Part shown: in pieces, positions 1-43,265 of the stretch
Layout of the letters: every line of letters begins with the position of its first letter
Numbering within the stretch: the first letter of the stretch is position 1
DNA from: Escherichia phage MarieHeimVoegtlin_Bas70
Sequence record: PQ850619.1
Strand: one strand, 5' to 3'
Length of the DNA stretch: 43,265 nucleotides
Notes under the pieces: model-generated
The model's database searches: none
The model's input: the letters and a program-made list of their open reading frames with translations, nothing else
What the model was told of the DNA's origin: nothing
Translations under genes and position numbers: made by a program

Positions 1-39
1 GTGCGCTCTGATGGTCAGACGCATATGCAAGGGGATTCT

Positions 40-549
40 ATGAAGCTGAAACTTAAGCAGCCATCGCCAGAGGTGGTACAAGCTGCACATGAAGAAGCTG
101 TTAGCGCAAACCGTCGCCGTAAACGACCGCGCGGTAAACAGAGCCTTTATCAATCATCCCGTAATTCCGCCGCGTTGTGGGACCCGGACTATTGCGACGA
201 ACTGATTCGTTTCTTCGACCGCACGTCATGGAAACTTGTGCCCACGTCCAAAGGTGACGAACGCCCGCTGATTCAGGATAAACCACCGTCACTGGCCCGC
301 TTCGCCTTACACATCGGAGTCACTATCCCGATTATTAAGCTTTGGCTGCGTGAGATTCCCGCATTTGCAGAAGCCTGGGAGACAGCACAGGCGCTGGAAG
401 AGGCATACTTCACTGAAACGGGGGCCGCGGGCATCTCTGCTACGTTTGCTGCCGCGAAACTGGGCCTGAATAAAACAGTTGTCGCCGAAGAAGTACGCGA
501 CGAGCCAATCAGCGAAGTAACAATTAAGGTGGTGTCCGGTGAACGTTAA
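40..549 (+). CDS. terminase small subunit (putative)
   Basis: Frame is open from position 1 (GTG). Best start is ATG at 40, preceded by an AAGGGGA Shine-Dalgarno. Basic N-terminal stretch RRRKRPRGK. Sits immediately upstream of and overlaps the large terminase gene. Function inferred from position and composition only. Confidence 0.5.
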   Translation: MKLKLKQPSPEVVQAAHEEAVSANRRRKRPRGKQSLYQSSRNSAALWDPDYCDELIRFFDRTSWKLVPTSKGDERPLIQDKPPSLARFALHIGVTIPIIKLWLREIPAFAEAWETAQALEEAYFTETGAAGISATFAAAKLGLNKTVVAEEVRDEPISEVTIKVVSGER

Positions 550-1810
550 TATCACGGCAACGGAGCCGCAAGGCGCGTTTCTCGGTATGCATTGCAAGTT
601 TCCGGCATTCGTAGCTGGCTTCGGTACGGGTAAATCCGAAGTTATGTGCAACTCTGCACTACTCGACAGCATGGAAGGTGGTAGCGATTCTATCATCGCC
701 ATGTATGAGCCGACTTATGACCTGGTGCGCCTCATCCTTGCACCGCGTATGGAAGAAAAGCTCACCGACTGGGGTATCCGGTACAAATACAACAAGTCTG
801 ACAACATAATCTATACGTCTTCCGGACAATTTGGGGATTTTGTTCTGCGTACACTTGATAATCCAGCACGAATCGTTGGCTACGAATCGTTTCGTGCGAA
901 AATCGACGAGTTGGACACCCTTAACATGGAGCACGCCGAGCACGCGTGGAACAAAGTCATCGCCCGTAACCGCCAGTTGCCGCGGACATATAAACCTATT
1001 ACACCGAAACCTGCTAATACCGTTTCCGTGTTCACTACCCCGGAAGGATTCCGTTTCGTACATGACCGCTGGGTAGTCAAAAAGAATCCAGGCTACGAGA
1101 TGATTCAGGCGTCCACCCTGTCTAACCCGTTCCTGCCAGAAGATTATGTGCAGTCGTTACGCGACACATACCCAGGTCAGTTGATTGACGCCTACATCAA
1201 CGGCGAGTTCGTCAACCTGACGGCGGGGACTGTCTATTACGCCTATGACCGCAGGAAAAACAGCAGCCGCGAAACAATAAAACCAGGCGAGACTCTGTAT
1301 ATCGGGCAGGACTTTAACGTAGGCCACATGGCTAGTACAGTTTACGTGCAACGTGGCAAAGTCTGGCATGCAGTCGCCGAGTTGGTGGATATGTTCGATA
1401 CGCCCGATGTGGTGAGAGCCGTAACAGAGCGCTGGAAAAGTAAGGGCCACTATATCGTTATGTACCCCGACGCAAGCGGTAAAAACCGTAAAAGTAACAA
1501 CGCCAGCACATCTGATATTGCCCAGTTACAGCAGGCCGGCTTCGAAGTGCGCGCTAAATCGACAAACCCACCGGTTAAAGACCGCGTAGCGGCGATGAAT
1601 AAGGCGCTTGAATCTGGTATGGTCATGATTAATGAACAGGCTTGCCCTGTTACCGCACGATGCCTGGAGCAACAGGCTTACGACAAGAACGGCGAACCGG
1701 ATAAATCAGGCGGTGTGGACCACCAGAATGATGGAACCACATACCCTATCGCGTATGAAATGCCGATTCGCAAACCAGTTATTAACGTCCCGGTGACTTT
1801 CGCACTTTAA
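539..1810 (+). CDS. terL: terminase large subunit
   Basis: 423 aa. GTG start with AAGGTGG Shine-Dalgarno 6 nt upstream. Walker A-like GFGTGKS near the N-terminus. Followed directly by the portal gene. Confidence 0.8.
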   Translation: MNVNITATEPQGAFLGMHCKFPAFVAGFGTGKSEVMCNSALLDSMEGGSDSIIAMYEPTYDLVRLILAPRMEEKLTDWGIRYKYNKSDNIIYTSSGQFGDFVLRTLDNPARIVGYESFRAKIDELDTLNMEHAEHAWNKVIARNRQLPRTYKPITPKPANTVSVFTTPEGFRFVHDRWVVKKNPGYEMIQASTLSNPFLPEDYVQSLRDTYPGQLIDAYINGEFVNLTAGTVYYAYDRRKNSSRETIKPGETLYIGQDFNVGHMASTVYVQRGKVWHAVAELVDMFDTPDVVRAVTERWKSKGHYIVMYPDASGKNRKSNNASTSDIAQLQQAGFEVRAKSTNPPVKDRVAAMNKALESGMVMINEQACPVTARCLEQQAYDKNGEPDKSGGVDHQNDGTTYPIAYEMPIRKPVINVPVTFAL

Positions 1811-1822
1811 GAGGATTATTCA

Positions 1823-3304
1823 ATGTTAACTATGAACGGTCAGAATCAGGGTGTTAAGACAAAACACCGGGAATGGCTGCATCACTTCGATAAATGGCAG
1901 AAGGTACGCCACGCTCTTGAAGGCGACCTTATCCGCTATCTGCGCAACGTCGGGAAGAACGAGCCTGACCAGACCTACGCAGCACAGCGACAGGAAGAAT
2001 ACGAGAACGGCGCTATCTGCTACAATTTCACCAAACGCACGCTGGCGGGGATGACGGGGTCAGTGATGCGCAAAGACCCTGAGCAGATTATCCCGCCTGA
2101 ACTTGAGTACCTGTTGCACAACGCTGACGGTTCAGGTGTCGGGCTGTGGCAGCACGCGCAGGATACGCTGATGGAGATTAACTCGATAGGCCGTGGCGGG
2201 TTGCTGGTGGACGCCCCGGAAACAGCCGCAGCAACGGCGGCAGAGCAGAACGCGGGATTATTAAACCCGGTAATCGCATTCTATACCGCGGAGAACATTA
2301 TCAACTGGAGACTCACCCGCATCGGTTCAGTGAACCGCGTGACGATGGTTGTATTGCGTGAGGCATGGGAATACTCGGAACCAGGCGCTGAGTTTGAAAC
2401 AAAATTCGGCGAGCAATACCGCGTCCTTGACCTGATTGACGGTCGCTACCGCCAGCGCATCTACCGCTTCGATGCCGAAGGTGGCGCACAGGATGAAGTA
2501 ATCGAAATCTTCCCGGAACTCGGCGAACAGTTGCGCGGTAAAATCCCGTTCACGTTCATTGGCGCAAGCAACAACGACGCCACTATAGACGATGCGCCTT
2601 TACTGCCGTTAGCTGAGCTAAATATAGGACACTTCAGAAATTCGGCCGATGTGGAAGAGGCCAGCTTTATAGTAGGTCAACCGACACTGTTCATTGCCCC
2701 CGGCGAGAACATGAGCATGGAGCAGTGGAAAGAAGCCAACCCACACGGCATACGCATGGGGTCGCGTTCAGGCCACAACATCGGCTCCGGCGGAAATGCG
2801 TTTCTGGTTCAGGCGGCGGAAACTAACCTCGCCAAACAGAATATGCTGGATAAAGAGAATCAGGCCATCCAGATTGGCGCGCAGCTTATCACCCCGACGC
2901 AGCAAATCACCGCGGAATCGGCCCGCCTGCAACGCGGCGCCGACACGTCAGTCATGGCAACAATAGCACGTAATGTAAGCATGGCGTATACCGATGCGTT
3001 GCGCTGGGTTGCGGGTATGCTTGGGCTTAGTGAAGATACTGAGATTGAGTTCAAGCTGAATATGGAATTCTTCCTGCAACCTATGACAGCTCAGGACCGC
3101 GCTCAGTGGATGGCGGATATTAACGCTGGCCTGCTACCCGCCACCGCTTACTATGCTGCGTTGCGCAAGGCAGGTGTGACTGACTGGACAGATGAGGACA
3201 TTCAGAACGCTATTGAAGACGCACCTCTGCCGTTGGGTTCTGTTGCTCAGGTAGCGGGAGAGATTCCGCAGTCGGCGCAGCAACAGGACACCACTCAGCA
3301 GTAA
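1823..3304 (+). CDS. portal protein
   Basis: 493 aa ORF immediately after terL and before the head morphogenesis gene. Acidic Q-rich C-terminus. Call rests on size and gene order. Confidence 0.75.
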   Translation: MLTMNGQNQGVKTKHREWLHHFDKWQKVRHALEGDLIRYLRNVGKNEPDQTYAAQRQEEYENGAICYNFTKRTLAGMTGSVMRKDPEQIIPPELEYLLHNADGSGVGLWQHAQDTLMEINSIGRGGLLVDAPETAAATAAEQNAGLLNPVIAFYTAENIINWRLTRIGSVNRVTMVVLREAWEYSEPGAEFETKFGEQYRVLDLIDGRYRQRIYRFDAEGGAQDEVIEIFPELGEQLRGKIPFTFIGASNNDATIDDAPLLPLAELNIGHFRNSADVEEASFIVGQPTLFIAPGENMSMEQWKEANPHGIRMGSRSGHNIGSGGNAFLVQAAETNLAKQNMLDKENQAIQIGAQLITPTQQITAESARLQRGADTSVMATIARNVSMAYTDALRWVAGMLGLSEDTEIEFKLNMEFFLQPMTAQDRAQWMADINAGLLPATAYYAALRKAGVTDWTDEDIQNAIEDAPLPLGSVAQVAGEIPQSAQQQDTTQQ

Positions 3305-3314
3305 GTTCACCTAT

Positions 3315-3336
3315 AGCCCCGAAAGGGGCTTTCTTA
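3315..3336 (+). terminator. hairpin with GAAA loop followed by TTCTT
   Basis: agcccc-gaaa-ggggct stem-loop followed by a short T-run, directly after the portal stop. Confidence 0.45.
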
Positions 3337-3373
3337 TAGTATGCTATTAACTTTAGCGCCACAGGGTTGATCT

Positions 3374-4417
3374 ATGAGCTTACTTACATCCCTAATCAGC
3401 CATCAGATATGGCTGCAACGCACCGCATCCGGTGAGGTGAAAGACCTCACGCCGTTCATTCAGGAGATAAGGGATGAAATCAAACGGCAGGTGCTGTTAT
3501 TCGGTGACGACGGTCGCAGCACTGCGCGACTGAATAAACTGTTACGCGACCTGGAAGAAGCACTAACCGGTATTACGGGTGACTGGCAAACAAAGCTAAC
3601 AGACGACCTTAAGGAACTGGCGGCGTACGAGGCTGAGTGGAACGTAAAGACACTGACCGCCAACGTAGACGCGGAATTTGTTACGCCTACCGCTGAGCAG
3701 GTATGGGCCGCTGCCGAGTTTCAACCATTATCATTGAGCGACAAGCCCGTTGATTTCACCAAGCTGATGTCTGGATGGGGCGAAACGGAAGTAGCACGTC
3801 TTGTAACTGGAGTTAAGATGGGCTTTGTGCAAGGTCAAACCACACGGCAGATTGTTAAGAATGTTGTTGGCGCTGGTGGACTAGCCGACATCTCAGAACG
3901 TAACGCGACTACGGTAATCCGCACCGCGCTGTCCCACGTATCCAACGAGGCCCGTAACGAGACGTACCGCCAGAACGACGACATCATCGAGAAGTACGAG
4001 TGGGTGTCAACGCTTGACAGCCGCACCAGTACGATTTGCAGGGTCAGAGACGGGATGACGTGGGAAATTGGTAAGGGGCCGATGCCCCCAGCCCATCCGA
4101 ACTGCCGGTCGTGCACGGCTCCGGTAATCAGTTCCGAGTTCGACTTCCTCGATAAAGGCGCAAAACGCGCGGCTAAAGGCGCGGAAGGTGGCACTCAGGT
4201 AAGCGCAGACACCACTTACTACGAGTTCCTTAAACAACAACCGGCGTGGTTTCAGGACCAGGCGCTCGGCCCGGTGCGAGGTAAGATTTTCCGTAACAGC
4301 GGTATATCGCCGGAAGAGTTTCGCGTAATATCTGTAGATGGTTTCGGGAATCCGCTCACGCTTAAGCAGATGGCGGAACTCGATAAACGTGTTGCTGATT
4401 ATCTGAAAGGGGAATAA
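3374..4417 (+). CDS. head morphogenesis protein (Mu F-like / SPP1 gp7-like minor head protein)
   Basis: 347 aa ORF after the portal gene, the usual position of this family. ATG start. Confidence 0.65.
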   Translation: MSLLTSLISHQIWLQRTASGEVKDLTPFIQEIRDEIKRQVLLFGDDGRSTARLNKLLRDLEEALTGITGDWQTKLTDDLKELAAYEAEWNVKTLTANVDAEFVTPTAEQVWAAAEFQPLSLSDKPVDFTKLMSGWGETEVARLVTGVKMGFVQGQTTRQIVKNVVGAGGLADISERNATTVIRTALSHVSNEARNETYRQNDDIIEKYEWVSTLDSRTSTICRVRDGMTWEIGKGPMPPAHPNCRSCTAPVISSEFDFLDKGAKRAAKGAEGGTQVSADTTYYEFLKQQPAWFQDQALGPVRGKIFRNSGISPEEFRVISVDGFGNPLTLKQMAELDKRVADYLKGE

Positions 4418-4878
4418 TGATGGGCTTTTTCAAAGTAACTGACGTACCGTCTCGTCGCGTAGTCCAGTACGCCCGCGTGTCTGGCTCTGGCGAGAACGTG
4501 GTATTTATTGAGGACGAAAGTGTACTCGGTACACCGGTAGATGATATGCCGTTTGCAGATAAAACCGGTATTGCGTTGCCCGCCGCCGGTATGCTTTATG
4601 AAATTCCGTATCTGGCGGACGCTGGCGACGTGTATTTCTCTGCGCAACCGCAGGACGCTGAACTGGCGGGCGGCAGCGCAACCATCACTGTCGAGGTTAA
4701 GGCAGGCAAAGCGCCGTATTCTCTGACCTGGTACAAAGACGGTAAGGAAGTGGTGAATGCGCCTGAGGAGGCTCTGTCTCTGACGGTTAATGCGGTCGGC
4801 GAATACTTCGTTAAAGTTACTGATGCCGATGGAGTAGAGGCGGTAAGCAAAGCGGCGAAGGTTACTAAGCCAGAATGA
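4417..4878 (+). CDS. Ig-like domain protein (possible capsid decoration or accessory)
   Basis: 153 aa. C-terminal segment KAPYSLTWYKDGKEV...GEYFVKVTDADG matches the Ig-like strand pattern also seen in the 8189-8539 protein. TAATG overlap with the upstream gene. Confidence 0.5.
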   Translation: MMGFFKVTDVPSRRVVQYARVSGSGENVVFIEDESVLGTPVDDMPFADKTGIALPAAGMLYEIPYLADAGDVYFSAQPQDAELAGGSATITVEVKAGKAPYSLTWYKDGKEVVNAPEEALSLTVNAVGEYFVKVTDADGVEAVSKAAKVTKPE

Positions 4879-4883
4879 TAAAA

Positions 4884-4908
4884 GGCCCCATTATGGGGCC
4901 TTAGTTTT
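4884..4908. terminator. bidirectional intrinsic terminator
   Basis: ggcccc-attat-ggggcc hairpin flanked by AAAA on the 5' side and TTAGTTTT on the 3' side. Sits between convergent genes ending at 4878 (+) and 4908 (-). Confidence 0.6.
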
Positions 4909-5111
4909 CAACGGAATCTTGTGTTTAAATCCTGCTCATGGACAACCCTCAGAACAGTGTCATAATCCCCGTATCTTCCAGGTTCAAATATATCTAATGC
5001 CTTGTAAGCAGACATTGCGTCAGGGAAAACCTGCAGAACCTTTTTAACCCGGCACAAGTCACCGTCGAACTCTTCATCGAACTCTTGAACTACTTCGCAA
5101 ATTGCATACAT
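4908..5111 (-). CDS. hypothetical protein (antisense moron in head module)
   Basis: 67 aa. ATG with strong AGGAGGTG Shine-Dalgarno. Own promoter at 5136-5167 and terminator at 4884-4908. Opposite orientation to the surrounding structural genes. Confidence 0.55.
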   Translation of the reverse strand: MYAICEVVQEFDEEFDGDLCRVKKVLQVFPDAMSAYKALDIFEPGRYGDYDTVLRVVHEQDLNTRFR

Positions 5112-5135
5112 TTTTCACCTCCTGTTTAAGTTAAC

Positions 5136-5167
5136 TGAATAGTACCCTATTATATTGGGGTGTGCAA
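5136..5167 (-). promoter_or_regulatory. sigma70-like promoter (TTGCAC-N17-TACTAT) with embedded AATAG-N4-CTATT palindrome
   Basis: Read on the minus strand: TTGCAC, 17-nt spacer accccaatataataggg, TACTAT. The 32-bp block is identical to 14240-14271. Confidence 0.55.
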
Positions 5168-5442
5168 ACTATTTATTTACGTATTCCAGTTATTCCTCCG
5201 AATTGTAAATGTTGGAATAAACTATTCGAATAGTTGACTTTTCACTAAAAATATGATAAGCTCCACCTGAGCTTGTGAAGTATGAACAAGCGACCGCGGC
5301 GCGGGCAGGTAACGGAGCGGGACGTAAGTCCTGAGTGTAGTTACGCTGACGCGTTCGGAAGGGCCATACTCTATTGCTTGTGTAAAAAGTAACTGGTTTA
5401 CTGAGATTACGCCGTTTCTATGTTTAAATGATAAGGACTAGC

Positions 5443-5469
5443 GCCCCGCTTTATGGCGGGGCTTTACTT
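5443..5469 (+). terminator. hairpin, weak terminator or attenuator
   Basis: gccccgc-tttatg-gcggggc perfect 7-bp stem followed by TTTACTT, just upstream of the spanin gene Shine-Dalgarno. Confidence 0.35.
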
Positions 5470-5486
5470 ATCGAGAAAGGGGAAAC

Positions 5487-5873
5487 ATGAATCTTAAAGC
5501 AACTGTCGTAGCAGGAGCATGTTTCATCATCCTGGTTTACGCACACGGCATCTACCAGTATCGCAGCGGATGGAACGAAGGCCGGGCTAATCTCGTTTCG
5601 CAGCAACAGCAGAAAGCACAGGCTGAGTTAGCGAAGAAAACACAACGGCAGCAGCAGGATGAATCGAAGGCCGCCGCCGCTGACAACGAAGGCAAGACGA
5701 AATCAGAGGTGATTACCCGTGAAGTCGTTAAGTACATTAAAACGCCTGGTCGCAGTGTGTGCGCTTTTGACCCTGAGCGCGTGCAGCTCAAGTCCCGCGC
5801 CGTCGCAAACGCCAACTCCATCCCCGGATACGACGATGATGCAGCCGCCGTGCAAACTGGCACCGCCAAGTAG
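5487..5873 (+). CDS. i-spanin (Rz-like inner membrane spanin)
   Basis: 128 aa. N-terminal transmembrane segment ATVVAGACFIILVYAHGIY. Then a Q/K/E-rich predicted coiled-coil periplasmic region. An overlapping +1-frame lipoprotein gene follows. Confidence 0.6.
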   Translation: MNLKATVVAGACFIILVYAHGIYQYRSGWNEGRANLVSQQQQKAQAELAKKTQRQQQDESKAAAADNEGKTKSEVITREVVKYIKTPGRSVCAFDPERVQLKSRAVANANSIPGYDDDAAAVQTGTAK

Positions 5874-5982
5874 CGACGCCGACGAGGATTTGGCTATCGA
5901 CGTTCAGAACGCTGAATGTGTACGGCAACTGAGGCTGAAAGTGTTTATGTTGCAGGATTACGTGAGGAATATTCTGGAATAG
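5719..5982 (+). CDS. o-spanin (Rz1-like outer membrane lipoprotein)
   Basis: 87 aa. GTG start with AGAGGTGA Shine-Dalgarno. Signal peptide ending in lipobox LSAC. Proline-rich mature region SSSPAPSQTPTPSP. Starts inside the i-spanin gene in another frame and extends past its stop. Confidence 0.55.
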   Translation: MKSLSTLKRLVAVCALLTLSACSSSPAPSQTPTPSPDTTMMQPPCKLAPPSSDADEDLAIDVQNAECVRQLRLKVFMLQDYVRNILE

Positions 5983-6064
5983 TTGCCTTGCATGTTGGAA
6001 TAATTTATTCTTGACATGTAAATCCGGGTGGCCCGGGTTCCAACGTCCAGGGGACATACTGACT

Positions 6065-6769
6065 ATGAATCGTTTTTTACGTTATCCGTTCCAGGAAGAA
6101 GCTGGGGCAGAAGATAAAGCTGGTGGCGGTGACGCGCCGAAAATGTTCACCGCTGAAGAAGTTCAGGCGCTGATTGAGAAAGAAGTTGCCGGGCTTAAGG
6201 CTAATCAGGAAGCATTGTTGGCGGAGAAGAAAGAAGCCGCTCGCAAAGCAAAAGAGGCCGAAGAAGAACGGCAGCGCGCGCACCAGGAGGCGTTAAAAGC
6301 CGCTGGTAAGATGGACGAGTTCGAAAAGACGATTCGTAGCCAGTATGACCCGGTGTTAGCCGAGAAAGACGGTCGCATCTCCAGAATGGCAGAGCGTATC
6401 CTCGGCAGCGAACGTAAAGCGGTGCTAGGCTCTTTCGCGGGTGACTTTATTACCCCGGAAGCAGTGGACATTCTTGCGCCGTTCGTTAAGACTGAGTTCG
6501 AAGGCGATGATGTGGTTACTAAGTTTGTTGGTGCAGACGGTAACGTAATCACGACTGACCCGGAACAGTTCCGCAAATACCTGCGCGAACACAAGGCGTT
6601 TTCGCATTTGATTAAAGCAAATGCAGCTTCCGGCGGCGGGGCTTCCGGTAGCAAAGGCGGCGGGGCCGCACCAGCGTTTAAAGACATGAGTGAAGCGGAG
6701 CGTATCGCTCTGTACGAATCGAACCCTGCCGAATTTGAACGGCAACTTAAAGCCCTGAGGAAAAAATAA
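6065..6769 (+). CDS. scaffolding protein (putative)
   Basis: ATG at 6065 with AGGGGA Shine-Dalgarno; track ORF begins upstream at 6011. Charged A/E/K-rich helical sequence. Immediately precedes the capsid gene with an ATGA overlap. Confidence 0.5.
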   Translation: MNRFLRYPFQEEAGAEDKAGGGDAPKMFTAEEVQALIEKEVAGLKANQEALLAEKKEAARKAKEAEEERQRAHQEALKAAGKMDEFEKTIRSQYDPVLAEKDGRISRMAERILGSERKAVLGSFAGDFITPEAVDILAPFVKTEFEGDDVVTKFVGADGNVITTDPEQFRKYLREHKAFSHLIKANAASGGGASGSKGGGAAPAFKDMSEAERIALYESNPAEFERQLKALRKK

Positions 6770-7818
6770 TGGCAATTACTACTATCGGCGACATCGTAAC
6801 TGGTAAAGAATCGGTAATCCTGTCCTACATGACAGAGGACCCGGTAGAGAAAACCGCGTTCTTCCAGTCCGGTATCCTTACCTCGACTCCGTATGCCGCC
6901 GCTATCGCAAACGGCCCGTCCAACAAAGCGGTCCTGCCGTACTGGAAAGCTATTGATACCTCTATCGAGCCGAACTACTCGAACGACGTATATCAGGACG
7001 TCGCCACCCCGCGTAACGTGCAAACCGGTGAGATGGATGTTCGCGTAGCTTACCTGAACGAAGGTTTTGGTCAGGCTGACCTGACGGTAGAACTGACCAG
7101 CCAGAATCCGCTGCAATCCGTGGCTTCCCGTCTGGATAACTTCTGGCAGCGTCAGGCACAACGCCGTCTTATTGCTACCGCGCTCGGTCTGTACAATGAC
7201 AACGTAGCGGCTACCGATGCATACCACGAGCAGAATGACATGGTGATCGACGTTTCCGCTACTATGGGCTTCGACTCCGGTGCGTTCATCGACGCTACCC
7301 AGACTATGGGTGACGCGCTGATGGGTAACGGCGGTGAAGTGCTGGGGGCTATCGCGATGCACAGCTTCGTTTATGCGCAGGCTCGTAAGCAGCAGCTTAT
7401 CGACTTCATCCGTGATGCTGACAACAACACCATGTTCGCCACCTACCAGGGCTACCGTGTGATTGTTGACGACAGCATGACCGTAGTCGGTACTGGCGGC
7501 AGCCGTAAGTTCATCTCCATCATCTTCGGCAACGGCGCTATCGGTTACGGTGAAGGTTCTCCGTCAAACCCGCTGGAATACGAGCGCGAAGCGTCTCGCG
7601 GCAACGGCGGTGGCGTCGAAACCCTGTGGACCCGTAAGACCTGGTTGCTGCATCCGTTTGGTTACAGCTTCACCAGCGCAGTAATCACTGGCAACGGCAC
7701 CGAGACTATCGCCCGCTCTGCTTCATGGCAGGACCTGGCGAACGCTTCCAACTGGAACCGCGTTGTTGAGCGTAAGCATGTACCGATTGCCTTCCTGGTA
7801 ACTGGTGTCGGGGCTTAA
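6769..7818 (+). CDS. major capsid protein
   Basis: 349 aa ORF after the scaffold gene, followed by a strong hairpin terminator. Call rests on position and size. Confidence 0.65.
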   Translation: MAITTIGDIVTGKESVILSYMTEDPVEKTAFFQSGILTSTPYAAAIANGPSNKAVLPYWKAIDTSIEPNYSNDVYQDVATPRNVQTGEMDVRVAYLNEGFGQADLTVELTSQNPLQSVASRLDNFWQRQAQRRLIATALGLYNDNVAATDAYHEQNDMVIDVSATMGFDSGAFIDATQTMGDALMGNGGEVLGAIAMHSFVYAQARKQQLIDFIRDADNNTMFATYQGYRVIVDDSMTVVGTGGSRKFISIIFGNGAIGYGEGSPSNPLEYEREASRGNGGGVETLWTRKTWLLHPFGYSFTSAVITGNGTETIARSASWQDLANASNWNRVVERKHVPIAFLVTGVGA

Positions 7819-7834
7819 GGTTAAGATATAATCG

Positions 7835-7862
7835 AGAGGGACTTCGGTCCCTCTTTTCATTT
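7835..7862 (+). terminator. intrinsic terminator (UUCG-loop hairpin plus T-run)
   Basis: agagggac-ttcg-gtccctct followed by TTTCATTT, directly after the capsid gene. Confidence 0.6.
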
Positions 7863-7877
7863 ACTAAGAGGTAAATT

Positions 7878-8176
7878 ATGGCTAAGACCGGAAAAGGCTT
7901 GCCTCGCAGCCTTCAGAATGTCGACTTCGGCGACTTTGACATCCCAGTAACGCCGGCTACTACCAGCGTAGTTGGTGGGGTTAAAAAGTCAGCTACTGTA
8001 GCCGCCCCGCGGCCATTACCGCTGCCGCCGGGTCGCAGTCCGCTGCGGACCCGACTAAGACCGAGTTCGATGCCCTTGTAGCCGAGTACAACAAACTTCG
8101 AACTGATGCAACCGCGCTGCGCACTACCGTAGCAAATCTGTTGACTGCGCTTAAAAATGCAGGAACTGTAAGCTAA
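7878..8176 (+). CDS. hypothetical virion protein with apparent -1 frameshift
   Basis: ATG at 7878 with AAGAGGTAA Shine-Dalgarno opens frame 0, which stops at 8081 after a Pro/Arg-rich tail. Frame -1 is open from 7985 to 8176 with a coding-like sequence (AITAAAGSQSAADPTKTEFDALVAEYNKLRTDATALRTTVANLLTALKNAGTVS), has no usable start codon, and ends right before the next gene's Shine-Dalgarno. Candidate slip site TTAAAAAG at 7981-7988. Confidence 0.4.
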
Positions 8177-8188
8177 AGGAGCTTAAAA

Positions 8189-8539
8189 ATGGTTGATGTA
8201 ATCAAACGTCGTATTACTGGTGTTTCTGATGATTCTCCTGCCGATGGTCAGGTTGAAATCGATATGGCGAATATCTCGCCCGCATCTTTTTCTACCGCAC
8301 TTGCCGCTACCACTACCAAGTCTACGGGGCAGACGATGACTCTTACCGTAGCCGTAACTGGCGGTCTGGCCCCGTACACATACCAGTGGTACAAAGATAA
8401 CAACGCTATCCCAGGCGCTACCGCCGCCACCTACGAGAAAACTTCGCTCGCTACTACCGATTCCGGTACGTATAAAGTGGTTGTCCACGATGTATATGGT
8501 AATATTATCTCCAGCAGCACCGTAGCAACTGTATCTTAA
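8189..8539 (+). CDS. Ig-like domain protein
   Basis: 116 aa. Segment GGLAPYTYQWYKDNNAIPG...GTYKVVVHDVYGN parallels the Ig-like segment of the 4417-4878 protein. AAGGAG Shine-Dalgarno. Confidence 0.5.
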   Translation: MVDVIKRRITGVSDDSPADGQVEIDMANISPASFSTALAATTTKSTGQTMTLTVAVTGGLAPYTYQWYKDNNAIPGATAATYEKTSLATTDSGTYKVVVHDVYGNIISSSTVATVS

Positions 8540-8575
8540 TACCGCGGCCCTTCGGGGCCGTAATAAGGAAAGGTC

Positions 8576-8755
8576 ATGGCAGATAATTATGTAATCCGCG
8601 AAAAGTACACCCACGTTGATGTTGTTGACGGTCAGGTTATGCCCGTTCGCGGTGTTGTAGAAGCGGATGAACTGGTAGCGGTTCAACCGGACAACGAAGA
8701 AGCGCACAACAACGGCGGTGGCACTAAGCGTCGCCGCCGTAAGTCAGAGGAATAA
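8576..8755 (+). CDS. hypothetical small protein (59 aa)
   Basis: ATG with AAGGAAAGG Shine-Dalgarno. Basic C-terminus KRRRRK. Tightly packed between neighbouring genes. Below the ORF-track length cutoff. Confidence 0.4.
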   Translation: MADNYVIREKYTHVDVVDGQVMPVRGVVEADELVAVQPDNEEAHNNGGGTKRRRRKSEE

Positions 8756-8758
8756 TTT

Positions 8759-9271
8759 ATGCCGCTAATCGTGGAAACTGGGGCAATCGTCCCGAATGCC
8801 GACAGTTACATTAGTCTGGCTGACGCCCGCGCGTTAGCGGCTAATTATGGCCTTGAGCTACCGGAAGACGATACCGCCGCGGAGGTGGCCTTGCGTAACG
8901 GCGCCACTTATGTCGGGCTTGCGGAACCGCAGATGTGCGGTCGCCGGGTATCCGCCGAACAGTCTCTGGCGTACCCACGTACGGGAACAACACTGAACGG
9001 CTTCACTGTAGCGGATAATGATATTCCGTCGCAGTTAATCCGGGCGCAGGTAATCGCCGCTGTTACATATGGCGCAGGAACTGATGTTCGGGCTAACTCT
9101 GATGGGCGTTCCGTGCAGACTGAGCGCGTAGAAGGCGCGGTGACCGTGACATACTTCAACAACGGCAACAGTGGCGCTACGACCGCGATTACCGCTGCTG
9201 ACGACGCTTTACGCCCGTTATTGTGTGGCGGTCTTAACAATGGTTTCTCGTTTAACGTGTACCGGGGTTAA
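8759..9271 (+). CDS. head-tail adaptor / connector-like protein (putative)
   Basis: 170 aa ORF in the head-to-tail joining region. Assignment from gene order only. Confidence 0.4.
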   Translation: MPLIVETGAIVPNADSYISLADARALAANYGLELPEDDTAAEVALRNGATYVGLAEPQMCGRRVSAEQSLAYPRTGTTLNGFTVADNDIPSQLIRAQVIAAVTYGAGTDVRANSDGRSVQTERVEGAVTVTYFNNGNSGATTAITAADDALRPLLCGGLNNGFSFNVYRG

Positions 9272-9273
9272 AA

Positions 9274-9888
9274 ATGGCGAAGACTAAATCAGAGATATTC
9301 ACGCTAATCGGTTCCGAGCTACCGGACAACACGACCGGACTTATTACGCCTGCGAAGTTGCGCAGGGTATTAACCCCGATGGCTGACTCACCTATTTACG
9401 CCACTCCGGGTGTTAAAGAGGTTGAAGTTCTCCGCGCTGCGTCGACAGTAGCGCAAGCGCCTACCGCAGTAGATACGGCGTTGCAGTTAACTTTCGGCGC
9501 TGCGCAGGGTAGTGCATCCGACCCGGTAATGATTAATGCCGCTGGCCTGGTTACATTTAACACCGCTGGCAACTACGCCGTTCGCATCAAGTTACAGGCG
9601 GGGCGCACAGGGGCCAGCGGCACGTCCATCCTGTTATCGCGCATTCTTCTTAACGGAGCTCAATACGGCTCACCAGCTGCCACGAAACTGGTAAGCGCCG
9701 ATGTAACAATCCCGATTGAATCCCGCGTCGTTATTAACCCAGCCGCAGGCCAGACGTTTGCCGTTCAGATTATGCGGGATAGCGTCGGAACTAACTTCGG
9801 TGGTGTATACCCGCAAGTAGCTACCGTAACCGCATGGGGTACAGCACCATCCGCGCTACTGGTTATCTCGAGACTGGAGGCCGCGTAA
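9274..9888 (+). CDS. hypothetical structural protein
   Basis: 204 aa ORF in the structural operon, tightly spaced after the previous gene. Confidence 0.45.
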   Translation: MAKTKSEIFTLIGSELPDNTTGLITPAKLRRVLTPMADSPIYATPGVKEVEVLRAASTVAQAPTAVDTALQLTFGAAQGSASDPVMINAAGLVTFNTAGNYAVRIKLQAGRTGASGTSILLSRILLNGAQYGSPAATKLVSADVTIPIESRVVINPAAGQTFAVQIMRDSVGTNFGGVYPQVATVTAWGTAPSALLVISRLEAA

Positions 9889-9997
9889 TGGAGGTTAAAA
9901 AACGCCTAGTAATAAAACGTAGTTACGGTTATAAGAAGCGGTTGTCTGATGCAAGTAAGGAATTAGCCAACATTCTTTCGACCAAGAGAGGGTTAGA

Positions 9998-10357
9998 ATG
10001 AGCACCGCTTTCAGTAAACGTATGCAAGGCGTAGGCACACGCCTGCTAACCAAGTTCGGCAGCACGGTATCTCTCGTCCGCGCTGGCTCGAAAGTGTGGG
10101 ATGAAGTTCTCGGTGAATACGTCTGGTCTGCGGATGAAGTGTTGCCGTTGAAGGCTGTTCCGGTTCCGGTAAACGCGGGACTGGTAAACGGTACGACGAT
10201 TCAGGCTGGCGACATGATTGTTAAAGCGGATTGCAGCGTCGTTCCGAAGATGGAAGACAAAGTGCAATTCGGTGGCGAGCAGTGGTCTGTCGTAGCCATT
10301 GAGAAGAAGATGGTTAACGATGATGTCGTGGCATACTTTATTCAGGTGAGAAAATGA
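9998..10357 (+). CDS. head closure / head-tail joining protein (putative)
   Basis: 119 aa ORF. Overlaps the next gene (ATGA). Assignment from position. Confidence 0.4.
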   Translation: MSTAFSKRMQGVGTRLLTKFGSTVSLVRAGSKVWDEVLGEYVWSADEVLPLKAVPVPVNAGLVNGTTIQAGDMIVKADCSVVPKMEDKVQFGGEQWSVVAIEKKMVNDDVVAYFIQVRK

Positions 10358-10854
10358 GTTTCGCGCTTGATGTCTCTAAGTTCGTGGAAAAGGCGAAGAA
10401 GAACCCTGAGAAGGTGATGCGTCAGGTGTCTATCAAGCTGTTTTCCGCTATTATAAAGGCGAGTCCGGTGGATACTGGCCGCTTTCGTATGAACTGGATG
10501 GCCTCTGGCGGTACTCCTGCTTCCGGTACGAGTCGCGGTACCGACCCTAGCGGGGCGAACGCGATAAGCGCTATGGTTTCTACGGTGTCAGGTTTACCCG
10601 ACTGGAGCGAGTTTACCCTGACAAATAACCTGCCGTATGCGGAAGTTATAGAGTTCGGGGGTTACGCTACTGGCTTCCACGGCCCTAAGCGCCCTTCTAA
10701 CTTAGGCTCTAAATTTGTTGGCCCATTGAGGCCGAAAGCGCCCAGCAGAACAACCACAGACGGATATTCCCTTCAGGCTCCGCAAGGTGTTGTCCGGGTT
10801 AACGTTCAGCGATTCAATAAACTGCTCGAAGAAGAAGCGAGGAAGTATAAATAA
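10354..10854 (+). CDS. tail completion / neck protein (HK97 gp10-like)
   Basis: 166 aa with the PVDTGRFRMNW motif typical of the HK97 gp10 family. Located between head-joining genes and the major tail gene. Confidence 0.5.
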   Translation: MSFALDVSKFVEKAKKNPEKVMRQVSIKLFSAIIKASPVDTGRFRMNWMASGGTPASGTSRGTDPSGANAISAMVSTVSGLPDWSEFTLTNNLPYAEVIEFGGYATGFHGPKRPSNLGSKFVGPLRPKAPSRTTTDGYSLQAPQGVVRVNVQRFNKLLEEEARKYK

Positions 10855-11267
10855 TGGGCTACTTTGAGGACTTAACAAAAGCGTTCGATGTTCCGCTGGT
10901 AGCCTTCGGAACCGCCAACGGCATCAAGGTTGCGCTTGAAAACATCGACGCGCCGACGTCAACCGATACGCCGTATCTGGCGAGTTACATGCTACTGGCA
11001 GATACCGAGCAGGCGGATTTGTTCTTCACTGAGCAACGCTCTGGTATTTATCAGGTAGACATTAACTACGCATCGGTGAAAGGTAGCGCGCCAATCAATA
11101 AAATGGCAGACTTACTTAACACGGCGTTTAAAGCAGGTAAGTCATTTTCGCGTAACGACATCTGCGCCGAGGTTCAATCGGTTAGCCTGGGGCCGCTGAT
11201 TGTAGAAAACGGATGGGCCAAACGACCATTGTCAATTAACTTTATTGCATTCACCAAGAGGCTGTGA
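10854..11267 (+). CDS. tail terminator-like protein (putative)
   Basis: 137 aa ORF immediately upstream of the major tail protein gene, overlapping both neighbours. Confidence 0.4.
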   Translation: MGYFEDLTKAFDVPLVAFGTANGIKVALENIDAPTSTDTPYLASYMLLADTEQADLFFTEQRSGIYQVDINYASVKGSAPINKMADLLNTAFKAGKSFSRNDICAEVQSVSLGPLIVENGWAKRPLSINFIAFTKRL

Positions 11268-12436
11268 ATATGGCTACAACTCCTTTTAAGGGCGCGAATA
11301 CCGCGCAATTCTATGTGGCGGAAACTACCCCTGGCGTAACACCGACTAACCCGGTATGGTCGCCGTTGCGTAACACGGGCGGCGTTCCCGCTGTAACCCG
11401 CGATGCACTGACTTCCAACGAACTGGACGGCAGCCGTGAAACTACATCCATCCGAACCGGTAACAAGCAGGTTAGCGGGGAGTATGCCATCGAACTTAGC
11501 TCTCGTAGCCAGGATGATTTCCTTGCGGGAGCGATGACTTCTACGTGGCAAGCTGGGGTAGAGATTACTGGCGCCGAAATTACGGTCGCCCCAGCAGGTA
11601 AAACATTCACCCGCGCTGCCGGTAGCTTCATTACTGACGGTGTAGAAGTTGGCGACCTTATTGCGTTCACCGACTTAACCGGCGACAACGCAAAACCGTT
11701 TATCGTGACCGCGGTTTCCGCTCTGGTAGTTACGGGCGCAGGTATTCAGCACACGCTGACAGCAGAGACAGTAACCACTGACGCAAAAACTGGCGACAAG
11801 CTGGAAACCGGTAACGCGTGTAAGACGTTCTCCATCCTGACGTGGTTCAAGGGCCAGTGTGGTAACCCGGACGCGTACATGCTGACCAAAGGTGTGGAAA
11901 TCTCTGGCTTTACCGTAGAGCAGGCGGTTAACGCCATGGTCACCGGCAGCTTCCCGTTCATCGGCCTGAGTCAGGAGATTCTTACCGCGCCGCCGTCTGG
12001 CTCTGATTTCTCTCGGGTTACGTTCACCGATGAGCCGTTCTCGTCGGTAGATGTGTCGGTGTTCGATGGCTCCACGCCGTTGCGTTGCGATACTCTCACC
12101 ATCACCAACGACAACGGAGCTTCCGCGCAGTTCGAACTCGGTAACAGTAGCGTGGCGTTCGTCGAACGTGGACGCGCAGCTAACACATTCTCTATCTCTG
12201 GCAAGCTGTACGACATGGCGATGATTCAGAAGTTTATCAACGAGCAGCAGGTAGAGATTAACTCTATTCTGGCAGGGGTAAACGGGGCTATGTCTTTCAG
12301 TTTGAAACGTGCAGAGCTTACGGCGGTTACACCTGAGATTGGTGGGCCTGAGTCAATCACTCAGTCCATTGAAGGCCAGGCTACCGGCAATCAGTACCAG
12401 TCGTCTATCGTAATTCAACGTATCACCTACGCATAA
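11264..12436 (+). CDS. major tail (tube) protein
   Basis: 390 aa T/S/G-rich ORF, last gene before a strong terminator and upstream of chaperone and tape measure genes. Confidence 0.55.
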   Translation: MNMATTPFKGANTAQFYVAETTPGVTPTNPVWSPLRNTGGVPAVTRDALTSNELDGSRETTSIRTGNKQVSGEYAIELSSRSQDDFLAGAMTSTWQAGVEITGAEITVAPAGKTFTRAAGSFITDGVEVGDLIAFTDLTGDNAKPFIVTAVSALVVTGAGIQHTLTAETVTTDAKTGDKLETGNACKTFSILTWFKGQCGNPDAYMLTKGVEISGFTVEQAVNAMVTGSFPFIGLSQEILTAPPSGSDFSRVTFTDEPFSSVDVSVFDGSTPLRCDTLTITNDNGASAQFELGNSSVAFVERGRAANTFSISGKLYDMAMIQKFINEQQVEINSILAGVNGAMSFSLKRAELTAVTPEIGGPESITQSIEGQATGNQYQSSIVIQRITYA

Positions 12437-12440
12437 AACT

Positions 12441-12466
12441 AAGGCCCCTTTCGGGGCCTTTTTCTC
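12441..12466. terminator. bidirectional intrinsic terminator
   Basis: aaggcccc-tttc-ggggcctt hairpin with AAAACT on the 5' side and TTTTTCT on the 3' side. Sits between convergent genes ending at 12436 (+) and 12465 (-). Confidence 0.7.
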
Positions 12467-12695
12467 ACTCATCAATATTACTTCGATACTCCCGTAACTT
12501 CTCCAGACTTTCAATTGCTTCTGCTAAGTCGGTTCCGGTGTCCTTATGCCCGCGAAGACCCATGCACAATAACTTCTTCAATGCGTGCTGTAGTGCGGGG
12601 TCACGGATGTCGAAGGCACGGAGAACATCGTAAACGTCTACGGTCATAGTGCTGCCGTGAGTGTTTGTCATTGTTCGGTTGTATTTTGAAGTCAT
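12465..12695 (-). CDS. hypothetical protein (76 aa), cassette member
   Basis: ATGA overlap with the upstream phosphoesterase gene, so likely co-translated. Last gene before the terminator. Confidence 0.5.
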   Translation of the reverse strand: MTSKYNRTMTNTHGSTMTVDVYDVLRAFDIRDPALQHALKKLLCMGLRGHKDTGTDLAEAIESLEKLREYRSNIDE

Positions 12696-13822
12696 CCCAG
12701 CATCTCCGGTGAAATAGTTAAACGTGCGACCTCGCCATATTCGGCGCTATAAGTAATTACATTTGCACTACGGCCTGACATCCACCCGCCGCGGGAGGCA
12801 TAGGCGTCTTTAGCCGCTAAGGTGCGGTGTTGCTCAACAATCATGTTACGGCTTTCTACAATCTTCTGGTGGTGCAGGTGGCCTACGTGGGCGTAGCTAT
12901 AGACACTCTCACCGAACGCTTTGCGGAATTTGGCAATCATAACCGGTTCGATAGCATCGAATCGCGCCTTATGCCCGTGGTGAAAGAACAACGTCGTTTT
13001 TCCGTGTTGCACCATCTTGTAAACATCCGGCGACGTATCGACAATCACTCGGCTGTCGTTCGAATATAAAACTGTGAACATTTCAGCCAGCCATACAGAG
13101 CCTACAGGGTCATGGTTCCCCTGTACGATAAGCAAGCGAACATTTTTATGTTTAACCAGTGCCATATCTACAACACGGCGTACCATACGAATCATGTAGC
13201 GGACGAGTTTCTGGTAGCGAGTGTCTGCGTCCAACACGTGACGCGACTCAGGTGTAACGGCATCCAGACTATCGAAGTGCGCGAAATCACCCAGCAGGTT
13301 AATAACTCCTGTTCCTGCATCCGGTGCTTTCTGAAACGCCGCGTCGAACCAACGAGAGAACAGGTCTTCCGCAATCTTTATATCCCAGTCGTCGCCGCTC
13401 TCGTCGGCCCAGGCAAGCATACCGAGATGGAAATCAGATACCGTGTAAAGATTGAGTAGCTTGTCGTCGCGTTTGGCTCGAGTCGCTTTAGCCGGCGCAA
13501 CTGGCGTAATCTCTGACTTCATGCCTTCAATCACGGCTTTCATCAACTCGACCTGACGTTCAGCGTCGGTGTCTGTCTTAACCCATTGCAACTTAGTATT
13601 GCCGAACTCGTCTACCAGAGACGACGTCCCTTTAATCTTGTAGCCGTCTGGGACAAGGTGGCTAACGTCACGCCCGTGGCCTACACCTTTCTTAGCCAGC
13701 TTCGCTTTACGGATACGAATAACTCGGTCTGAGATGCCGTATTTACGGGCGATGTCTACATTCTTCATCCCGGCGTTCAATTCTTCCTGTAACTGTTCGT
13801 CGGTTATTTTCTTCTGGGCCAT
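12692..13822 (-). CDS. HTH domain-calcineurin-like metallophosphoesterase fusion
   Basis: 376 aa. N-terminal helix-turn-helix NVDIARKYGISDRVIRIRKAK. Then ordered metallophosphoesterase motifs: SDFH (DxH), LLGDFAHFD (GDxxD-like), QGNHD (GNHD/E), HHGH, VGHLHH (GHxH). Encoded antisense to the tail genes. Confidence 0.7.
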   Translation of the reverse strand: MAQKKITDEQLQEELNAGMKNVDIARKYGISDRVIRIRKAKLAKKGVGHGRDVSHLVPDGYKIKGTSSLVDEFGNTKLQWVKTDTDAERQVELMKAVIEGMKSEITPVAPAKATRAKRDDKLLNLYTVSDFHLGMLAWADESGDDWDIKIAEDLFSRWFDAAFQKAPDAGTGVINLLGDFAHFDSLDAVTPESRHVLDADTRYQKLVRYMIRMVRRVVDMALVKHKNVRLLIVQGNHDPVGSVWLAEMFTVLYSNDSRVIVDTSPDVYKMVQHGKTTLFFHHGHKARFDAIEPVMIAKFRKAFGESVYSYAHVGHLHHQKIVESRNMIVEQHRTLAAKDAYASRGGWMSGRSANVITYSAEYGEVARLTISPEMLG

Positions 13823-13887
13823 GCTTACTTCCTCGTGTTTAGGATTTGTCCTATTTAACCACAGTGGATTCCTTTAAATAAAGGCAA

Positions 13888-14214
13888 CTATTTACTTTCT
13901 GCGCCTATCGCCCACCCTGTCATTACCATTTGCAGACGGGTGGCTGTCAGTAGGCTATAGAAAGCATCTCCGTTTTTCTCTACCGAACGTATCACTGTGT
14001 AGGTTACGGCCTGCGGGGGTAGGCCCGATTTACCAACCTCCACGGCGGCCTCACACTCGCGAACTGTAGAGTCCTTGAACGCCTTTACAATAGTAGGGTC
14101 GGCTTTATCAAGCACACCAGAAGTCATAAGAACAGATTCACTAAATACCTGTTCGCACGGGGCTCCAAAAGTAGCAAAAGACATAAAACCCAGAGCTAGT
14201 ACTAATTTACGCAT
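13888..14214 (-). CDS. small secreted/periplasmic protein (108 aa)
   Basis: N-terminal signal-peptide-like MRKLVLALGFMSFATFGA. GAGGAA Shine-Dalgarno. Own promoter at 14240-14271. Confidence 0.55.
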   Translation of the reverse strand: MRKLVLALGFMSFATFGAPCEQVFSESVLMTSGVLDKADPTIVKAFKDSTVRECEAAVEVGKSGLPPQAVTYTVIRSVEKNGDAFYSLLTATRLQMVMTGWAIGAESK

Positions 14215-14239
14215 AATTATTTCCTCAGTAAGTTACATG

Positions 14240-14271
14240 TGAATAGTACCCTATTATATTGGGGTGTGCAA
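14240..14271 (-). promoter_or_regulatory. sigma70-like promoter (TTGCAC-N17-TACTAT) with embedded AATAG-N4-CTATT palindrome
   Basis: 32 bp identical to 5136-5167. Positioned about 25 nt upstream of the 13888-14214 start codon on the minus strand. Confidence 0.55.
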
Positions 14272-14378
14272 GTAGTGTGCTAGAATAAGTTTGCGCCTAG
14301 TGTCGCACACGAAAAGCGGGTGGTTCCCGCCTGGCGCATTAACCATAACCAGTAACCTCTTAACCAAAGGACTAAAGA

Positions 14379-14795
14379 ATGAAACTTTCTGATTTCTATT
14401 TTGCCGACCGCCACGCCGCCGGTACTAAAATGCCTATCCTTCTGCCCAGTGGTAAAGATTCCGGTGAATGGTTGCAGGTCATCGGCCCCGATTGTGACGC
14501 TGGTGTTCGTGCGGGCCGTGCCTACACAACGGCAATTCGACGCCTTACGGAAGAACTTGCGCCATTAGATAAAGAGTGCGAGGCGCTGAATAACTGGGCG
14601 CGCTATAATGATGAGAAGGGCTGGCGGGTGATGGACCTGAACAAGCAGCTTGCCGTGGAAATCGTCACCGGTTGGTCATTCGACGAACCATTCAGCAAAG
14701 AGGCGCTTGCTAACCTGTTCGACCAGTACAGTGGGTTGGCAGAGGCCGTAGTTAAGCATCACACCGATAGCCGTGAGAAACTCTCGGAAAAGTAA
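14379..14795 (+). CDS. tail assembly chaperone (lambda G-like)
   Basis: 138 aa ORF directly upstream of the tape measure gene. Ends ...CTC TCG GAA AAG TAA, with an overlapping -1 frame open to 15157. Confidence 0.6.
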   Translation: MKLSDFYFADRHAAGTKMPILLPSGKDSGEWLQVIGPDCDAGVRAGRAYTTAIRRLTEELAPLDKECEALNNWARYNDEKGWRVMDLNKQLAVEIVTGWSFDEPFSKEALANLFDQYSGLAEAVVKHHTDSREKLSEK

Positions 14796-15157
14796 AAGCG
14801 CTGTATGAATTTGCGCAATGGTGCTTTGTCGACCGCCACAAACGTAAGCAATTCGACGACATCGCGGCGGGCCACCAGGCGGCTTTGATTGCAATGGGCG
14901 TGATTAAAGAACCGCAGATGAAAGAAGCGACGGGGCCGGAATGCCCCGTTTCTCTTATCGACGTGTTCGAGAAATACCGTGCCATTAAATTCCTACAGCG
15001 CGAAACAGATGATACTATCGTTATAATCCCGCGCGATGCGCTCAAATGGCAAGATTTGGTAGCGTTTCGTGATGTCGCCGGTTACGGCATAAGTTTGTTC
15101 GAAGCCGAGGTTATCATGGGCTTAGACGGAATATTTGAGGGCAGAGAAGATGGCTGA
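14379..15157 (+). CDS. tail assembly chaperone frameshift product (G-T-like), -1 programmed frameshift
   Basis: The -1 frame is open from 14777 to 15157 with no ATG until 14894. It overlaps the last codons of the G-like ORF. Candidate slip site GGAAAAG at 14786-14792. The product ends inside the tape measure start region. Confidence 0.5.
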
Positions 15158-17462
15158 TACGGCTTCCCTAATCGCCAGAGTAAAAACAGAAGGTGCTGAC
15201 GTAGCTGCCAAACAGCTTGACGCTATGGCGTCGTCTGCAGACCGCGCTGATACCGCGGTAAACAAGCTGACTCCGGACGTTAATAAAGTAAACTCCGCTA
15301 CGTCTAAAGCGGCTTCTGACGGTTTCGCTAAGTTCCGTAACGCTGCCGGGCAGGTAGGCTTCCAGGTGCAGGACATGGTTGTCCAGCTGCAATCCGGTAC
15401 GTCAGCATTTGTGGCAATAGGCCAGCAAGGTTCGCAACTTGCGGGTGCTTTCGGCCCTGGTGGTGCTGTGCTTGGGGCCGTAATCGCACTAGCGTCGGCT
15501 GTTGGTGGAGTACTGTATAAATCACTAACCGAAGCAGAAGGCAGTTCAAAAGACCTCGAAGCCGCGCAGAAACAGTTAAAAGATACTTTCCAGCAAACGG
15601 CATCTGGCTCTCTCGAGCTGACAGACGGCCTTATCCAGCTTACCCAAATCAGCAGAGAAGCAGCGGAGACTCAGCTTGCTCTGGCTAAGGCTAACGCGGA
15701 CCTTATCGCGCAGCAAACCGCTAAAGCTGTTCGTGAAGATGCCGAATCATGGGAAACGTGGAAAGCCTCCACGGCGTCGGCGATTAGCCAGTATGATGCA
15801 TTAGTCTCTAAGGGCGCAGATGTAGGCGACACATTAGAAAAACTCGGCGGCACTTACGAGGGCAACATCGTAGGCGTCAACATGCTGGCGCAGAATATCG
15901 CGGAGCTTAGCAGTAAGTTCGGAGTTAACCGTGACCAGGCGCTGGAGATGATAGCGGCGCAGAGTGCGTTTAACAAAGAGCCAACCGCCGAGAATGCCCG
16001 TCGCATCGCCGATGTGTTTACCGACTGGCTCGGTAACACAAAACAGTTGAACCCGGAACTTATCCGCCTGACGGACAACGCCAACAAGAACGCCACGGCA
16101 CTGGAGAACGCGGAGAAGTCAGCAAACGCGGCGGCAGAGGCCCAAAAGAATCTTGGTCGCAACGTCAACTCAACCACGCAGAGATTCCAGGAACAGAACG
16201 AAGCTATCGTCAAAAACCAGCAAATCGCCATCTTAAGCGACCGTGAGCGTATCCGGGCGCAAGCTGAACTTGATAAACAGGCGTTCGCTAAACGTGAAGC
16301 CGTCACCAAAGAACAGATAGCCGCGTATAATGCGGCCCGCGACGCGGAAGCGCAGCAAGACATCGCCCGCATTGACAAGACCGAGAAAGAGAAGGCCGAC
16401 CGCGAGGCTAAATCGAACGAGGAACGTCTGGCGGCACAAGCCAAACGCGAAGAAACAGCGGCACAACGTCAGAAAAAAGCGGCGGAAGATTTCCTGGCTA
16501 CTGTCGACCGCACAACCGGAGACGAAATTTCACGTATCACAGCGGCAGAAGAACAGAAACTGGCGAAACTTGAAGAGTTCAACCGCGCCGGAACGATAAG
16601 CCAGCAGCAGTACGAAAACGCCAAAACTCAAATTATGCTCACCGCCGAGCAGGCCAGACAGGAAGAACTGGATAAGAAAAGAAAAGAGCAGCAGGAAAAG
16701 CAGCAGAAAGGCGACGACTTCATGGCCCAGATTATGGGTCAGAACGCCGCTGAGCTTGAGCTTCTCGACATCCAGGAACAGCAGAAACTGTCGGTAGCAG
16801 ATAAGTACCGCGAGCAGGGTTTGATTAGTGAGAAGCAGTATCAGGCTGCGCTTAATGCCATCAACGAGCAGTACGCCACGAAGCGTGCCGACGCAACGGC
16901 AACGGCCTTCGGTAACATGGCCTCAAACATCGGTTCGGCTTTGGGCGAGGCTTCTGGCGCGTACAAGGCATTCGCTATCGTGCAGGCCACTATAGCCACG
17001 TACACCGCGGCTATTGAGGCGTATAAGTCAACAGCGGCTATCCCTGTAGTTGGCCCGTTCCTGGCTCCTGTAGCTGCCGCTGCTGCCGTTGGGGCGGGTA
17101 TGGCGCAGATTTCCGCTATCAGGTCCGCACGTGAACAGGGCGGACAGTTATCCGCGGGGCAGGCTTCAACCATCGCCGAACGCGGTAAACCAGAAGTTAT
17201 CATGCCCGCTGGTGCGTCACGTGTACGCACCGCACAGCAGATGAAAGAAATTATGGGGCAAAACGGGTCTTCTTCCGGACCGTCTAATGTTACTATCGTA
17301 AACAACACGAGTTCTCAAATCGGCAACGTATCCACTGAGCAAGATGATGAAGGCCGTTTGCGTATCATCATCGAGGAGCAAGTGGCTGCCTCTTTGCGGA
17401 ACAGTAACAGTAAGATTAGCAAGGCCCGCAAGGCCACAAGAAATGCGCCGGGGTTTAAATAA
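15150..17462 (+). CDS. tail tape measure protein
   Basis: 771 aa from ATG 15150 (track ORF starts at TTG 15135). Long A/Q/E/K-rich predicted coiled coil. Directly after the chaperone pair. Confidence 0.8.
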   Translation: MADTASLIARVKTEGADVAAKQLDAMASSADRADTAVNKLTPDVNKVNSATSKAASDGFAKFRNAAGQVGFQVQDMVVQLQSGTSAFVAIGQQGSQLAGAFGPGGAVLGAVIALASAVGGVLYKSLTEAEGSSKDLEAAQKQLKDTFQQTASGSLELTDGLIQLTQISREAAETQLALAKANADLIAQQTAKAVREDAESWETWKASTASAISQYDALVSKGADVGDTLEKLGGTYEGNIVGVNMLAQNIAELSSKFGVNRDQALEMIAAQSAFNKEPTAENARRIADVFTDWLGNTKQLNPELIRLTDNANKNATALENAEKSANAAAEAQKNLGRNVNSTTQRFQEQNEAIVKNQQIAILSDRERIRAQAELDKQAFAKREAVTKEQIAAYNAARDAEAQQDIARIDKTEKEKADREAKSNEERLAAQAKREETAAQRQKKAAEDFLATVDRTTGDEISRITAAEEQKLAKLEEFNRAGTISQQQYENAKTQIMLTAEQARQEELDKKRKEQQEKQQKGDDFMAQIMGQNAAELELLDIQEQQKLSVADKYREQGLISEKQYQAALNAINEQYATKRADATATAFGNMASNIGSALGEASGAYKAFAIVQATIATYTAAIEAYKSTAAIPVVGPFLAPVAAAAAVGAGMAQISAIRSAREQGGQLSAGQASTIAERGKPEVIMPAGASRVRTAQQMKEIMGQNGSSSGPSNVTIVNNTSSQIGNVSTEQDDEGRLRIIIEEQVAASLRNSNSKISKARKATRNAPGFK

Positions 17463-18862
17463 TGAGCGACTTATATTTCCCACGTAGCCTTAAGCCGGTG
17501 GTATCGAAAGGCTACTCAATGACCAGACGCAACAACGTCTGGAGTGTAGATTTAGCCGGTGGCGGAGTGCGTCAAGGCCGTGACACGTATTATGATGTGT
17601 TCCCAATAAGCGTAACTCTGATTACATCTGCACTAGGGCGACAGGCGTTCCTGTCGTTCCTTGAGAAAGTGGACGGCGGCGCGTCAAGTTTCTGGATGGC
17701 GCATGACTTCGGCATGGGTATTGAAGATTATCAGGTAACCATCACGTCCACCATCGCGGAGTCCACCGAAGACGGCATTAACTGGACGATTACTTTCACG
17801 GCAACCGCCGAGAAATCCCCGTTCCAGGACCTCGAGAACCAGTGTCTTGTCAATAATCTGCCGGATTTGTATGGTTGCTATGGTGACGGGCTGGGGTGTT
17901 TCCTTAAAGCCTACGGAACCGCGCAATCAACGTTTCCACGAATCTGGAGTAATGAAGGCCCTGCCGGATATCCGCCGATTAACCTTCTGGCGTCGACTCT
18001 TGATAGCCGCATTGTGTATGAAGGGCCGCAGGTTTATTACATCAACCGCAACGGCAATCTTGTGCAGTCCGCCACTAATGAATGGCCTCTTACGTTTATT
18101 GACGGAACTGCAGTTGGGCGTGTGCCGCCGGAAAAGGCTGCTACCAATGTGGTAGAACATTCTAACAACTTACTATCTACATCATTTTCACGTGCCAGAA
18201 CAACAACCACGGCGAGTTCTTTGGCGTTATTCCAAGAAACTTATGCTGCTAAATTAACCGCAACGTCGGTATCAGGTAACCATTATATAAACAAGGCAGA
18301 GGCCCCAGAACAAGAAACAAGATACTCTATTAGTGCTATTATAAAAGCAGATGAGTACCAGTCGGCAGCGGTAGCCATCGGCAACCGAGCCGCTTTAGAT
18401 AATTTCCAGTATGCCTATGTTGACTTAGCCTCCGGCTATTTGATATCAGGCGACACCTCAAGGTCGTTCGTAAGCAATCTTGGTGGTGGGTGGTATCACG
18501 TTTCAATGTCAGCGGACACTAACGACTCCGGCGGATTGATTTATTCGCAGATAAACATGTTGTCTCCGTCTAACTCCCTCACCTTCACAGGGGATGATGT
18601 CAGTGGGTTCATTATAGCCCTAATCCAGATGGAGCCTTCAGAGTTTGCCTCCTCCCCGATAGTGACCGAGGAGTCACCGGTAACTCGTCCAACGGCATCA
18701 GCAAAAGTGGCAATGAACGGCGCGACAAGCATCGACATTACCTATTCCGACGGCTCTGTGGTAAACGTTCTGGCGGCAGATGATTACGCAACCATCCCGC
18801 AGGCTGATTCCGCGTGGGGTAGCAAGTACATCACTCGTATTGATTTTAATGTGGACGGTTAA
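17462..18862 (+). CDS. minor/distal tail protein
   Basis: 466 aa ORF immediately after the tape measure gene (TAATG overlap). Confidence 0.5.
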   Translation: MSDLYFPRSLKPVVSKGYSMTRRNNVWSVDLAGGGVRQGRDTYYDVFPISVTLITSALGRQAFLSFLEKVDGGASSFWMAHDFGMGIEDYQVTITSTIAESTEDGINWTITFTATAEKSPFQDLENQCLVNNLPDLYGCYGDGLGCFLKAYGTAQSTFPRIWSNEGPAGYPPINLLASTLDSRIVYEGPQVYYINRNGNLVQSATNEWPLTFIDGTAVGRVPPEKAATNVVEHSNNLLSTSFSRARTTTTASSLALFQETYAAKLTATSVSGNHYINKAEAPEQETRYSISAIIKADEYQSAAVAIGNRAALDNFQYAYVDLASGYLISGDTSRSFVSNLGGGWYHVSMSADTNDSGGLIYSQINMLSPSNSLTFTGDDVSGFIIALIQMEPSEFASSPIVTEESPVTRPTASAKVAMNGATSIDITYSDGSVVNVLAADDYATIPQADSAWGSKYITRIDFNVDG

Positions 18863-18865
18863 TTT

Positions 18866-19381
18866 ATGAGCCAGGAATCTGTAGAAGCCGCCTATCGCCG
18901 TAAGCTGGCCTCAAATCCCGACGGCGAGATGGACTACATCACGTTGCAAATCAGCCACCCGTTGTTGTCAAAGACGTACTATCTTGTTCGTGGGCTACAG
19001 GAACTCACGGCAACACTGGAGACAGGCGAAATTATCACGTTCGAGCCAACCCCGATGGAGGCGTCGGGGGCGGCTAACAACAGTGATATGGACCAGACGA
19101 CTACGTTTACTTTACCGGATATTCTCAATCAACTTGACGATGAGATGGATAAAATCCCTATGAGTAACACCGAGTTGCCGAAGTTCGTCTTCCGTCGTTA
19201 CGTCAGCACAGACCTGTCTTATCCGGCTGACGGTCCTGTCATGTATGAGTTGCAGGCCATCAACCAGGAGAAGGGCGAGTTCTCCGCGGATGTTGGTACA
19301 CCTATGCTGAACCAGCGAAGCACTGGTATACTGATGACACCTAAAGAGATACCGTTATTACGCGGCCTGTTGACCACATGA
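18866..19381 (+). CDS. minor tail protein (lambda L-like position)
   Basis: 171 aa ORF between the distal tail gene and the K-like gene. Assigned by order. Confidence 0.4.
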   Translation: MSQESVEAAYRRKLASNPDGEMDYITLQISHPLLSKTYYLVRGLQELTATLETGEIITFEPTPMEASGAANNSDMDQTTTFTLPDILNQLDDEMDKIPMSNTELPKFVFRRYVSTDLSYPADGPVMYELQAINQEKGEFSADVGTPMLNQRSTGILMTPKEIPLLRGLLTT

Positions 19382-19743
19382 ATATTAACGACTACACGGG
19401 CATACCTTACGACTTTCGCAAGCGCAATTGCTGGCATCACGTTCGCATTGTACGGGCCGATGCCGGGTTAGAAACCCCGGCGTTCGACGTTACAAGCCCA
19501 ACGGCGATTAACGAAGCGTTCGACGAAGGCCATCGTGACACGAAGGGGCTTACAAAAATTGATAAGCCTGAAAACTTCTGTGCGGTTCTTATGGGGTATC
19601 GCCGTGGCGGTCGTATCGTGTGGCACGCGGGAGTTTACTTCGACGGGATGGTGAGTCATTGCGAGCTTGCGTCCCGTCAGGTACGGCTTGACAGGCTGGC
19701 GGATCTCAGAGACACGTACACGGAGATTGAATTTTGGCGATAA
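19378..19743 (+). CDS. tail assembly protein with NlpC/P60-like domain (lambda K-like)
   Basis: 121 aa. Candidate Cys-His catalytic residues in NCWHHVR and WHAGVY. Overlaps both neighbours. Confidence 0.5.
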   Translation: MNINDYTGIPYDFRKRNCWHHVRIVRADAGLETPAFDVTSPTAINEAFDEGHRDTKGLTKIDKPENFCAVLMGYRRGGRIVWHAGVYFDGMVSHCELASRQVRLDRLADLRDTYTEIEFWR

Positions 19744-22301
19744 TCCTGCACTACACGCGAAACGCTGATGGCGCTTTCAACCGTACAAAACACGTCGGGA
19801 TGCCGATGGAGTTTGTCGTTAACCGTATCCCGGACGGCGTTCCGGTACGCGTCTATCTTGGCGAGATTGGTGATGATACTGATGTTACAGACGACTTCGA
19901 CGCGCTCAAAGACGAGGACGCCGTGTACCACATTATTGAGGGCGCTGGCGGCGGCATTGGCGACGCCATCGGGAGTGTATTCAGTTTCATCCTTAAGCCA
20001 ATCGCCAAATTGTTCGGGCTAAACACAGCGGCTAACGCTAATTATTCCGCTACCAACAATCAGGCTACGTCGCCTAACAACAGTCTCACCGACCGCTCAA
20101 ACAAGCCACGACCTTATGAGCGTTCCTATGATATCTGCGGGACAGTGCAGACCATCCCCAATGACCTGATGCAGACATATAAGGTGTTTAATGCCGCGGG
20201 TGCGCTTATTGAATATGCGTACTATGACGCCGGTCGAGGGTATCTGCATATTGAGGAAGACGGTGTAACTGAGGCAGATACCCGAATCAGCGAGATAACT
20301 GGCTCGTCGGTGACGGTGTATTCTCCTTACACTTCGCCGAATAACACCAGCACACCACAATTGCATATCGGCGACCCTATAGACCAGAAATTGTACGTTA
20401 CATTTAAAAACGCCGATGTCGATGGCGCTGTTCTTCCCGCCCCTAATGATATCGCTATAGACGTGCAGGACTACACTGTCCAGCGGCAGGGAACAACCGG
20501 CGTTGTAGTAGGCGATGACGCTGGTTTCGATGAGTTTTTGGCGGTCGGGGACCTGGCATACTTCGATAAAGTATATGCAGATACAACCCCAGGGTCTTTG
20601 GGTAATGAGGTTAACCTGGACGGGAGGTACACGGTTCTTTCGGTTAGTGAAACCACCCTTATTGTGGACGTCAGTACAAATCAATCAGTATGGAACCGGC
20701 TAGGGGCGTCTGTGTGGTTTATAGGTGAAGAGGGTAACCATCTTATAGGCCCGGCGGACACTTACGCGGCTTCCCTCTCTGAATGGGCGTACATCACCCG
20801 CGGAACCGTCGACCGTGTTGTAGCCAATGTGGCTGCCAGCAACGGCATGTACAAATACAACGGCGACTATAACCGCGCTTCAGTGACAGTCGAACTGCAA
20901 TACCAGATGGTAGATGAATTGAAACAGCCTGTAGGTGACATATTTACCGTACGAGGAACCGTAACAGGCCGGAACACGGATTACACAGGGATTACTCTTT
21001 ACGGAAGTTTACCAACTGCTTCCAGATTCCGCGCCCGTATGCGTCGTGTTTCTGACACCGATAAAGATTTTGAGGGTACTGTTAGCGACGAGGTTACTTT
21101 CACTAACCTGTACGGACAGTCTCTGGACACAACACCGCACTACGGCAACCGCACTACGGTGCACTGTACCCGTAAACAAACCCCACGTGCAGCCGAGGTG
21201 TCAGAACCGGAACTGCGCATGATTGCTACCGAGATGTGCTACAAATACTTAGGTAACGGCGTATTCGATACGGTAATGACACCGAACACTCAGGCCGTGC
21301 AGTCGCTAATCAGGCTGGCGCGTGACCCTGTGGTGGGTAATCTGGAACTGACAACGGCAAATATGGACAAGTTACTTGCCGTGCAGGAAGAAATTGAGTC
21401 GTATTTTGACAGTGAATTAGCCGGGCAGTTCTGCTACACATTCGACGACTACGACACAACCATGCAAGACATCGTTCAGACCATCGCGGAAGCCGTGTTT
21501 TGTACGGCATACCGTAAAGGTGCTGATATTATGCTGCGATTCGACCGTCCTGTTGCGGGGCCTGAGATGGTTTTCACCCACCGCAGCAAAACGACCGGTA
21601 CGGAGAAATGGACGCGCACGTTCAACGATTCGACAACCTACGATAGCCTGTCGTTCTCGTACATTGACCCGGATACAAACGTACAGGAGACGATTTATAT
21701 CCCGGAAGAACTCGGCGCGAACACCGAGAAGTACGAATCGAAGGGTGTACGTAACTATCAGCAAGCGTACTGGCTGGCGTGGCGTCGCTACCAGCGCAAT
21801 GCGTTAAGTAAAGTTGTCGTAGAGTTCGAAGCTACCGAAGAAGGCGCTCTAGCTACTCCCGGCGGCGTAATCAGCGTGGTTAAAGGCTCCCGCATCGCGC
21901 CGCAGGATGGTTATGTTGTCGCCGTTAATGGGCTTACGCTTACGCTGTCGCAGCCGGTTACGTTTACTCCCGGTGATGACCATTCCATCATTCTTAAGAA
22001 GCGCGACGGCTCTGTGCAGAGTATTTCTGTTATCAAAGGAAGCCACGACCGCGAAGTGATTATGCTCTCCGCGCCGGAGGAGGCAATCTACACGGGGAAT
22101 AGTGCGCTAAAAACTGAGTTTTCATTCGGCAACGAAGCAAGGCATAATGCTCAGAAGATAGTTGTTTCTTCAATCGACCCCGGCGACGACCGCACGGTCA
22201 AGATTACGGGCTACAACTATGATGACGGATTCTATAAATACGACGGCGTCGCGCCATACGGCAGCGGTTTCTCCGACGGATTCAGCAATGGTTTTAATTA
22301 A
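19734..22301 (+). CDS. tail tip / host specificity protein (lambda I-J-like)
   Basis: 855 aa, the largest tail-tip ORF, after the K-like gene. The N-terminal roughly 100 aa may correspond to an I-like domain. Confidence 0.55.
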   Translation: MAIILHYTRNADGAFNRTKHVGMPMEFVVNRIPDGVPVRVYLGEIGDDTDVTDDFDALKDEDAVYHIIEGAGGGIGDAIGSVFSFILKPIAKLFGLNTAANANYSATNNQATSPNNSLTDRSNKPRPYERSYDICGTVQTIPNDLMQTYKVFNAAGALIEYAYYDAGRGYLHIEEDGVTEADTRISEITGSSVTVYSPYTSPNNTSTPQLHIGDPIDQKLYVTFKNADVDGAVLPAPNDIAIDVQDYTVQRQGTTGVVVGDDAGFDEFLAVGDLAYFDKVYADTTPGSLGNEVNLDGRYTVLSVSETTLIVDVSTNQSVWNRLGASVWFIGEEGNHLIGPADTYAASLSEWAYITRGTVDRVVANVAASNGMYKYNGDYNRASVTVELQYQMVDELKQPVGDIFTVRGTVTGRNTDYTGITLYGSLPTASRFRARMRRVSDTDKDFEGTVSDEVTFTNLYGQSLDTTPHYGNRTTVHCTRKQTPRAAEVSEPELRMIATEMCYKYLGNGVFDTVMTPNTQAVQSLIRLARDPVVGNLELTTANMDKLLAVQEEIESYFDSELAGQFCYTFDDYDTTMQDIVQTIAEAVFCTAYRKGADIMLRFDRPVAGPEMVFTHRSKTTGTEKWTRTFNDSTTYDSLSFSYIDPDTNVQETIYIPEELGANTEKYESKGVRNYQQAYWLAWRRYQRNALSKVVVEFEATEEGALATPGGVISVVKGSRIAPQDGYVVAVNGLTLTLSQPVTFTPGDDHSIILKKRDGSVQSISVIKGSHDREVIMLSAPEEAIYTGNSALKTEFSFGNEARHNAQKIVVSSIDPGDDRTVKITGYNYDDGFYKYDGVAPYGSGFSDGFSNGFN

Positions 22302-22313
22302 AGAGGACTCTAT

Positions 22314-24245
22314 ATGTCAAGCGGATGCGGTGACGTTTTAAGCCTGGCGGATTTACAAACCGCCAAGAAACACCAAATTTTTGAAGCCGAGGTTATCACC
22401 GGTAAAGCTGGCGGTGTAGCTACGGGTGCTGATATCGATTACGCGACAAATCAGGTTACAGGGCAGACTCAGAAGACGCTCCCGGCCGTGTTGCGTGACG
22501 CCGGGTTCAGACCTGCGCCATTCACATTCGAAACAGGTGGGACTTTGGGCGTTAACGACGCTGACCTGGCGGTGTTGTGGCCAGGGCCATCAGGCGACGG
22601 CAACTATTATGCATGGAAAGGTGCCCTGCCAAAAACCATCCCGGCATCTTCAACCCCGGCGTCTACGGGCGGAGTAGGCCAGACCGCATGGGTTGCCGTT
22701 AGTGAAGCTGCATTGCGCCGTGATTTGGCCCTAAGCACTGGCGCAGGGCTAGTCGGTACGTCTTCGGGTCGCACAGTGCAAGGCGAGGTTGACCATTTCA
22801 AAATAGGGTATATGACACCCGATGATTTCGGCGCGGTGGGTGATGGTGTTACCGACGACACCGCGCCTTTGCAACAGGCTATTGACTATTGCTCAAGCAA
22901 CGGTATCGCGTTAAGAATCCCCGCAAAATCTTATGTTTGGAATGGCGGTATTATAACTTCACCCGTAACAATAATCGGTGACAGACGTCCTGATTACAAT
23001 CTTAGCTCCAATTCTATGTCTAACGGGTCTGTTATAATTGGCAATTTAAGATTTTCCGCAAGCCAGGTGATTATTAAGTCACTTGGTGTGCGTAGGCCTA
23101 CAGGCTCCCCCGGAGATTGTCTGGTGTTATCGACCGATAACTATGCTGGTGGGTCTTGTATTGTTCAAGATGTAGTTGCCGCGGGCCTTTCCGGTTCGGA
23201 CACGTACCACAGCGTTCTTGTTGAAGGCTACGATTCCGCGCATGTATCTCAAATAACTGGCGGTTATAATCTTTTTGGCCTCGCGATTAAGTCAAGAAAC
23301 GTTGTTGCCAGAGGCGTAATAACCGTAAGCTGTGATACTGGCGTTATCATTAAATCTGATAGTGAGTTCAGCACGGCAAAAAATGTGGTGCTGGACGGGC
23401 ACATTAATGTCGGTAATGGTGTTTCTAGTCAAGGTGTTTGGATTTACAGCACAACCGCACAACTTGAGCGTATTACCTGCGCAAACTTACAAAGCATCGA
23501 TTCCGCTATACATATGCGGATTAAGTCCGAAAACGTAGCTAATGACGTGCAAATTGTTGGGGCAAATTATTCAGGATCTACTTATGCGGATGTGCTCGTC
23601 GAAGGCACTTCGGCTGGCACGTTGTACAATGTTAGTTTAGATAGTATAACCGCAGTAAATAGCCAGAAATTTATGGCTGCAGGTTTCTGTGAACAACTGA
23701 TGGTAACAGGATTCTATGGGTCCCTGAAACCTGGCGCTCCCGCCGATACTGCGTTTGAGGTTAGCGCCGCCGTAGGGCTTTTTAGCGGGTCAAATATCCA
23801 ACTAGTCCGTCAATACCGCCGTGACCTAATGACAATGAATCTCGGTAACAGTTATCTTAATAATAGATTATCATCTGTTAAGGCGAAAGTAATAGGAAAC
23901 GGCAAACCTAGGCCGGGGTATAAAGAACAGAATCTTAGCGGCGCTGCGGCTACAATGATTGTTGGCGACAGTTTGGGGCCCTCTGGGGTTGTGTCTGTCA
24001 CCGCGTTATCCACCGGCAGTTCATTCAGCAGTATTGCTATTAATGACGACTATGGTCAGCCGGTTAAGCCAGGTTTTCTTCTAATAATCCGAAACGCATC
24101 CACTATCCCGTTCGTTATGAACCATAATCCAGGGTCTGGTGGAATCGCAAATAACGGGGCGGTGGGTAAGACCATTATGGGCGGAGACACTATAATGTAC
24201 GTTTTTGACGGGGCGAATTGGCGTCAAACTCCATCTATAGCTTAA
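22314..24245 (+). CDS. tailspike / tail fiber with pectate-lyase-like beta-helix domain
   Basis: 643 aa. Motif GYMTPDDFGAVGDGVTDDTAPLQQAIDYC is typical of pectate-lyase-fold right-handed beta-helix enzymes. Last structural gene before a bidirectional terminator. Confidence 0.6.
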   Translation: MSSGCGDVLSLADLQTAKKHQIFEAEVITGKAGGVATGADIDYATNQVTGQTQKTLPAVLRDAGFRPAPFTFETGGTLGVNDADLAVLWPGPSGDGNYYAWKGALPKTIPASSTPASTGGVGQTAWVAVSEAALRRDLALSTGAGLVGTSSGRTVQGEVDHFKIGYMTPDDFGAVGDGVTDDTAPLQQAIDYCSSNGIALRIPAKSYVWNGGIITSPVTIIGDRRPDYNLSSNSMSNGSVIIGNLRFSASQVIIKSLGVRRPTGSPGDCLVLSTDNYAGGSCIVQDVVAAGLSGSDTYHSVLVEGYDSAHVSQITGGYNLFGLAIKSRNVVARGVITVSCDTGVIIKSDSEFSTAKNVVLDGHINVGNGVSSQGVWIYSTTAQLERITCANLQSIDSAIHMRIKSENVANDVQIVGANYSGSTYADVLVEGTSAGTLYNVSLDSITAVNSQKFMAAGFCEQLMVTGFYGSLKPGAPADTAFEVSAAVGLFSGSNIQLVRQYRRDLMTMNLGNSYLNNRLSSVKAKVIGNGKPRPGYKEQNLSGAAATMIVGDSLGPSGVVSVTALSTGSSFSSIAINDDYGQPVKPGFLLIIRNASTIPFVMNHNPGSGGIANNGAVGKTIMGGDTIMYVFDGANWRQTPSIA

Positions 24246-24249
24246 AACT

Positions 24250-24275
24250 AAGGCCCCGTTTGGGGCCTTTTCTCT
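24250..24275. terminator. bidirectional intrinsic terminator
   Basis: aggcccc-gttt-ggggcct hairpin with AAAACTA on the 5' side and TTTTCTCT on the 3' side. Sits at the boundary between + structural and - replication genes. Confidence 0.7.
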
Positions 24276-24276
24276 A

Positions 24277-24411
24277 CTCTTCTGATAACTTCTCCAGCAC
24301 AAACGCCAGTTGCGCATTAGCGGCGTCTCTTTGCTGCCGTAGTCGTAGAACCTCTTCTTCCAGTTCCTTGATACGTTTTTGCAATGCTGGAATAGGAGCT
24401 ATGATGTTCAT
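24277..24411 (-). CDS. hypothetical small coiled-coil protein (44 aa)
   Basis: ATGA overlap with the helicase stop. Heptad-like MNIIAPIPALQKRIKELEEEVLRLRQQRDAANAQLAFVLEKLSEE. Below the ORF-track cutoff, hand-translated. Confidence 0.3.
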
Positions 24412-25832
24412 TTCTTACCTCGTCTCTTCATGTAATTAAGCAACTCTTCCTGGACCGATTTCTTCTCGTCCGTACGCGCCGCAACAACCTCATCCAGCGT
24501 GTCTTTAGCAACGATGTGATAGAGGAACACCGGGCGCTCGTGGCCCGCCTGTTTCTGACGGACCGGGCCTATACGCTCGACAACCTGCAAATAGTGCTCA
24601 AGGTTCCAGCCTTGTGAGATGAATGCCAGATGATGTCCGCCGTCTTGTAAATTCAAACCATGGCCCGCTGACGCAGGATGTACGCATAAGATTTCTACTT
24701 CACCGCGGTTCCACGCTTCCATCTGCTTATTACCCCTGGCACCTTTGGCAAAGGCCTGTGCTTGTGGGAATCGCTTAAGGATGCGCTCCAGTTCGTGCTT
24801 GAACTGATAGGCCACCAGTAACGGTGCCCCCTGTAACTCCTCAACAATGGACTCGAGCGCATCAAGTTTCGTGTCGTGCACTTTCTCCCATTCTTTGGTT
24901 GATTCGCCATCTGGCCCCGATACATACACGGCACCGGAGGCAATCTGTAGGCACTTCGACGTCTTCGCCGCAGCGTTAGCCGCTTCAACTTCTCCGCTTT
25001 CCAGTTCCGCGAATAACTTCTCCTCCATATCGATGTACGCCTGACGTGCTTTCTTCGGCAGGTCGATTTCAACCGGCACAATAATCGGCGCTTCACACCC
25101 GAACCACTCGGCGGCGTCAATCGTGAGACTAATGTCCTTCATCTTCTGGTGAATTTCATTATCCGCACCCGGGCGTGCGTGGTATTCACGGGCCATCGCA
25201 GATTTCCCTTTCTGTACCGAGTTAAACCAGCGGTCGGTGAATGCTGTGTACGATGACCCCAGGCGCTCGCCTGCGTCGATAAACCAGTTCTGCCCCCACA
25301 AGTCCTTGAGGCCGTTTGGTGACGGCGTGCCAGTCAGGTTAATGAAACGCTTAACTTTGCCAAATGCCACTTTACTAAGCGCCTTTGCCCTCTTGCTGCC
25401 TCCAGAACGGCTACGGAATGACTTGAGCTTCGTGCTTTCATCGGCGACGATAACCGTAAAAGGCCAGTCGTCTTTGCCGTAGTAGTCAATAAGCCACTCG
25501 ATAACTTCGTAGTTCGTGCACACCACGTTAGCATCTGACTCCAGCGCCGCGATGCGGCGCTTCTCTGAACCGGTCGCGTCTACGACACGCAGACATGGGA
25601 AATTCCACTTAGTTTGTTCCGCCGGCCATGTACCTGATGCAACGCGCAACGGGGCGAGGATTAACACGCGGTCCTCTTCTGTAAGCTGCCCGTTGCGGAA
25701 CAGTCGGTTTAATGTCCACAGTACGCTGCCAGTCTTCCCGGCGCCCATGCTCGCCCAAATATTACAGCGATGGTGCCGCAACATGAACGAAGTCATTAGC
25801 TTCTGGTATTCGCGCCTTTGAAACTTACTCAT
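24408..25832 (-). CDS. SNF2/DEAD-like superfamily 2 helicase
   Basis: 474 aa. Walker A GAGKTG, DExx box VADESTK, C-terminal helicase motifs. Confidence 0.75.
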   Translation of the reverse strand: MSKFQRREYQKLMTSFMLRHHRCNIWASMGAGKTGSVLWTLNRLFRNGQLTEEDRVLILAPLRVASGTWPAEQTKWNFPCLRVVDATGSEKRRIAALESDANVVCTNYEVIEWLIDYYGKDDWPFTVIVADESTKLKSFRSRSGGSKRAKALSKVAFGKVKRFINLTGTPSPNGLKDLWGQNWFIDAGERLGSSYTAFTDRWFNSVQKGKSAMAREYHARPGADNEIHQKMKDISLTIDAAEWFGCEAPIIVPVEIDLPKKARQAYIDMEEKLFAELESGEVEAANAAAKTSKCLQIASGAVYVSGPDGESTKEWEKVHDTKLDALESIVEELQGAPLLVAYQFKHELERILKRFPQAQAFAKGARGNKQMEAWNRGEVEILCVHPASAGHGLNLQDGGHHLAFISQGWNLEHYLQVVERIGPVRQKQAGHERPVFLYHIVAKDTLDEVVAARTDEKKSVQEELLNYMKRRGKK

Positions 25833-26618
25833 TTACGGCCCCATGAACGCCTTTATAAATTCAGCGGCTACTTGCGGGACGATAGCATTGCCGTAACCGC
25901 GCAATCGTCCCACTCTGGCGGGTACCCCATTAGCCAGCGGGAATGTGCTGGGTTCAACTGGCCTGAATTTTCCATCCCGGCATCCGAGCCAGTCAGCATC
26001 TGACCAGAACCCGTTAGGCGGATTGGCTGTGTCAGAGATGCCTCTGTTTGCAGATTGTGGCCCCCGTTCCTGCCCTGATGGCCTGCTCCCGCCGAGTTGT
26101 TCGCACACGGTGTTGGCCAGTTGCTGCGCTCCGAAGAACAATCGATTCCTTTTGTGCGGTGCGCCGACGCTACAAGCTGGGAGTACGGCAAACCCGACGG
26201 CGTAGTCTTCTCTTTCCAGGTGAGTTTGTAAATCGCACATCCACGATTTTGCAATTGCTGCCGCAACCTGCTCCCCAAAGATGACTGGAGGGTGGCACTC
26301 GCTGATGAGGTCGAGGAGCACAGGTGCGAGGTGTCTCTGGTCGAACTGTCCGAGTTGCTTTCCTGCCGTGCTAAACGGTTGGCAAGGCGGACTTCCCGTC
26401 CATATAGGCGTATCTTCAGAAACTCCCGCAAGTCTGAGCGCGAGAGGCCAGCCGCCGATACCCGCGAAAAAATGACACTGGGTGAACCCGTCAAGGTCTT
26501 CTGGCTTAACTTCGGTAATGCTTCTTTCATCTACAACTCCAAAAGGTATGTGACCCTGTTTTATCAACTCACGCAGCCACGCGGCTGCGCCTTTATCCCA
26601 TTCATTGTAATAGTTCAT
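25833..26618 (-). CDS. DNA (cytosine-5)-methyltransferase
   Basis: 261 aa. Motif I FAGIGG, motif IV PPCQPFS (catalytic PC), motif VIII-like HKRNRLF, C-terminal GNAIVPQVA. Confidence 0.8.
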
Positions 26619-26806
26619 TTCGCCACCAGAACTAACTCTTTACGCCCGAACGCCGTAATATTGCCGGTTACATCTTCGATAACCAGTTTACCGTTCGACT
26701 CGACGAACACTGTATCAACGGCAACAGGACGACGGGTCTTAACGTTGAAAATCATGTCGCCTGGTACGATGTCACGTGCAGGTTTGCGGTCATATTCGTG
26801 TTTCAT
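26615..26806 (-). CDS. hypothetical protein (63 aa)
   Basis: ATG with AAGGAA Shine-Dalgarno. ATGA overlap with the methyltransferase gene. First gene downstream of the leftward promoter at 26840-26868. Confidence 0.5.
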   Translation of the reverse strand: MKHEYDRKPARDIVPGDMIFNVKTRRPVAVDTVFVESNGKLVIEDVTGNITAFGRKELVLVAK

Positions 26807-26836
26807 TTCTCAATTCCTTATATTGTTGGTGTAGGA

Positions 26837-27121
26837 CTAACTATAATAGTTCGCTATTAGGTCGTCAACCTGTTTGAACGAACCAACGACAAAAACATTT
26901 GCACCACGTTTACGCATCCGCTCGTGCTCTCGTATCTGGTGCGGGTCTGGCTTCGTGTTTTCGTCTTTCTTAACCTCGACGAACCAGACGATGCCGCCAG
27001 GGAGAATTACCAGCAGGTCGGGAGCGCCGGAACGCCCCTCGTAGGAAAGTTTACGAACGAGGCCCCCAAGGGCCTCAAATCGCTCTTTTGCGTATTTCTG
27101 GATGCGGCCCTCTTTAGTCAT
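26837..27121 (-). CDS. VRR-NUC domain nuclease (PD-(D/E)xK)
   Basis: Start taken at internal ATG 27121 (track ORF extends to 27301 from a TTG). Motifs GAPDLLV and VWFVEVKK fit the VRR-NUC D...E.K core. Confidence 0.55.
   Translation of the reverse strand: MTKEGRIQKYAKERFEALGGLVRKLSYEGRSGAPDLLVILPGGIVWFVEVKKDENTKPDPHQIREHERMRKRGANVFVVGSFKQVDDLIANYYS
26840..26868 (-). promoter_or_regulatory. sigma70-like promoter (TTGACG-N17-TATAGT) with AATAGTTCGCTATT palindrome in spacer
   Basis: Minus-strand reading gives TTGACG, 17-nt spacer, TATAGT. Same architecture as the promoters at 30401-30429 and 32950-32978. Confidence 0.55.
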
Positions 27122-27270
27122 GACCGCAGCATCCAGGTAAGGAAAGCCCCGCCTAGAAGGGCAACACCGGCAAACTGAAAGAACAGGCCGTAACAGAACA
27201 TAGCAGCTATTCCCGCACCGAGTAACAGTGCGAGCATGGTTACTATCGACCCGAATACAAACATTCTCAT
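27118..27270 (-). CDS. hypothetical small membrane protein (50 aa)
   Basis: ATG with GAGGGG Shine-Dalgarno. Two hydrophobic segments. ATGA overlap with the VRR-NUC start. Hand-translated. Confidence 0.3.
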   Translation of the reverse strand: MRMFVFGSIVTMLALLLGAGIAAMFCYGLFFQFAGVALLGGAFLTWMLRS

Positions 27271-27352
27271 AACACGCACCCCTCACGTTTGGTATGCTCA
27301 ATACCGCAGCGCGGGCAGATTCGACAGTCTTCTTCGTAGAACCGGTAAATTT

Positions 27353-27484
27353 TCATTCCAGCACCCACAGATAAATTGCGATGAACATGCCCAATATGGC
27401 AACCATCATGCCGTATTGACCCTCGTGACAGTAGACACCTGCGGCAAATCCCGCCAGTACCGCGATAATCAGTTTACTTAGCAT
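27353..27484 (-). CDS. hypothetical small membrane protein (43 aa)
   Basis: ATG overlapping the last codons of the polymerase gene. Almost entirely hydrophobic (MLSKLIIAVLAGFAAGVYCHEG...). Hand-translated. Confidence 0.3.
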   Translation of the reverse strand: MLSKLIIAVLAGFAAGVYCHEGQYGMMVAILGMFIAIYLWVLE

Positions 27485-29654
27485 AGCGTTTTAACTCCTG
27501 ACCTTCCGCTACAAGAGGGAACCCCTCCGCCCATTCTGGTAATTCGCACATCAATCGCTCAAGCTCTGCGACATTGTATTCCGGCGTATCTGGAGTTTCG
27601 CAGATAATCTCATCGTGGACATGAAGTACAATTGGATAACCGTTTGCTTCTACGTTCAGCAGCGCGTTGGCCAGCAAATCACGGCACAACGCCTGAGTGC
27701 AGTTTTCCACCAGTTTACCAGAGTAGGTGTACTGGAAGCCCCACTGCCGGGTTAACTGGTTTTCGCCCTGGTACTTGATGCGCACGTTAGTAGACACCTT
27801 TCCATCTTCGTCTGTCTCTTTCGACACACTTAATCCGACGCCCGGGTATGACATAACGCGACCCGACGGCAACGTCATGCGCAACCACCAGCCCGCGACT
27901 TTGTCGCCGTTGTTGTCTGTCTCTATGTTACGCGAAAACTTAACGCCTCGCGGTCCTGCGGTGAACTCTTTACCTGGATTGCGGATAGCGGCCATAGCTG
28001 CGTCTTCAATATCTCGCCAGAAAGCTACTGTTTCAGGGTGTGACTCTCGCCACATACGCTTGATAGCGTCACAGGTACGCCACACTTTCTTATCAAGAAT
28101 ATACGATGGTCGGTCATCCTTCTCCCCGGGTCGCGGCGGTCGCTTGGCTTCCTGAATACGTGCCCATTCATAGCCGCGTGCAGTAGCCGCCCAGATGTGG
28201 TCCGGGAAAGTACCGTCCATTGTTTTTGACATATCAACAAGGTCAAGTCCGAGGTTCTTAGCAAACTGAACGAAAGCGCCAACACCACCAGCGTAGCCGA
28301 GGCCAAGCTCGCAGGCTTTACCAATCTGGCGCAAGTCTTTGCGTTCCTTCTTAATGTAATCCGGCTCCATGCCGAACATCTTACCCGCGGTTACACAGTA
28401 AATGTCCAGCCCGGCGCGGAACGTATCTAGCGCGGTTTCTTCGCCTGCCAGCCACGCAAGCCCCCGACCTTCAACGTTAGAGTAATCGGCGACGACAAAC
28501 TTATGTCCAGCTTCCGGTATAATGCAGCTACGAACGGTAGATGCCGTCAGCTTGGCTACGTCAAATCGGCGGTGCGCCCGGCCCTTAAGTAACGCTGAAA
28601 TGCCTTTATCCAGTTCATCATCATGATAGTACCCACGCGCCAGGTTCTGTGGCTGGAAGCCTTTACCCGCGAACCGTAACGTACGCTTTGCCCCACCGTA
28701 CTGGATACAACCGCGGCGTCGGTCGTCCGACGAGCGGCCTAACAGCAGCGGGTTATATTTCGTGGGCGCTGTTGACGCGGCCCCGAGGCGCATTTCTATA
28801 ATCGCGCGGGCGTCGTCCGGTAAATCATCGTCCGCCAGCAGGTCGTTAAGCGTTGACTTCTGTGCATTGTGTATGCGGTGCGCGGGCGCAAGTTCACGCA
28901 GAATCGGAAGGAAGTCTTTACCGGTAAGCGAGCCGCCGTATTTACGTTGAGCTTCTTCCTGTAACTGTGCCTTGTGCTTCTCTACGGCTTCAATCGCGGC
29001 TTCCGCCAGTGCGACGTCAACCTTAAATCCGCGGTCGTTGATTAACTGGTCAAGTTCCAGTACACGGTCTTCGAATTCGGAGTTACCCCACCGCGGCAGC
29101 TTATGGAACACTTCACGCATCGCTGTGATGTCACTCACGGCATACTTGATAAACAGCGCCCACTCATCCGGGTGCGTTTCCGCGGTATAGCGGCGGATTT
29201 TGTAGTTCTTCGGCGTCGGTTTAGAGAAACGCTTAATCAGAGCCTTGCCGCGTTTATCTTTCGCGTTGTCTGCAGACACGCCCAGCACTTCGCACAGCGC
29301 ATCAAGAGAACCCGGCAGCGCGTGACGGAACGCCCAAATCATAGTATCAATGGTGTTGCTTACCGGAATATCAAATCCCCAGCAGTGCTTCATGACGAGC
29401 CTATCGAAAAGTCCACCGTTGTGCCACACCATCTTGATGCGGCTGTTGGGCTTAACAAGGCGGCGCAGTGCGCGGTGTAAATCCCCCGGCATGTCGCTGC
29501 CGTCGGTGCAATCCCATACCCGCACAGGTTCGTCGTCAAAAGCATATGTACAGATAAGCACTTCGGTTGACGGGTGTTCGGCGTAAGCGTAAGAACCGAC
29601 TTTCTTCAAATCGGCTTCTGAGAATGTTTCAAAGTCTAAGAACAGGTAACTCAT
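27474..29654 (-). CDS. DNA polymerase, family A, with 3'-5' exonuclease domain
   Basis: 726 aa. Exo I motif LDFETFS. Motif B-like RQIGKACELGLGYAGG. Motif C VLHVHDEI. ATG with AGGGG Shine-Dalgarno. Confidence 0.85.
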   Translation of the reverse strand: MSYLFLDFETFSEADLKKVGSYAYAEHPSTEVLICTYAFDDEPVRVWDCTDGSDMPGDLHRALRRLVKPNSRIKMVWHNGGLFDRLVMKHCWGFDIPVSNTIDTMIWAFRHALPGSLDALCEVLGVSADNAKDKRGKALIKRFSKPTPKNYKIRRYTAETHPDEWALFIKYAVSDITAMREVFHKLPRWGNSEFEDRVLELDQLINDRGFKVDVALAEAAIEAVEKHKAQLQEEAQRKYGGSLTGKDFLPILRELAPAHRIHNAQKSTLNDLLADDDLPDDARAIIEMRLGAASTAPTKYNPLLLGRSSDDRRRGCIQYGGAKRTLRFAGKGFQPQNLARGYYHDDELDKGISALLKGRAHRRFDVAKLTASTVRSCIIPEAGHKFVVADYSNVEGRGLAWLAGEETALDTFRAGLDIYCVTAGKMFGMEPDYIKKERKDLRQIGKACELGLGYAGGVGAFVQFAKNLGLDLVDMSKTMDGTFPDHIWAATARGYEWARIQEAKRPPRPGEKDDRPSYILDKKVWRTCDAIKRMWRESHPETVAFWRDIEDAAMAAIRNPGKEFTAGPRGVKFSRNIETDNNGDKVAGWWLRMTLPSGRVMSYPGVGLSVSKETDEDGKVSTNVRIKYQGENQLTRQWGFQYTYSGKLVENCTQALCRDLLANALLNVEANGYPIVLHVHDEIICETPDTPEYNVAELERLMCELPEWAEGFPLVAEGQELKRYAK

Positions 29655-29671
29655 TATTTTTGACCCCTAGT

Positions 29672-29698
29672 AAAAAGGCCCAATGAAGGGCCTTAGTT
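29672..29698 (-). terminator. intrinsic terminator (minus-strand orientation)
   Basis: On the minus strand: aggccc-ttcatt-gggcct followed by TTTTTAC. Lies between the ssDNA-binding protein gene and the polymerase gene. Confidence 0.6.
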
Positions 29699-29714
29699 AA
29701 AATTGATTCAGATA

Positions 29715-30341
29715 TTAGCGGCGACGACGTTCACGGCGCGGTGCTTCATCTTCTTCGTCATCTTCCAGGTCATTGACGCTCGCGGCGACTTTAGAACCGC
29801 CGAACGCTTTGCCTTCGCCAACGTATTTAATCGCCAGCAGGTTAACGCCGAGGACTTTGTATTTCTGGCTGAACCAGATTTCAACGCTTACGTTAGCTAA
29901 GCATCCGCTGTAAACCTGTTCACCTTCAATCTGTTCGCCGTCTACGTTGAAGTCCTGCTCTACCTGAGTCTCACCTTTTTTAGAGGTTACAATCAGCGGC
30001 TGTTTCTGTGCCTTCGCTTTGAAGTAGAAGCCTTCCGGGAAGTCTTCAAACGGATTGTCGCGCTCGGCAATGTCTTTAATCGCGCATTTATCCATGTGCT
30101 TACCTTCACCGTAGTTGGACTTCATCCATTTCTCGGCAGCGGCTGCGCCTAACGCTTCTTCAACTACAGCGTAAACGGTGTCGTAGAGTGCATCGATTTG
30201 AGCATGGTCAGACGGCAGGATGATAGTCGCGCTGTACTGGCCTTTAGTGATTGAGCCATCATCGTTTTCACGGTCTTTTTCACGTTCAAATACGTTAACC
30301 CAAGCAGTGTTTACTTTACGCAGATTCAGTTTAATACCCAT
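29715..30341 (-). CDS. putative ssDNA-binding protein (DUF2815-like)
   Basis: 208 aa with highly charged C-terminal tail DLEDDEEDEAPRRERRRR. Adjacent to the polymerase and a PD-(D/E)xK nuclease, the usual neighbourhood for such proteins. Followed by its own terminator. Confidence 0.45.
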   Translation of the reverse strand: MGIKLNLRKVNTAWVNVFEREKDRENDDGSITKGQYSATIILPSDHAQIDALYDTVYAVVEEALGAAAAEKWMKSNYGEGKHMDKCAIKDIAERDNPFEDFPEGFYFKAKAQKQPLIVTSKKGETQVEQDFNVDGEQIEGEQVYSGCLANVSVEIWFSQKYKVLGVNLLAIKYVGEGKAFGGSKVAASVNDLEDDEEDEAPRRERRRR

Positions 30342-30400
30342 CGTGATTTCTCGCTTTTAAGTTTCGTTTACTCCGGGAAGCTGCCCGGTCAGTGATTAGA

Positions 30401-30429
30401 ACTATAATAGCTAACTATTCAGGTGTCAA
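30401..30429 (-). promoter_or_regulatory. sigma70-like promoter (TTGACA-N17-TATAGT) with AATAGCTAACTATT palindrome in spacer
   Basis: Minus-strand reading gives TTGACA, 17-nt spacer, TATAGT. Embedded in the 3' end of the 30415-30618 ORF. Confidence 0.55.
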
Positions 30430-30618
30430 ATAAAATTTCGCAATACGGACTATGTTCTCGAAATCATTCATATCAACGGGTTCGAATTCATCCTCCACAT
30501 GGTTGTATCGCACCATCGTGCCGTTCAGGAACGTAAACGATTCCGAATGGATATAACCGCCCCAGCGCCATATCATCACAAAATCTTTATCTGTGGGCAT
30601 TTCATTTACTTGAATCAT
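30415..30618 (-). CDS. hypothetical protein (67 aa)
   Basis: ATG with GGAGGA Shine-Dalgarno. Overlaps the stop of the upstream nuclease gene. Confidence 0.45.
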   Translation of the reverse strand: MIQVNEMPTDKDFVMIWRWGGYIHSESFTFLNGTMVRYNHVEDEFEPVDMNDFENIVRIAKFYLTPE

Positions 30619-31856
30619 TCTAAATCCTCCTCTGTTACCCTATTCCACTCAGGACGTTTGTCGTCTGCCGTTGCAACACATGGTGCGCCTGGCTTACGGG
30701 TAATGAAGTCTTTCAGTTCTTCTTCCGGTATGACTTTAACCGCTTCGGTTGGCGTCATGAGCACTTGCTTCATTAGCGCTATGCCATACTTGCCAGCCAC
30801 TTTCTCTGCGTCTTTCCACGCACGATTGCCCGGGCGGCCCTCAACCAGCTTGTACCCCGGCACTTTCTTACCGGAATGCAACGCGGTGGCCATCGCTTTC
30901 TCAACCTTGTCGATGTGCTGGCGCAACAACGGCAACTTCTCATATTCAGCTACGAGTTGCTCCGGCGTAAGTTCCAGCGCAAAGTCGTCCTCCAGTTCTT
31001 CCGCCAGTACAGAGTTAACGGTTTTTGTACGCGCGGCACACTGTTCAGAGAACCGACACCACTGACAACCATCTACAGACGGCTTGAAATCAGATGCTTT
31101 CAGGTTCTTCTTACCGCGGAAATACGCATCAAGCGCCAACAGTGCACGTTTCTTGGCAAACTTAGCGAACAGTTCAAGGCCTTCAACCGAGATGTCCCAC
31201 TCCGACGCGCCGCCAGTGTACGGCTGGAAGATTACCAGACGAACAACTGTTATGTTATAACGTCTCTTGAGTCGGCGATAAACACCGAGAGCGTAAAGCA
31301 TAAGCTGTTTGTTTTCTTTCGCTTCGACACGATGCCGCCCGGTTTTCAGGTCGCCGATAATGAGCATGTGCTCGTCGGTGTTTGCCAGTTCCTGTACAGC
31401 AACGAGGTCAGCGGTTCCGAACGTCTCAACGCCTTCATACCCCGGATGCAATACCTCAGTAAGATTGACACGCATTTCCAGCTTGGCGTAAGTCGCTACG
31501 TCTATAATCGCTTTGCAGTAGTCGGTGTACTTGCGCACCTGCTCAATCATGTCCGCCGTAATCAGTACCGCGCCTTTCATCGGGCTGATTAGCGCCTTAA
31601 TCTGACCTTTACCCTCATCCAGCACGTAAGCACCGACTTCACGTTCTAACGGCAGCGCAGTGCCACGGATATAGGCGTTTAGGTGCACTTCTGCGATTGT
31701 ATGGCATGCGGTCCCCGTAACGGCAGCTTTACCTGACGTGTTAGGAATATCTTTTTCACAGGCCAGTGATGCACTGCACGTCAGCCACTTCTTAGCACCT
31801 GACGGCGACAATAAGGCGTGCACATCATTATTGCCACCGCGTTCTTTTAGAATCAT
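30615..31856 (-). CDS. PD-(D/E)xK nuclease with Cys cluster (Cas4/RecB-like, DUF2800-like)
   Basis: Start taken at ATG 31856 with GGGAGAA Shine-Dalgarno (track begins at GTG 31871). Motif GDLKTG...QLMLYALG. Cysteines in WLTCSASLAC and CQWCRFSEQC suggest an Fe-S cluster. Confidence 0.6.
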   Translation of the reverse strand: MILKERGGNNDVHALLSPSGAKKWLTCSASLACEKDIPNTSGKAAVTGTACHTIAEVHLNAYIRGTALPLEREVGAYVLDEGKGQIKALISPMKGAVLITADMIEQVRKYTDYCKAIIDVATYAKLEMRVNLTEVLHPGYEGVETFGTADLVAVQELANTDEHMLIIGDLKTGRHRVEAKENKQLMLYALGVYRRLKRRYNITVVRLVIFQPYTGGASEWDISVEGLELFAKFAKKRALLALDAYFRGKKNLKASDFKPSVDGCQWCRFSEQCAARTKTVNSVLAEELEDDFALELTPEQLVAEYEKLPLLRQHIDKVEKAMATALHSGKKVPGYKLVEGRPGNRAWKDAEKVAGKYGIALMKQVLMTPTEAVKVIPEEELKDFITRKPGAPCVATADDKRPEWNRVTEEDLE

Positions 31857-32125
31857 GCTCTGTTCTCCCACTGGTCAATTAAATGCCGTGTCTTGTGGTC
31901 GCAATGTAAGGCCCATCCATACATCGACTCGAAGACATAAAAGTCGGGCTTGGCGAATGTCGTGCGTTTAATCCGCGACACGTGACGACCTATATCTTTA
32001 GGACGCGGTACTTTGCCTAAGTACGCCATCTCTTCCATCTGGTGCGCACCGGACGGCGCACGCAACAGCCACAACGCCTCTGTGTTATCCCGCCTGTCTA
32101 CGGCGCGGTAGAGTTGGTAAATCAT
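31853..32125 (-). CDS. hypothetical protein (90 aa)
   Basis: ORF with ATGA overlap to the downstream nuclease gene. No motif recognised with confidence. Confidence 0.4.
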   Translation of the reverse strand: MIYQLYRAVDRRDNTEALWLLRAPSGAHQMEEMAYLGKVPRPKDIGRHVSRIKRTTFAKPDFYVFESMYGWALHCDHKTRHLIDQWENRA

Positions 32126-32168
32126 ATTTCCGCCCCTCCGTTAAAGCGGCCCGAAGGCCGCCTGATAG

Positions 32169-32669
32169 TTATTCTTCTTCGAAATACTTGTTCTTGATTG
32201 CTGTCAAGCGTTCCAGGTATTCAGCCAGGTCTTCGTCTTTAATCGCTGCAATCTTCATTTTCTTACCTGTGAACTCTTCCAGCAGTTCATCAGAATCATC
32301 GCACGCGGCATCGCTCGGACCTTCGTTAATTGCATCGTCGATAGCCTGAATCTGGTCGCGCAGAGACTTATAGTCTACTTCTTCTTTCTCTTCTTCCGGC
32401 TCTGGCGTCGTTTCCTCTACTTTAGCTTTACGCGGCTTGCGTTTTGGCTTCTCTTCTTCTGCCGGTTTAGTGTCAACGATGTCTTCACCTTCTGCCGGGA
32501 TTTCTTTTGTTGCTTCTTCAGCGCACTCAGCTACCGCTTCTTTGGTGTACGATACAGTCTCTACTTCCAGCGGCGCGGCAACCTGAACAACTTGTTTCGC
32601 ACTGTTCGCGGCAATCAGTTCATGTGCAACTACGAAACGTTCCAGCAATACTAAGAATTTCTCTAACAT
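32169..32669 (-). CDS. highly acidic hypothetical protein
   Basis: 166 aa, very rich in E/D (for example PEPEEEKEEVDY, DDSDELLEEF). In the replication operon. Confidence 0.5.
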   Translation of the reverse strand: MLEKFLVLLERFVVAHELIAANSAKQVVQVAAPLEVETVSYTKEAVAECAEEATKEIPAEGEDIVDTKPAEEEKPKRKPRKAKVEETTPEPEEEKEEVDYKSLRDQIQAIDDAINEGPSDAACDDSDELLEEFTGKKMKIAAIKDEDLAEYLERLTAIKNKYFEEE

Positions 32670-32693
32670 TTGTTTCTCTCCTGTTTGTGTAAG

Positions 32694-32921
32694 TTACTCA
32701 CCGTCGCCTTCAGTAAGGCTATCGTCTATTAGTTCAAATTTACCGTTTGAGTGTTGAATAGCTTCTTGCCCGCAATGGTCACAGACAACAAGTTTATCGA
32801 ACCCATCAAACTCATCCCCTACTACGCAAGAAAGTACAAATTTATGTTTTGTGCACACTTCTTGCGGAGCGCCGAAAATTGCTCGAAAACCTTTAGCTAT
32901 GGCCCCAGTGATTGTGTTCAT
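32694..32921 (-). CDS. small zinc-ribbon-like protein
   Basis: 75 aa with four Cys/His spaced as C...C...CDHC. GAGAGGGG Shine-Dalgarno. First gene downstream of the leftward promoter at 32950-32978. Confidence 0.45.
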   Translation of the reverse strand: MNTITGAIAKGFRAIFGAPQEVCTKHKFVLSCVVGDEFDGFDKLVVCDHCGQEAIQHSNGKFELIDDSLTEGDGE

Positions 32922-32949
32922 ATCTGCCCCTCTCGTTTGGTATGGGCTA

Positions 32950-32978
32950 ACTATAATAGCGAACTATTCACATGTCAA
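32950..32978 (-). promoter_or_regulatory. sigma70-like promoter (TTGACA-N17-TATAGT) with AATAGCGAACTATT palindrome
   Basis: Minus-strand reading gives TTGACA, 17-nt spacer, TATAGT. Divergent from the HTH regulator gene at 33043. Confidence 0.6.
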
Positions 32979-33042
32979 TGGGCTTTTCTAAAATAATTAA
33001 TATGGTACTATTCACATATCAACTGACTAAGGAGTAATTGAC

Positions 33043-33258
33043 ATGCAACCATCTGAACTAGGTATCCGTGTAGAACAACGCCGTAAAGAACTCGGCATCT
33101 CCCAGCGCCGTTTGGCGGCCCTGACCGGCGTTTCCCAGGGCGCGATTAACCAACTGGCACTTGGAGTAACTCAGGACGTCCGCCCGGCAACGCTGTTCAA
33201 ACTGGCGGAAGTTCTGGAAGTAGACGCCAAGTGGCTGGCGTTAGGTGAAGGGGCTTAA
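33043..33258 (+). CDS. XRE-family HTH transcriptional regulator (Cro/CI-like)
   Basis: 71 aa. Classic HTH ISQRRLAALTGVSQGAINQL. AAGGAG Shine-Dalgarno. Sits in a divergent promoter region carrying the repeated palindrome. Confidence 0.7.
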   Translation: MQPSELGIRVEQRRKELGISQRRLAALTGVSQGAINQLALGVTQDVRPATLFKLAEVLEVDAKWLALGEGA

Positions 33259-33275
33259 AGCCCCTTTCTTTTTAC
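33248..33275 (+). terminator. intrinsic terminator
   Basis: ggggct-taa-agcccc hairpin overlapping the stop codon, followed by TTTCTTTTTACC. Confidence 0.6.
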
Positions 33276-35510
33276 CTATTCCAAATCCTCCTCTGTCACC
33301 ACCAGCATCTCATTTGGTTCGTATAGTGTCTTCGGCCTTAATCTATCCCCTATTCTTTCGGGTATACGATATGTTCTCGGTACTACTTCGCCGTTAGCAT
33401 CGCAACCAAGCATTAGTTCTCCATCTTTCAACATTTTATCAAGATGGGTGTTAGTCACAGAGAAGTCACCGGAACGAGCCACTATCTGCTGCTGAGTAAA
33501 ACCGCGACCTGTGTCATCTGACTGTTGCAGGTCTTCCAGTGCCGAAAGTATTGACTCCTTCCTTACTTCATCCCTGCCGCGTTTAACTTCTTCCTTTACT
33601 TTTTGCTTACCTTCTTTCGTCAACCCTTCTTCCCGCTCTTTCTCCTCGTCAGTTTTGAACGGCTCGAAACCCCACGGCATCAACACAAGCGCCTTGTGTG
33701 GTTCAGGCAGGTCCAGGTTTACGATTGTGCCGTATTCCTCTGTGCTACCCAGGAACTCAACCGCTCGGTATTCTTTAGGCGGCGGCGCTTCACGGAACTG
33801 TACCGACTCCAGCACCATGCCAACCGTCTTCTGCTGAGGCCCGTGCTTGAATTTCGAGTGATATACGTTTATCTGACGGTCGGTTGCACGTTCGATTGTC
33901 AGTTCCACGTCAACACCCGCATACAGCGCCCCACTGCCGCGTGCTTTCTTTCCACCCTTCGGCGTATGGTGGACAACGCCTACTGCGGCTTTAGTTGCAT
34001 CGCGTACTTCTTTCAGAATGGCGATAACTTTACCCATGCCGATTGCTGTTGATGAACTGTTCTCGTCGAACTTATCAATCGTCAGGGCCAGCGTCTGGTT
34101 AAGGGTGTCGAAGGCAACCATGCCAATAGGTTCATCCCCTGCGGTTTCGCGCATTAACTTAATCAGGCTTTTAAGTTTGCCGACTTCGCCCATATCGATG
34201 ACGTGTACATAATCTTTACCTTCCCCGCCATATTTAGCCGCTAGTGCATCAATACGGGTGCGTGTAGCTGCGCCACCCTCACCATCAATATAGAAATGGT
34301 GGCAACGCTGGGTATCCGCCCCCGCAAACCGGTACCCGGCGGCGCTCAGGTACATCATCCCCAGCGTATAGAATGATTTGTACGTGCCAGATTCCCCGAC
34401 GATATCCCATATACAATCTGATGGCATGTACCCTTCAACGACGAAATCAGCCTTTACCGGCTCCGGTAACTCGTCCCCCTCTGAGTCCTCCTCTGAGTCC
34501 TCGTCGTCTTCCAGGTCGTCGAGGCTGCAAGTTACTGGGTCCTCGTTCTCTGTGCGGTGTAGTTCTTCAATCTCTTCTTCCGGTAAATCAGGCAGAGCCG
34601 CACGAATGCTGTTAATGCTGATAGGTTGCTTGTCTACGTTAAGCTCGTCTGGCAGGCCGCACATACGCAGGGCCAAATGCTGTCGGCGGTTAAGCTCGGT
34701 GCAAGCGCCGTTGTTTGTATGCTGGCAGACAAAGCGCACTTCTTTACCGTCGAGCATTATGCTGGTGGAGCCCTTGCCTGTATGCAGATGTTCGTTAGGG
34801 CATGGCACTTCGTACCCGCGCCCGGAAGATAAAGCGTCAAGGCCAAGCTCGGCTTCGCAGAAGTGTGCTATATCCGCGTTAAGCCCATGCTCATCAGCGG
34901 CAAGTGTTTTAGCCTCACGCTTACGCAACCCCATCTCTTCGGCTTTCTTGATGTACCGCTCGGCACGGATAACACGCCCTTCTGTAACCGTTATCTTCGA
35001 CTCTTTGTGCGGCAGGTAGATAAGGCGGTTGCCATCTTCCGTGCAGTGGTCGCGCAACGCTTCGTCTATTTCTAACTCTGCACAAATAGCACGTTGCACC
35101 ATCCACGCGTCGTTAGAGTTAAACGGCGTGCGAGCTGGAACCAGAACGCGGAAAGCGTAATCTCCGTTTTTACACACATGCTGATGCGATGCCGTTGTAT
35201 GCAGAATATTGAAGAACGGTGCGTTCTTGAATTTGCGGGTAAGGTCGCGGTACTGAGTACGGTTGAGATGGTCAAAATCGAACTTAACCACACTGTCTTC
35301 CAGAATAGCGTTCTTACGGCGACCGCCAACAGGCGCAATAGCTTTCTGTTTAATCTTGGCCGCGTCGTACTCTTCCTTAGTCCATGACGGGTCCACGGAT
35401 AAACGCTTCGATGTATCGCAGACATACTCCACAAACTGCTCGAGCGGCATCTCACGCGCTACAGGGTTTTTATCGAATGTGTTACGCAGCGTTGCAAAAA
35501 CAATATTCAT
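33276..35510 (-). CDS. putative primase/helicase (RecA-fold AAA ATPase with N-terminal primase-like region)
   Basis: 744 aa. Walker A GESGTYKS and Walker B-like MVAFD in the central domain. Cys/His cluster CPNEHLH...CQHTNNGAC in the N-terminal half. C-terminal region resembles a winged helix. Confidence 0.65.
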   Translation of the reverse strand: MNIVFATLRNTFDKNPVAREMPLEQFVEYVCDTSKRLSVDPSWTKEEYDAAKIKQKAIAPVGGRRKNAILEDSVVKFDFDHLNRTQYRDLTRKFKNAPFFNILHTTASHQHVCKNGDYAFRVLVPARTPFNSNDAWMVQRAICAELEIDEALRDHCTEDGNRLIYLPHKESKITVTEGRVIRAERYIKKAEEMGLRKREAKTLAADEHGLNADIAHFCEAELGLDALSSGRGYEVPCPNEHLHTGKGSTSIMLDGKEVRFVCQHTNNGACTELNRRQHLALRMCGLPDELNVDKQPISINSIRAALPDLPEEEIEELHRTENEDPVTCSLDDLEDDEDSEEDSEGDELPEPVKADFVVEGYMPSDCIWDIVGESGTYKSFYTLGMMYLSAAGYRFAGADTQRCHHFYIDGEGGAATRTRIDALAAKYGGEGKDYVHVIDMGEVGKLKSLIKLMRETAGDEPIGMVAFDTLNQTLALTIDKFDENSSSTAIGMGKVIAILKEVRDATKAAVGVVHHTPKGGKKARGSGALYAGVDVELTIERATDRQINVYHSKFKHGPQQKTVGMVLESVQFREAPPPKEYRAVEFLGSTEEYGTIVNLDLPEPHKALVLMPWGFEPFKTDEEKEREEGLTKEGKQKVKEEVKRGRDEVRKESILSALEDLQQSDDTGRGFTQQQIVARSGDFSVTNTHLDKMLKDGELMLGCDANGEVVPRTYRIPERIGDRLRPKTLYEPNEMLVVTEEDLE

Positions 35511-35635
35511 TTCTTTTTCTCCGCACGTTCTAAGGCTTCCTGCATACGGCGCATTGCGCGGTTCATCTTTACCGGTGCGAAGAAGTCAGCGCCGTGTTTC
35601 TGGCGGCGTAGCTGTGGAACTATTAACTTTGTCAT
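35507..35635 (-). CDS. hypothetical small basic protein (41 aa)
   Basis: ATG at 35635. Its stop overlaps the primase-helicase ATG (ATGA). Hand-translated as MTKLIVPQLRRQKHGADFFAPVKMNRAMRRMQEALERAEKKK. Confidence 0.3.
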   Translation of the reverse strand: MTKLIVPQLRRQKHGADFFAPVKMNRAMRRMQEALERAEKKK

Positions 35636-35704
35636 TGTATAATCCTTATGCTTACTTTGATGATTTGTACTTTAGCCCCGACGTTCTGGCGTTGGGGTTT
35701 CTTT

Positions 35705-35995
35705 TTACCGTTTAGCCAACCCTTCCAGCAAATTTTTATACTCTTCAAAATATTCCTCGACCAAATCATCGCCGAAATAGAAGTCGATATACTCGAGATT
35801 ATCTCTTACGTTAAGCGATGCCGACATGGTGCTTAGTTGGCGTAAGCTAATTAGCTTCATTTCTGTTTCTACGCAGAAAGGCCGGTAGGTATCAAGATGG
35901 CAAGAGATATTGAAGCATAAAGCGAACTCTCCGGCCACGGAGTGAACCGTATACACTTCGTTTTCTGCTTTATTGTGGAAAATTACGCCTTTCAT
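35705..35995 (-). CDS. hypothetical protein (96 aa)
   Basis: ORF overlapping the upstream HTH gene stop. No recognisable motif. Confidence 0.4.
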   Translation of the reverse strand: MKGVIFHNKAENEVYTVHSVAGEFALCFNISCHLDTYRPFCVETEMKLISLRQLSTMSASLNVRDNLEYIDFYFGDDLVEEYFEEYKNLLEGLAKR

Positions 35996-36174
35996 TTCAC
36001 GTTCTCCTTAATCCATGCTTCGACTTTATTACGGTCAAATGTTCCCGGTAAACGGCGGCCCATAACCTTAATACAGCAGTCAGGGAATTTGCCGCTGCGC
36101 AACCAGTTATTAATCGTCTGACGTGTCACCCCGATACGTTCAGCTACTTCATTCTGCGTCATATAATGCGACAT
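35992..36174 (-). CDS. small HTH DNA-binding protein (excisionase/AlpA-like fold)
   Basis: Start taken at ATG 36174 with AGGAG Shine-Dalgarno (track ORF extends to 36288). HTH in MTQNEVAERIGVTRQTINNWL. 60 aa. Confidence 0.55.
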   Translation of the reverse strand: MSHYMTQNEVAERIGVTRQTINNWLRSGKFPDCCIKVMGRRLPGTFDRNKVEAWIKENVK

Positions 36175-36205
36175 TTTTATATCTCCTGTTTGTTTGGTGA
36201 AACTG

Positions 36206-36234
36206 AGTATAGGATAGCGGGAATGTAAAAGCAA
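36206..36234 (-). promoter_or_regulatory. sigma70-like promoter (TTGCTT-N17-TATACT)
   Basis: Minus-strand reading gives TTGCTT, 17-nt spacer, TATACT, about 30 nt upstream of the HTH gene start. Confidence 0.45.
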
Positions 36235-36271
36235 CCAATCTCTGTAATATTTAATCTTTACAAAAATGTTA

Positions 36272-36301
36272 TTGAAAGTTCTTGACACATGTTTGTATAA
36301 T
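36272..36301 (+). promoter_or_regulatory. sigma70-like promoter (TTGAAA-N18-TATAAT)
   Basis: TTGAAA at 36272-36277, 18-nt spacer, TATAAT at 36296-36301. Rightward, divergent from the HTH gene promoter. Confidence 0.5.
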
Positions 36302-36307
36302 GGTTTT

Positions 36308-36527
36308 GGGACTTGTATATATTACGGAGTTGACGAACCCTCCCCGAGGGATTCGTCAACCCCTCCCAGACAGCTGAGATGCTTGCCTTGTGGTTTAAGG
36401 ATAAGTGTATCTAAATCTCATTTAAAGAAGTAACCCGCTGAAATATCTACTGTTTCTTAATGTGCCGTAGATTCGCAACCGTAAAAATGTAACGATTATT
36501 GGGCAGGCTTAAGCCTGCCCTTTAGTT
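36308..36527 (+). ncRNA. candidate small noncoding RNA or structured leader
   Basis: Bounded by the promoter at 36272-36301 and a hairpin terminator at 36501-36527. No ORF longer than about 11 codons. Strong 5' hairpin at 36329-36360 (9-bp plus 5-bp stem). Confidence 0.25.
36501..36527 (+). terminator. intrinsic terminator
   Basis: gggcaggc-ttaa-gcctgccc perfect 8-bp stem followed by TTTAGTT. Confidence 0.5.
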
Positions 36528-36592
36528 ACCAAGTAATAAGAATAAAGGCACAACCCTCCCCGAAGAATCACAACGGCAACGTAACTATTCTC

Positions 36593-36621
36593 TTGCACAC
36601 CCCAACATAATAGGTTACTAT
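36593..36621 (+). promoter_or_regulatory. sigma70-like promoter (TTGCAC-N17-TACTAT) with AATAG-N4-CTATT palindrome
   Basis: Reverse-orientation copy of the 5136/14240 promoter block with two mismatches. About 35 nt upstream of the gene at 36656. Confidence 0.55.
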
Positions 36622-36655
36622 TCACTTATCGAAACGAGACATAAGGAATTTAGAA

Positions 36656-36874
36656 ATGAACAAAGCGACCGCAAGCGTAGTTTCCGCAATCAAACAAGTT
36701 TACGGCATCGATATTTCAGAGCGCGTAATTATCGGGAACAAGCGCAACTTCTTTACGTTCGACACCGACGGAATGGATGAAAATGATTTTGTTAACGTAC
36801 AACGTTTCGCTAACGGTAAAGGACTTCGTAACGAGCCAGCGGGTTACAAGAAATTTGCTATCTACTTTAAATAA
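36656..36874 (+). CDS. hypothetical early protein (72 aa)
   Basis: ATG with AAGGAA Shine-Dalgarno. First gene of the rightward small-gene cluster. Confidence 0.5.
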   Translation: MNKATASVVSAIKQVYGIDISERVIIGNKRNFFTFDTDGMDENDFVNVQRFANGKGLRNEPAGYKKFAIYFK

Positions 36875-36886
36875 GACAGAGGAGTG

Positions 36887-37078
36887 ATGGTTATGTTTAA
36901 GAAGGGTCAGTTGGTTCGGAATAAATCCACCGGCGATTTATTTACGGTAATAGAGTCGGAGTTAATGTGGTTCGGTTTTGTAGAGGTTAATAGCGTAGTT
37001 GGGTTTGGTAAAGGGTTACTCCGTAAATGTGATTTAGAACTCATCGGCAACAATTTTAAATTCAAAGGGGCGAAGTGA
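36887..37078 (+). CDS. hypothetical protein
   Basis: ATG at 36887 (or 36893) after AGAGGAG Shine-Dalgarno. Track ORF begins at GTG 36884. Confidence 0.45.
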   Translation: MVMFKKGQLVRNKSTGDLFTVIESELMWFGFVEVNSVVGFGKGLLRKCDLELIGNNFKFKGAK

Positions 37079-37296
37079 TGATTAAGCTAGAGATTAAATC
37101 GAAAGAGACAAGACAAACCGTAGCCAGTAAAGAATTCAACAGTAAATCTGAAATTGGCCCCTGGCTAAAACAGTACGCACATTTGCAGACTGTTTACATC
37201 CTTCTAACGAAAGCAAGTGGTGTAGTCACTTTACTTGAACCGGCATCTAATCATGATGCTCGTGCCGACGACTCTGAGGGAGGTTGCCGTGGATAA
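37075..37296 (+). CDS. hypothetical protein (73 aa)
   Basis: ATGA overlap with the upstream gene. ORF only. Confidence 0.4.
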   Translation: MMIKLEIKSKETRQTVASKEFNSKSEIGPWLKQYAHLQTVYILLTKASGVVTLLEPASNHDARADDSEGGCRG

Positions 37297-37338
37297 TATT
37301 TTAATTGTCAGCGCTGTTTATGTGGGGTGGAGGTTGAT

Positions 37339-37533
37339 ATGAGTCCATATAATGAATTCCGCTTACGCCGTCTTGTTGGTGGGCTGCGCGCCGCCGAGTT
37401 TGGCGTTGAATGTTGGGAAAAGGCGAAGTACACCCCATGGAAGTCGTGGAATTTGGCCCACGCTAAGGCGGTAGCGCAGTACCGGGAGTACAAGTTAAAT
37501 AGTTTCCTAAAGCACCACGGGGTAGAGCTATGA
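37339..37533 (+). CDS. hypothetical protein (64 aa)
   Basis: ATG with GGAGG Shine-Dalgarno. Track ORF begins at GTG 37327. Confidence 0.45.
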   Translation: MSPYNEFRLRRLVGGLRAAEFGVECWEKAKYTPWKSWNLAHAKAVAQYREYKLNSFLKHHGVEL

Positions 37534-37673
37534 GAGAAGCATTCGAACGATGGGCCGTAGTCGAGGGTCTGCCGGTTAACAAGGGTTCGAAGAAAGAGTA
37601 CCTGAACGTTAAGACGCGTCTTGCGTGGCGGGCGTGGAAAGCTGGTGCGCAAGCTGTGATGAATAAGGGGTGA
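37530..37673 (+). CDS. hypothetical small protein (47 aa)
   Basis: ATGA overlap with the upstream stop. Ends 3 nt before the next ATG. Hand-translated. Confidence 0.3.
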   Translation: MREAFERWAVVEGLPVNKGSKKEYLNVKTRLAWRAWKAGAQAVMNKG

Positions 37674-37676
37674 TTT

Positions 37677-37871
37677 ATGGGTAAGTGGATTAAGTGTAGT
37701 GAGCGGATGCCGGGTGACTTTGAAGATGTCCTGGTTTCGGATGGGGGTAACGTTGAGGTGATGTGGTGGGACTGCGACGGTTTCTGGGATTGTTGGGCGC
37801 CGCGCAACTCAAACATCGATATAGACGATGTGACTCACTGGATGCCGTTACCTGAGCCGCCAGAAGTGTGA
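37677..37871 (+). CDS. hypothetical protein, DUF551-like (W/C-rich, C-terminal WMPLPEPP)
   Basis: 64 aa. The C-terminal W.PLPEPP motif is characteristic of a widespread small phage protein family. Confidence 0.45.
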   Translation: MGKWIKCSERMPGDFEDVLVSDGGNVEVMWWDCDGFWDCWAPRNSNIDIDDVTHWMPLPEPPEV

Positions 37872-38014
37872 TGTTATATTGTAACAATAGTTTGGGATTT
37901 TACTGAGTGACTTACGCTGCTACACAGCAGCGTACAACTTTAGATTAGTGTCGTCAAAAAGCGACACTTTCACCAAACGCAACAATCGAAGTGACTATTG
38001 CAGGAGACGCAACA

Positions 38015-38182
38015 ATGATTACTAAAGAACAAGCGCAATCATTATATGATGCGATTATCGCAGTTGCAGAGGCACACGCGGACTACGCAACAGCGGATTA
38101 CTATAGTGTTGACGACGCTGGGGGTAGGAAACGCGAGGCCGAGACAAATTTATGGGATGTGTTGCAGAGGATGACCTCGTAA
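38015..38182 (+). CDS. hypothetical protein (55 aa)
   Basis: ATG with AGGAG Shine-Dalgarno. Track ORF begins at GTG 37991. Confidence 0.4.
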   Translation: MITKEQAQSLYDAIIAVAEAHADYATADYYSVDDAGGRKREAETNLWDVLQRMTS

Positions 38183-38222
38183 CCTGTCCCGTGGTGACAA
38201 TACAAACACCAATAAAATTTAC

Positions 38223-38251
38223 TTGCGCACTTATATAGAATAGGATACTAT
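38223..38251 (+). promoter_or_regulatory. sigma70-like promoter (TTGCGC-N17-TACTAT) with AATAG-N4-CTATT palindrome
   Basis: TTGCGC, 17-nt spacer, TACTAT. Palindrome AATAGGATACTATT at 38239-38252. Confidence 0.5.
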
Positions 38252-38262
38252 TCATTTACACG

Positions 38263-38286
38263 AACGAGAGGAGAGACAGAAGATGG
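38263..38286 (+). repeat. 24-bp perfect direct repeat spanning Shine-Dalgarno and start codon (copy 1)
   Basis: AACGAGAGGAGAGACAGAAGATGG is identical to 38694-38717. Confidence 0.8.
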
Positions 38287-38432
38287 TTACTTTGATGGTT
38301 ATGGAATTCAAAAACAGCGCAGCAACTTATCGCGAGATGACTATGGCGCAGGCGTACCACCTGGCCTCAAACGGCAACTTCTACAAGGCGCAAATCATCA
38401 ACGAGTTCGGGGTAATTGACTATGAATTTTAG
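38283..38432 (+). CDS. hypothetical small protein (49 aa)
   Basis: ATG inside repeat copy 1 with GAGAGGAGAGA Shine-Dalgarno. Hand-translated as MVTLMVMEFKNSAATYREMTMAQAYHLASNGNFYKAQIINEFGVIDYEF. Confidence 0.35.
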   Translation: MVTLMVMEFKNSAATYREMTMAQAYHLASNGNFYKAQIINEFGVIDYEF

Positions 38433-38694
38433 CAGCTACACCGTGAATGTTGATTTTGAGGGGCTGGAGTTGCCCCTCCCTAACAACTACCGGTATATAA
38501 CTCGTGACCGTTTCGGTTTTATTCAGGGGTGGAGGAACAAACCGACAGACACTGAGTTTGGTATGACAGGTGGGGAAGAGCTGCCGATTACTTTCGGGCA
38601 TCAGAGTAGTAACGAAGAGCTTAAAACTGTGATTCGTAAGTATCGCCGCCGTGGTAATACCGGGCTTATAGCGATAACCGGCGCTGTTGAGTAA
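38422..38694 (+). CDS. hypothetical protein (90 aa)
   Basis: ATG at 38422 (track ORF starts at TTG 38416). Overlaps the end of the preceding small ORF. Confidence 0.4.
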   Translation: MNFSSYTVNVDFEGLELPLPNNYRYITRDRFGFIQGWRNKPTDTEFGMTGGEELPITFGHQSSNEELKTVIRKYRRRGNTGLIAITGAVE

Positions 38695-38717
38695 ACGAGA
38701 GGAGAGACAGAAGATGG
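38694..38717 (+). repeat. 24-bp perfect direct repeat spanning Shine-Dalgarno and start codon (copy 2)
   Basis: Identical to 38263-38286. Supplies the ribosome-binding site and ATG of the 38714 gene. Confidence 0.8.
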
Positions 38718-39229
38718 GTAACAAAAACGAAGTATTCGAGTACCTGATTGGCCAACTACGGCAGCAGCTACCAGTCATAGATGTAATGGGCGAAATCAAA
38801 CTGTGGAGCATAGACCGTAGTATTGCTGGTCGCGGTAACTATACCGACGAGGAAAACGCCATAATCGACGCTTACATCGGCCTGGAGCACAACCCGCACA
38901 AGCAACAGTGCGAAGACCTGGCGCATGAGGTGCAGTCACTTAAAAACCAGTTACGTGATGCTTCGTCGCAGATTAAGGATTTGCATCTGGCGCTGGTTCG
39001 GGCTACGGGTGACGCGGAAGCGTACAAACTTATCCGCAAACAGGAGCAATCTGGTTGCTGTAAAGAAGATACTCAGGAATGCCGCCATAACTGGCGATTC
39101 GTTAACGGAAAGGCTCCCGCCGTATGTATTAATTGCGGCGTGACCAAAACTGAGGAGTGTGGACACGTGTGGGAATATTATTACCCAAACGGCCGGCGTT
39201 GTACCAAATGCGGGGCGATAAACTTATGA
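38714..39229 (+). CDS. hypothetical protein with C-terminal zinc-ribbon-like Cys cluster
   Basis: 171 aa from ATG 38714. C-terminal CINCG...CTKCG. Confidence 0.5.
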   Translation: MGNKNEVFEYLIGQLRQQLPVIDVMGEIKLWSIDRSIAGRGNYTDEENAIIDAYIGLEHNPHKQQCEDLAHEVQSLKNQLRDASSQIKDLHLALVRATGDAEAYKLIRKQEQSGCCKEDTQECRHNWRFVNGKAPAVCINCGVTKTEECGHVWEYYYPNGRRCTKCGAINL

Positions 39230-39429
39230 CCAGCATCTTATTTATCTGGGTATTATCTGCAGGCCAGATGCAACTAGCGGCATCGGAAACGTTTTACTCG
39301 ATGGAGGCGTGCCAGTCAGCGGCACGCGCCGCTGAGAACGCGCACTTTCTGTTTCAGGGTGACAAGCCCAACGATTCAGAGGTACGCGCTATCTGCTCAC
39401 CTAAGCGACTTGGAAAACAGGAGAAATAA
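39226..39429 (+). CDS. hypothetical small protein with hydrophobic N-terminus
   Basis: ATGA overlap with the upstream stop. N-terminus MTSILFIWVLSAGQMQLAASE looks like a signal peptide or membrane anchor. Confidence 0.4.
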   Translation: MTSILFIWVLSAGQMQLAASETFYSMEACQSAARAAENAHFLFQGDKPNDSEVRAICSPKRLGKQEK

Positions 39430-39430
39430 C

Positions 39431-39634
39431 ATGGTACAGAGATATTCTAAGTATGGGTCCGACAACCATTTCATTGACCGCCACGGGAAGTGGGTTAAGT
39501 TTGAGGACTACCAGAATCTTGACCTAAAGCTGTTGGAAGTTGAAGCTGAGTTACAGAAATACAAAGACCAGTACCCTGATTACGTCGAGTGCGCGAACTG
39601 TGGGTCAGTTACACATGTGGAAGGGGTGGAGTGA
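39431..39634 (+). CDS. hypothetical protein (67 aa), tandem paralog A
   Basis: ATG with AGGAG Shine-Dalgarno. Shares a WV.FEDY...L...L pattern with the next gene. Confidence 0.45.
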   Translation: MVQRYSKYGSDNHFIDRHGKWVKFEDYQNLDLKLLEVEAELQKYKDQYPDYVECANCGSVTHVEGVE

Positions 39635-39813
39635 TGGTGCATAGATACGAAAACGACCACGGCGATATGTTTCAGGCCGCGGAAGGGCGCTGGGTCCTAT
39701 ACGAAGACTACGCGGAGCTGGCGCGTAAACTGCGCGAGCTTGCTAAGCAGGTAGTAAACAGTCCGTGCGACTGGAAGACGGATGAATTAGCGCGCGAGAT
39801 TCTGGACCTATGA
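39634..39813 (+). CDS. hypothetical protein (59 aa), tandem paralog B
   Basis: ATG overlapping the upstream TGA. Pattern WVLYEDYAELARKLRELAK parallels the upstream protein. Confidence 0.45.
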   Translation: MVHRYENDHGDMFQAAEGRWVLYEDYAELARKLRELAKQVVNSPCDWKTDELAREILDL

Positions 39814-40103
39814 GCCTTGCAACTGACATCCTGAAACGGAGCGGCCTTGCGCCGCTGTCGCCGAGAGCGAACACACGAATATACAAGCGCCGCCGTAATG
39901 CGCTGTACCCTGAGATTCAGGCCAGACGCAAAGCAGTCCGCGCCTGCGGATTCCAGAACGGGAAGGCTGTGAATCTCGGTGAGTTTAAAACAAAGGAACG
40001 TGCGGCTATCGCTAATCGGTTATTTAATTACTGGAAATCGCTGGGTTATGAAGATATTCCGACGAAACCACAGAGACGACAATACATCTGGCGTCATAAA
40101 TAA
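39810..40103 (+). CDS. hypothetical basic protein (97 aa)
   Basis: ATGA overlap with the upstream gene. R/K-rich. Confidence 0.45.
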   Translation: MSLATDILKRSGLAPLSPRANTRIYKRRRNALYPEIQARRKAVRACGFQNGKAVNLGEFKTKERAAIANRLFNYWKSLGYEDIPTKPQRRQYIWRHK

Positions 40104-40133
40104 ACCGTTATTAAGATAATTCCTAACCGTGCT

Positions 40134-40173
40134 ATCCTCCAGTTACTGCATACTTAATACGCACCTGGAGGAT
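40134..40173 (+). promoter_or_regulatory. hairpin that sequesters the holin Shine-Dalgarno
   Basis: Perfect 9-bp inverted repeat ATCCTCCAG (40134-40142) and CTGGAGGAT (40165-40173). The right arm contains the GGAGG ribosome-binding site of the gene starting at 40179. Confidence 0.4.
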
Positions 40174-40178
40174 TCATC

Positions 40179-40487
40179 TTGGATAAATTTACTGAAACAG
40201 TGACAGGCTGGCTTCTCGCTGCCGCACTAGCCGGAGGGGTAATCGGACTAAGGCAACATAAGTCCGCTATTTCCGGCCCTATCGACGGCTTCTGCTTTAT
40301 TGCAACTGGCTTCACTTGCGCCGTATTTGGCGCACCTCTCGCAGCTCAATGGTTTGGAATCACGGGCGACCGTGAAATCGCAGGCCTGGGCTTCATTATC
40401 GCTATGCTCTGGACGCCTATCTATTCCCGTCTGTCCGGTATCGTCGCCGGAGAATACATCGCACGTCGAGGAGGCCCGGATGAATGA
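40179..40487 (+). CDS. putative holin (three hydrophobic segments)
   Basis: 102 aa. TTG start 8 nt after GGAGG. Hydrophobic segments TGWLLAAALAGGVIGL, FCFIATGFTCAVFGAPLAA, AGLGFIIAMLW. Two genes upstream of the endolysin. Confidence 0.5.
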   Translation: MDKFTETVTGWLLAAALAGGVIGLRQHKSAISGPIDGFCFIATGFTCAVFGAPLAAQWFGITGDREIAGLGFIIAMLWTPIYSRLSGIVAGEYIARRGGPDE

Positions 40488-40752
40488 GTTATTCTGGTTC
40501 TGCGGTATGCTGGCAATCGGAGGCACATCGCTGTTTAATGTGTATCATCCCAGCGTTGACGACGGGCTATTTGGCCGGGTGCTCTATATCCTGACTGCTA
40601 TTGTCTGCGCCGCAGGATGTATCCACCTGTTACAGGGCAGCATGTCTCCGACGCTGCCTGAGACATTAATCACATTAGTTGCGCTGCGCCAGATTCGTCA
40701 GGCGTGGCTGTCATACGGAGGACATAAGCGTGTCTCGAAATATTTCAGATAA
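40480..40752 (+). CDS. small membrane protein (second holin-like or antiholin candidate)
   Basis: ATG at 40480 with AGGAGG Shine-Dalgarno (track ORF starts further upstream at 40300). Two hydrophobic segments. Overlaps the holin stop and the endolysin start. Confidence 0.4.
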   Translation: MNELFWFCGMLAIGGTSLFNVYHPSVDDGLFGRVLYILTAIVCAAGCIHLLQGSMSPTLPETLITLVALRQIRQAWLSYGGHKRVSKYFR

Positions 40753-41218
40753 TGGATTGCATTTCACCGCTGCGTTCGAGGGATTCCGCGGAACTGCATA
40801 CCGCGCTACGCCGAACGAGAAGTACCTGACTATCGGGTACGGGCACTATGGGCCGGACGTAACCCCGGGTAAGACCATCACACCGGGGCAAGGCCTCCTG
40901 TTACTGAATCGCGATATGGCTAAGGCCGTAGCTGCGGTTGATGTGGCGGCACACCATTCGCTGACACAGGCACAGTTCGACGCTGTGTGCGACCTGGTCT
41001 ATAACGCCGGTGCTGGTGTGATTGCAGCTGCTACCGGCACAGGAAAGGCGCTGCGTTCTGGTGACATCGCGACACTGCGGGCTAAACTGGCGCTGTTTAT
41101 CAACCAGAACGGCAAACCGTTACTTGGTCTGCGCCGCCGTACTGCCGGGCGTCTTGCACTGTTTGACGGCAAGCCGTGGCAGGAGGCGGGGGCCATTGGG
41201 CGCGCGGTGAAAGGTTGA
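40729..41218 (+). CDS. endolysin, glycoside hydrolase family 24 lysozyme
   Basis: GTG start at 40729 (track ORF begins 40679). Motifs NGLHFTAAFEGFRGTAYRATPNEKYLTIGYGH, TQAQFDAVCDLVYNAG and C-terminal LLGLRRRTAGRLALF match the phage lysozyme pattern. Confidence 0.75.
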
Positions 41219-41282
41219 CACCTGAGACTAATCCGACGATACTTAAATCACCCCCTGTTCCATACCTCTGCTCTCCAGTTTT

Positions 41283-41315
41283 ATCCCGGCCCTGACCCAG
41301 CCGGGATTTTTTTTA
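41283..41315 (+). terminator. intrinsic terminator
   Basis: atcccggc-cctgaccca-gccgggat hairpin followed by TTTTTTTT, after the endolysin gene. Confidence 0.7.
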
Positions 41316-41336
41316 TCTATTTTCTGCAATGACTAG

Positions 41337-41365
41337 TTGACTATTACCTACGACCCTATTATATT
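41337..41365 (+). promoter_or_regulatory. sigma70-like promoter (TTGACT-N17-TATATT)
   Basis: TTGACT at 41337-41342, 17-nt spacer, TATATT at 41360-41365. About 35 nt upstream of the gene at 41399. Confidence 0.5.
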
Positions 41366-41398
41366 TACTCCATCGACAACGAGAACGGAGTAGAGAAG

Positions 41399-41647
41399 AT
41401 GAGTAACGTACAGACAATCGCAATAACCGAGGAACTTGAAGCCAAATGTATCGCATGGACTATGGGTAATGACCAGGTTGCTATGCGTAAATTTCCAATG
41501 AAAATCACAGACATCGAAGCATTCAAAGATGCACAACTGATGGCACGTATTGCCGTTGGCAACCTGAGCAACAATATCCCGGCGGACGCGTTCTGGGCTG
41601 CGGCGATGCAGACACTTAAAGCAGCTTATGCAGGAGAGAAGAAATGA
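41399..41647 (+). CDS. hypothetical protein (82 aa)
   Basis: ATG with GGAG Shine-Dalgarno, downstream of the promoter. Confidence 0.45.
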   Translation: MSNVQTIAITEELEAKCIAWTMGNDQVAMRKFPMKITDIEAFKDAQLMARIAVGNLSNNIPADAFWAAAMQTLKAAYAGEKK

Positions 41648-41796
41648 CAGTCTATGTCGTAGAAGGGCGTAACGAATATGAAGACCCCGAAGTATTGGGT
41701 GTGTTCGGCGCCGAGGAATCGGCGAAGCACTTTGTTGACATGGAACAGGGCACTTACGACTTTTTCTCAGTTACAGAATGGGAGGTACAACAATGA
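41644..41796 (+). CDS. hypothetical small protein (50 aa)
   Basis: ATGA overlap with the upstream gene. Hand-translated. Confidence 0.3.
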   Translation: MTVYVVEGRNEYEDPEVLGVFGAEESAKHFVDMEQGTYDFFSVTEWEVQQ

Positions 41797-41951
41797 GTGA
41801 ACAAGGACCAGTAAGCCAACCATTACGGGTAGGCCGTAAAGTCAGTAACACCCCGTTCCCGTCACGCGAGGAACTGATGAAACGCAACAGTTTCCCCGGG
41901 CCGGACAAGAACAAGTATCTTAATCGCATGTGGGGAGAGCGTAAAGAATGA
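41793..41951 (+). CDS. hypothetical small protein (52 aa)
   Basis: ATG with GGAGG Shine-Dalgarno, overlapping the upstream stop. Hand-translated. Confidence 0.3.
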   Translation: MSEQGPVSQPLRVGRKVSNTPFPSREELMKRNSFPGPDKNKYLNRMWGERKE

Positions 41952-42133
41952 CTGACCGCGAATATGAAAAGATGATGGTTGAGGCCGTTAACAGCGGCGT
42001 AGACATCGGACACGTGATGCGCGTCCTGAATACTAAAATCGCGGTAGCCGAGCAAATGGTGGAGTCGCTTTATGAGACGCGCCGCGAACTGATTAACCGC
42101 TTCAACCTGAACAAAGGTGACACCAATGCCTAA
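41948..42133 (+). CDS. hypothetical protein (61 aa)
   Basis: ATGA overlap. ORF only. Confidence 0.4.
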   Translation: MTDREYEKMMVEAVNSGVDIGHVMRVLNTKIAVAEQMVESLYETRRELINRFNLNKGDTNA

Positions 42134-42425
42134 AATCACAATTGCATCGCTCGAGCGCCGTATTATGGTGCTTGAGTCGGAGAAACAGACGTTAGGCGGG
42201 CAACTGTCAATTAACGGTGAGTTTCAACTGGAGGCGTATAAAGAACTTCTAGAGGCGTTTAAAGAGCTACAAGCCATCGCGTCTGACATAGAAAATATGA
42301 TTGGATTGTTGCAATCCGGGGAGTGGGCCGAACACTGCACTAAATCGGCGTTAGGAAAACGGCTTGAGACGGAGATTACTGACATGCTGAGTTGTCTTGT
42401 TGAGGCGCCAGATGAGCACGCCTGA
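42126..42425 (+). CDS. hypothetical coiled-coil protein
   Basis: ATG at 42126 with AAAGGTGA Shine-Dalgarno (track starts at GTG 42117). Heptad-like sequence. Confidence 0.4.
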   Translation: MPKITIASLERRIMVLESEKQTLGGQLSINGEFQLEAYKELLEAFKELQAIASDIENMIGLLQSGEWAEHCTKSALGKRLETEITDMLSCLVEAPDEHA

Positions 42426-42594
42426 GCCGGTAGTTATCGATGGCGTCCTGTGGAAACCTTACTCGGTTAACCACATCGACGCCGATGGGAAGAAGTTCAG
42501 TTTCTACATTTTTGCGATTAGCCGTGAGCACGCTGCGTGTGTAGTAGACGATATACGAGAAACGGCGTGGCTTGGCGATGAGATAGTGGGGTGA
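42412..42594 (+). CDS. hypothetical protein (60 aa)
   Basis: ATG at 42412 with GAGG Shine-Dalgarno (track starts at TTG 42397). Overlaps the upstream stop. Confidence 0.35.
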   Translation: MSTPEPVVIDGVLWKPYSVNHIDADGKKFSFYIFAISREHAACVVDDIRETAWLGDEIVG

Positions 42595-42681
42595 GAGCAT
42601 GAGTCTTGAGGTTGTTATAAGTCTGGTTGGTCTTAGTTACTTCATTGGGCTATTGGTCGGTTTTCTGTGGGGTAGATACTA

Positions 42682-42852
42682 GTGTTCAGCGACATCAACG
42701 CAGCAATCGAAGAAGCAATCTGGCGCCGTTACAACGGCGAGCAACAGCGTCACTTCTGCCTGGTGCAACGTGGTAACATGGTCGCCGTGGTGCAGGACCG
42801 CGATAACAAATATCCGAATGCGATGTGGACAACGAGGAATTTCTTAGGATGA
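42682..42852 (+). CDS. hypothetical small protein (56 aa, GTG start)
   Basis: Protein-like hand translation. ATGA overlap with the following gene. Confidence 0.25.
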   Translation: MFSDINAAIEEAIWRRYNGEQQRHFCLVQRGNMVAVVQDRDNKYPNAMWTTRNFLG

Positions 42853-43085
42853 TTACCAGCATTCCTAACCTGATTAAAGAATATGGCACGATGGCCGAGA
42901 CATGCCGACAAACCGGCATCAACGAAATGACTATTGCTAAGTACAGCAAAGACGTGAAATGCGAGCGCCATGTAATTTATAATAACCGCCTTATGACGCA
43001 CGTTAAGACAAGCCCGGTGTTATTCACGCGCCGTGGTATCACTAAAACAGAGCAACGCATTGCGCGAGAGGAGAGCGGGGAATGA
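42849..43085 (+). CDS. hypothetical protein with HTH-like segment
   Basis: ATG at 42849 (track ORF starts 42825). Segment CRQTGINEMTIAKYSKD resembles a helix-turn-helix. Confidence 0.4.
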   Translation: MITSIPNLIKEYGTMAETCRQTGINEMTIAKYSKDVKCERHVIYNNRLMTHVKTSPVLFTRRGITKTEQRIAREESGE

Positions 43086-43187
43086 GACTACTAGTCTTTC
43101 CGAATTCCTGGGCTATCGCCGTAGCTAACGACCATTACGGCGGCGACGGTAAACGAGCGCCACGCCACGGCCTATATAACTGATACA

Positions 43188-43210
43188 AGCCCTCTACGGA
43201 GGGCTTTTCT
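43188..43210 (+). terminator. intrinsic terminator
   Basis: agccctc-tacg-gagggct hairpin followed by TTTTCT. Confidence 0.55.
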
Positions 43211-43265
43211 GTACATCCCGCCCAATCCCCTTATATAATCCCTTTAGACGCGTAGGGCGCGTCTG

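Follow-up and report, generated by a model that had tools for sequence, protein, structure and literature searches.

What is a leftward gene for a helix-turn-helix (HTH) protein fused to a metallophosphoesterase doing among the rightward tail genes of a coliphage, and do the small genes on either side of it belong to the same functional unit? We addressed this question in a 43,265-nucleotide (nt) stretch of Escherichia phage MarieHeimVoegtlin_Bas70 (accession no. PQ850619.1), hereinafter the window, which represents a Kagunavirus (Guernseyvirinae) coliphage and is about 99.9% identical to the BASEL phage Bas75 over positions 11200 to 15200. As an earlier note on this DNA had stated, three leftward genes indeed separate the tail tube gene from the tail chaperone genes (Table 1), with open reading frames (ORFs) of 376 aa (the enzyme), 76 aa (p76), and 108 aa (p108). 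The start codon of p76 overlaps the stop codon of the enzyme gene as ATGA, through which p76 is predicted to be translationally coupled to the enzyme gene. The note was wrong in taking this cassette for the sole break in the rightward structural gene array: another leftward ORF, of 67 aa and annotated in Bas75, is present at positions 4908 to 5111.

The comparison of related phages at this junction that the note had proposed, run on 64 loci, revealed that the enzyme gene is constant, being intact in all 59 fully covered loci, whereas its flanks are mosaic. The three genes assort independently across these loci and hence do not constitute a co-inherited module. The interpretation in the note, namely, an uncharacterized host interaction or counterdefense module, is only partly supported; it overstates the novelty of the locus: an annotation of the enzyme gene already exists, and the cassette is no functional module.

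Table 1. Features of the leftward cassette and its immediate surroundings in the window
Feature	Position (nt)	Residues (aa)	Strand	Basis or description
Tail tube gene	11264-12436		+	Pfam Phage_tube_2, E 7e-38
Terminator hairpin	12441-12460		both	AAGGCCCC-GAAA-GGGGCCTT; intrinsic, bidirectional
p76	12465-12695		-	Minus-strand ORF, 76-aa protein
HTH-metallophosphoesterase	12692-13822	376 aa in all	-	PHROG 704, motifs, AlphaFold2 fold
Metallophosphoesterase core	12695-13468	119-376	-	C-terminal region of enzyme
β-Hairpin plus helix		61-104	-	Middle region of enzyme
HTH, three helices	13691-13801	8-44	-	N-terminal domain of enzyme
p108	13888-14214		-	Minus-strand ORF, 108-aa secreted protein, signal peptide
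Candidate leftward promoter	14243-14271		-	Sigma-70-like; TTGCAC (14271-14266), 17-nt spacer, TACTAT (14248-14243)
Candidate rightward promoter	14259-14286		+	Extended -10; TTGGGG, 16 nt, TGcTAGAAT; TAGAAT block conserved across loci
int-alpA-like structured RNA	14290-14354		+	Three helices; Rfam RF02996 plus covariation
Tail assembly chaperone gene	14379-14795		+	Frameshift part at 14885-15157

An HTH fused to a calcineurin-like phosphoesterase

The fusion of an HTH to a metallophosphoesterase is real: the AlphaFold2 model of the enzyme (pLDDT 93.5, pTM 0.82) displays the HTH together with a complete core. All of the motifs listed in the earlier note are present, i.e., D130-x-H132, G178-D179-F-A-H182-F-D184, G235-N236-H237-D238, H281-H282-G-H284, and G314-H315-L-H317-H318, the second of which corresponds to the Mre11-like form GDxxH. 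Across 97 relatives sharing 32 to 48% identity, residues D130, H132, G178, D179, N236, H237, H282, G314, and H317 are invariant. Pfam searches recovered the catalytic domain below threshold (Metallophos_2, 22.1 bits against a cutoff of 27; Metallophos, 17 bits against 21.5), and HTH families were matched across the enzyme family. Given these subthreshold Pfam scores, the assignment of the enzyme to the calcineurin-like binuclear metallophosphoesterase superfamily rests on the five motifs, all of them present, and on the β-α-β-α-β sandwich fold.

A Foldseek search of the PDB, the structural comparison suggested earlier, retrieved Mre11 of Thermotoga maritima (E 7e-9) and the DP1 proofreading exonucleases of PolD (E 2e-8) as the best folds, with the phosphodiesterase Rv0805 (rank 10, E 7.8e-8), a purple acid phosphatase, and YfcE close behind. 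In all, 162 PDB chains were matched at E values of 0.001 or less, and the best 50 of these are essentially all of the metallophosphoesterase fold, with TM scores of just 0.35 to 0.47. At this level, a fold search with the predicted model cannot distinguish a nuclease from a cyclic-nucleotide phosphodiesterase or an acid phosphatase. Searches of PDB chains with the single sequence and with a profile gave nothing significant (profile E 0.14 or worse), and the BFVD yielded only unnamed or uncharacterized viral relatives, among which the A1 protein of phage T5 was not identifiable.

This fold is also that of protein phosphatases, and the enzyme could in principle act on serine, threonine, or tyrosine residues of host proteins in the manner of lambda phosphatase. 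That reading is very unlikely. The signatures GDxHG, GDxVDRG, and GNHE of the PPP family are absent from the enzyme, which instead has SDFHLG, GDFAHFD (motif II), and GNHD (motif III); PPP structures are absent among the best 50 of the 162 PDB matches; and dephosphorylation of proteins would leave both the HTH and the association with replication genes described below unexplained.

The HTH resembles those of LuxR, FixJ, and region 4 of sigma-70, and members of the enzyme family match the Pfam families Sigma70_r4_2 (1.5e-9), GerE (2.4e-8), HTH_1, and HTH_8. Such affinities would suit a protein that is first of all a transcription factor, with an HTH that would bind promoters of the phage or the host and a phosphoesterase domain of regulatory or secondary function, by analogy with the pleiotropic proteins T5 A1 and Bxb1 gp47. 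The enzyme also weakly matches a PHROG named "late transcriptional activator" (E 8.8e-4), and T5 A1 is reported to interact with RNA polymerase (bioRxiv 10.64898/2026.04.02.716235); both point the same way. The invariance of the catalytic residues over about 100 sequences at 32 to 48% identity, however, argues for a selected enzymatic activity, and we consider a primarily regulatory role improbable.

A core gene of many virulent phages

A view of the enzyme gene as an unusual accessory gene is not supported. Instead, it is a highly conserved core gene that is already cataloged in PHROG 704, "DNA repair exonuclease," which the enzyme matches over its full length (E 1.5e-162; residues 3 to 375 against positions 1 to 389 of a 390-position profile). 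The window enzyme is 100% identical to Bas75_0023, and the same architecture is seen in other PHROG 704 members, including T1 ORF16 (annotated as "exonuclease"; 44% identity over 375 aa) and K1H gp19 (about 95%). The name of this PHROG is an annotation by similarity to SbcD, and structurally its members differ in nothing from the window enzyme. Homologs occur in 2,042 phage records, about 4% of those searched, with 1,960 covering at least 80% of the protein; the family comprises 4,567 clusters at 50% identity, and within Kagunavirus, the enzymes are 94 to 99% identical. This makes it one of the most widespread uncharacterized enzymes of virulent enterobacterial siphophages. We found no study of it in the literature on phage metallophosphoesterases of Drexlerviridae, Kagunavirus, and Jerseyvirus and on host DNA degradation by T1.

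Placement among tail genes, which had seemed a defining trait, is confined to Guernseyvirinae; elsewhere, the gene is found mostly within or just downstream of genes for replication and recombination. In T1, genes for a helicase, a RecU-like resolvase, and Dam lie upstream of the homolog, with several small genes intervening, and in Jedunavirus, it is downstream of the primase gene. In Alteromonas phage P24, the gene order is resolvase-like nuclease, enzyme homolog, Dmp-like dNMP phosphatase, and dNMP kinase. In three metagenomic phage contigs, the homolog is the last gene of a replication/recombination block that includes RecE-like (DUF3799), AAA_24, FEN, or primase-helicase genes or else is convergent to DNA polymerase and helicase genes. 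The context is not uniform across the family: in Dhillonvirus and one Vibrio phage, the homolog lies near lysis and terminase genes. On the basis of these observations, the enzyme gene is most likely a core DNA metabolism gene of many virulent phages, mostly siphoviruses, with genomes of about 40 to 50 kb. The window phage further encodes a resolvase and a 418-aa exonuclease; the latter belongs to phrog_69, and as no similarity between it and the enzyme was found, a paralogous relationship was rejected.

Relationship to phage and cellular DNA nucleases

Mre11/SbcD and PolD DP1, the best structural matches, share with the enzyme the motif set that includes GDxxH, and the family of the window enzyme likewise occurs in a DNA metabolism context. 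The likeness in sequence is at the level of motifs. Unlike these proteins, the enzyme carries an N-terminal HTH and β-hairpin, and it is devoid of the C-terminal capping domain of Mre11/SbcD, its model ending with the core at residue 376 and all additional elements being N terminal. No Rad50/SbcC-like partner is present in the window or the Bas75 annotation, and the enzyme likewise has no PolD large-subunit partner.

Among phage proteins, a comparison is offered by T5 A1, a predicted metallophosphatase that is both necessary and sufficient for degradation of the host DNA and whose structural neighbors are double-strand-break-repair nucleases and proofreading subunits of polymerases (bioRxiv 10.64898/2026.04.02.716235). 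The pre-early region of T5 that encodes A1 also carries genes for A2, which binds DNA, and for Dmp, a dNMP phosphatase (bioRxiv 10.64898/2026.04.02.716235). Where T5 has A1 and a separate A2, the window has an HTH fused to the enzyme, and in Alteromonas phage P24, the homolog is followed by a Dmp-like gene. T5 A1 is larger (556 aa), has a different N-terminal region, and is reported to occur for the most part within Demerecviridae. Alignment of the enzyme profile with 12 A1 homologs by hhalign covered 31 columns around GNHD..S.WL (E 1e-3, probability 20%), and one enzyme-A1 comparison by hmmsearch gave an E value of 2e-3.

A second comparison is with the metallophosphoesterases of cluster A mycobacteriophages, such as A10ZJ24 gp48 and Bxb1 gp47/L5 gp54, which are also phage enzymes encoded among replication genes. 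A10ZJ24 gp48 degrades DNA in vitro and in vivo; it is an early toxic DNase that silences host defense genes, and its loss blocks phage replication in Mycobacterium tuberculosis (PMC12287305). These proteins are short and lack an HTH (motif I of gp48 is at residue 10, and Bxb1 gp47 has 255 aa), their similarity to the enzyme is again at the motif level (hhalign probability of 7%), and such phages are not prominent among the tblastn matches of the enzyme. The comparisons with T5 A1, T5 A2, and Bxb1 gp47 gave matches at the motif level, and the enzyme is not put forward as their homolog. A function in common with T5 A1 would be an analogy rather than one resting on homology shown beyond the superfamily.

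A predicted DNA nuclease

Of the substrates proposed earlier for the enzyme, DNA is the one to which the HTH, the closest folds, and the genomic context point, while nothing is specific for cyclic nucleotides and the protein phosphatase signatures are missing. With moderate confidence, we favor the view that the 376-aa protein is a metal-dependent DNA nuclease, akin to Mre11 and DP1, that functions in phage DNA and nucleotide metabolism. Points on the other side are the ambiguous fold search, the missing capping domain and partner of Mre11/SbcD, the motif-level likeness to T5 A1 and Bxb1 gp47, the other exonuclease and the resolvase of the same phage, the uneven gene context, and an HTH that could instead serve transcriptional regulation. 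In the mechanism that we envisage, in which what the enzyme acts on, when it is expressed, and what it does for the phage are all inferred, the enzyme would be made from its own host-type promoter, be tethered to DNA by its LuxR/sigma-70 region 4-like HTH, and cut or resect DNA. The result might be breakdown of the host chromosome, as with T5 A1, to feed the phage nucleotide pool, or else the enzyme might process intermediates of phage replication or recombination. The neighboring gene products would be occupants of two mosaic accessory slots rather than subunits of a module.

A pair of more specific proposals is put forward tentatively, as possible rather than probable: the enzyme could be the long-missing host chromosome-degrading nuclease of T1-like, Jersey-like, Dhillonvirus, and related virulent phages, and, independently, the upstream slot could provide superinfection exclusion matched to the chaperone and tape-measure type (see below). 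As a chromosome degrader, the enzyme would be a fused functional counterpart of T5 A1 plus A2; destruction of the chromosome would shut down host gene expression, including that of inducible defenses, and its products would enter a salvage pathway that the dNMP kinase and phosphatase, whose genes often follow, would complete.

The counterdefense role proposed in the earlier note is conceivable only indirectly, via such destruction of host DNA and by analogy with the two other phage metallophosphoesterases; the enzyme is encoded by a core gene, and its flanks are interchangeable accessory slots. A direct version, in which the enzyme would be a phosphodiesterase destroying the nucleotide messengers of CBASS, Pycsar, Thoeris, or type III CRISPR systems, appears quite unlikely. 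The superfamily does include cyclic-nucleotide phosphodiesterases, with Rv0805 among the top folds, and a promoter of its own would be compatible with early expression, but the DNA-binding HTH conserved across the family has no role in this model. Moreover, the anti-signaling nucleases Acb1 and Apyc1 have folds different from that of the enzyme. The near-identity of the enzyme within Kagunavirus and its position in or beside replication genes in several lineages are those of a core rather than a sporadic gene, and none of the three proteins of the cassette matched a PADLOC profile, a set that covers host defense systems and not phage anti-defense proteins. Phenotyping of the BASEL collection likewise counts against it, with Kagunavirus displaying no unusual resistance to defenses (PMC11990801).

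A nuclease role, if true, would give a function to a core gene of several widely used groups, namely, T1-like, Jersey-like, Dhillonvirus, Klebsiella Webervirus, and Jedunavirus phages. Breakdown of the host DNA occurs during T1 infection, and such a role could bear on that process. It would also widen the "scorched-earth" strategy, to which metallophosphoesterases of T5 and of mycobacteriophages have recently been linked.

The downstream slot: p76 or a phosphatase-kinase pair

Across the 64 loci, the slot downstream of the enzyme gene holds either the p76 gene, to which HNH or antirepressor genes may be added, or genes for a phosphatase and a dNMP kinase, the two fillings being mutually exclusive. 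The K1H-type Kagunavirus order is enzyme, HAD_PNKP phosphatase (Pfam E 6.7e-20), and a 184-aa P-loop protein resembling dNMP kinases (phrog_139, E 2.6e-46).

The presence of this pair directly after the enzyme gene in 16 of 40 loci raises the alternative of an end-healing enzyme, i.e., a 2',3'-cyclic phosphodiesterase or 3'-phosphatase that would work with the K1H-type HAD phosphatase and P-loop kinase in the repair of tRNA or DNA broken by host nucleases. Bacterial Pnkp provides a precedent, as the Clostridium thermocellum protein uses a calcineurin-type domain for end healing. The details fit poorly, however: the P-loop protein matches dNMP kinases and not polynucleotide kinases, the middle gene of the Alteromonas P24 array codes for a Dmp-like dNMP phosphatase, the cassette encodes no ligase and neither does the rest of the genome as annotated in Bas75, and both partner genes are missing from the window. 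We regard end healing as distinctly improbable.

Among PHROG families, p76 is most similar to phrog_2452, whose C-terminal part it matches (E 2.4e-36); five further related families match p76 as well, always at their C-terminal ends. Homologs are found in 773 phage records, and p76 corresponds to the C-terminal domain of 193- to 251-aa proteins in Acinetobacter and Nonagvirus phages. From these sequence relationships, p76 is predicted to be a widespread small phage domain. An origin of the p76 gene by deletion from the K1H gene for the ATP-binding protein was rejected on the basis of unrelated sequences and a clean mutual replacement. Similarly, the idea that p76 is a divergent form of DUF3310, the C-terminal nucleotide kinase domain of T7 gp1.7, was appealing because the downstream slot would then always encode a kinase, but it was discarded: E values were 0.03 or worse in BLASTP, in hmmsearch, and in both of two hhalign comparisons, with alignments out of register. 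In Pfam, p76 has no significant family (best E 0.03 or worse, with DUF3310 not among the matches), and a by-eye resemblance of pattern to DUF3310 is all that remains. The sole indirect link between p76 and gp1.7 is an Acinetobacter protein that shares its N terminus with a PHROG whose C terminus is gp1.7-like.

The upstream slot: p108 or an Imm-like protein

The slot upstream of the enzyme gene is occupied in the 64 loci either by a secreted protein of the p108 family or by an Imm-like membrane protein of about 59 aa that is homologous to Shelanagig gp24 and matches Pfam Imm_superinfect. The occupant co-varies with the type of chaperone and tape measure. In p108, a signal peptide of about 18 residues (cleavage after TFG/SFA in the alignment) precedes a helical domain that spans about 90 aa and contains two conserved cysteines (C20 and C54); the AlphaFold2 model is all-helical (pLDDT 79), and a search of the PDB with it returned nothing below an E value of 1.8. 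Homologs are present in just 98 phage records, and diverged members of the family sit in the corresponding place of other loci (E 7e-7 for locus L074 with the p108 HMM). The earlier remark that the small genes have no recognizable function holds for both p76 and p108 in that neither has a Pfam, NCBIfam, or PADLOC match or a reported PDB fold match. The upstream slot most likely encodes a factor of the superinfection-exclusion type, and the specificity of the p108-family or Imm-like protein may correspond to the chaperone and tape-measure type with which its gene is inherited. For phage engineering, the enzyme gene can be viewed as a fixed part and its flanks as naturally exchangeable cargo slots.

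Regulatory and RNA elements

The terminator noted earlier is present, and its stem is conserved in K1H and 590B, with the loop alone differing. The stronger T-run is on the plus strand, following the tail tube gene; the hairpin also ends the leftward cassette. The claim of a private promoter fared less evenly. The hexamers and 17-nt spacing of the leftward candidate are conserved between Kagunavirus and Jerseyvirus (TTGCAT-17-TATTAT), with the spacer sequence itself having diverged, but the site falls below the scan threshold, and the scan overall was not above chance (4 sites against 2.9 expected). We discarded the promoter-like site that the scan did report, at 14243 to 14216, since its -10 element would run into the ribosome-binding site and start codon of p108. 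Interleaved with the leftward candidate and just upstream of a structured leader is a putative rightward promoter, which we propose from its sequence.

The structured element itself matches the int-alpA RNA family (RF02996) over the full model length with 35.8 bits, equal to the gathering score of 35.8 (E 3.7e-5), and subthreshold matches of 31.6 to 34.2 bits occur at the same place in loci L013 and L046 and in K1H. In the alignment, 94% of cells are paired and four pairs show double changes; the covariation score of 0.29 compares with 0.12 in shuffles, none of 500 of which reach it, and with at most 0.11 in slid controls. The int and alpA genes that usually accompany RF02996 are absent at the window element, which precedes the start codon of the chaperone gene by about 25 nt. 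Though situated inside the coordinates of the cassette, this RNA belongs to the leader of the rightward chaperone and tape-measure genes and not to the cassette.

Setting of the leftward genes

The window (43.3 kb) amounts to an essentially complete Kagunavirus (Guernseyvirinae) genome. Over 11200-15200 it shares 99.9% identity with Escherichia phage AnnaReinhart_Bas75 and 89 to 97% with other Kagunavirus phages, K1H among them. Its leftward replication and recombination region codes for a helicase, a resolvase, a DNA polymerase, a Gp2.5-like SSB, an exonuclease, and a primase-helicase. Three leftward ORFs claimed in the earlier note, coding for p76 (76 aa), a 376-aa enzyme, and p108 (a 108-aa secreted protein), match its description exactly, flanked on one side by the tail tube gene (Pfam Phage_tube_2) and on the other by the tail assembly chaperone gene, which is in two parts. 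All three are preceded by a Shine-Dalgarno sequence, and the enzyme stop codon overlaps the p76 start as ATGA. The accompanying statement that the structural operon has no other interruption needs a small correction, because a 67-aa leftward ORF is annotated in Bas75. A further ORF of 385 aa, which lies antisense to the genes for the scaffold and the major head protein and is absent from the Bas75 annotation, has most likely arisen by chance in GC-rich coding sequence.

Coordinates of features in the window and in related loci
Feature	Position	Direction or strand	Remark
Structural genes	1 to ~24.2 kb	rightward	
67-aa ORF	4908-5111	-	Bas75_0006, hypothetical; within head module
Rz-like spanin genes	5487-5982		adjoin 67-aa ORF
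385-aa ORF	6205-7362	-	
Terminator hairpin	12441-12460		bidirectional
p76	12465-12695	leftward	
Enzyme	12692-13822	leftward	376 aa
Three-helix HTH	enzyme aa 8-44		AlphaFold2 model
Beta-hairpin plus helix	enzyme aa 61-104		AlphaFold2 model
Phosphoesterase core	enzyme aa 119-376		AlphaFold2 model
p108	13888-14214	leftward	
Leftward promoter candidate, TTGCAC-17-TACTAT	14271-14243	-	from the first sequence reading
Rightward extended -10 promoter candidate, TTGGGG-16-TGcTAGAAT	14278-14286 (-10 part, TGcTAGAAT)	+	
int-alpA RNA match (Rfam RF02996)	14290-14354	+	35.8 bits, exactly the gathering score
int-alpA-like element, relatives	L013:3617-3681	-	
	L046:3457-3520	-	
	L002 (K1H):5400-5464	+	
Replication and recombination genes	~24.4-36.3 kb	leftward	
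Enzyme gene, 590B (MW722821)	L003:3477-4607		376 aa; intact
251-aa protein, Salmonella phage SE1 (Nonagvirus)	L011:1919-2674		C-terminal domain homologous to p76

The enzyme is a phage metallophosphoesterase

Pfam detected the phosphoesterase domain of the enzyme only below threshold, and sequence searches against the PDB retrieved no match. A search of 1.84 billion representatives recovered 4567 clusters. In an alignment with 96 relatives (32 to 48% identity), D130, H132, G178, D179, N236, H237, H282, G314, and H317 are invariant, and conservation of H182, D238, and H315 is 90% or higher. The metal-binding motif set is complete, with motif II in the Mre11-like form GDxxH. The AlphaFold2 model built from this alignment (pLDDT 93.5) contains both an HTH and a phosphoesterase core, bearing out the original domain call, and the HTH is backed family-wide by matches to Sigma70_r4_2, GerE, HTH_1, and HTH_8. 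When the model was compared with the PDB by Foldseek, as the earlier note had proposed, Thermotoga maritima Mre11 and the PolD DP1 proofreading exonuclease ranked highest (E 7e-9 to 3e-8). With Rv0805, purple acid phosphatases, and YfcE close behind and TM scores no more than modest, the predicted fold lies within the superfamily and leans toward nucleases, not decisively. Protein phosphatase activity, for which the superfamily also offers precedent, is less likely, as PPP signatures are absent from the sequence. The enzyme belongs over its full length to PHROG 704 ("DNA repair exonuclease") and is hence a further representative of an already catalogued family of phage metallophosphoesterases, putative nucleases.

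Gene context and predicted function

Among 50,697 phage records, tblastn detects the enzyme in 2042, almost always over its full length. Carriers include Guernseyvirinae, Dhillonvirus, Drexlerviridae (T1 at 44% identity), Jedunavirus, Klebsiella siphophages (Skenny, NJR15, and relatives), Vibrio and Alteromonas phages, and roseophages. Several small genes part the T1 homologue from an upstream helicase, RecU-like resolvase, and Dam; a primase gene lies upstream in Jedunavirus; and Alteromonas P24 shows the order resolvase-like nuclease, enzyme, Dmp-like dNMP phosphatase, dNMP kinase. The homologue closes a gene block in three metagenomic phages, with blocks that carry RecE-like, AAA_24, FEN, or primase-helicase genes or are convergent to DNA polymerase genes, and it lies near lysis and terminase genes in Dhillonvirus and one Vibrio phage. 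DNA and nucleotide metabolism is the commonest gene association, and because other lineages place the enzyme elsewhere, mostly by DNA metabolism genes, the tail module site is a peculiarity of Guernseyvirinae.

We propose that the HTH would tether the enzyme to DNA, where it would act as a nuclease in phage DNA and nucleotide metabolism. Such a role in DNA metabolism is, on balance, modestly probable; that the host chromosome specifically is degraded is rather doubtful. A transcription factor is a less likely reading of a protein that joins this HTH to a complete metal-binding motif set. Functional precedents among phage metallophosphoesterases are T5 A1, a predicted metallophosphatase that is both required and sufficient for degrading host DNA and is encoded in a pre-early region together with the DNA-binding protein A2 and the dNMP phosphatase Dmp (bioRxiv 10.64898/2026.04.02.716235), and A10ZJ24 gp48, a metallophosphoesterase that degrades DNA and thereby silences host defense genes (PMC12287305). 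The structural neighbors of A1 and of the enzyme are alike; profile comparisons do not establish a specific relationship of the enzyme family to A1 or gp48, and both are analogies inside one superfamily. The recurrent linkage of a dNMP kinase and phosphatase to the enzyme gene fits host DNA breakdown with nucleotide salvage and equally fits a general clustering of nucleotide metabolism genes; RNA end healing is a less likely role for the enzyme. Direct hydrolysis of immune signals, another activity conceivable for this fold, is also less likely. A PADLOC profile search returned no match for the enzyme. The counterdefense emphasis first placed on these genes is unsupported.

Mosaic flanks of the enzyme gene

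Neighbors were mapped in 64 IMG/VR loci encoding close enzyme relatives. The Guernseyvirinae order is chaperone gene, slot A (upstream of the enzyme gene), enzyme gene, slot B (downstream), tail tube gene. Every locus that covers the enzyme gene (59 of 64) has it intact, at 93 to 99% identity within Kagunavirus, and both flanks are exchangeable. In slot A, p108 is present in 11 loci and an Imm-like protein of ~59 aa in 29 (Pfam Imm_superinfect, E 2e-15 for the Shelanagig representative). Among five further loci, three have a divergent secreted two-cysteine p108 homologue, L046 has an unrelated signal peptide protein, and L031 lacks a convincing ORF. In slot B, p76 is the sole gene in 15 loci, is joined by an HNH gene in 5, and is joined by an antirepressor in 4; a HAD_PNKP phosphatase and dNMP kinase occupy the slot in 16, never together with p76 in the mapped loci, and it is empty in 3. 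Occupants of the two slots combine freely; the pairing seen in the window, p108 with p76 alone, is found in 4 loci. The cassette is a mosaic around a constant gene and not the module that had been supposed. Phage 590B carries an inserted HNH homing endonuclease gene between the p76 gene and the enzyme gene, the latter left without annotation in its record.

Features of p108 are a signal peptide, whose predicted cleavage site is consistent, two invariant cysteines, and a predicted helical fold (pLDDT 79) that retrieved no match from the PDB; homologues are detectable in Guernseyvirinae only. Comparing window positions 13888-17462 with loci L012-L074, we found that slot A tracks the chaperone/tape measure lineage perfectly across Kagunavirus and Jerseyvirus. 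The tape measure of all 11 p108 loci aligns over 700 aa (93 to 100% identity in Kagunavirus, ~75% in Jerseyvirus), whereas in all 29 Imm-type loci the chaperone is just 42 to 53% identical and the tape measure aligns partially. Tail tube and enzyme alleles are independent of this split. The cosegregation, together with the position shared with the Imm-like gene, suggests that p108 is a superinfection exclusion factor traveling with the tape measure module, perhaps with an exclusion specificity that fits the tape measure type; alternatively, simple physical linkage or a recombination block would produce the same cosegregation.

Several PHROG families of unknown function align with p76, in each case only through their C-terminal parts; in 773 phage records p76 is either stand-alone or the C-terminal domain of 193- to 251-aa proteins. 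The 251-aa protein of SE1 lies within a 7-deazaguanine DNA modification cluster, flanked by QueE-like and amidotransferase genes, which hints at a link of the p76 domain to nucleotide or DNA modification metabolism. A by-eye resemblance to the C-terminal domain of T7 gp1.7 gained no support from statistical tests.

Terminator, candidate promoters, and a structured leader

The terminator proposed for the leftward genes is a real and conserved hairpin, whose better T-run serves the rightward tail tube gene. The proposed leftward promoter is too weak for a consensus scan, which overall performed no better than chance; Kagunavirus and Jerseyvirus nevertheless share its two hexamers and 17-nt spacing but differ in the spacer sequence, making it a plausible promoter on sequence grounds. 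The rightward candidate, just 5' of the int-alpA-like element, is interleaved with it back to back (14243-14286), the -35 of either falling within the spacer of the other. The two may therefore be mutually exclusive for RNA polymerase, so that the transcription units would compete.

The int-alpA-like element is intergenic, ~25 nt 5' of the chaperone start codon, and lacks the int/alpA gene context usual for RF02996. Subthreshold matches occur at the same position in loci with either chaperone type. Across 13 distinct sequences, three helices with compensatory changes are conserved throughout Guernseyvirinae (94% of cells paired). The covariation score is 0.29; shuffles gave 0.12, none of 500 reaching the observed value, and slid controls gave no more than 0.11. 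Its G-U pairs make sense on the + strand only, and the element is therefore part of the rightward chaperone/tape measure leader. Four (T/A)AACC repeats lie between it and the ribosome-binding site.

Follow-up and report, generated by a model that had tools for sequence, protein, structure and literature searches.

How is the second of two overlapping tail assembly chaperone reading frames expressed when it has no start codon near its beginning? The locus that raises this question lies on the + strand of a 43,265-nt DNA from Escherichia phage MarieHeimVoegtlin_Bas70 (PQ850619.1), referred to below as the window. A sequence-only reading of this DNA had suggested that the two frames, G and T, are joined by programmed −1 frameshifting. 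Here, we asked whether the frame arrangement, the protein families, and the variation among homologous loci are consistent with such a junction, what the slip site is, and which other routes to a T product could account for the data.

The G and T frames overlap by 19 nt upstream of the tape measure gene

A 1-kb segment around the chaperone junction is 99.9% identical to Escherichia phage LotteLoewe_Bas71 and 94 to 98% identical to many Kagunavirus phages (Guernseyvirinae); at the megablast level, the junction segment matches 220 phage records. These matches identify the window as a K1G/Jersey-like siphophage genome.

Gene G (14379–14795, + strand), recovered from the ORF list and by Pfam and PHROG matches, encodes a tail assembly chaperone of 138 amino acids (15.6 kDa) by standard decoding. 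Its TAA stop codon occupies 14793–14795, exactly where the sequence-only reading had placed the end of the ORF. A walk along the frames located an upstream −1-frame TGA at 14774–14776 (+ strand), which sets the 5′ limit for a productive −1 shift. From there, the −1 frame is open over 14777–15157, as had been proposed, up to a TGA at 15155–15157. G and T thus overlap by 19 nt in the window (14777–14795), read in the zero frame as GAG AAA CTC TCG GAA AAG TAA. In relatives with CGC or CGG in place of CGT, the 14774-type TGA is absent and the overlap is 25 to 208 nt long. The T segment proper (14792–15157, + strand, −1 frame), supported by Pfam, PHROG, and the substitution pattern, comprises 121 codons and the stop codon. 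This stop overlaps the ATG at 15150 of the tape measure protein gene (ATGGCTGA), so the earlier placement of the frame's end in the tape measure start region also holds. The tape measure gene itself (15150–17462, + strand) matches phrog_1538, tail length tape measure protein, with E = 2.9e-198.

The earliest ATG, GTG, or TTG codon of the −1 frame is TTG 14885, located 92 nt beyond the G stop, and the earliest ATG is at 14894; the claim that no ATG lies near the beginning of the frame is therefore correct. The +1 frame beyond the G stop is open for 4 codons only, which makes a −1 shift the only productive one; +1 and −2 shifts were rejected on this ground. To place the junction among others, we used the window's 103 open frames with a length of 100 codons or more. 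At only four junctions, G→T being one of them, does the adjacent frame run on for at least 100 codons with no start codon closer than 90 nt to the upstream stop; in true gene pairs of the window, a start is located at −20 to +5 nt from that stop. G is also the single case among 118 ATG-started ORFs of at least 60 amino acids in which AAAG forms the final four bases before the stop codon. Lysine codon usage in the window is 55% AAA and 45% AAG.

The overlap contains a single in-phase Z_ZZN tetramer, A_AAG (14789–14792, + strand), which lies inside G_GAA_AAG (14786–14792, + strand), the heptamer named by the sequence-only reading. No heptamer of the canonical X_XXY_YYZ form is found here, since G_GAA_AAG does not fit it and the A_AAG tetramer stands alone. 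A −1 shift at this site would yield a GT protein with a predicted length of 259 amino acids and a computed mass of 29.3 kDa, heavier than the roughly 27 kDa given earlier. The predicted junction reads ...REKLSEK/VKALYEFAQW..., K138 (codon AAG, within 14789–14792) being the last zero-frame residue of GT. Expected junction peptides are KVKALYE after Glu-C digestion and LSEK, VK, and ALYEFAQWCFVDR after trypsin digestion; the tryptic peptides do not span the junction.

The two frames match the two halves of one protein family

G matches the Pfam family PF08748 (Phage_TAC_4) with 35.9 bits (cutoff, 21.1; E = 1e-8), positions 1–138 of phrog_15027 (E = 1e-65), and phrog_313 (E = 3e-26). The −1 ORF matches PF23812 (Phage_TAC_18) with 64.6 bits (cutoff, 27; E = 9.5e-18) and covers positions 138–259 of phrog_15027. 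The length of this profile is 259, and the join falls exactly at K138. Since G and the −1 ORF are the two halves of a single profile, phrog_15027 was evidently built from fused products. A sequence search against solved structures returned no relative.

The PF23812 model begins at residue 37 of the −1 ORF, which corresponds to the internal TTG/Met, and the phrog_4557 model begins at the CTG codon. Both models omit the most conserved N-terminal 31 to 34 residues of the T part and appear to have been built from mis-started stand-alone ORFs.

The upstream synteny partner of the pair is the tail tube protein gene (11264–12436, + strand; PF18906, Phage_tube_2, E = 7e-38), whose homolog in phage Shashou is annotated as a tail tube protein. 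Three minus-strand genes (12465–14214) sit between the tube gene and G. They encode a 76-amino acid protein (phrog_2452, no function assigned), a 376-amino acid metallophosphoesterase or "DNA repair exonuclease" (phrog_704), and a 108-amino acid protein with a hydrophobic N terminus (phrog_14165, no function assigned). The 164-nt divergent intergenic region that follows (14215–14378) carries promoter-like sites on both strands. Because the minus-strand genes interrupt the tail module, G is likely to begin its own transcription unit after this region. Overall, the family matches, the gene context, and the conservation in relatives described below speak for the G/GT arrangement of long-tailed phages that had been proposed for this locus.

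The junction is constrained at the nucleotide level

A protein-based scan of IMG/VR yielded 47 homologous loci with 30 to 99% identity, to which GenBank relatives were added. All of the ~50 homologous loci retain the −1 arrangement, and 512 GenBank phage records match in two pieces. The layout of the family is uniform: G of ~138 amino acids, a stop codon, and then the −1 frame for 119 to 121 codons. For the junction itself, we counted 45 complete loci found by protein similarity (from L001–L045 and L051–L054; L038 and L046 were left out as incomplete). An AAAG-TAR junction is present in 45 of 45, down to 30% identity.

To compare the junction with the rest of the coding sequence, we aligned 49 distinct G-T sequences by codon; their identity averages 59% and is 26% at the lowest. 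The third base is invariant in 7 of 259 columns, and the median third-position entropy is 1.43 bits. The seven columns are Met1, Trp99, Met247, and codons 137 (xxA), 138 (AAG), 139 (GTA), and 142 (YTG); the degenerate codons with an invariant third base are thus only the last four, all of them at the junction. At codon 137, the third base is A in 49 of 49 sequences and the encoded residue varies between E, V, A, G, K, and S. When the 65 conserved degenerate columns were ranked by codon entropy, the four lowest values belonged to K138 (AAG in 49 of 49), V139 (GTA in 49 of 49), A141 (GCG in 48 of 49), and L142 (CTG in 48 of 49). The remaining columns have entropies of at least 0.41 bits, with other conserved Ala, Leu, and Val columns at 1.0 to 2.2 bits. 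The third-base invariance and the low codon entropies together reveal a sharp nucleotide-level constraint over A_AAG_TAR_NN_GCGCTG (14789–14803). This stretch comprises the tetramer, the adjoining zero-frame stop, and a 3′ hexamer, GCGCTG (14798–14803, + strand), which the codon entropies bring out and which would form codons Ala141-Leu142 of GT.

Sixty-three distinct slip contexts were collected: G_GAA_AAG (44), G_GTA_AAG (5), A_GCA_AAG (5), C_GCA_AAG (3), G_GCA_AAG (3), and one each of G_GGA_AAG, G_TCA_AAG, and A_AAA_AAG. Since both the codon before AAG and the base preceding it vary, the conserved core is A_AAG (as NNA_AAG) plus the stop codon, not the heptamer. The sequence-only reading was accurate as to the position of GGAAAAG, its noncanonical character, and its being the sole lysine-slippery candidate in the overlap; taking the heptamer as the unit of the signal did not hold up, because its 5′ part varies across the 63 family contexts.

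A canonical heptamer is seen at the junction in two cases, G_GGA_AAG in L041/L068 (IMGVR_UViG_2974654489_000001) and A_AAA_AAG in L054 (Shewanella phage 3/49). The L041 heptamer is one base off those of its G_GAA_AAG relatives, and both heptamers still abut the stop codon. Distant G homologs (L047–L050 from IMG/VR, 30 to 35% identity) carry in-phase T_TTT_TTC, T_TTT_TTT, or A_AAT_TTT. These heptamers lie 18 to 48 nt upstream of the stop (overlaps near 1830–1893), in place of A_AAG beside the stop. The canonical heptamers of the distant homologs indicate a reliance on −1 frameshifting across the wider family, with a separate site for the clade of the window.

An IMG/VR scan for AAAGTARNNGCGCTGTA returned 80 loci, about half of which are chance matches, and revealed no use of the cassette outside the family of the window. 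L058, considered as a second family with the same cassette, was rejected as simply an ATG-started ORF.

The start-less beginning of T shows the pattern of a coding sequence

In the window, the 31 codons that follow the slip site (14792–14884) contain no ATG, GTG, or TTG. Their entropy is 40.6 bits at third positions, compared with 18.9 bits at first and 18.6 bits at second positions, and the best-conserved motif of T, V-x-A-L-Y-x-F/Y-A-x-W-...-F-D-x-I-...-G-H, is located inside them. By this substitution pattern, the start-less 31 codons are under protein-level selection in the −1 frame.

Among relatives, the first canonical start codon of the −1 frame is found anywhere from +11 to +281 nt (at +140, +281, and +170 nt in L016, L026, and L027, respectively). 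Met173, encoded by ATG 14894 in the window, is conserved in 43 of 49 sequences and replaced by Ile in 6; in three of these six, the first start lies at +140 nt or beyond. Given the scattered starts, the Ile173 sequences, and the conserved start-less codons, independent initiation cannot explain the conservation of this segment. An in-frame G-T fusion was found neither in the 10 matches of a word-indexed search nor among 100 matching cluster representatives (E ≤ 0.001) when 1.84 billion representative proteins were scanned; we treat both results as neutral in weight.

The proposed slip site belongs to a weak class and lacks recognizable stimulators

In E. coli, no tetramer shifts more readily than A_AAG, because the single tRNA-Lys that serves both AAA and AAG pairs poorly with AAG (PMC5009743; PMC4066793). 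Sites of the NNA_AAG class are documented in E. coli, are used by IS1222, and are present in Bacillus subtilis cdd (PMC5009743). In reporters, A_AAG without a stimulator supported ~0.15% frameshifting, barely over background, and reached 5.6% only with a pseudoknot (PMC4066793). The window junction has the sequence of this class, with GAA_AAG in phase at 14787–14792 and both the A and AAG invariant in 49 of 49 sequences, but the stimulator that goes with the class, an upstream Shine-Dalgarno (SD) sequence or a downstream hairpin or pseudoknot, was not found there. The one-tRNA-Lys condition should apply to the window, whose host is taken to be E. coli from the 99.9% identity with an E. coli phage; ARAGORN detected no tRNA genes in the window that could compete.

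The search for stimulators covered both sides of the slip site. RNAalifold on 14 lineages gave no conserved downstream hairpin (−1.37 kcal/mol), a single-sequence fold of the downstream region gave z = +0.9, and 40-nt windows after the stop in 16 lineages had a mean z of 0.02 with nothing conserved. An Rfam scan of 14300–15300 at E ≤ 10 produced noise only. Within 30 nt upstream, there are purine-rich codons with no conserved SD motif or spacing. Between −150 and +200 nt, no pairing partner for GCGCUG is shared by the lineages; the best position pairs in 7 of 15 lineages and is absent from the window. What does recur is the stop codon: TAR adjoins AAAG in all family loci, the arrangement of a "shifty stop." As bare A_AAG is weak and no conserved stimulator was found, the frameshifting rate may be low or may depend on the stop codon and GCGCUG. 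With the adjacency of the stop invariant and the other stimulators missing, a pause at the stop codon (TAA 14793–14795, + strand) would be the most economical candidate stimulator.

A bolder proposal is that the 15-nt A_AAG_UAR_NN_GCGCUG (14789–14803) acts as one compact cassette, in which −1 slippage beside the stop codon is boosted by GCGCUG in a sequence-specific way, without a hairpin. We put this forward tentatively and consider it rather unlikely. GCGCUG is located 5 nt beyond the slip codon, close to the point at which the mRNA goes into the ribosome. If the proposal is true, the cassette would be a kind of bacterial −1 stimulator undescribed in the literature searched, and the boost by GCGCUG would explain how a weak tetramer gives a useful rate.

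A separate element was noticed inside the T coding region, where a terminator-like GC-rich hairpin (14929–14950, + strand) is followed by a T-rich tail, the element extending to 14960. It consists of the stem ACGGGGC/GCCCCGT, the loop CGGAAT, and then TTCTCTTATC, and it encodes T-G-P-E-C-P-V-S-L-I. In most relatives, a GC-rich hairpin with other outer pairs and residues precedes TTTTTAT at the same position of T, for example, GGGGTGGGC..GCCCGCCCC TTTTTAT in L030. Pairing of the stem across lineages is 66.7% versus 58.8% in shuffles (0 of 500), and covariation is 0.222 versus 0.141 (7 of 500), with some compensatory changes. L016, L017, L026, and L051 have a weak hairpin or none, and RNAalifold returns no consensus for the hairpin. 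It is too distant from the slip site to be a classical frameshift stimulator. Since this stretch would be read by frameshifted ribosomes only, leaving the mRNA there largely ribosome-free, the hairpin could be a partial terminator or a stability element. One speculative role is to set expression of G above that of the tape measure gene, through attenuation or mRNA stability.

Proposed route to GT and its rivals

We consider it highly probable that GT is made by ribosomes shifting into the −1 frame at A_AAG. Most ribosomes translating G would stop at TAA 14793–14795 and release the 138-amino acid G protein. A small fraction would slip by −1 on A_AAG (14789–14792), with tRNA-Lys moving from AAG to AAA, decode GTA at 14792–14794 as Val, and stay in the −1 frame up to TGA 15155–15157, producing the 259-amino acid GT fusion. 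The site would be a hexanucleotide of the NNA_AAG type, not a tandem X_XXY_YYZ heptamer. P-site slippage would take place while AAG occupies the P site and UAA the A site; a slow termination step would leave the peptidyl-tRNA-Lys time to re-pair, and after the slip GUA would be decoded by abundant tRNA-Val. By analogy with phage lambda, the G part may bind the tape measure protein and the T part may recruit the tail tube protein, and the slip frequency may set a low GT:G ratio.

The same shift could also come about through tandem slippage on G_GAA_AAG, in which tRNA-Glu moves from GAA to GGA and tRNA-Lys from AAG to AAA during translocation, without any role for the stop codon. The heptamer occurs in the window and in 44 of the 63 contexts, and tRNA-Glu, assuming the anticodon UUC, would be able to re-pair with GGA through G-C, G·U, and A-U pairs. 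Lambda uses the related G_GGA_AAG, which shifts very readily in E. coli (PMC5009743) and is present in one relative (L041). However, in the lineages with A_GCA, C_GCA, and G_TCA, the tRNA on the 5′ codon would, judging from anticodons, hardly re-pair at all, and the junction is kept nonetheless. What stays invariant is the A before AAG together with the stop beside it, and no downstream structure that would slow translocation was found. We therefore regard tandem slippage as possible but doubtful. Whether the stop codon, rather than tandem slippage, drives the shift is in our estimation an evenly balanced matter.

The other explanations dispense with a ribosomal shift altogether. T could be a separate protein with its own initiation, either by reinitiation at CTG 14801, for which GGA(A) would be a weak SD, or from TTG 14885 or ATG 14894. 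Several records annotate it so; in Ent1 and Shashou, a TTG takes the place of this CTG, and an AGGA ribosome binding site is listed 12 nt upstream of it in Shashou. Met173 is conserved in 43 of 49 sequences, many 87-amino acid gene-caller products begin at it, and the conserved GCG-CTG can be read as a start context. Nevertheless, CTG is a very poor bacterial initiator, and the position is CTG in 48 of 49 sequences and never ATG or GTG. The putative SD is missing in the AGCAAAG, CGCAAAG, and GTCAAAG lineages. The downstream starts fare no better: the first canonical ones are scattered over +11 to +281 nt, Met173 is Ile in six sequences (three without a start before +140 nt), and the 31 to 34 codons upstream of 14885/14894 are the most conserved in T and evolve as coding sequence. 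Reinitiation also leaves the invariant A_AAG and the fixed −1 phase unexplained, and in lambda the T part works as a fusion only (PMC5009743). We judge independent initiation of T to be very unlikely. Another conceivable route is transcriptional slippage, with RNA polymerase dropping one A so that a minority of mRNAs have G and T in frame. There is a short A-run, GGAAAAG, in the window, and polymerase slippage serves a similar purpose in some systems (PMC5009743). Against it, the run consists of four A's in the window and of only three in the GTAAAG, GCAAAG, and TCAAAG relatives, which makes this route unlikely. Runs of three to four A's are far below the lengths at which polymerase is known to slip. 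The conserved reading-frame phase and the adjacent stop would have no role in such a model, and we give it hardly any credence. Last, the downstream frame could be a decaying or untranslated remnant, with G alone being functional. In the literature searched, no experimental detection of GT is on record, as this explanation would have it, but the 121-codon frame is open in all relatives, substitutions in T are dominated by third positions with many synonymous differences among near-identical phages, and T matches a Pfam domain above threshold. The remnant explanation is accordingly the least credible of all, with a negligible probability.

Annotation of the pair in relatives

A joined two-piece coding sequence is annotated in K1ind2 (RefSeq), fFiEco02, and Shewanella phage 3/49. 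The pairs in K1ind2 (ORF21A/21B, NC_041898) and vB_EcoS_fFiEco02 (FE2_025/026, MT711523) are homologous to that of the window with 50 to 99% identity; they have the same junction and a 259- or 260-amino acid fusion and were annotated by inference. In Bas71, the nearest relative (99.9%), the second ORF is given as a separate one starting at the CTG that corresponds to window position 14801. Ent1 and Shashou likewise have a separate second ORF, from TTG at the position of the window CTG, and the Shashou record lists a ribosome binding site (AGGA) 12 nt upstream of this TTG. In XY2 and Tsm2, the second ORF was started at an internal TTG or ATG. The paper on Shashou describes the canonical slippery sequence as absent (PMC6776780). 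The helicase gene in the Shashou record (L175, 24885–27266) is annotated with an intein and a homing endonuclease.

Our literature searches returned no experiment on GT or on frameshifting in any Guernseyvirinae phage. With a joined coding sequence in some records and separate ORFs elsewhere, the frameshift is known by inference and disputed in practice. The comparisons presented above give good support to the view that the window locus is a real, ordinary G/GT frameshift pair. Its noncanonical signal is conserved throughout the subfamily and is undescribed in the literature searched. For annotation, the consequences are practical: hundreds of Kagunavirus and Jerseyvirus records give T as a separate ORF, called "hypothetical protein" or "tail assembly chaperone" and started from CTG, TTG, or an internal Met. 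The comparative evidence fixes the join at K138/V139 for the whole subfamily.

Comparison with known frameshifting systems

The closest functional parallel is the gpG/gpGT −1 frameshift of phage lambda (Levin, Hendrix & Casjens 1993; Xu, Hendrix & Duda 2004, 2013, 2014, as cited in PMC5009743). In both cases, the space between the tube and tape measure genes holds a pair of overlapping ORFs, of which the second is in the −1 frame and without its own start; the slip occurs, or would occur, on the Lys codon AAG, no downstream structure is evident, and a low-abundance fusion is expected. The lambda site is a canonical tandem heptamer, G_GGA_AAG, located upstream of the G stop, whereas in the window the stop comes immediately after the slip codon, which is the last one with a sense reading. 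In addition, the 5′ codon in the window is GAA and is variable in the family, so that re-pairing on it is not conserved, and the tube gene is parted from G by three minus-strand genes. No significant sequence similarity of the window proteins to lambda G or T was found, the matches being to the Phage_TAC_4 and Phage_TAC_18 families.

In its slip-site sequence, the junction resembles G_CGA_AAG of IS1222 and A_CGA_AAG of B. subtilis cdd (Licznar et al. 2003; Mejlhede et al., both as presented in PMC5009743). At those sites, according to that account, a single tRNA-Lys slips from AAG to AAA, and the 5′ codon has to end in A. The identity of this codon modulates such sites without defining them, and the hosts have one tRNA-Lys(UUU). 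All this would apply equally to the family of the window. Stimulators help the known sites: IS1222 has a structure downstream, and cdd has an SD upstream. Their 5′ codon is CGA, whereas the window family has GAA, GTA, GCA, GGA, TCA, or AAA and neither an SD nor a structure that is conserved; it has instead the invariant adjacent stop and GCGCUG 5 nt downstream.

The position of the slip codon recalls "shifty stop" frameshifting (Weiss et al. 1987; also the prfB and antizyme +1 sites, per PMC5009743). There, too, the shift codon is directly 5′ of the zero-frame stop, whose slow decoding is thought, in that account, to permit re-pairing. We infer a similar role for the stop in the window solely from its adjacency to the slip codon, conserved in 100% of the loci. 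The well-known natural examples are +1 shifts, whereas the shift in the window would be −1. If it takes place as proposed, the G-T junction would offer recoding biology a naturally occurring −1 shift with deep conservation, placed on a bare A_AAG beside a stop codon and with no recognizable structure. With its conserved 3′ hexamer, it would also provide a testable case of how weak slip sites gain useful rates.

Follow-up and report, generated by a model that had tools for sequence, protein, structure and literature searches.

The Bacillus phages SPR, phi3T and rho11s encode multispecific C5-cytosine methyltransferases with tandem exchangeable recognition modules between motifs VIII and IX. These enzymes are single polypeptides, and the number and type of their modules differ among related phages. 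The small polypeptide of M.EcoHK31I is reported, in work by Lee, Kam and Shaw from 1995, to be encoded within the large gene in another reading frame. PMC3404938 names M.AquI and M.EcoHK31I as C5-methyltransferases made of two polypeptides, and assigns motifs I–VIII and X of M.EcoHK31I to the large chain and motif IX to the small chain. A hidden out-of-frame HNH endonuclease, the 'ShiLan domain', is found in an actinophage methylase gene (PMC11855218). Here we analyse a C5-methyltransferase gene in a 43,265-nt stretch of DNA (the window) from Escherichia phage MarieHeimVoegtlin_Bas70 (PQ850619.1). Two of its reading frames are considered, frame A with the catalytic core and frame B, a nested ORF in the +1 frame. 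All features described below lie on the minus strand, and coordinates are those of the window.

Genomic context and neighbouring genes

The window derives from an E. coli Kagunavirus and shows about 96% identity with Bas73, Bas74 and NTEC3 (3.3 kb query). The closest matches of the block studied here include Bas72–74, with 94–97% DNA identity. Four minus-strand genes are found, encoding an SNF2 helicase, the C5-methyltransferase, a 63-residue ORF and a VRR-NUC nuclease. The order in the cluster is DNA polymerase, three tiny ORFs, VRR-NUC, the 63-residue protein, C5-methyltransferase, SNF2 helicase and a 45-residue protein. The order of the four genes is shared by Bas73, K1G, fTaEco03 and one Logan contig. 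The block genes are joined by a 4-nt ATGA overlap or by a stop followed at once by ATG, and these tight junctions fit a single transcription unit. Almost certainly, the block forms the downstream portion of a leftward gene cluster for replication and recombination in a Kagunavirus. The gene identities, leftward tight packing and coordinates given by an earlier note on this DNA are confirmed by the ORFs and by Pfam, PHROG and PDB matches.

The stand-alone VRR-NUC nuclease (94 aa, 26837..27121; phrog_93, 6.9e-34) has the VRR-NUC fold and a PD-(D/E)xK active site, visible in the sequence as the signature APD...EVK. It is nearly identical to PDB entry 4QBN (2.4e-54, residues 2–93 aligned, few substitutions) and also matches 4QBO (2.7e-9), while the Pfam VRR_NUC match (1e-3) is under its cut-off (19.6 vs 23.8). 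No meaningful difference is seen from the stand-alone viral VRR-NUC 4QBN, which has reportedly been characterised as a phage Holliday-junction resolvase. The 63-residue ORF (26615..26806) matches phrog_4879 (5.4e-46), where no function is assigned, and has no Pfam or PADLOC match; its stop overlaps the methyltransferase ATG (ATGA).

A sigma-70-like promoter candidate, TTGACG-17-TATAGT (26840..26868, 10 of 12 positions matching), lies within the final 30 nt of the VRR-NUC gene, upstream of the 63-residue ORF. It is kept in nine Kagunavirus relatives, with TATAGT invariant and the -35 element varying at its last base only (G/A), in a region that is 95% identical as a whole anyway. Five promoter-like sites are found in the region against 4.7 expected, which is the chance level. 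The candidate could drive the 63-residue ORF, the methyltransferase and the helicase. Co-transcription of the whole block from this site had been proposed; the site exists and is conserved, but it cannot transcribe the VRR-NUC gene, since it is located inside that gene's own 3' end.

The SNF2-family (superfamily 2) helicase (474 aa, 24408..25832; phrog_62, 2.8e-167) carries the Walker A motif MGAGKTG and the DExx box VADEST. Its ATPase domain is above the curated threshold (Pfam SNF2-rel, PF00176, 2.4e-13, 50.3 bits vs the 24.9 cut-off), GAGKTG and DEST are present in the translation, and Helicase_C is under its cut-off (19.4 vs 23.5). The last gene of the unit is a 45-residue predicted coiled-coil ORF (24274..24411; phrog_5915, 2e-27), whose ATG and the helicase stop share a 4-nt overlap and which is annotated in Bas73 and fTaEco03. 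Generic SNF2 matches of the helicase to ZorD, DpdE and DrmD are observed. A defence system (DISARM, Druantia, Dpd or Zorya) was rejected as a reading of the block. The matches are generic, at the domain level and far under the equivalog cut-offs (DrmD 29 bits vs 950, ZorD 14 vs 1500), no further components of these systems are found, and the context is that of a phage replication cluster. Processing of replication or recombination intermediates by the nuclease and the helicase, as suggested before, is reasonable in view of the near-identity to 4QBN and the position of the block after the DNA polymerase gene. For the suggested coupling of these two proteins with the methyltransferase, adjacency is the one argument for a specific functional link.

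Catalytic core in frame A

Frame A (261 aa, 25833..26618) encodes the catalytic core of a C5-cytosine methyltransferase, with matches to PF00145 (4.8e-16), phrog_363 (8e-82) and M.HhaI (phmmer 1.3e-7; hhalign 98.3%). Its AF2 model has a pLDDT of 72 with residues 1–165 confident, and the best Foldseek matches are M.HhaI at about 5e-8. The catalytic and AdoMet motifs are all found, namely motif I FFAGIGG (26451–26471), motif IV PPCQPFS (26370–26390), motif VI FGEQV (26265–26279), motif VIII PHKRNR (26142–26159) and motif X GNAIVPQV (25869–25892). Residues Gly53, Gly55, Cys79, Gln80, Glu116, Arg157, Arg159, Gly243 and Asn244 are invariant in 53 homologues.

The order of motifs in frame A departs from the canonical order I to X. 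A motif II-like YYNEWD (26595–26612) and a motif III-like VVDERSI (26517–26537) precede motif I. YYNEWDK aligns with motif II of M.HhaI (residues 37–47), and FFAGIGG, although downstream, aligns with HhaI residues 2–33. In the hhalign alignment with M.HhaI there is a 35-residue gap at the place of HhaI motifs II–III, and residues 3–163 of frame A align to positions 25–158 of the TIGR00675 profile. The strand order of the AF2 model is consistent with beta2, beta3, beta1, beta4. The proteobacterial branch appears to carry motifs II–III before motif I, an order that to our knowledge has not been described for natural C5-methyltransferases.

Between motifs VIII and X, the frame A polypeptide carries neither a target-recognition domain (TRD) nor motif IX in the expected form. 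The PF00145 match spans only profile positions 64–160 of 324, no TRD is detectable in frame A, and the clearest motif IX-like sequence is in the other frame. The place of the TRD is occupied by a low-complexity linker predicted to be disordered (residues 166–203, 26010..26123), with AF2 pLDDT below 50 for residues 170–203. In relatives this linker has 22–124 codons, is rich in G/A/R/S and variable in sequence, and is always stop-free (0 stops vs 90 expected in 4535 linker codons of 58 loci). It does not show an A-type codon-position pattern. The methyltransferase had been described as having complete motifs; this holds for the catalytic core I, IV, VI, VIII and X, and it does not hold for the TRD or for the order of II–III. 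The C-terminal part of frame A contains a conserved segment (Trp205, Cys213, Arg214, Asp215, Arg219–Glu222, Arg235 and Val236). This segment may be a minimal recognition element or motif IX substitute, and A alone may be active.

A nested +1 reading frame

Frame B (220 aa, 25868..26530) lies entirely inside the methyltransferase gene and matches phrog_1008 (7.9e-53). The earlier note took the methyltransferase as one gene and overlooked this 220-codon ORF. Frame B is annotated in K1G (gp35, 'Mte8-like') and fTaEco03 (TE3_033) and unannotated in Bas73, and the Kagunavirus transcriptome paper gives expression at the gene level only. Its relatives comprise 5129 homologues and 9650 clusters at 50% identity. 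The two-frame arrangement is common to thousands of phages, where it is usually annotated as a single gene.

Virtually all relatives examined, which come from many phyla, keep frame B open and conserved. Among 80 IMG/VR loci with 46–100% identity to A, 79 have a +1 frame that is open over 220–320 codons, whereas the +2 frame has 5–29 stops. In a set of 80 genome loci spread over many phyla, frame B is nested in A in 71 and is never clearly free-standing; nested pairs are seen, for example, in epsilon15, RcCWillis, CarlMeissner, eiAU, Haboob, Tunturi_1 and Genki. Against shuffles that keep the A protein, 11 stops are observed in the +1 frame where 277 are expected, and none where 89 are expected in the 'shadow' region between motifs I and VI. 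Given the relatedness of the loci, these shuffle statistics overstate independence. In the first ~33 codons of frame A the +1 stops are not depleted (164 vs 134 expected), and the depletion begins at the start of B.

Frame B has a start of its own, with both a start codon and a candidate ribosome-binding site. A Shine-Dalgarno-like GGAG (26537..26540) is located 6 nt upstream of its ATG (26528–26530), and a TAG stop in frame B immediately precedes this ATG. In 66 of 80 loci, window residues 26–36 contain the first ATG of frame B. A Shine-Dalgarno-like motif is present upstream in 39 of 78 loci (50%) compared with a background of 9.4%, with a nominal binomial p of 5e-20 that likewise overstates the independence of related loci.

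Selection along the gene changes from A only to both frames, then to B-like, again to both, and finally to A only. Synonymous diversity in frame A drops from 0.57–0.60 to 0.30–0.34 exactly where frame B is conserved, and codon position 3 of frame B is the most variable position in the module region. The gene therefore has the features of overlapping genes, i.e., a long, conserved and stop-depleted ORF and lowered synonymous variation together with a B codon pattern. On the earlier note's model, the locus would instead be a conventional orphan C5-methyltransferase made from one gene and having a complete motif set, and the +1 ORF would be an untranslated by-product of amino-acid composition and codon usage. 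In line with it, frame A matches C5-methyltransferases in Pfam, in the PDB and by fold, many annotations give one gene, and for each gene taken singly the length of the +1 ORF is only moderately unusual, at least one of 200 shuffles having reached it in 44 of 78 loci. However, composition alone cannot account for what is seen across divergent lineages, namely the depletion of stops, its sharp boundary where B begins, the suppression at synonymous sites and the B codon pattern. Furthermore, the modules of B are protein units common to unrelated phages, and B is significantly homologous to a TRD that is translated. Both points also speak against this explanation, and we regard it as highly improbable. 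Very probably, the methyltransferase gene is dual-coding and frame B is a real, selected coding frame.

Modules of frame B and their homology

Frame B as such is poorly predicted by AF2 (pLDDT 61, pTM 0.29), shows no PDB sequence match by profile and no significant PDB fold match, and has no match in Pfam, NCBIfam or PADLOC. Three elements are distinguished in it. A beta-hairpin (B residues 101–123, 26162..26230) is modelled with a pLDDT of ~90 and has the near-invariant residues Tyr101, Trp105, Thr110, Pro111, Gly113, Ala121 and Ser122; synonymous diversity of frame A at this place is 0.31. Its distal part aligns with LittleB gp78. By eye, similar hairpin sequences in the +1 frame are visible in other actinophage and Paenibacillus loci. 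The hairpin is followed by a 'WPTP' module (B residues 138–166, 26033..26119), the single TRD-like module of this phage, which aligns with the LLPTP modules of WillSterrel gp71. Relatives have one to about five such modules, which are recognisable protein units common to unrelated phages. The third element is motif IX-like (25904..25960) and overlaps the conserved segment of frame A; both frames are near-invariant there, with a synonymous diversity of 0.30 in frame A. Its similarity to M.HhaI KLHPRECARVMGYPDSYK is weak (18 columns, E 0.13).

A significant relation is found with the mycobacteriophage WillSterrel. The frame B profile aligns with residues 197–353 of its gp71 (hhalign 95.4%, E 1.9e-8), and within this alignment the motif IX-like element is matched to LNPAFPEWMMGWPTGW. 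This region of gp71 holds the LLPTP modules and is in frame with the PF00145 domain (residues 1–157) and the subsequent GNGVVPQQ. With mycobacteriophage LittleB gp78 the values are 95.8% and E 6.8e-9. In LittleB the A frame ends right after motif VIII, without IX and X, and the modules, the motif IX-like sequence and GNGVV are found in the +1 ORF. The second frame is thus needed in LittleB to complete the canonical motif set. Judged by profile alignment, frame B shares homology with the part of a single-chain C5-methyltransferase that holds the TRD and motif IX. The motif set is divided in the phage studied here, with I–VIII and X on frame A and the TRD-like modules together with the motif IX-like element on frame B. 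Among relatives, the AquI-like division of LittleB and further partitions are seen.

In some lineages frame B has no stop of its own and continues into the next gene, which encodes Dam, endonuclease VII or DUF2800. Such read-through into whichever gene follows shows that the C-terminus of B is not tightly policed. These in-frame fusions to Dam or nucleases, the largely disordered state of B in isolation and its lack of a curated family match would also suit a reading in which B is a genuine overlapping gene with another job (a DNA-binding regulator, a host-nuclease inhibitor or a targeting factor). In that case A, which retains all catalytic motifs and the conserved C-terminal segment, would be self-sufficient with a minimal recognition element. 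However, the fusion partner is merely the gene that happens to be downstream, B is homologous to an in-frame TRD/motif IX segment of a single-chain enzyme, and it is nested in an A-type gene in most loci and never clearly free-standing. In addition, the A frame of LittleB entirely lacks IX and X. Another job for B therefore seems rather unlikely.

Two polypeptides or one

The path from A (I–VIII) to B (modules and motif IX-like) and back to A (X) reproduces the canonical order that is in frame in WillSterrel gp71. This would suit a single polypeptide made by programmed frameshifting. Ribosomes starting in frame A would shift by +1 once past motif VIII, so as to read the frame that codes for the TRD and motif IX, and optionally by -1 for motif X, giving a canonical single-chain methyltransferase. 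The A frame of LittleB, which stops after motif VIII with the remainder in +1, and a natural A-to-B fusion protein from a metagenome (P0127) agree with this idea. But frameshifting explains neither the absence of stops in B from about codon 30 of A onwards (the 0 vs 89 expected stops above), far upstream of where a shift would be useful, nor the conserved Shine-Dalgarno-like motif with its ATG, nor the openness of A through linkers of up to 124 codons. An unsystematic look did not reveal a slippery site. To be noted, the B hairpin (B101–123, corresponding to A131–153) shares its DNA with strands beta6–beta7 and motif VIII of A (A139–165). Both are conserved, and they cannot share one chain, which argues for two polypeptides rather than one. 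We consider frameshifting improbable.

The best overall explanation, to which we assign a probability of about 0.6, is a two-chain enzyme in which B serves as the recognition subunit. Frame A would form the large catalytic domain, with the AdoMet and catalytic motifs I–VIII and the C-terminal motif X helix tied by a disordered, stop-free linker. Frame B would start at its own GGAG-ATG inside A. Its first part would be a non-conserved 'shadow' of A, followed by a helix, the conserved hairpin, one 'WPTP' module and the motif IX-like helix, which together would make a small target-recognising domain. A and B would then assemble into an active C5-methyltransferase whose specificity is set by the modules of B, and module number and type would differ between close relatives. 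We infer translation of B, association of A with B, activity of the pair and a protective role. Biologically, the enzyme would methylate the DNA of the phage against a limited range of m5C-sensitive nucleases. The Kagunavirus isolates Bas70–76 'display a high sensitivity to RM systems' in the BASEL collection (PMC11990801), and any protection by the methyltransferase would therefore be narrow with regard to the systems tested there.

It is further conceivable, at somewhat less than even odds, that this large methyltransferase family (>9000 clusters at 50% identity, in many phyla) represents a natural 'domain split', in which specificity is re-programmed by modules of the nested ORF and the partition between frames has moved repeatedly. 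If so, a discontinuous large domain would be made as one chain, its halves tied by a junk linker, and an exchangeable multi-module recognition domain would be made as a second chain, encoded by the +1 frame of this linker and of a portion of the catalytic core. The division between frames would have shifted among single-chain, AquI-like, IX–X on the first chain and IX on the second chain. Gain or loss of modules in the nested ORF would change the specificity and leave the catalytic chain untouched.

Comparison with known systems

By layout, one of the closest known systems is M.EcoHK31I, which needs two chains and has motif IX on the small one. With its small polypeptide reportedly encoded out of frame inside the large gene, it would use the same genetic arrangement as proposed here. 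In M.EcoHK31I, however, the large chain retains the TRD, and the tiny second chain bears nothing but motif IX. In the phage studied here, the nested ORF covers 85% of the gene and takes in the entire TRD-like region together with the motif IX-like element (~125 structured residues, up to ~350 aa in relatives), which leaves the host frame with no more than a junk linker. Moreover, the phage enzyme is an orphan outside any R-M pair. The layout of M.AquI, whose alpha and beta subunits are encoded by two ORFs (Karreman and de Waard 1990), is matched by mycobacteriophage LittleB. Unlike in M.AquI, motif X stays on the catalytic chain here, and the second ORF lies wholly inside the first instead of following it.

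WillSterrel gp71 shares with frame B the xxPTP...D..GG modules and the motif IX-like LNPxFxEWMMGxPxGW, and with frame A a motif X of the type GN(G/A)(V/I)VPQ. In gp71, in contrast, the modules, the motif IX-like sequence and GNGVV are in frame with the catalytic domain, and motif I precedes II–III. The 'WPTP' modules can also be likened, by layout, to the exchangeable modules of SPR, phi3T and rho11s.

The 'ShiLan domain' is likewise an out-of-frame ORF nested in a phage methylase gene, where the host frame is stop-free and predicted to form a harmless loop, but that insert is a sporadic, mobile homing endonuclease (PMC11855218). The ORF described here is near-universal in its family, shows homology to the recognition domain of the enzyme itself, and overlaps conserved catalytic motifs. 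In kind, the proposed two-chain enzyme is related to M.AquI and M.EcoHK31I.

Organization of the gene block and its promoters

The region 24200-27500 is matched by 493 phage records in a megablast search, and the closest matches are the E. coli Kagunavirus phages Bas73, Bas74 and NTEC3 at 96-97% identity, with K1G at 92%. All genes of the block are read from the minus strand. Its upstream end is the DNA polymerase gene (27474-29654), followed by three tiny overlapping ORFs (27118-27484) that are hypothetical in relatives, the VRR-NUC protein of 94 residues (26837-27121), a 63-residue ORF (26615-26806), the C5-methyltransferase of 261 residues (25833-26618), the SNF2-type helicase of 474 residues (24408-25832) and, at the downstream end, a 45-residue ORF (24274-24411). 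Gene junctions are either 4-nt ATGA overlaps or a stop followed directly by ATG. The same gene order is found in the annotated Bas73, K1G and fTaEco03 and on one Logan contig. The identities proposed in an earlier note are borne out for the helicase (SNF2-rel, 2.4e-13; phrog_62, 2.8e-167), the methyltransferase (PF00145, 4.8e-16) and the VRR-NUC protein (Pfam 1e-3 only, but the solved nuclease 4QBN at 2.4e-54 over the whole length). A role in replication or recombination fits the helicase and the nuclease, while adjacency is all that speaks for the proposed functional tie to the methyltransferase. A reading as a defence system (DISARM, Druantia or a Zorya-like SNF2 plus methyltransferase) was dropped, as the defence-model matches are generic domain matches. 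As first described, a phage replication cluster in which an orphan methylase stands beside a helicase and a nuclease, the block is ordinary.

Two of the tiny ORFs encode hydrophobic products (43 and about 50 residues) and one of about 29 residues has a CxxC...C pattern. In Bas73 an 'endonuclease VII' gene (locus L001, 6277-6972) lies between the small ORFs and the polymerase gene, and another relative (locus L004) carries an HNH_3 gene at the same position; both are absent from the window (about 27484). This junction looks like a variable insertion site for nuclease genes. Elsewhere in the window, a strong AT-skew spike of 0.39 at 16001-17000 falls in the gene for the tape-measure protein (775 residues, 15135-17462), where A, E, K and Q are abundant, and is ordinary.

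The promoter at 26840-26868, from which the whole operon was thought to be transcribed, exists as a site (TTGACG-17-TATAGT, 26868..26840, minus strand, 10 of 12 positions matched) and could serve the 63-residue ORF, the methyltransferase and the helicase. It sits inside the last 30 nt of the VRR-NUC ORF and therefore does not serve VRR-NUC, whose transcription must start further upstream than 26868. The site is found in nine Kagunavirus sequences, with the surrounding stretch 95% identical overall, and the number of promoter-like sites in the region equals the chance expectation. A stronger sigma-70-like site (TTGACA-17-TATAGT, 30429-30401, minus strand, 11 of 12) upstream of the gene at 29715-30341 is a better candidate, and polymerase and VRR-NUC belong to the part of the leftward cluster that it could transcribe.

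Catalytic core in frame A

Frame A, the annotated methyltransferase frame, aligns to M.HhaI over the stretch of motifs I to VIII (hhalign 98.3%, E 1.2e-14), with a 35-residue gap exactly at motifs II and III of HhaI. A II-like YYNEWD(K) and a III-like VVDERSI precede motif I, FFAGIGG, within residues 3-56 (26451-26612, minus strand). In the AF2 model of A (mean pLDDT 72), residues 1-165 are confident and run strand, helix, strand and helix before the FFAGIGG strand. Residues 170-203 are disordered, and a weakly defined segment and a confident C-terminal helix follow. A Foldseek search with this model finds M.HhaI and other C5-methyltransferases. So frame A is a large catalytic domain whose AdoMet-binding half is locally permuted and in which a disordered linker (residues 166-203) replaces the target-recognition domain (TRD). 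The 'complete motifs' previously ascribed to this gene are thus not on one frame, since the TRD/motif IX-like segment is on a second one, frame B. The local swap of II-III before I differs from the circular permutation with IX-X before I, which is the sole type found in a survey of natural permuted C5-methyltransferases whose scan did not extend to II-III before I (PMC5944983). Relatives of frame A in Paenibacillus phages and actinophages have the canonical order at the N-terminus.

Selection on frame B

Frame B is a +1 ORF of 220 codons (25868-26530, minus strand) in the ORF list, wholly inside the methyltransferase gene. Its length in a single gene is only moderately unusual. What speaks against chance is that the ORF persists across lineages with saturated synonymous sites. 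Among 80 IMG/VR loci encoding frame A relatives at 46-100% identity, 79 have an uninterrupted +1 frame of 220-320 codons, compared with 5-29 stops in the +2 frame. When A codons were shuffled synonymously at 78 loci, 277 stops were expected in the +1 frame of the gene body and 11 were seen, all of them where A extends past B; the compared loci are related, so p-values are not exact. From motif I to VI there are no +1 stops (89 expected), and in the first ~33 codons of A there are 164 (134 expected). The first ATG of B corresponds to window residues 26-36 in 66 of the 80 loci and coincides with the sharp upstream edge of this stop depletion. An SD-like motif precedes it in 50% of loci, as against 9.4% at random positions. 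In the window this start signal is GGAG (26540-26537), a 6-nt spacer and ATG (26530), and the frame B codon that precedes this ATG is a stop.

Codon-position entropy gives the same picture on A-guided and B-guided alignments. Codons 1-115 of A show ordinary A coding, and the B sequence there is a non-conserved shadow. All three positions are constrained at A 116-152, where B encodes a helix and a hairpin. The pattern is A-like again at A 153-165 (motif VIII). In the linker, position 3 of B is the most variable and the A-type pattern is missing, and at A 205-240 all positions are constrained, by a motif IX-like element of B and a conserved segment of A. The last 20 codons belong to A only (motif X). 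Where two sequences share a residue in A, their codons for it differ in a fraction of 0.57-0.60 of pairs in A-only regions versus 0.30-0.34 at A 116-152 and A 221-240. The linker is kept open in A as well: its 4535 codons in 58 loci contain no A-frame stop, against 90 expected from B-synonymous shuffles, and therefore A must be read through to motif X.

Relatives and annotation of frame B

Frame B has 5129 homologues in a 90% clustered database, 9650 clusters of relatives at 50% identity (6270 below 1e-10) and its own PHROG, phrog_1008. Relatives differ by whole protein-like modules starting W-(P/A)-(T/S)-P (WPTP modules). Each protein has between one and about five of them, and relatives within Kagunavirus have 1, 2 or 4. 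A conserved YxLTWKxxxTPxG hairpin lies on one side of the modules and a conserved C-terminal sequence with (F/Y)PPEWD on the other. A scan with B motifs, one genome per species, finds an A-type ORF in the -1 frame at 71 of 80 loci. These 71 dual loci are spread over Pseudomonadota, Desulfovibrio, Bdellovibrionales, Myxococcota, Acidobacteria, Verrucomicrobia, Planctomycetes, Bacteroidetes and Lentisphaerae. Frame B is annotated in K1G and fTaEco03 ('Mte8-like', 'DNA methyltransferase') but not in Bas73, and it is the +1 frame of the annotated gene in epsilon15, RcCWillis, Vequintavirus CarlMeissner, eiAU and Haboob. In the Tunturiibacter phage Tunturi_1 (L089, 667-1664), gp50, the protein annotated as 'DNA methyltransferase', comes from frame B, and the 331-codon frame A with all catalytic motifs carries no annotation.

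In several lineages B has no stop of its own (Edwardsiella phage eiAU, L088 1237-2661; loci L016, L018 and L045; proteins P0123 and P0124) and reads in frame into the next gene, giving predicted fusions to Dam (PF05869), endonuclease VII or DUF2800/PD-(D/E)XK. The B-Dam fusion of eiAU and P0123 was dropped as a functional clue, because the partner is whichever gene lies downstream. A B-type protein of 547 residues (P0151) has a cysteine-rich insertion of ~200 residues (CTVCRQIK...CKECQREY) in its shadow part. By eye it looks nuclease-like, and a Pfam search with it gave no match. It brings to mind the out-of-frame endonuclease hidden within methylase genes of actinophages (PMC11855218).

Homology of frame B

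The AF2 model of B is poor. It leaves residues 1-75 disordered and then shows a helix (76-94), a hairpin predicted with confidence (101-123), a second, small hairpin (170-180) and a short helix (194-201). No match was found with the frame B profile against PDB sequences, with frame B against Pfam (67 members; also at E 10), or against NCBIfam and PADLOC, and the AF2 model had no significant Foldseek match among PDB folds. Against M.HhaI the resemblance is limited to 18 columns at motif IX, and a comparison with the C-terminal sequence of E. coli Dcm (an approximate query) was not significant. Actinophage relatives were reached via a motif string of their methylases (LLPTP..., LNPRFVEWLMGFPDGWT), which matched 401 phage records, almost always within features labelled 'DNA methylase'. 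One of them, gp71 of Mycobacteriophage WillSterrel, carries in a single frame PF00145 (residues 1-157), three LLPTP modules (the actinophage counterparts of the WPTP modules), LNPAFPEWMMGWPTGW and then GNGVVPQQ. The B profile aligns by hhalign to gp71 residues 197-353 (95.4% probability, E 1.9e-8) and to LittleB gp78 (95.8%, E 6.8e-9). These alignments make B a homologue of the segment that holds the TRD and motif IX in a bona fide C5-methyltransferase.

One chain or two

A double frameshift from A to B and back would give a single canonical chain. The hairpin of B (B101-123) is encoded by the same DNA as A 131-153, and it abuts or overlaps strands beta6-beta7 and motif VIII of A. Since both are conserved, the hairpin and the motif VIII region of A are not in one polypeptide, and the double frameshift was dropped as the main model. 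It is also disfavoured by B being open, with a start signal, from about codon 30 of A and by A being open through the linker. The hairpin overlap, the upstream start signal and the open linker together favour two proteins.

The partition between the two frames is fluid among relatives. In LittleB, A ends directly after motif VIII, and the hairpin, the modules, IX and X all fall in the +1 ORF; this is the layout of M.AquI. In the Arthrobacter phage MidnightRain, A carries IX and X, and the modules alone are in +1. The Paenibacillus phage Genki has the layout of the window with the canonical N-terminal order, and both ORFs are annotated. The 'single-chain' methylase of WillSterrel (L172, about 760-1290) keeps a +1 ORF of ~190 codons over motifs IV-VIII, with a hairpin-like sequence and one LLPTP module before its stop, where the main frame has a junk-like stretch of ~37 residues. 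This ORF may be left over from a re-fusion of the frames, or may yield a second product.

Significance

Frame B has been annotated sporadically since 2010. Our full-text literature searches found no paper that treats the A/B family as dual-coding, and the name 'Mte8' gave no lead in the literature. Should B be the recognition subunit, thousands of entries annotated as 'DNA cytosine methyltransferase' in phages and prophages would cover only half an enzyme; in Tunturi_1 and some other records it would be the wrong half. Specificity could then not be predicted from the annotated protein alone, and supposedly silent changes in one frame would alter the other. The A/B pair would be among the longest and most widely conserved same-strand overlapping pairs of dsDNA phages and bacteria, and a good test case for the origin and persistence of overlapping genes.

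The methyltransferase was also thought to protect the phage DNA from host restriction. The BASEL study reports high sensitivity to RM systems for Kagunavirus isolates, close relatives of the window phage among them (PMC11990801). This makes a broad anti-restriction effect unlikely, and a narrow one is possible.

Proposed assembly and comparison with known split enzymes

The large domain of C5-methyltransferases consists of motifs I-VIII and the C-terminal motif X helix, and the small domain (TRD and motif IX) is inserted in sequence between VIII and X (PMC3404938, PMC5944983). In the A/B pair, the large domain would be one chain, frame A, whose two parts are tied by the disordered linker. The small domain would be a second chain, frame B, for which the linker and the catalytic sequence on its flanks are read in the +1 frame. 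On DNA the two chains would come together, and the WPTP modules would set the specificity. We infer this assembly, its activity and its role in infection.

M.AquI and M.EcoHK31I are natural two-polypeptide C5-methyltransferases (PMC3404938). Split and embedded subunits are already known in this enzyme class; what is new and notable in the A/B family is the scale, the size of the overlap, the solution of a junk linker and a frame boundary that has shifted from lineage to lineage. The small chain of M.EcoHK31I is reportedly likewise embedded in the gene of the large one, in another frame. C5-methyltransferases have also been split by engineering into a large domain that keeps the C-terminal helix and a small domain on its own, and this has been pursued for targeted methylation tools. 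The A/B arrangement would be a natural version of this engineered large-domain/small-domain split.

Follow-up and report, generated by a model that had tools for sequence, protein, structure and literature searches.

The 43,265-nt stretch of DNA analyzed here (the window) belongs to a Kagunavirus of the Guernseyvirinae, a virulent phage of E. coli that is not lambdoid. The Guernseyvirinae (Jersey-like and K1-specific phages) are among those most frequently isolated for use in therapy and food safety, and only proteins are annotated in their genomes. The locus of interest lies between two divergent arms (Table 1). The first leftward gene encodes an HTH_17 protein (Pfam match, E = 1.8e-8). The start codon conserved for it is probably the inner ATG (36162); K1ind1 and Salmonella phage S104 have orthologues with 82–86% amino acid identity to it, and some database records label the protein “pyocin activator”. 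The rightward arm runs from small ORFs through holins and endolysin to terminase and portal, so that the preliminary description, which had set the locus between leftward replication genes and rightward early genes, was right as to position but took in too little of an arm that also holds the lysis and packaging genes. The leftward promoter P_L keeps its −10 (AGTATA on the plus strand) and the position of its −35 across all alleles in our alignments. An RNA-seq study of phage K1B4 reports the HTH gene as early (PMC12645636); we take K1B4 to be record OQ696342.1 (vB_EcoS-K1_SXAU_B4), matched by names alone, and this record is 95.8% identical across the cassette region. That study, on what is presumed to be a near-identical phage, analyzed coding sequences only (PMC12645636), and our literature search returned no description of these cassettes.

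Table 1. Features of the two cassettes and their surroundings (window coordinates).
Feature	Coordinates	Strand	Description
HTH_17 gene	35992–36177	−	Excisionase-like DNA-binding protein; opens the leftward replication arm
Promoter P_L	36206–36234	−	TTGCTT-17-TATACT, read from sequence; back to back with P1
Promoter P1	36272–36277, 36296–36301	+	TTGAAA-18-TATAAT; 11/12 sigma-70 match
Unit 1 RNA (allele A/α), predicted primary transcript	36308–36527	+	~215–220 nt; start inferred from the −10 position
−10-like hexamer	36318–36323	+	TATATT, ~+11 to +16 of the transcript; read from sequence
5′ hairpin	36326–36363	+	Core GTTGACGAACCCTC-CCC-GAGGG-A-TTCGTCAAC at 36329–36360; flanks GGAG and C-rich CCCCUCCC tail
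α core	36453–36553	+	Nearly invariant 3′ domain spanning T and ~25 nt past it; common to A, B, C and to E. coli and Salmonella phages
Intrinsic terminator T	36501–36527	+	GGGCAGGC-UUAA-GCCUGCCC and interrupted U-tract UUUAGUU; −13 kcal/mol
T-to-P2 spacer	36528–36592	+	Conserved; segment GAAGAATCACAACGGCAACGTAAC common to all 3′ alleles
Promoter P2	36593–36621	+	TTGCAC-17-TACTAT; drives the first rightward gene (ATG 36656)
Unit 2	5234–5469	+	Second cassette in the same genome; found via D-allele matches
Promoter PU2	5234–5239, 5257–5262	+	TTGACT-17-TGnTAAGCT; RNA from ~5269
Unit 2 D domain	5269–5376	+	Paralogue of the D allele
Terminator T2	5443–5462	+	GCCCCGC-UUUAUG-GCGGGGC, then UUUACUU

Rightward promoter P1 is present just as first described (TTGAAA-N18-TATAAT, 36272–36301) and is one of only three sites on both strands of the window to match sigma-70 at 11 of 12 positions, within a region (35000–38000) that is not enriched in promoter-like sites (4 found versus 4.5 ± 2.0 expected). 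The long hairpin reported behind it is likewise there: its arms (GTTGACGAA...TTCGTCAAC, 36329–36360) are extended by CCCTC/GAGGG into a 14-bp stem that has a single bulge and is capped by a CCC loop, and the element (inverted repeat I1) occurs in every minimum free energy (MFE) and centroid structure of the type-A sequences. At the far end, the terminator, whose 8-bp stem had been called perfect, does possess an intact stem of 8 pairs, 7 of them G–C (GGGCAGGC-TTAA-GCCTGCCC, 36501–36520), but its U-tract (TTTAGTT in the DNA, to 36527) is broken. The 221-nt transcript folds with an MFE of −70.5 kcal/mol (z = −5.3; none of 200 shuffles was as stable). The minus strand folds nearly equally well (z = −4.8), so that folding energy alone does not assign the strand of Unit 1, and the strand asymmetry of folding energy gave a mixed result.

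On the plus strand of 36308–36527, the longest ATG-initiated ORF has 11 codons, in agreement with the earlier claim that none exceeds about 11, and the longest with any start has 16 (TTG); we found no usable Shine–Dalgarno (SD) sequence for any plus-strand ORF inside this interval. That the locus is a small protein gene, read from a plus-strand micro-ORF or from a minus-strand ORF (33 aa, 36258–36359; 38 aa, 36509–36625), is scarcely credible: CDSs are annotated here in the Bas76 and 590B records, but the 38-aa ORF has in-frame stops in four related loci (L001, L033, L011, and L013), both minus-strand ORFs overlap P1, the hairpin, or T plus P2 and are absent from the other alleles, and the plus-strand candidates do not exceed 16 codons or carry an SD. 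Several database CDSs laid across the cassette regions are probably spurious. Searches with Rfam 15 gave no match in the whole window at the gathering threshold, none in six related loci at E ≤ 1, and only noise at E ≤ 10 in 35500–37500 and 4800–5600 (10–20 bits versus thresholds of 35–160); ARAGORN found no tRNA or tmRNA for Unit 1. The comparative data described below strongly support a discrete promoter-to-terminator non-coding transcription unit at 36272–36527, and we infer that the Unit 1 RNA is produced. Early in this RNA, with the start site placed as in Table 1, the TATATT hexamer is a possible sigma-70-dependent promoter-proximal pause element, to be taken as a lead only; the other alleles lack it in the same form. 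Q and AlpA cannot load without −10-like pause elements of this kind, which putL also contains (PMC9371919, PMC9378689).

Using regular expressions, we looked for a promoter and a terminator-like hairpin at the same position in 55 distinct related loci. Both were found by the scan in 49 loci, and by eye in two of the other six; the non-coding span at this position is 215–330 nt. Conservation in relatives, on which the preliminary description had staked its proposal, is thus seen in the promoter–terminator cassette as such, kept in place while its sequence alleles are swapped. Throughout all five 5′ and all three 3′ alleles, a sigma-70 promoter 286–340 nt 5′ of a conserved anchor is followed by a terminator-like hairpin. 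By alignment, the cassette is a mosaic of interchangeable 5′ alleles (A–E, unrelated to each other) and 3′ alleles (α, β, and γ), the source phage being A/α, and the mosaic boundaries coincide with conserved short sequences. P1 is invariant among all type-A relatives, and alleles B–E have an equivalent promoter in the same place (TTGACA or TTGACT, 16–18 nt, then TAAGGT, TAAGTT, TAAGCT, or TAAAAT). The 5′ domain is a 38-nt hairpin in A, a ~100-nt hairpin in B/C, and a 108-nt multi-helix domain in D; β and γ place other terminator-like hairpins where α has T. We considered and rejected the idea that the HTH protein co-varies with the promoter/leader allele: the protein is 82–86% identical across A, B, and C, and homology breaks off exactly at its start codon.

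The swapping bears directly on the earlier suggestion of a replication origin; on such a reading, P1 transcription would open or prime (by an R-loop) an origin in the AT-rich, palindrome-bearing α core. The suggestion is not supported, and we consider it very improbable. The cassette does adjoin the helicase–primase arm, its sequence is highly conserved, and AT-rich flanks surround a GC palindrome; but no iterons or direct-repeat families were found except three weak C-rich 17-mers, and the alleles swap independently of the helicase–primase, its variable N-terminal 348 aa included. The α allele is replaced by β or γ where the helicase–primase is 79–97% identical, and is kept where that protein is only 52% identical or where the N-terminal 348 aa differ. 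The homologous cassette Unit 2, moreover, is located among the structural genes, a long way from those for replication, and the conserved features are transcription signals.

Unit 2 corresponds to a second locus, in ~147 phage records, that is matched by the D-allele unit of relatives; it is >97% conserved over 30 distinct loci, and T2 shows a compensatory C–G to U–A change. Within the D domain, 98.3% of cells are paired versus 28–38% in slid controls, double-change cells number 29 versus 8.5 ± 2.0 in shuffles (0 of 500 as high), and the D allele has two invariant tandem G·U pairs that are possible on the plus strand only. Alleles B and C share the same ~100-nt extended hairpin at the position of the A hairpin while their helices b and c and their apical stem differ in sequence, and the pair GUAAR/YUUAC appears in three Watson–Crick types. 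Structure prediction and covariance over relatives, which had been named as a check, thus return a stable fold and, for B/C and D, helices maintained by compensatory changes, which argues for RNA-level selection at the Unit 1 locus; whether the cassettes prove to be gates or small RNAs, covariation identifies in the D domain a new family of structured RNA. No direct homology of the A/α unit to Unit 2 or to the D domain could be detected (an nhmmer search with the Unit 2 profile returns E > 10 at 36.3 kb), and the link between them is positional (allelic) only.

The same compensatory changes, together with tandem G·U pairs on the plus strand only, point to selection on RNA and so weigh against a control region acting purely as DNA. 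There, P1 would serve as a decoy, competitor, or partner of P_L, T would insulate the P2 operon from P1 and stray transcription, and the α core would be a protein site (for HTH_17 or a Cro-like regulator) or a recombination linker. Two HTH regulators are indeed encoded close by, the minus strand folds almost like the plus strand, the mosaic boundaries fall at conserved short sequences, and the α core is invariant rather than covarying, with loose dyad symmetry (GTGCC/GGCAC, ATTC/GAAT, GTAAC/GTTAC) about a perfect palindrome. Against these stand a promoter of near-consensus strength kept through five unrelated alleles and the lack of a region-specific operator repeat, the counts of ACGGCAA and AGTTAC being not, or only weakly, above genome background; we regard a DNA-only role as improbable. 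ACGGCAA/TTGCCGT and GTAAC were also rejected as operators or iterons: ACGGCAA has 31 copies genome-wide, and GTAAC/GTTAC form the two sides of the outer helix in the RNA of alleles B and C.

The α core is 89–96% identical at the nucleotide level, versus 76–79% in the adjacent HTH gene, and a profile built from non-A alleles matches 36453–36556 with E = 9e-25. Column identity over 36450–36549 is 0.90–0.98 in 34 sequences, a value biased upward because 20 of these were retrieved through exact core 21-mers. Being invariant, the core lies beyond the reach of covariation as regards its structure; in T itself, the 7-bp GGGCAGG/CCUGCCC is constant among α alleles while the loop and closing pair vary (C–G or U–A). 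The ~40 nt before T are invariant and mostly unpaired in MFE and centroid structures, and no alternative antiterminator/terminator pairing could be shown. Conservation continues at 0.96–0.98 for 25–60 nt beyond the termination point, as far as P2, which implies a function for read-through RNA, or for DNA spanning T; an RNA ending at T would leave it unexplained.

This last observation counts against a stand-alone gene for a trans-acting small RNA (sRNA), one of the options first put forward and, in our view, the main rival, only somewhat less likely than the leader favored below. P1 and T would then bound an early RNA of ~215 nt that reaches its targets, in host or phage, through base pairing or protein binding, T would insulate the P2 genes, and candidate contact sites would be the invariant, predicted single-stranded UUCGCAACCGUAAAAAUGUAACGAUUAUU just before T and the C-rich, anti-SD-like CCCCUCCC (36359–36366). 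Much in the layout fits: a near-consensus promoter and a GC-rich terminator enclose a non-coding unit with P2 directly downstream of T, the unit is early and promoter-proximal, the stretch before T is invariant and mostly unpaired, and short terminated phage sRNAs such as StxS are known (PMC7547250). The entire 5′ (A–E) and 3′ (α, β, γ) domains, however, are exchanged for unrelated sequence in close relatives, a replacement that a conserved base-pairing target would not permit, and a paralogous D-domain cassette directly before essential late genes suggests a role in cis. Of Hfq-type features, the tail UUUAGUU is not the typical long U-run, the candidate seed, invariant within α, gives way with its whole domain to β or γ in relatives, and no targets were found; BLAST against 5,426 E. 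coli genomes, a search blind to short seeds, gave no match. Two 10–11-nt complements (inverted repeats I6 and I11) occur between Unit 1 and the first downstream gene; pairing with that gene was discarded, as it is lost in relatives that have the same gene with other alleles. What stands of the sRNA proposal is the discrete non-coding unit, strongly supported by comparison; the sRNA and leader readings are both retained, with the leader favored.

P2 belongs to a phage-specific promoter repeat of 32–34 nt that has four copies (36592–36625 on the plus strand, 14272–14239 and 5167–5136 on the minus strand, and a fourth at 38223 on the plus strand from a regular-expression scan), each ~25 nt 5′ of an SD and ATG. 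With this conserved promoter placed after T and before the first gene, the genes that follow are not dependent on P1 for their expression. The attenuator of a downstream early operon that had been suggested therefore needs recasting: a leader or attenuator is still plausible, but the genes own P2 and the arm extends to lysis and packaging. P2 also fits an insulated sRNA gene equally well, which counts against the leader reading. At Unit 2, by comparison, the spanin ATG (5488) follows ~17–18 nt after the cassette and heads the spanin/scaffold/capsid/tail operon with no promoter between. The plus-strand genes upstream end at the strong terminator at 4885, and no plus-strand sigma-70-like promoter of at least 10/12 was found between 5,000 and 24,000; the head and tail genes must therefore be transcribed through T2, which shares with T an interrupted U-tract (UUUACUU and UUUAGUU).

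The cassette probably serves as a gate, not described before, for the expression of phage genes, as a small regulatory RNA, or as both. For Unit 1 we tentatively favor, with less than even confidence, a terminator-gated leader with the logic of lambda PR′-6S-tR′, a mechanism drawn by analogy in which the short RNA would be the default product. Host RNA polymerase would start at P1 and make a 5′-structured non-coding leader; by default it would stop at T, releasing the ~215-nt RNA, while some P1 polymerases would pass T into the rightward genes; how many do so would be determined either by a phage factor or, as with put, by the structured RNA domain at the 5′ end. A trans role for the short RNA would be compatible with such a gate. 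Regulated read-through and an antitermination determinant are what we infer; the role in cis can be argued from paralogy, the D domain recurring before the head–tail operon. Both rightward arms have canonical terminators within them (at 41285, 43189, 3315, and 4885 in one and at 7837, 12443, 14931, and 24252 in the other), so that processive read-through would pay off. Precedents exist in the PR′ short RNA StxS (PMC7547250) and in HK022 put, directly after early promoters (PMC9378689).

As for the determinant, no Q-, N-, or AlpA-like antiterminator was found among 9–10 neighboring proteins (Pfam, PHROGs, NCBIfam); Q families have no mutual sequence similarity and the scan covered the neighbors rather than all genome ORFs, so that this result does not prove a Q-family protein absent. 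The adjacent HTH protein was rejected as an AlpA/PrtN-type antiterminator: it is a bare HTH_17 domain with no match to PDB AlpA chains and, at only 56–61 aa, is unfit as a Q/AlpA-type “nozzle”, AlpA itself having eight helices with an N-terminal ring (PMC9371919). Allele A contains no nut site, in the sense of boxA (CGCUCUUA or UGCUCUUUAACA) next to a boxB hairpin. A (G/C)UCUAUU follows a hairpin in alleles B/C, D, and E and in Unit 2, whereas allele A has only AUCUCAUUUAAAG; this boxA-like 7-nt match, made by eye only, is too short to be more than a lead. CTTGT motifs were also seen by eye near 5′ ends and are too short for evidence.

A wider proposal, speculative and in our estimate unlikely, is that the Guernseyvirinae run both long rightward operons by a novel RNA-based antitermination. 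The cassette 5′ domains (D at Unit 2; the non-homologous alleles A, B/C, and E at Unit 1), transcribed first from a strong host-type promoter, would reprogram the RNA polymerase of E. coli or Salmonella, either unaided as put does or together with a new phage factor, to pass the cassette and internal terminators of operons of 12–19 kb; the terminated short RNAs would accumulate and might act in trans. If the cassettes are gates, several hundred sequenced phages would use them to switch their lysis, packaging, and virion genes, and antitermination by an RNA or a factor would gain a new example beyond the lambdoid group; if sRNAs, the cassettes would be abundant early phage RNAs with swappable modules. 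P1, PU2, T, and T2 would be usable as parts in phage engineering.

Phage control regions are a familiar source of short non-coding transcripts running from a promoter to an intrinsic terminator, as with lambda OOP, P22 sar, P4 CI, and P1 C4 RNA, each of which has a defined target transcript, to which it is antisense or from which it is processed. Unit 1 differs from these in being intergenic, antisense to nothing annotated, and two to three times longer. Its layout also resembles that of P. aeruginosa AlpA/PalpB-tB, where a promoter, a leader, and a weak intrinsic terminator precede lysis genes and a small regulator is encoded next door; tB is weak and NusA-dependent (PMC9371919). The difference there lies in the regulator, the phage protein consisting of the HTH_17 domain only.

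The lambda PR′-6S-tR′ and StxS units resemble Unit 1 in having a constitutive sigma-70 promoter, a ~200-nt non-coding transcript, and an intrinsic terminator at the head of an operon with lysis and morphogenesis genes; in lambda and Stx phages the short RNA is the default product of PR′ (PMC7547250). Unit 1 has the lambda-type spacing (T lies 200 nt past the P1 −10, ahead of an arm with holins, endolysin, terminase, and portal), and its TATATT hexamer may correspond to a −10-like element in the predicted initially transcribed region. It departs from PR′ in that no Q homologue, among the neighboring proteins scanned, or Q-binding element was found for it, in its extra promoter between terminator and genes (Unit 2, with none, follows the lambda arrangement), and in its lack of sequence similarity, in a phage that is not lambdoid and has several non-homologous alleles. 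HK022 putL and putR are ~70 nt long with two stem-loops (a V shape) and bind the β′ zinc-binding domain, whereas allele A is predicted to form a single 14-bp hairpin; putL holds a weak −10-like element (PMC9378689). The likeness to put is one of arrangement: a structured RNA right after a strong promoter, with one copy heading each long operon upstream of terminators and no dedicated protein required.

Unit 1, the cassette of promoter P1, non-coding leader and intrinsic terminator T (36272-36527, plus strand), occupies the exact point at which the leftward and rightward arms diverge on a gene map taken from the annotated near-identical phage Bas76 (Table). Every element claimed in the preliminary description is present in the window sequence where it had been placed, although the 5' hairpin, at 14 bp with a CCC loop and a single bulge, is longer than described. 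Shuffled sequence yields as many promoter-like sites as the 3 kb around Unit 1; over both strands of the whole genome, just two other sites equal P1 in matching sigma-70 at 11/12. These two, alike in hexamers and spacing, lie within the leftward replication arm. The 221-nt predicted transcript, whose start we inferred from the -10 position, folds well beyond shuffles (z = -5.3), but the reverse strand is also more stable than shuffles (z = -4.8), and folding energy alone therefore cannot assign the strand. A -10-like TATATT falls at about +11 to +16 of the predicted RNA. The first two of three C-rich, anti-Shine-Dalgarno-like CCCUCCC(C) motifs lie in or beside the 5' hairpin and the third lies 3' of the terminator, where it varies in relatives; like a boxA-like UCUAUU and a CTTGT, these were spotted by eye and serve as leads only.

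Table. Features of the two cassettes and their surroundings (window coordinates unless a locus is named)
Feature	Position	Strand	Remarks
P1	36272-36301	+	TTGAAA-18-TATAAT, 11/12 match
5' hairpin	36329-36360	+	
T	36501-36527	+	GGGCAGGC-TTAA-GCCTGCCC then TTTAGTT
P_L, leftward promoter	36234-36206	-	TTGCTT-17-TATACT; back to back with P1
C-rich motifs	36338-36349, 36359-36366, 36554-36565	+	
P2	36593-36621	+	TTGCAC-17-TACTAT; between T and first gene (ATG 36656)
P2 repeat copies	36593 (+), 38223 (+), 14271 (-), 5167 (-)		
Leftward arm	~36.2 kb down to 24.4 kb	-	HTH protein, helicase-primase, exonuclease, SSB, DNA polymerase
Rightward arm	from ~36.6 kb	+	~14 small ORFs, two holins and endolysin, more small ORFs, then terminase, portal, head genes
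Small leftward insert	~4.9-5.2 kb	-	precedes spanins
Spanins, scaffold, major head protein, all tail genes	after insert, up to 24.2 kb	+	
Other 11/12 promoter matches	30401-30429, 32950-32978	-	TTGACA-17-TATAGT
HTH_3 regulator gene	33043-33258	+	promoter-like site 32967; terminator 33250-33272
Helicase-primase gene	33276-35510	-	
Unit 2 promoter	TTGACT 5234-5239, -10 5257-5262	+	17-nt spacer, extended -10 TGnTAAGCT
Unit 2 RNA (predicted)	from ~5269	+	first 108 nt are the D domain
T2	5443-5462	+	GCCCCGC-UUUAUG-GCGGGGC plus UUUACUU
Terminators, one arm	41285, 43189, 3315, 4885	+	compact canonical intrinsic
Terminators, other arm	7837, 12443, 14931, 24252	+	compact canonical intrinsic
Bas76 ORF	36258-36359	-	overlaps P1 and hairpin
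Bas76 38-aa ORF	36509-36625	-	overlaps T and P2
fBC-Eco01 CDS	L146 6200-6316		over D domain

A BLAST search of phage genomes with 36150-36700 matched 389 records, all Guernseyvirinae siphophages (E. coli Kagunavirus and Salmonella Jerseyvirus), with Escherichia phage JSSK01 99.5% identical over this region. Among 55 distinct versions of the intergenic region, drawn from phage records and IMG/VR contigs (counts of relatives derive partly from loci fetched by exact words within the conserved core), a regular-expression scan placed a sigma-70 promoter 286-340 nt 5' of a conserved anchor in 49, and two of the six that it missed show a promoter by eye. Judged by sequence, the cassette is universal but mosaic. 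Five 5' alleles have mutually unrelated transcribed sequences: A (the window and ~20 records), B (K1ind1-like, TTGACA-17-TAAGGT), C (Salmonella phages, TTGACA-17-TAAGTT), D (K1G-like, TTGACT-17-TAAGCT) and E (TTGACA-16-TAAAAT). Three 3' alleles, alpha (that of the window), beta and gamma, each carry their own terminator-like hairpin, and hybrids such as B/beta and E/beta are found. The neighbouring HTH_17 gene is orthologous throughout (82-86% amino acid identity), homology breaking exactly at its start codon. The gamma allele (L043-L047, L057) has a (CTCA)n microsatellite of 4-7 copies inside the transcribed unit, and a poor U-tract (ACGUUCGUUUCG) comes after its hairpin, GGUGCCUUCGGCACC.

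The replication origin offered as an option in the preliminary description is weakened, and we consider it very unlikely: the region is without iterons, and which allele a phage carries bears no relation to its helicase-primase type. Relatives differ by exchange of the N-terminal ~348 aa of this protein, many loci matching only at residues 349-744 (79-97% identity), and this exchange is independent of the Unit 1 allele carried. A Cro/CI-type HTH_3 gene, oriented against the leftward arm and equipped with its own promoter-like site and terminator, is a candidate regulator of the cassettes.

The alpha core (~36453-36553) retains 89-96% identity in K1ind1 and Salmonella phages, against 76-79% for the HTH gene (nucleotide level), and the Salmonella phages that share it have a helicase-primase only ~52% identical in protein sequence. 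Column identity over 36450-36549 is 0.90-0.98 in 34 sequences, a figure inflated by the 20 fetched via exact 21-mers in the core, and 15 BLAST-found loci agree with this conservation. The plateau extends past T to ~36553, and a further block, GAAGAATCACAACGGCAACGTAAC, running up to P2, is common to alpha, beta and gamma. Alpha sequences differ in the loop and closing pair of the terminator but not in its 7-bp core. T is also the centre of a loose extended dyad (36461-36552; GUGCC 36462-66/GGCAC 36547-51, AUUC/GAAU, GUAAC 36490-94/GUUAC 36524-28) that is invariant in all alpha alleles and whose 3' half lies past the termination point.

The sister alleles provide evidence, from comparison of their sequences, that the locus encodes a structured RNA. 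Alleles B and C differ in sequence but share the same ~100-nt extended hairpin, starting ~8 nt past the predicted 5' end, with an outer helix AGUUAC/GUAACU and an inner helix UGUUCA/UGAACA (B) or GUUUCA/UGAAAC (C); the pair in GUAAR/YUUAC is seen as A-U, G-C and U-A, and the stem of the apical hairpin comes in four unrelated sequences. A multi-helix domain of 108 nt characterises allele D: pairing holds in 98.3% of the cells from 25 distinct sequences (28-38% with slid partners), and 29 cells are double changes, against 8.5 +/- 2.0 on shuffling (0/500 shuffles as high). One D-domain pair is C-G, U-A and A-U in different sequences, and the domain's two tandem G.U pairs, both invariant, are possible on the plus strand only. 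Such RNA-type covariation weakens the reading of the region as purely DNA-level control or an insulator, which we regard as improbable. Relatives carrying allele A are 95-99% alike, so that the structure predicted for the window's own RNA rests on thermodynamics and positional analogy.

Used as a BLAST query against phages, the D-allele unit found both its allelic locus and a second place (74-79% identity, ~147 records), including in phages with allele A at the first locus. In the window this is Unit 2 (5234-5469, plus strand). Across 30 distinct loci from phages of E. coli and Salmonella its conservation exceeds 97%, and the stem of its terminator, T2, shows a compensatory change from C-G to U-A. 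The D domain matches no Rfam family. A Unit 2 profile misses the window's Unit 1 (E > 10), and a profile of non-A alleles detects 36453-36556 (E = 9e-25) and 5262-5376 (E = 2.4e-11); the link between the units is therefore allelic and positional, without direct homology. The spanin start codon lies ~18 nt past T2, followed by scaffold, major head protein and tail genes. No sigma-70-like promoter of at least 10/12 was found on the plus strand between 5,000 and 24,000, and the genes 5' of Unit 2 end at the strong terminator at 4885; on this sequence evidence, transcription of the head and tail genes must start at the Unit 2 promoter and pass T2, unless an unrecognised promoter type exists. Such a layout matches a cis-acting leader or gate rather than a free-standing sRNA gene.

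A small protein gene is a most improbable account of Unit 1, its ORFs being broken. The earlier claim that no ORF exceeds ~11 codons holds for ATG starts (longest 11, plus strand of the predicted transcript), but with any start codon the figure is 16; no Shine-Dalgarno sequence was found for any plus-strand ORF inside this transcript. CDSs in public records (Bas76_0055, Bas76_0056, fBCEco01_09) cover the P1 hairpin, T with P2, and the D-domain RNA, the last in fBC-Eco01, a record whose promoters and terminators were annotated computationally. In-frame stops interrupt the 38-aa ORF in four relatives, so it is probably not a gene, and all these CDSs are probably annotation artefacts.

P2 belongs to a 29-34-nt phage-specific promoter repeat, TTGCACACCCCAAYATAATAGGKTACTAT, of which three copies are near-identical and one is weaker, each standing ~25 nt 5' of a Shine-Dalgarno sequence plus ATG. 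Two copies are predicted promoters of small leftward inserts within the structural module. In Salmonella Jerseyvirus loci (L011-L016, ~1160-1700 in locus coordinates), two P2-like promoters stand between the terminator and the first gene, separated by 110-250 nt of non-coding DNA that contains a hairpin, CACTTGCCTTACGGCAAG; this stretch may be a further non-coding unit. The eight terminators occupy internal as well as terminal positions in both rightward arms, and several (4885, 12443, 24252) are bidirectional, flanking leftward-transcribed inserts.

We tentatively rank first, as a possible reading of Unit 1, a terminator-gated leader: P1 would fire to give a structured leader RNA, most polymerases would halt at T to release an RNA of ~215 nt, and some, in a proportion either fixed or regulated, would read on into the rightward arm. 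The Unit 2 architecture, conservation past T, internal terminators in both arms, the TATATT and the interrupted U-tract common to T (UUUAGUU) and T2 (UUUACUU) argue for it; an AlpA-controlled terminator is likewise weak (PMC9371919). Against it, P2 frees the downstream genes from P1, no antiterminator protein was recognised among the neighbouring gene products, and no alternative antiterminator pairings were demonstrated in Unit 1. The HTH_17 protein was rejected as an AlpA/Q-type factor, being far too small (PMC9371919). The main rival, a stand-alone trans-acting sRNA, would account for the bounded architecture, P2 downstream and an invariant, predicted-unpaired stretch before T, but module swapping, the short U-tail and conservation past T fit it poorly, and we hold it rather doubtful.

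Neither the window nor any of six related loci matches an Rfam family, and the literature that we searched nowhere describes these units; the one transcriptome study, of a phage taken as near-identical, reports at CDS level and places the HTH gene among the early genes (PMC12645636). Elements of this kind are already known, as promoter-proximal terminated leaders and phage sRNAs. What appears to be new is the family, its mosaic alleles, its duplication at the head of each rightward operon and its presence in virulent siphophages. The logic of the terminator gate is that of lambda PR'-6S-tR' and of StxS (PMC7547250), and by analogy with the latter the gate and sRNA readings would be compatible rather than exclusive. 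It would also be that of HK022 put, which sits directly 3' of each early promoter (PMC9378689), if the Unit 1 RNA were itself the determinant.

Follow-up and report, generated by a model that had tools for sequence, protein, structure and literature searches.

A translation-initiation leader repeated on either side of a two-gene cassette is a probable recombination joint in Kagunavirus-type coliphages

In T4-type phages, ORFans are flanked by repeated cassettes known as PeSLs (promoter-early stem-loops), each composed of a promoter, a stem-loop and a Shine-Dalgarno sequence (Arbiol et al. 2010, PMC2839356; PMC4122927). PeSLs bound the indels that distinguish phages phi1 and RB49, and they form mini-circles (PMC2839356). 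Short conserved boundary sequences at the module junctions of lambdoid phages figure in the model of Susskind and Botstein and in Clark et al. 2001, in the account given in PMC3029335, and the mycobacteriophages Island3 and Brujita differ by a ~50-bp repeat-bounded indel (PMC3029335). The moron of Juhala et al. 2000, as summarised in PMC3029335, is an extra gene with its own promoter and terminator. Cluster K mycobacteriophages carry the SAS (Start-Associated Sequence), a sequence of 13 bp that is located 3-7 bp from the start codon and is present in 10-19 copies per genome (Pope et al. 2011, PMC3203893). Our search of the literature on promoter and leader repeats of Kagunavirus, Jerseyvirinae, Guernseyvirinae and Drexlerviridae found no description of the repeat reported here, and returned only a promoter count for the Kagunavirus phage Golestan.

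The window, i.e. the whole analysed stretch of 43,265 nucleotides from Escherichia phage MarieHeimVoegtlin_Bas70 (PQ850619.1), contains the 24-mer AACGAGAGGAGAGACAGAAGATGG in two exact copies, both on the plus strand, at 38263-38286 and 38694-38717. A search of the window allowing up to three mismatches found no third copy, and one allowing up to seven returned only the same two; in the wider alignment produced by a repeat finder (family D9), 26 of 27 nt are identical, with one mismatch. In both copies an AGGAG Shine-Dalgarno sequence (38269-38273 and 38700-38704) lies 9 nt 5' of an ATG (38283 and 38714), which begins an open reading frame of 49 and 171 amino acids, respectively, and genes matching both frames are annotated in relatives. 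The initial annotation was therefore right in reporting an exact direct repeat of which each copy supplies a ribosome-binding site and a start codon. What it overlooked is that copy 1 is a promoter-proximal leader, and that the repeat is a genus-wide element. The leader is purine-rich, and in both contexts most of it is predicted not to pair, with a mean unpaired probability of 0.68-0.84 over the leader and of 0.52-0.85 over its Shine-Dalgarno sequence. Shared N-termini were rejected as the cause of the repeat, since the two encoded proteins diverge right after Met-Gly and Met-Val.

The region matches 272 phage records, and the best matches are to Escherichia phages from the genus Kagunavirus (Guernseyvirinae), DUEC01 and Bas75/76 among them. 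Identity to relatives of this type reaches 91-95%, in pieces, the alignments being fragmented and mosaic. Judged by these matches, the window is a Kagunavirus-type coliphage. The repeat sits among small hypothetical genes on the plus strand, in a block that has the divergently transcribed replication genes on one side and the holin and endolysin genes on the other. Copy 1 is the leader of gene A (38283..38432, plus strand), the first gene of the cassette, whose product of 49 amino acids belongs to DUF7170 / phrog_4653. Gene B (38422..38694, plus strand; 90 amino acids, phrog_1972) shares its first 11 nt with the end of A, and its TAA stop codon runs into copy 2 by one base. Copy 2 is the internal leader of gene C (38714..39229, plus strand; 171 amino acids, phrog_6094), which encodes two C-terminal CxxC pairs. 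Pfam and PHROGs searches for the functions of A, B and C returned only these four families, all of unknown function, and a match of gene B to AcrIIA4 was dismissed as noise (E = 0.079; 13.7 bits, where the cut-off is 27). Gene C, whose product begins M[GS]NKNEVFEY..., is near-universal in the genus, where it is usually preceded by a small variable gene and not by the leader. It is internally mosaic according to BLAST, with a conserved 5' segment (38714-38770) followed by variable sequence to about position 38888.

Upstream of copy 1 lies a conserved block of 66 nt (38197..38262, plus strand) that contains a putative promoter with a -35 hexamer TTGCGC (38223-38228), a spacer of 17 nt and a -10 hexamer TACTAT (38246-38251), and within it the palindrome AATAGGATACTATT (38239-38252). 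The block is found in exactly one copy in each of 116 phage records, all of them Kagunavirus-like, and the promoter and leader together form an island spanning 38197-38285. The window contains at least seven members of a promoter-like repeat family of the form AATAG-N4-CTATT (at 5138, 14242, 26845, 30406, 32955, 36609 and 38239), which agrees with the seven promoters identified by PHIRE in Golestan (PMC7203180). A simple consensus scan did not flag the promoter at 38223-38251, which matches 7 of the 12 sigma-70 consensus positions; the promoter call therefore rests on the repeat family and on conservation across genomes, and it is in this sense that we infer promoter activity and a transcription start for the block. 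Copy 1 starts 11 nt 3' of the -10 hexamer, so that with such a start site the leader would be essentially the whole 5' UTR. Around copy 2, the scan detected no adjoining promoter or terminator, and on the plus strand between 38283 and 38717 it returned nothing of either kind except a weak terminator-like match at 38569, within gene B. A decayed promoter 5' of copy 2 was also considered and rejected, as the 3' end of B, a conserved stretch of coding sequence, does not convincingly resemble the promoter block.

The closest described counterpart is the PeSL. Like a PeSL, the Kagunavirus repeat is a repeated regulatory sequence that ends in the Shine-Dalgarno sequence and start codon of the downstream gene; both lie on either side of small, functionally uncharacterised genes, in hyperplastic regions where repeats bound the indels, and the mechanism proposed in both cases is recombination between the repeats, by which the moved genes would stay expressible. 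However, PeSLs are ~100 bp long, carry in each copy a stem-loop terminator as well as a strong sigma-70 promoter, and number ~50 per genome, whereas the Kagunavirus repeat is 23-24 bp long and is present 1-3 times per genome. Here the promoter of copy 1 is located outside the repeat and copy 2 is preceded by the coding sequence of B, and instead of a stem-loop there is a leader predicted to be mostly unpaired, with no terminator-like site at either copy. Mini-circles have been demonstrated for PeSLs, while the Kagunavirus repeat is known from sequence comparison. We conclude that this repeat is PeSL-like in logic but not a PeSL, because its second copy has neither promoter nor stem-loop.

We examined 35 related loci, collected from IMG/VR contigs by exact pattern (26; L021 was excluded as unrelated) and from 14 GenBank phages, a sample that is enriched for multi-copy genomes. 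The leader used as a query was found at 136 places in 101 records, 1-3 per genome. Among the 35 loci the promoter-leader precedes at least 11 unrelated first ORFs, namely A and those whose products begin MDTNGAW, MKDYSEV, MGWYGSW, MIPAATW, MFYYKD, MYKYLTV, MKAVTKD, MNLIKA/MFNAVAR, MFLECKS and MFNSNEH. Breakpoints were mapped by BLAST of window positions 37600-39900 against all loci. In 32 loci homology starts at 38197-38209, in 17 it ends at 38285-38296, and 12 HSPs end at 38716-38720. This clustering of starts and ends identifies the promoter-leader as a conserved island amid variable DNA, and both copies of the leader as mosaic breakpoints. The boundary sequences of lambdoid phages show the same pattern: mosaic breakpoints (here 38285-38296 and 38716-38720) fall on a short sequence at a gene boundary that is conserved between genomes with unrelated flanking genes (here at least 11, after the promoter or after B). 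The Kagunavirus boundary differs from them in that it is a defined functional element, and in that at least five different genes are seen joined to the downstream end of the A-B unit.

Only 21 phage records contain the whole A-B segment. No relative with this gene content lacked the second repeat, as copy 2 directly follows the stop codon of B in all 18 sampled A-B genomes. The unit consisting of A, B and leader measures 431 nt in 13 genomes, 426-430 nt in three and 481 nt in one with a longer A. The genes 3' of this unit vary, and include C-type genes, MGWYGSW/MGGYGSW, MYKYLTV, MFLECKS and MKDYSEV. Four of them (MGWYGSW, MFLECKS, MYKYLTV and MKDYSEV) are found in both contexts, i.e. directly after the promoter-leader and after A-B-leader. 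The pairs concerned (L004 vs L016, L011 and L031; L024 vs L012; L007, L009 and L027 vs L014 and L015; L002 and L006 vs L029) are 79-95% identical over the first 120 nt of the gene, with an upstream identity of 81-90%. Genomes thus differ by exactly one repeat-bounded unit, and they do so in several downstream contexts. The initial annotation had raised the possibility that the repeats act as recombination substrates which would delete or duplicate the intervening DNA. Comparison of relatives speaks for this in so far as they differ by the presence or absence of the exact unit, with breakpoints at both copies; the predicted duplication is another matter, since a tandem duplication of the 431-bp unit was seen in none of the loci examined.

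This presence/absence pattern resembles the indel of Island3 and Brujita, also bounded by a repeat and explicable by intramolecular deletion or by intermolecular exchange via general recombination. It also resembles a moron, in that one genome has, between two elements that are otherwise adjacent, one or more extra genes that a close relative lacks; but the scan found no promoter or terminator belonging to A-B itself, which would be expressed from the resident promoter. When genomes are clustered by holin or by neighbouring genes, those with and without A-B interleave, and the minimum holin distance between the two classes is 0.8%. The interleaving is consistent with repeated gain, loss or exchange of the cassette, although mosaicism and the enriched sample limit its weight. 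Among the Kagunaviruses of the BASEL collection, Bas71, Bas72 and Bas75 carry the cassette, and at least one other of Bas71-76 appears to be without it.

Additional leader-like sequences are found at other junctions of this slot. In L017 the gene for an unrelated membrane protein of 69 amino acids, with a different leader tail, is located between the promoter and a complete canonical leader preceding MFLECKS. Where the MFLECKS gene precedes C, as in L012, L017, L024 and L033, it ends in AACGGGGAGGAG(C/A)CAGAAGATG, a degenerate leader copy that runs into the ATG of C. Given this ending, the order in phage TPH05A can be read as promoter-leader-A-B-leader-MFLECKS-leader-like-C. The order in the window, with the leader directly before C, would be the expected product of a deletion of the small gene between a leader and a leader-like sequence.

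Taken together, we consider it probable that the 24-mer is a conserved leader for translation initiation, placed after a genus-wide promoter, and that it also serves as a recombination joint for the gain, loss and exchange of cassettes. The slot after the promoter-leader is hypervariable and holds different small accessory genes in different phages. In the lineage of the window A-B occupies the slot, and the displaced gene would have kept its own full leader, giving the arrangement promoter-leader-A-B-leader-C with its 431-bp unit. Each copy of the leader would drive ribosome loading on its own gene, so that insertion of a cassette would leave translation of the downstream gene undisturbed. 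Crossovers at the leader would join A-B to different downstream genes and add or remove the unit. They might proceed by homologous recombination or by single-strand annealing, plausibly through a Gp2.5-like annealing protein and an exonuclease or through host functions. The window encodes a candidate for each on the minus strand: a Gp2.5-like single-stranded DNA-binding and annealing protein (29715..30341; phrog_112, E = 4e-41), which is 100% identical to an annotated Bas75 protein over the aligned 190 amino acids, and an exonuclease that could be its partner (30615..31856; phrog_69, E = 2e-120). A resolvase-like endonuclease is also encoded in the window.

The minimal homology quoted for RecA- and Red-dependent recombination is roughly 30 bp (PMC2327257). 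At 23-24 bp the repeat falls below this length, and the events may therefore be rare. The closest pairs of genomes with and without A-B are 5-20% diverged in their flanks, so that there is no sign of a very recent event. Comparison establishes sequence anatomy, conservation, presence/absence polymorphism and the positions of breakpoints, and from these we infer the strength of the leader in translation, the enzymology and the direction of each event (gain or loss). The evidence on recombination all comes from comparing diverged genomes, in which recombination and selection are not fully separable. As an alternative, the cassette could have been inserted once, anciently, with later replacement of the downstream gene, in which case the leader could be only one of several crossover sites.

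With the leader acting as a joint, the locus shows, as far as these comparisons go, an ordinary process, the shuffling of phage genes at a short regulatory repeat, in an unusually clean form. It bears on the old question of whether mosaic joints form at short conserved sequences or through illegitimate recombination at random sites, with selection acting afterwards, and a single 23-nt regulatory element that bounds a presence/absence unit in at least five downstream contexts provides a clean natural example. The cultured BASEL phages with and without the cassette (Bas71-76) make the mechanism directly testable by crosses and junction PCR. Because of their place in a hypervariable slot, A-B and the variable first genes of ~40 amino acids are candidates for host-takeover or anti-defence functions. 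The slot may also be a natural payload site for therapeutic Kagunaviruses, since it tolerates many inserts and downstream expression would be preserved.

Homologs of the cassette are found outside the genus. More than 200 records of Drexlerviridae (Webervirus, Warwickvirus and Changchunvirus) contain matches to the 3' part of A and the 5' part of B, with a DNA identity of 68-84%. ExeQuayColi carries its homologous A-B pair between direct repeats of a promoter-leader cassette of ~75 nt, one on either side, and in KpS2 such repeats enclose A and an unrelated second gene that follows it. This T1-like cassette begins at the stop codon of the upstream gene and consists of GCACTTTTTGTTAAAAC, a spacer (in many cases palindromic and rich in GC), a -10-like TATTAT/TATATT and then C(A/C)CATCGACAACGA..GAGGA..ATG. 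Webervirus mtp18 has seven promoter-leader cassettes; in its genome the promoter part GCACTTTTTGTTAAAAC, with 7 sites, is a better marker than the T1-type leader ATCGACAACGA, with one true site. The A-B homologs of T1-like phages have flanks that are nearer to PeSLs than the Kagunavirus repeat is, since these are full promoter cassettes whose spacer often includes a GC-rich inverted repeat. Since the flanks in Drexlerviridae are also repeated cassettes, the A-B pair is bounded in two families by the regulatory repeat of the resident phage itself, and this supports the view that regulatory repeats may be the sites where cassettes are joined.

A bolder reading goes further, and takes the promoter-leader slot for a recombinase-free gene-capture platform, where small accessory-gene cassettes, each ending in a copy of the resident leader, are stacked behind one promoter (the order in TPH05A being an example), excised as circles through recombination between leaders and moved between Kagunavirus genomes. 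It could extend such movement to exchange between Guernseyvirinae and Drexlerviridae, whose leaders share ACGA..GAGGA..ATG. We regard this as rather unlikely; if true, the mini-circle mechanism of the T4 PeSLs would extend to siphoviruses, and to a repeat no longer than a 5' UTR.

The flanks in ExeQuayColi and KpS2 also invite a different account of how copy 2 arose, namely as the remnant of a full second promoter-leader cassette that once followed B and later lost its promoter, and hence as a relic of the original flanks. The stop codon of B is at a homologous position in both groups of phages, its C-terminus being conserved with the T1-like homologs as well, and ACGA..GAGGA..ATG is common to the leaders of both. 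Nevertheless, copy 2 agrees with the Kagunavirus copy 1 at 23 of 23 positions and not with the T1-type leader, and no trace of a T1-type promoter is seen in any of the 18 A-B genomes, which makes such a descent improbable in our view. In any case it would bear only on where copy 2 came from, and it leaves room for the repeat to have been used as a joint later on.

We think it equally doubtful that selection keeps the two copies identical as a functional regulatory site, with recombination being incidental. Such a site might match the translation rates of A and C, or bind an RNA-binding factor of the phage or the host, as has been proposed for the SAS of Cluster K. The likeness to the SAS is real: both are conserved, asymmetric AGGAG-containing repeats located 5' of the ATG of unrelated non-structural genes, and both are conserved across related phages. 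The core GAGAGGAGAG(A/G)C(A/G)GAA(G/T)ATG, including the spacer between Shine-Dalgarno sequence and ATG, is well conserved at both positions across genomes. The predicted unpaired state of the leader and the fixed distance of 11-12 nt between leaders beginning AACGAGAG and the -10 hexamers of several promoters also fit a functional site. However, the Kagunavirus leader is 20-23 nt long, with 9 nt between AGGAG and ATG, and no association with cassette indels has been described for the SAS. There are also two exact copies plus two loosely related leaders (at 41378 and 32937) in the genome, as against at least 10 copies of the SAS.

Identity between the copies is moreover not maintained. Among the A-B genomes, identical 23-mers at both copies are found only in the window and in TPH05A; in the other 16, the two copies show 1-4 differences or are distinguished by a 2-nt deletion. 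The leader is also no better conserved than gene A, each having a mean pairwise identity of 0.90. With at least 11 unrelated genes downstream, the leader is not specific to the pair A and C, and function alone would leave the exact repeat-bounded presence/absence unit unexplained. For the same reasons, namely a generic leader that precedes at least 11 unrelated first genes and copies that differ in most relatives, the suggestion of the initial annotation that identical initiation regions coordinate translation finds no specific support. Concerted evolution of the two copies was looked for as well and rejected for want of a consistent signal; a variant is shared by both copies in some genomes, such as Bas71, but not in most A-B genomes. 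The first three bases of the leader are well conserved beside the promoter and variable in copy 2 (AAC, AGC, AGT, GGC), which suggests that the 5' end may matter only in the promoter context.

Finally, the two copies might be strong ribosome-binding sites that match by chance or by convergence, and one could cite for this that both are purine-rich Shine-Dalgarno regions and hence of a reduced-complexity sequence class. This reading is refuted: no match to the 24-mer occurred in 100 dinucleotide-preserving shuffles, ~3e-6 exact 24-nt repeats of any sequence are expected analytically in 43 kb, the identity includes positions outside the Shine-Dalgarno sequence and 6 nt 5' of it, and the same sequence is found at the homologous position in dozens of relatives.

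Leaders beginning AACGAGAG follow the -10 hexamers of other promoters in the window, at 32937 (minus strand), 36633 and 41378. On the minus strand, a predicted promoter TTGACA-17-TATAGT with an AATAG-N4-CTATT palindrome (32919..32968) is followed 12 nt on by the related leader AACGAGAGGGGCAGATATG. A second sigma-70-like promoter on the plus strand, TTGACT-17-TATATT (41337-41365), lies 12 nt before the leader AACGAGAACGGAGTAGAGAAGATG (41378-41401) of the gene at 41399, promoter and leader together spanning 41337..41401. The initial annotation had described the latter as a looser version of the repeat. This is correct, but the relationship is distant: AACGAGAACGGAGTAGAGAAGATG and the 24-mer have in common only the two ends of the motif, 5' AACGAGA and 3' AGAAGATG, and are separated by one indel and several substitutions. 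The leader parts of the T1-like cassettes resemble the window sequences at 41366-41401 and 36623-36658, and the looser leader, in which CTCCATCGACAACGA matches T1-type leaders, is closer to those of T1-like phages than the 24-mer is.

For most of the genomes, homology breaks off at 38016-38034 and picks up again at 38197, with window positions 38017-38196 lying between. We take this gap as a further mosaic joint, located where the promoter island has its left boundary; the island comprises the conserved promoter block and the leader that follows it. Just upstream of the promoter block lies a gene of 55 aa (38015-38182) with weak matches to phrog_653 and DUF7438; among the sampled relatives, only DUEC01 and Bas75 carry it. 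In one related phage (locus L017, reverse complement, 5987-6196), an inserted 69-aa ORF with its own AAGGAATTTGAAGATG-type leader separates the promoter from the canonical leader. The direct repeat flanking this ORF amounts to approximately AACG only, which suggests that the ORF went in where the canonical leader has its 5' edge, and its product looks like a two-helix membrane protein, judging from the hydrophobic sequence.

In many cases, a variable first gene codes for a protein of approximately 36-58 aa with the loose motif x(T/S)LGEL/VE(E/K)(L/M)...(Y/H)E......(V/I)C(D/N/S)GD. Such genes occur either as the first ORF after the promoter and leader (L002, L004, L005, L007, L009, L019 and L025-L027) or after the second copy of the 24-bp repeat (L011, L014-L016, L029 and L031), and the window is without a member of this motif family. 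These tiny proteins look like a fast-evolving family occupying the hypervariable slot.

The gene that follows the second repeat copy, gene C (38714-39229), is internally mosaic, especially at 38771-38888. Its first 57 nt are kept in nearly all relatives and 23 BLAST alignment segments end at 38770, beyond which a segment varies before conserved blocks take over at approximately 38889. Homologues of the gene encode 120-232 aa, and the two CxxC pairs at the C-terminus of the product suggest a zinc ribbon.

A repeated regulatory cassette of approximately 75 nt is present in Drexlerviridae (T1-like) phages, at 752-825 and 1258-1329 in L037, 753-825 and 1177-1250 in L039, 760-831 and 1490-1561 in L038, and at 7 sites in L040. 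The cassette starts at the stop codon of the upstream gene and consists, in order, of GCACTTTTTGTTAAAAC, a spacer (in many cases an inverted repeat rich in GC), a -10-like TATTAT, and CCATCGACAACGA..GAGGA..ATG. Its leader portion and the Kagunavirus leaders are homologous, and the small genes flanked by the cassette include homologues of genes A and B, the two-gene cassette of the window. The Drexlerviridae cassette resembles the promoter-early stem-loop (PeSL) cassettes of T4-type phages.

Initiation regions of other stereotyped kinds also recur in the window before unrelated genes. There are two minus-strand occurrences of ACAAACAGGAGA.A.AAAATG (32667-32688 and 36172-36193). Another kind, (G/A)AGGA(A)TTTAGAA(A)TG, is similar to the T1-type leader GAGGATTTAGCAATG; it precedes a 67-aa gene on the minus strand (30616-30629) and, on the plus strand (36644-36658), the 72-aa gene at 36656.

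The window further contains a family of promoter-like repeats, every copy of which has the palindrome AATAG-N4-CTATT, placed either between the -35 and -10 hexamers or so as to overlap them (5138-5151, 14242-14255, 26845-26858, 30406-30419, 32955-32968, 36609-36622 and 38239-38252). The minus-strand form is TTGACA-17-TATAGT and the plus-strand form TTGCAC/TTGCGC-17-TACTAT; two of the copies, at 5136-5167 and 14240-14271, agree at every position of a 32-nt stretch. A phage regulator, such as the HTH proteins encoded nearby, could use the palindrome as its operator.

Between its second holin and endolysin, DUEC01 has an annotated HNH homing endonuclease (L011 5651-6166); the counterpart position in the window (~40490-40680) holds no ORF of that size. 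Elsewhere in the window, 12431-12473 and 24240-24282 form a 43-nt terminator-like pair, 81% identical, with a GC-stem and T-tract (GCATAAAACTAAGGCCCCTTTCGGGGCCTTTTT).

Follow-up and report, generated by a model that had tools for sequence, protein, structure and literature searches.

The lysis genes of Escherichia phage MarieHeimVoegtlin_Bas70 are preceded by a hairpin that pairs the ribosome-binding site of the first of them. Our data point to a compact module in which a putative promoter without a −35 element is nested in the 5′ arm of this Shine-Dalgarno (SD)-sequestering hairpin, with a terminator located downstream. How long a phage infection cycle lasts is set by holin synthesis. We see an even chance that the hairpin is a lock of the type known from gene e of phage T4, by which read-through RNA would be silenced while a cassette-specific mRNA would be translated.

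The window, by which we mean the whole stretch of 43,265 nucleotides analysed here, is the nearly complete genome of a Kagunavirus (Guernseyvirinae). Its region 39700–41300 shares 99.7% identity with Escherichia phage vB-Eco-KMB35, and matches at 60–95% identity were returned for 130 phage records. The hairpin sits in a 75-nt gap between an upstream gene of 97 amino acids (39810–40103, + strand), which is co-oriented with the lysis cassette and has no assigned function, and the cassette itself. The first lysis gene (40179–40487, + strand) encodes a protein of 102 amino acids with three predicted transmembrane segments. This protein matches the PHROG holin family phrog_2359 (E = 4e-29), and its gene is annotated as holin-like in relatives. 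The initial annotation of this DNA had called it a putative holin, and the family match supports that assignment, but the cassette contains two holin-like genes and the first could be either a holin or an antiholin. The second (40480–40752, + strand) encodes a membrane protein of 90 amino acids that belongs to phrog_2508 (“holin”), has a GGAGG of its own, and its start overlaps the stop codon of the first gene (ATGAATGA). An endolysin of the phage lysozyme type follows (40730–41218, + strand; PF00959, E = 1.9e-26; start as annotated in KMB35). The cassette ends at a predicted intrinsic terminator on the + strand (41283–41314; −13.8 kcal/mol), which consists of ATCCCGGC and GCCGGGAT followed by T8, and a strong promoter is found after this terminator at 41337–41365.

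The TTG at 40179–40181 is the first start codon of the 102-amino-acid ORF and is conserved across Kaguna- and LSPA1-type phages. As the N-terminal MDK encoded from this codon aligns with the ATG-initiated homologues in Dhillonvirus, it can be taken as the true start, which agrees with the TTG start proposed in the initial annotation. The leader also contains AGATAATTCC (40114–40123, + strand), a copy of a GGATAA(A/T)TCC motif that recurs in the lysis-cassette leaders of Kaguna and Jersey phages, where it is positioned directly after the upstream stop codon.

These phages are virulent siphoviruses in which the lysis cassette stands mid-way in a long run of co-oriented small genes. Those upstream are tightly packed and overlap from stop to start, and no predicted terminator was found on the + strand between about 37900 and 40179, so that read-through RNA is expected to enter the cassette. 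With the cassette placed among co-oriented genes, unscheduled translation from such RNA would lead to premature death of the host. We considered whether ribosomes that finish translating the upstream gene could unfold the stem, and rejected this, since the stop codon of that gene (40101–40103) is 31 nt away, which is too far.

The two arms of the hairpin, ATCCTCCAG (40134–40142, + strand) and CTGGAGGAT (40165–40173, + strand), were reported by a repeat finder as 100% complementary and 22 nt apart. They form a stem of 9 bp that includes five G-C pairs. The 3′ arm holds the SD sequence GGAGG (40167–40171, + strand), 7 nt before the TTG, and the 5′ arm is the corresponding anti-SD sequence, overlapping positions 2–6 of a −10-like hexamer. 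Two statements of the initial annotation, that perfect 9-bp arms enclose a 22-nt loop and that the right arm contains the GGAGG of the first lysis gene, are thus borne out by the sequence and the repeat finder. The loop, CAUACUUAAUAC (40143–40164, + strand), is A/U-rich and has a weak 3-bp helix inside. A 48-nt RNA is predicted to fold into the proposed hairpin with −14.7 kcal/mol (z = −3.6). An Rfam search of 39800–40500 returned only STnc500, on the minus strand and with a score of 13.7 bits where the gathering threshold is 44, which is a chance match.

A 9-bp inverted repeat is by itself not unusual, as the window contains nine perfect repeats of this length with loops of 3–40 nt, compared with 7.0 ± 3.0 in dinucleotide shuffles. 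The position over the SD is more distinctive. Among the 82 annotated translation starts of KMB35, this is the sole perfect SD-covering stem of at least 8 bp, and the initiation region of the lysis gene ranks as the fourth most paired of the 82. Of 200 shuffles, 16 (8%) nonetheless contained an SD-covering 9-bp stem at some genomic position. It is the conservation and covariation in relatives that place the hairpin beyond chance.

Conservation was assessed across 117 loci from IMG/VR, metagenomes and GenBank, among which there were 23 different leaders of 84 nt and, when leader and gene were taken together, 61 clean haplotypes. The four-fold degenerate sites of the holin gene had a diversity of 0.386 (58 of 61 variable), the 5′ spacer (40104–40129) 0.103 (10 of 26), and the loop 0.020 (8 of 22), while each arm had a diversity of 0.004 with a single variable position out of nine. 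Among the 61 haplotypes, the 5′ arm is therefore about 100-fold, and the loop about 19-fold, less diverse than neutral sites. Although it has no coding or SD role, the 5′ arm is constrained equally to the arm that carries the SD. The element is constant whichever gene lies upstream of it, the 97-amino-acid ORF or an inserted gene for an HslV-like peptidase. Neither a plain hairpin nor a promoter model requires the loop to be so strongly conserved. A conserved loop could be a functional 5′ untranslated region (UTR), a nuclease site, or the target of a trans-acting factor.

The few substitutions seen in the close relatives mostly preserve or extend the pairing. The sole variant in the 5′ arm, A40141G, occurs in two different backgrounds and keeps a G-U pair. 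The T-C mismatch at 40143/40164 becomes G-C through a change on the 5′ side in haplotypes L026 and L111, and U-A through a change on the 3′ side in the Salmonella phages LSPA1 and TU03, with stems that are lengthened to 11 bp (−20.1 kcal/mol) and 13 bp (−21.6 kcal/mol), respectively. At the other end of the range, haplotype L128 has an A-C mismatch in the stem and its predicted fold is down to −10.1 kcal/mol. A pair is also broken by the change in VT223, in which the gene is a truncated remnant. The predicted stability of the hairpin in close relatives thus extends from −10.1 to −21.6 kcal/mol, a spread of about 11 kcal/mol. Formal covariation within the Kaguna/LSPA1 family was not significant (86.0% of cells paired, compared with 85.9% in shuffles), and these statistics are uninformative here because the element is almost invariant. 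The case for the hairpin is instead based on its diversity relative to neutral sites and on the comparison across lineages. Both show that the hairpin is genuine and that selection on it is strong.

The 5′ edge of the hairpin coincides with a putative promoter. An extended −10-like element, TG-c-TATCCT, occupies 40130–40138 on the + strand, with the TG at 40130–40131, the n at 40132 and the hexamer at 40133–40138. At sigma-70 promoters, transcription usually begins 6–8 nt after the hexamer. This geometry predicts a transcription start at 40144–40146 on the + strand, just beyond the 5′ arm. In the 61 haplotypes the TG and the TATCCT are invariant, and n alone is polymorphic, with C and G both common. 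As a −10 hexamer, TATCCT is weak, and variation is seen in the candidate −35 (TTAAGA, TTAGGA or TTCGGA), which is acceptable in extended −10 promoters. The TGcTATCCT site was not called by a consensus promoter scan, which requires a −35 element, and no promoter is marked at this position in the annotated part of the fBC-Eco01 record. By chance alone, TG-n-TAnnnT is expected roughly once in each kb of a strand; five copies occur on the + strand between 36 and 43 kb. A constitutive promoter at this position would leave the timing of lysis unexplained.

The same position is occupied by similar elements in other lineages, namely TGaTATAGT, TG[t/c]TAATCT, TG[a/c]TAA[t/c]CT and (cgt)TACTAT. Across the lineages, the hexamers are TATCCT, TATAGT, TAATCT, TAACCT and TACTAT. 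TAnnnT is kept in all five lineages and TG in four of the five, with a constant offset from the hairpin. T1, A2 and T6 of the hexamer are constant, and positions 3–5 and n vary. At the level of sequence, this is the pattern of conservation that marks a TGn-extended −10 element for sigma-70. In the window, hexamer positions 2–6 also pair with AGGAT, so that the apparent promoter conservation belongs in part to the hairpin. Pairing cannot explain the conservation of T1, TG and A2, however, because T1, the TG and, in most lineages, A2 lie outside the stem. The hairpin begins at hexamer positions 2–7 in every lineage, and in most of them the 5′ arm ends at index 10–15, either at the predicted +1 (index 13) or no more than about 2 nt from it.

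Three other promoter candidates were rejected. GATAAT at 40115–40120 could be read as a −10 element, but relatives have GATAAA or GATGAT, in which T6 or A4 is lost, whereas TATCCT never varies. Within the loop, TTACTG... and CTTAAT are poor hexamer matches as judged by eye. A 20-nt repeated promoter-like motif, TGAATAGTAnCCTATTATaT, is present in seven copies, none of which is upstream of the holin gene. We found no mapped transcription start in the literature for Kagunavirus, Jerseyvirus or Dhillonvirus, no paper on start sites in Dhillonvirus, and no description of the element in the literature on these phages; it is not mentioned in the Golestan and fBC-Eco01 genome papers. RNA sequencing of Kagunavirus K1B4 sorted genes into coarse classes without 5′-end resolution, and placed the lysozyme among the “middle” genes (PMC12645636).

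The same layout with a different sequence is found ahead of the lysis genes of other phage lineages. In Dhillonvirus, where the homologue of the first lysis protein is 44–50% identical, the leader reads CGTGATATAGTCCCAGTGAGCTAAAACTTACTGGGACTTTTTT(T)ATG. Its predicted hairpin of 12 bp (−19.8 kcal/mol) is followed by a U-tract running right up to the start codon. By sequence it would be a textbook intrinsic terminator, and it carries a terminator annotation in the WF5505 record. When the leaders are aligned on CGTGnTAT, the pairs formed by hexamer positions 4 and 5 change from C-G and C-G in the window to A-U and G-C in Dhillonvirus, and these changes are compensatory. The holin leader of Klebsiella phage KLB22 shares the hairpin layout and has a U-tract, and its record annotates a terminator on the opposite strand over the same stretch. 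Jerseyvirus type A has the shared layout and a U-tract before an unrelated holin family. Jerseyvirus type B has no U-tract, and its inner stem pairs covary among leaders L155, L157 and L159. The U-tracts of the Dhillonvirus, Jerseyvirus type A and Klebsiella versions consist of T6–T7. Common to all versions are the hairpin, a G-rich SD in the 3′ arm and the −10-like element at the 5′ edge, while the U-tract is not universal. The arms in relatives measure 9, 11, 12 and 13 bp and the loops 6–22 nt, with complementarity kept throughout. The lineages compared probably share the ancestry of this leader, and hence are not independent origins. An SD-covering hairpin is absent in the distant holin homologues of Erwinia phage RF1, which has divergent upstream genes, Pectobacterium phage Arno162 and Pantoea phage MED16, and the module is therefore not universal for this holin family.

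Predicted accessibility of the SD depends on where the RNA begins. For RNAs that start at or before 40126, the predicted probability that GGAGG is unpaired is about 0.000, and the predicted energy needed to open 40163–40185 is 11.0–11.6 kcal/mol when transcription starts at 40000 or 40104, and 8.4 kcal/mol from 40126. For RNAs that start at 40139–40148, the predicted probability rises to 0.40–0.45, with an opening energy of 5.6 kcal/mol from 40145. In these folding models, SD accessibility is switched by the position of the RNA 5′ end. A dedicated lysis mRNA would lack the lock, because its predicted start near 40145 lies past the 5′ arm.

A lock of the T4 gene e type would operate as follows. 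Transcripts from the co-oriented upstream genes would enter the cassette with both arms present, and in such RNA the SD of the first lysis gene would be locked into the hairpin. The DNA of the 5′ arm would double as the −10 region of an extended −10 sigma-70 promoter that has no −35 element. RNA polymerase would start near 40145, giving an mRNA that begins in the loop and does not contain the 5′ arm, with the loop serving as the 5′ UTR of this cassette-specific mRNA. The SD of the short mRNA would be free, and the lysis genes would be translated from a transcript extending from about 40145 to the terminator at 41283–41314. The lock would thereby keep the holin from premature or unscheduled synthesis. 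We infer the activity of the promoter and its start position, the occurrence of read-through RNA, and the role of the lock against premature lysis. In the versions with a U-tract, hairpin-containing RNA would be terminated, so that a functional mRNA there must start inside the hairpin.

The initial annotation had interpreted the hairpin as translational throttling of the holin. Sequestration of the SD is upheld by the folding predictions (probability of being unpaired about 0.000, about 11 kcal/mol to open), but a constitutive throttle acting on all holin mRNA is not. According to such a model, every holin mRNA would have both arms, the hairpin and the TTG would together slow synthesis and lengthen the latent period, and the likeness of TGnTATCCT to a promoter would be incidental. 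We consider this unlikely. In its favour, the hairpin is genuine, its occlusion of the SD is conserved, Kaguna- and LSPA1-type phages retain the TTG start, the literature contains no mapped start inside the element, and the promoter scan called nothing at it. There is also a precedent in lambda, where the signals for translation initiation at the holin gene determine when lysis occurs (bioRxiv 10.1101/2025.05.14.654169). However, the nested −10-like element and a start near 40145, as predicted, argue against a throttle on all holin mRNA, which moreover leaves unexplained why the TG and T1 are conserved outside the stem with n variable. The predicted stabilities are a further difficulty. Initiation, as reportedly established by de Smit and van Duin, depends steeply on hairpin stability, and a range of −10.1 to −21.6 kcal/mol would shift expression by orders of magnitude, which fits fine tuning poorly. 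With an SD that is almost never unpaired and costs 11 kcal/mol to open, very little protein would be made at all. The modelled spread of about 11 kcal/mol is more easily reconciled with an on/off lock than with a tuned throttle. Finally, the Dhillonvirus, Jerseyvirus type A and Klebsiella versions look like terminators that abut the start codon, and a functional mRNA there cannot contain them. The mechanism first proposed is partly right, in that sequestering the SD would affect translation of the holin, but probably incomplete, as the lock is likely made transcript-specific by the embedded putative promoter.

The conserved loop raises the question of whether the hairpin is part of the lysis mRNA and is opened late by a trans-acting factor, a small RNA or an endonucleolytic cut in the loop. 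A loop diversity about 19-fold below neutral, which plain hairpin and promoter models do not need, would be accounted for, and CAUACUUAAUAC is A/U-rich, like RNase E or S1 sites. We nevertheless judge such regulated unlocking improbable, given that no candidate factor was identified, that there is no Rfam match, and that the loops of Kaguna, Dhillon and Jersey phages differ in both sequence and length while the architecture is kept. The probability is similarly low that the 22-nt loop is recognised by a factor encoded by the phage or the host, or cut by a specific nuclease, at a defined time, as part of a regulated lysis timer common to the three genera. If true, this would mean that Kagunavirus, Jerseyvirus and Dhillonvirus share a module with swapped sequence, which in these phages is also a terminator and a promoter. 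That the hairpin is a terminator or attenuator, or the decayed remnant of one, which insulates the cassette from upstream transcription with the SD overlap as a by-product, seems to us quite improbable. Canonical stems with T6–T7 do occur at homologous positions in Dhillonvirus, Jerseyvirus type A and KLB22, a terminator is annotated in WF5505 (Dhillonvirus) and, on the opposite strand, in KLB22, and the window retains a partial U-tract, UUCAUCUU. In the window, however, the loop is 22 nt long, the U-tract is interrupted and the terminator scan did not call the hairpin. Jerseyvirus type B is entirely without a U-tract, and it is the inclusion of the SD, not the U-tract, that is common to all versions. 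The arms could also be imagined as a DNA operator, at which a dimeric protein of the phage or the host would regulate the cassette, since they form a perfect palindrome with centres 31 bp apart, or about three helical turns, in an intergenic region that is conserved in its entirety. A40141G argues otherwise, as it keeps the pairing in RNA (G-U) but breaks the symmetry in DNA, and free arm length and spacing with complementarity kept are typical of an RNA structure and not of a protein site; an operator is accordingly very improbable. Fortuitous complementarity between the SD and upstream sequence, with no function, is scarcely credible. The abundance of 9-bp inverted repeats is at shuffle frequency and 8% of shuffles contain an SD-covering 9-bp stem, but chance is effectively refuted by a 5′ arm about 100-fold less diverse than neutral sites, by stem-lengthening and compensatory changes, and by an architecture that is kept across genera.

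The closest parallel to the lock is gene e of phage T4. As described in section 29 of PMC3014915, long early transcripts of gene e fold so as to sequester the ribosome-binding site of the lysozyme, and the transcripts from late promoters, which lie within the 5′ strand of the structure, are without that strand and are translated. The same source describes control like that of gene e for soc, gene 49 and I-TevI (McPheeters et al., 1986; PMC3014915). The phage module resembles gene e in that the ribosome-binding site of a lysis gene would be held in a hairpin of long transcripts, here through a 9-bp stem over GGAGG, and in that a putative promoter lies in the DNA of the 5′ strand of the hairpin; in both, premature lysis would be avoided. 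It also differs from gene e. The T4 late promoter (TATAAATA) is read by gp55, whereas the phage element is of the host sigma-70 extended −10 type. In T4 the locked gene encodes the endolysin, whereas here it encodes a holin or antiholin. The hairpin of related phages, unlike that of gene e, also has a U-tract and is terminator-like. For the promoter itself, a functional precedent is E. coli galP1 (TGcTATGGT, with a poor −35; sequence verified), which shares the TGcTATnnT core with the phage element and is described as an extended −10 promoter that does not depend on a −35 element (PMC3488240). galP1 is experimentally defined and activated by CRP, while the phage element is a putative promoter.

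Other systems share parts of this design. Like the sdi of lambda S, the module places a stem-loop with the SD just upstream of a holin start. The lambda S sdi stem-loop governs access of the ribosome and influences the timing of lysis. The lambda structure partitions initiation between S107 and S105, is included in the late mRNA that is translated and contains no promoter, whereas the phage gene described here has a single start. A dual-start motif is absent from its N-terminus (MDKFTETVTGW), the sole nearby alternative being a GTG at codon 8, which has no SD and lies in a segment that is deleted in the Dhillonvirus homologues. Phage Mu keeps the start site of its mom gene in a hairpin, which the trans-acting RNA-binding protein Com opens. 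Mom is comparable as a potentially harmful late gene with its start site in a hairpin, a likeness that bears only on the rival model of regulated unlocking, and here no Com-like factor or conserved binding motif was identified. The putative terminators before the cassettes of Dhillonvirus, Jerseyvirus type A and KLB22 have the same position, hexamer overlap and SD in the 3′ arm as the hairpin in the window. Intrinsic terminators are characterised by a short loop and an uninterrupted U-tract, and the window version, unlike those of the relatives, has a 22-nt loop and UUCAUCUU after the stem. The hairpin in the window thus probably locks translation without terminating transcription.

The design represents a sensible and testable form of regulation and not a surprise, as its principle is known from T4 gene e. 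Versions of the module that differ in sequence are found across several genera of therapeutic coliphages and in Salmonella phages. If confirmed, the lock would carry the principle of T4 gene e over to phages dependent on the host sigma-70, and it would account for the “terminators” that are annotated against the start codons of holin genes in Dhillonvirus and Jerseyvirus genomes. It would also provide a small and mutable handle for engineering the lysis time of phage-therapy candidates.

The 20-nt motif TGAATAGTAnCCTATTATaT occurs seven times in the window, against an expected 0.03 copies. The copies lie on the plus strand at 5136–5155 and 14240–14259, and on the minus strand at 30402–30421, 32951–32970, 32995–33014, 36605–36624 and 38235–38254. 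Most share the orientation of their neighbouring genes. The copy at 38235–38254 is antisense within a block of small plus-strand genes. Because two of the seven copies lie between a perfect TTGACA and a TATAGT, these two are predicted to be sigma-70 promoters with a common operator-like spacer. Three of the seven also have TGGGGTGTGCAA downstream in common. In a PHIRE analysis of phage fBC-Eco01, the same consensus was listed under “phage promoters” (PMC9825357). The small-gene block also contains the palindrome TGTTATATTGTAACA (37872–37886). Each of its strands resembles an extended −10 element (plus strand, TGTTATATT; minus strand, TGTTACAAT), and the palindrome could be an overlapping divergent promoter pair.

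The lysis cassette is closed by a strong intrinsic terminator at 41283–41314, in which the stem ATCCCGGC/GCCGGGAT is followed by T8 (−13.8 kcal/mol). This hairpin was not called in the terminator scan of the window because its loop is 9 nt long. Downstream of it lies a promoter, TTGACT-17-TATATT (41337–41365), whose spacer has at its 3′-end CCCTATTATAT, the second half of TGAATAGTAnCCTATTATaT.

Canonical terminator hairpins with T6–T7 adjoin the holin start codon itself in Dhillonvirus phages (loci L041–L043, L085–L099, L139 and L144), and likewise in Klebsiella phage KLB22 (L142). In these versions, Shine-Dalgarno-like purines are found only within the 3′ arm of the terminator hairpin. The Dhillonvirus hairpin is annotated as a terminator in database records, which do not address the route of holin expression; the KLB22 record places a terminator on the opposite strand over the same stretch.

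The holin leader contains a GGATAA(A/T)TCC motif, represented in the window by AGATAATTCC (40114–40123), right after the upstream stop codon. Kagunavirus leaders carry it, as do Jerseyvirus leaders of both types (hairpins with and without a U-tract), and in loci L145–L159 it lies ~60–70 nt 5′ of the holin start. Its distance to the TGn element, the putative extended −10, is 6 nt in Kagunavirus compared with ~30 nt in Jerseyvirus. The motif may mark a recombination junction or serve as a binding site for a protein.

An insertion polymorphism was observed at 40103/40104: in many Kagunaviruses (L001, L002, L037 and others), a ~440 bp HslV-like peptidase gene, absent from the window, separates the holin leader from the 97-aa ORF. 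The conserved leader starts immediately 3′ of whichever of the two genes precedes it. Salmonella phage VT223 (L040) carries a truncated remnant (1085–1340) comprising a Kagunavirus-type leader and the first ~25 codons of a holin of that type; a complete leader and holin of the Jerseyvirus type lie downstream of it. The remnant, which lacks the TG and the outermost stem pair, is the scar of a lysis-cassette exchange at these regulatory elements.
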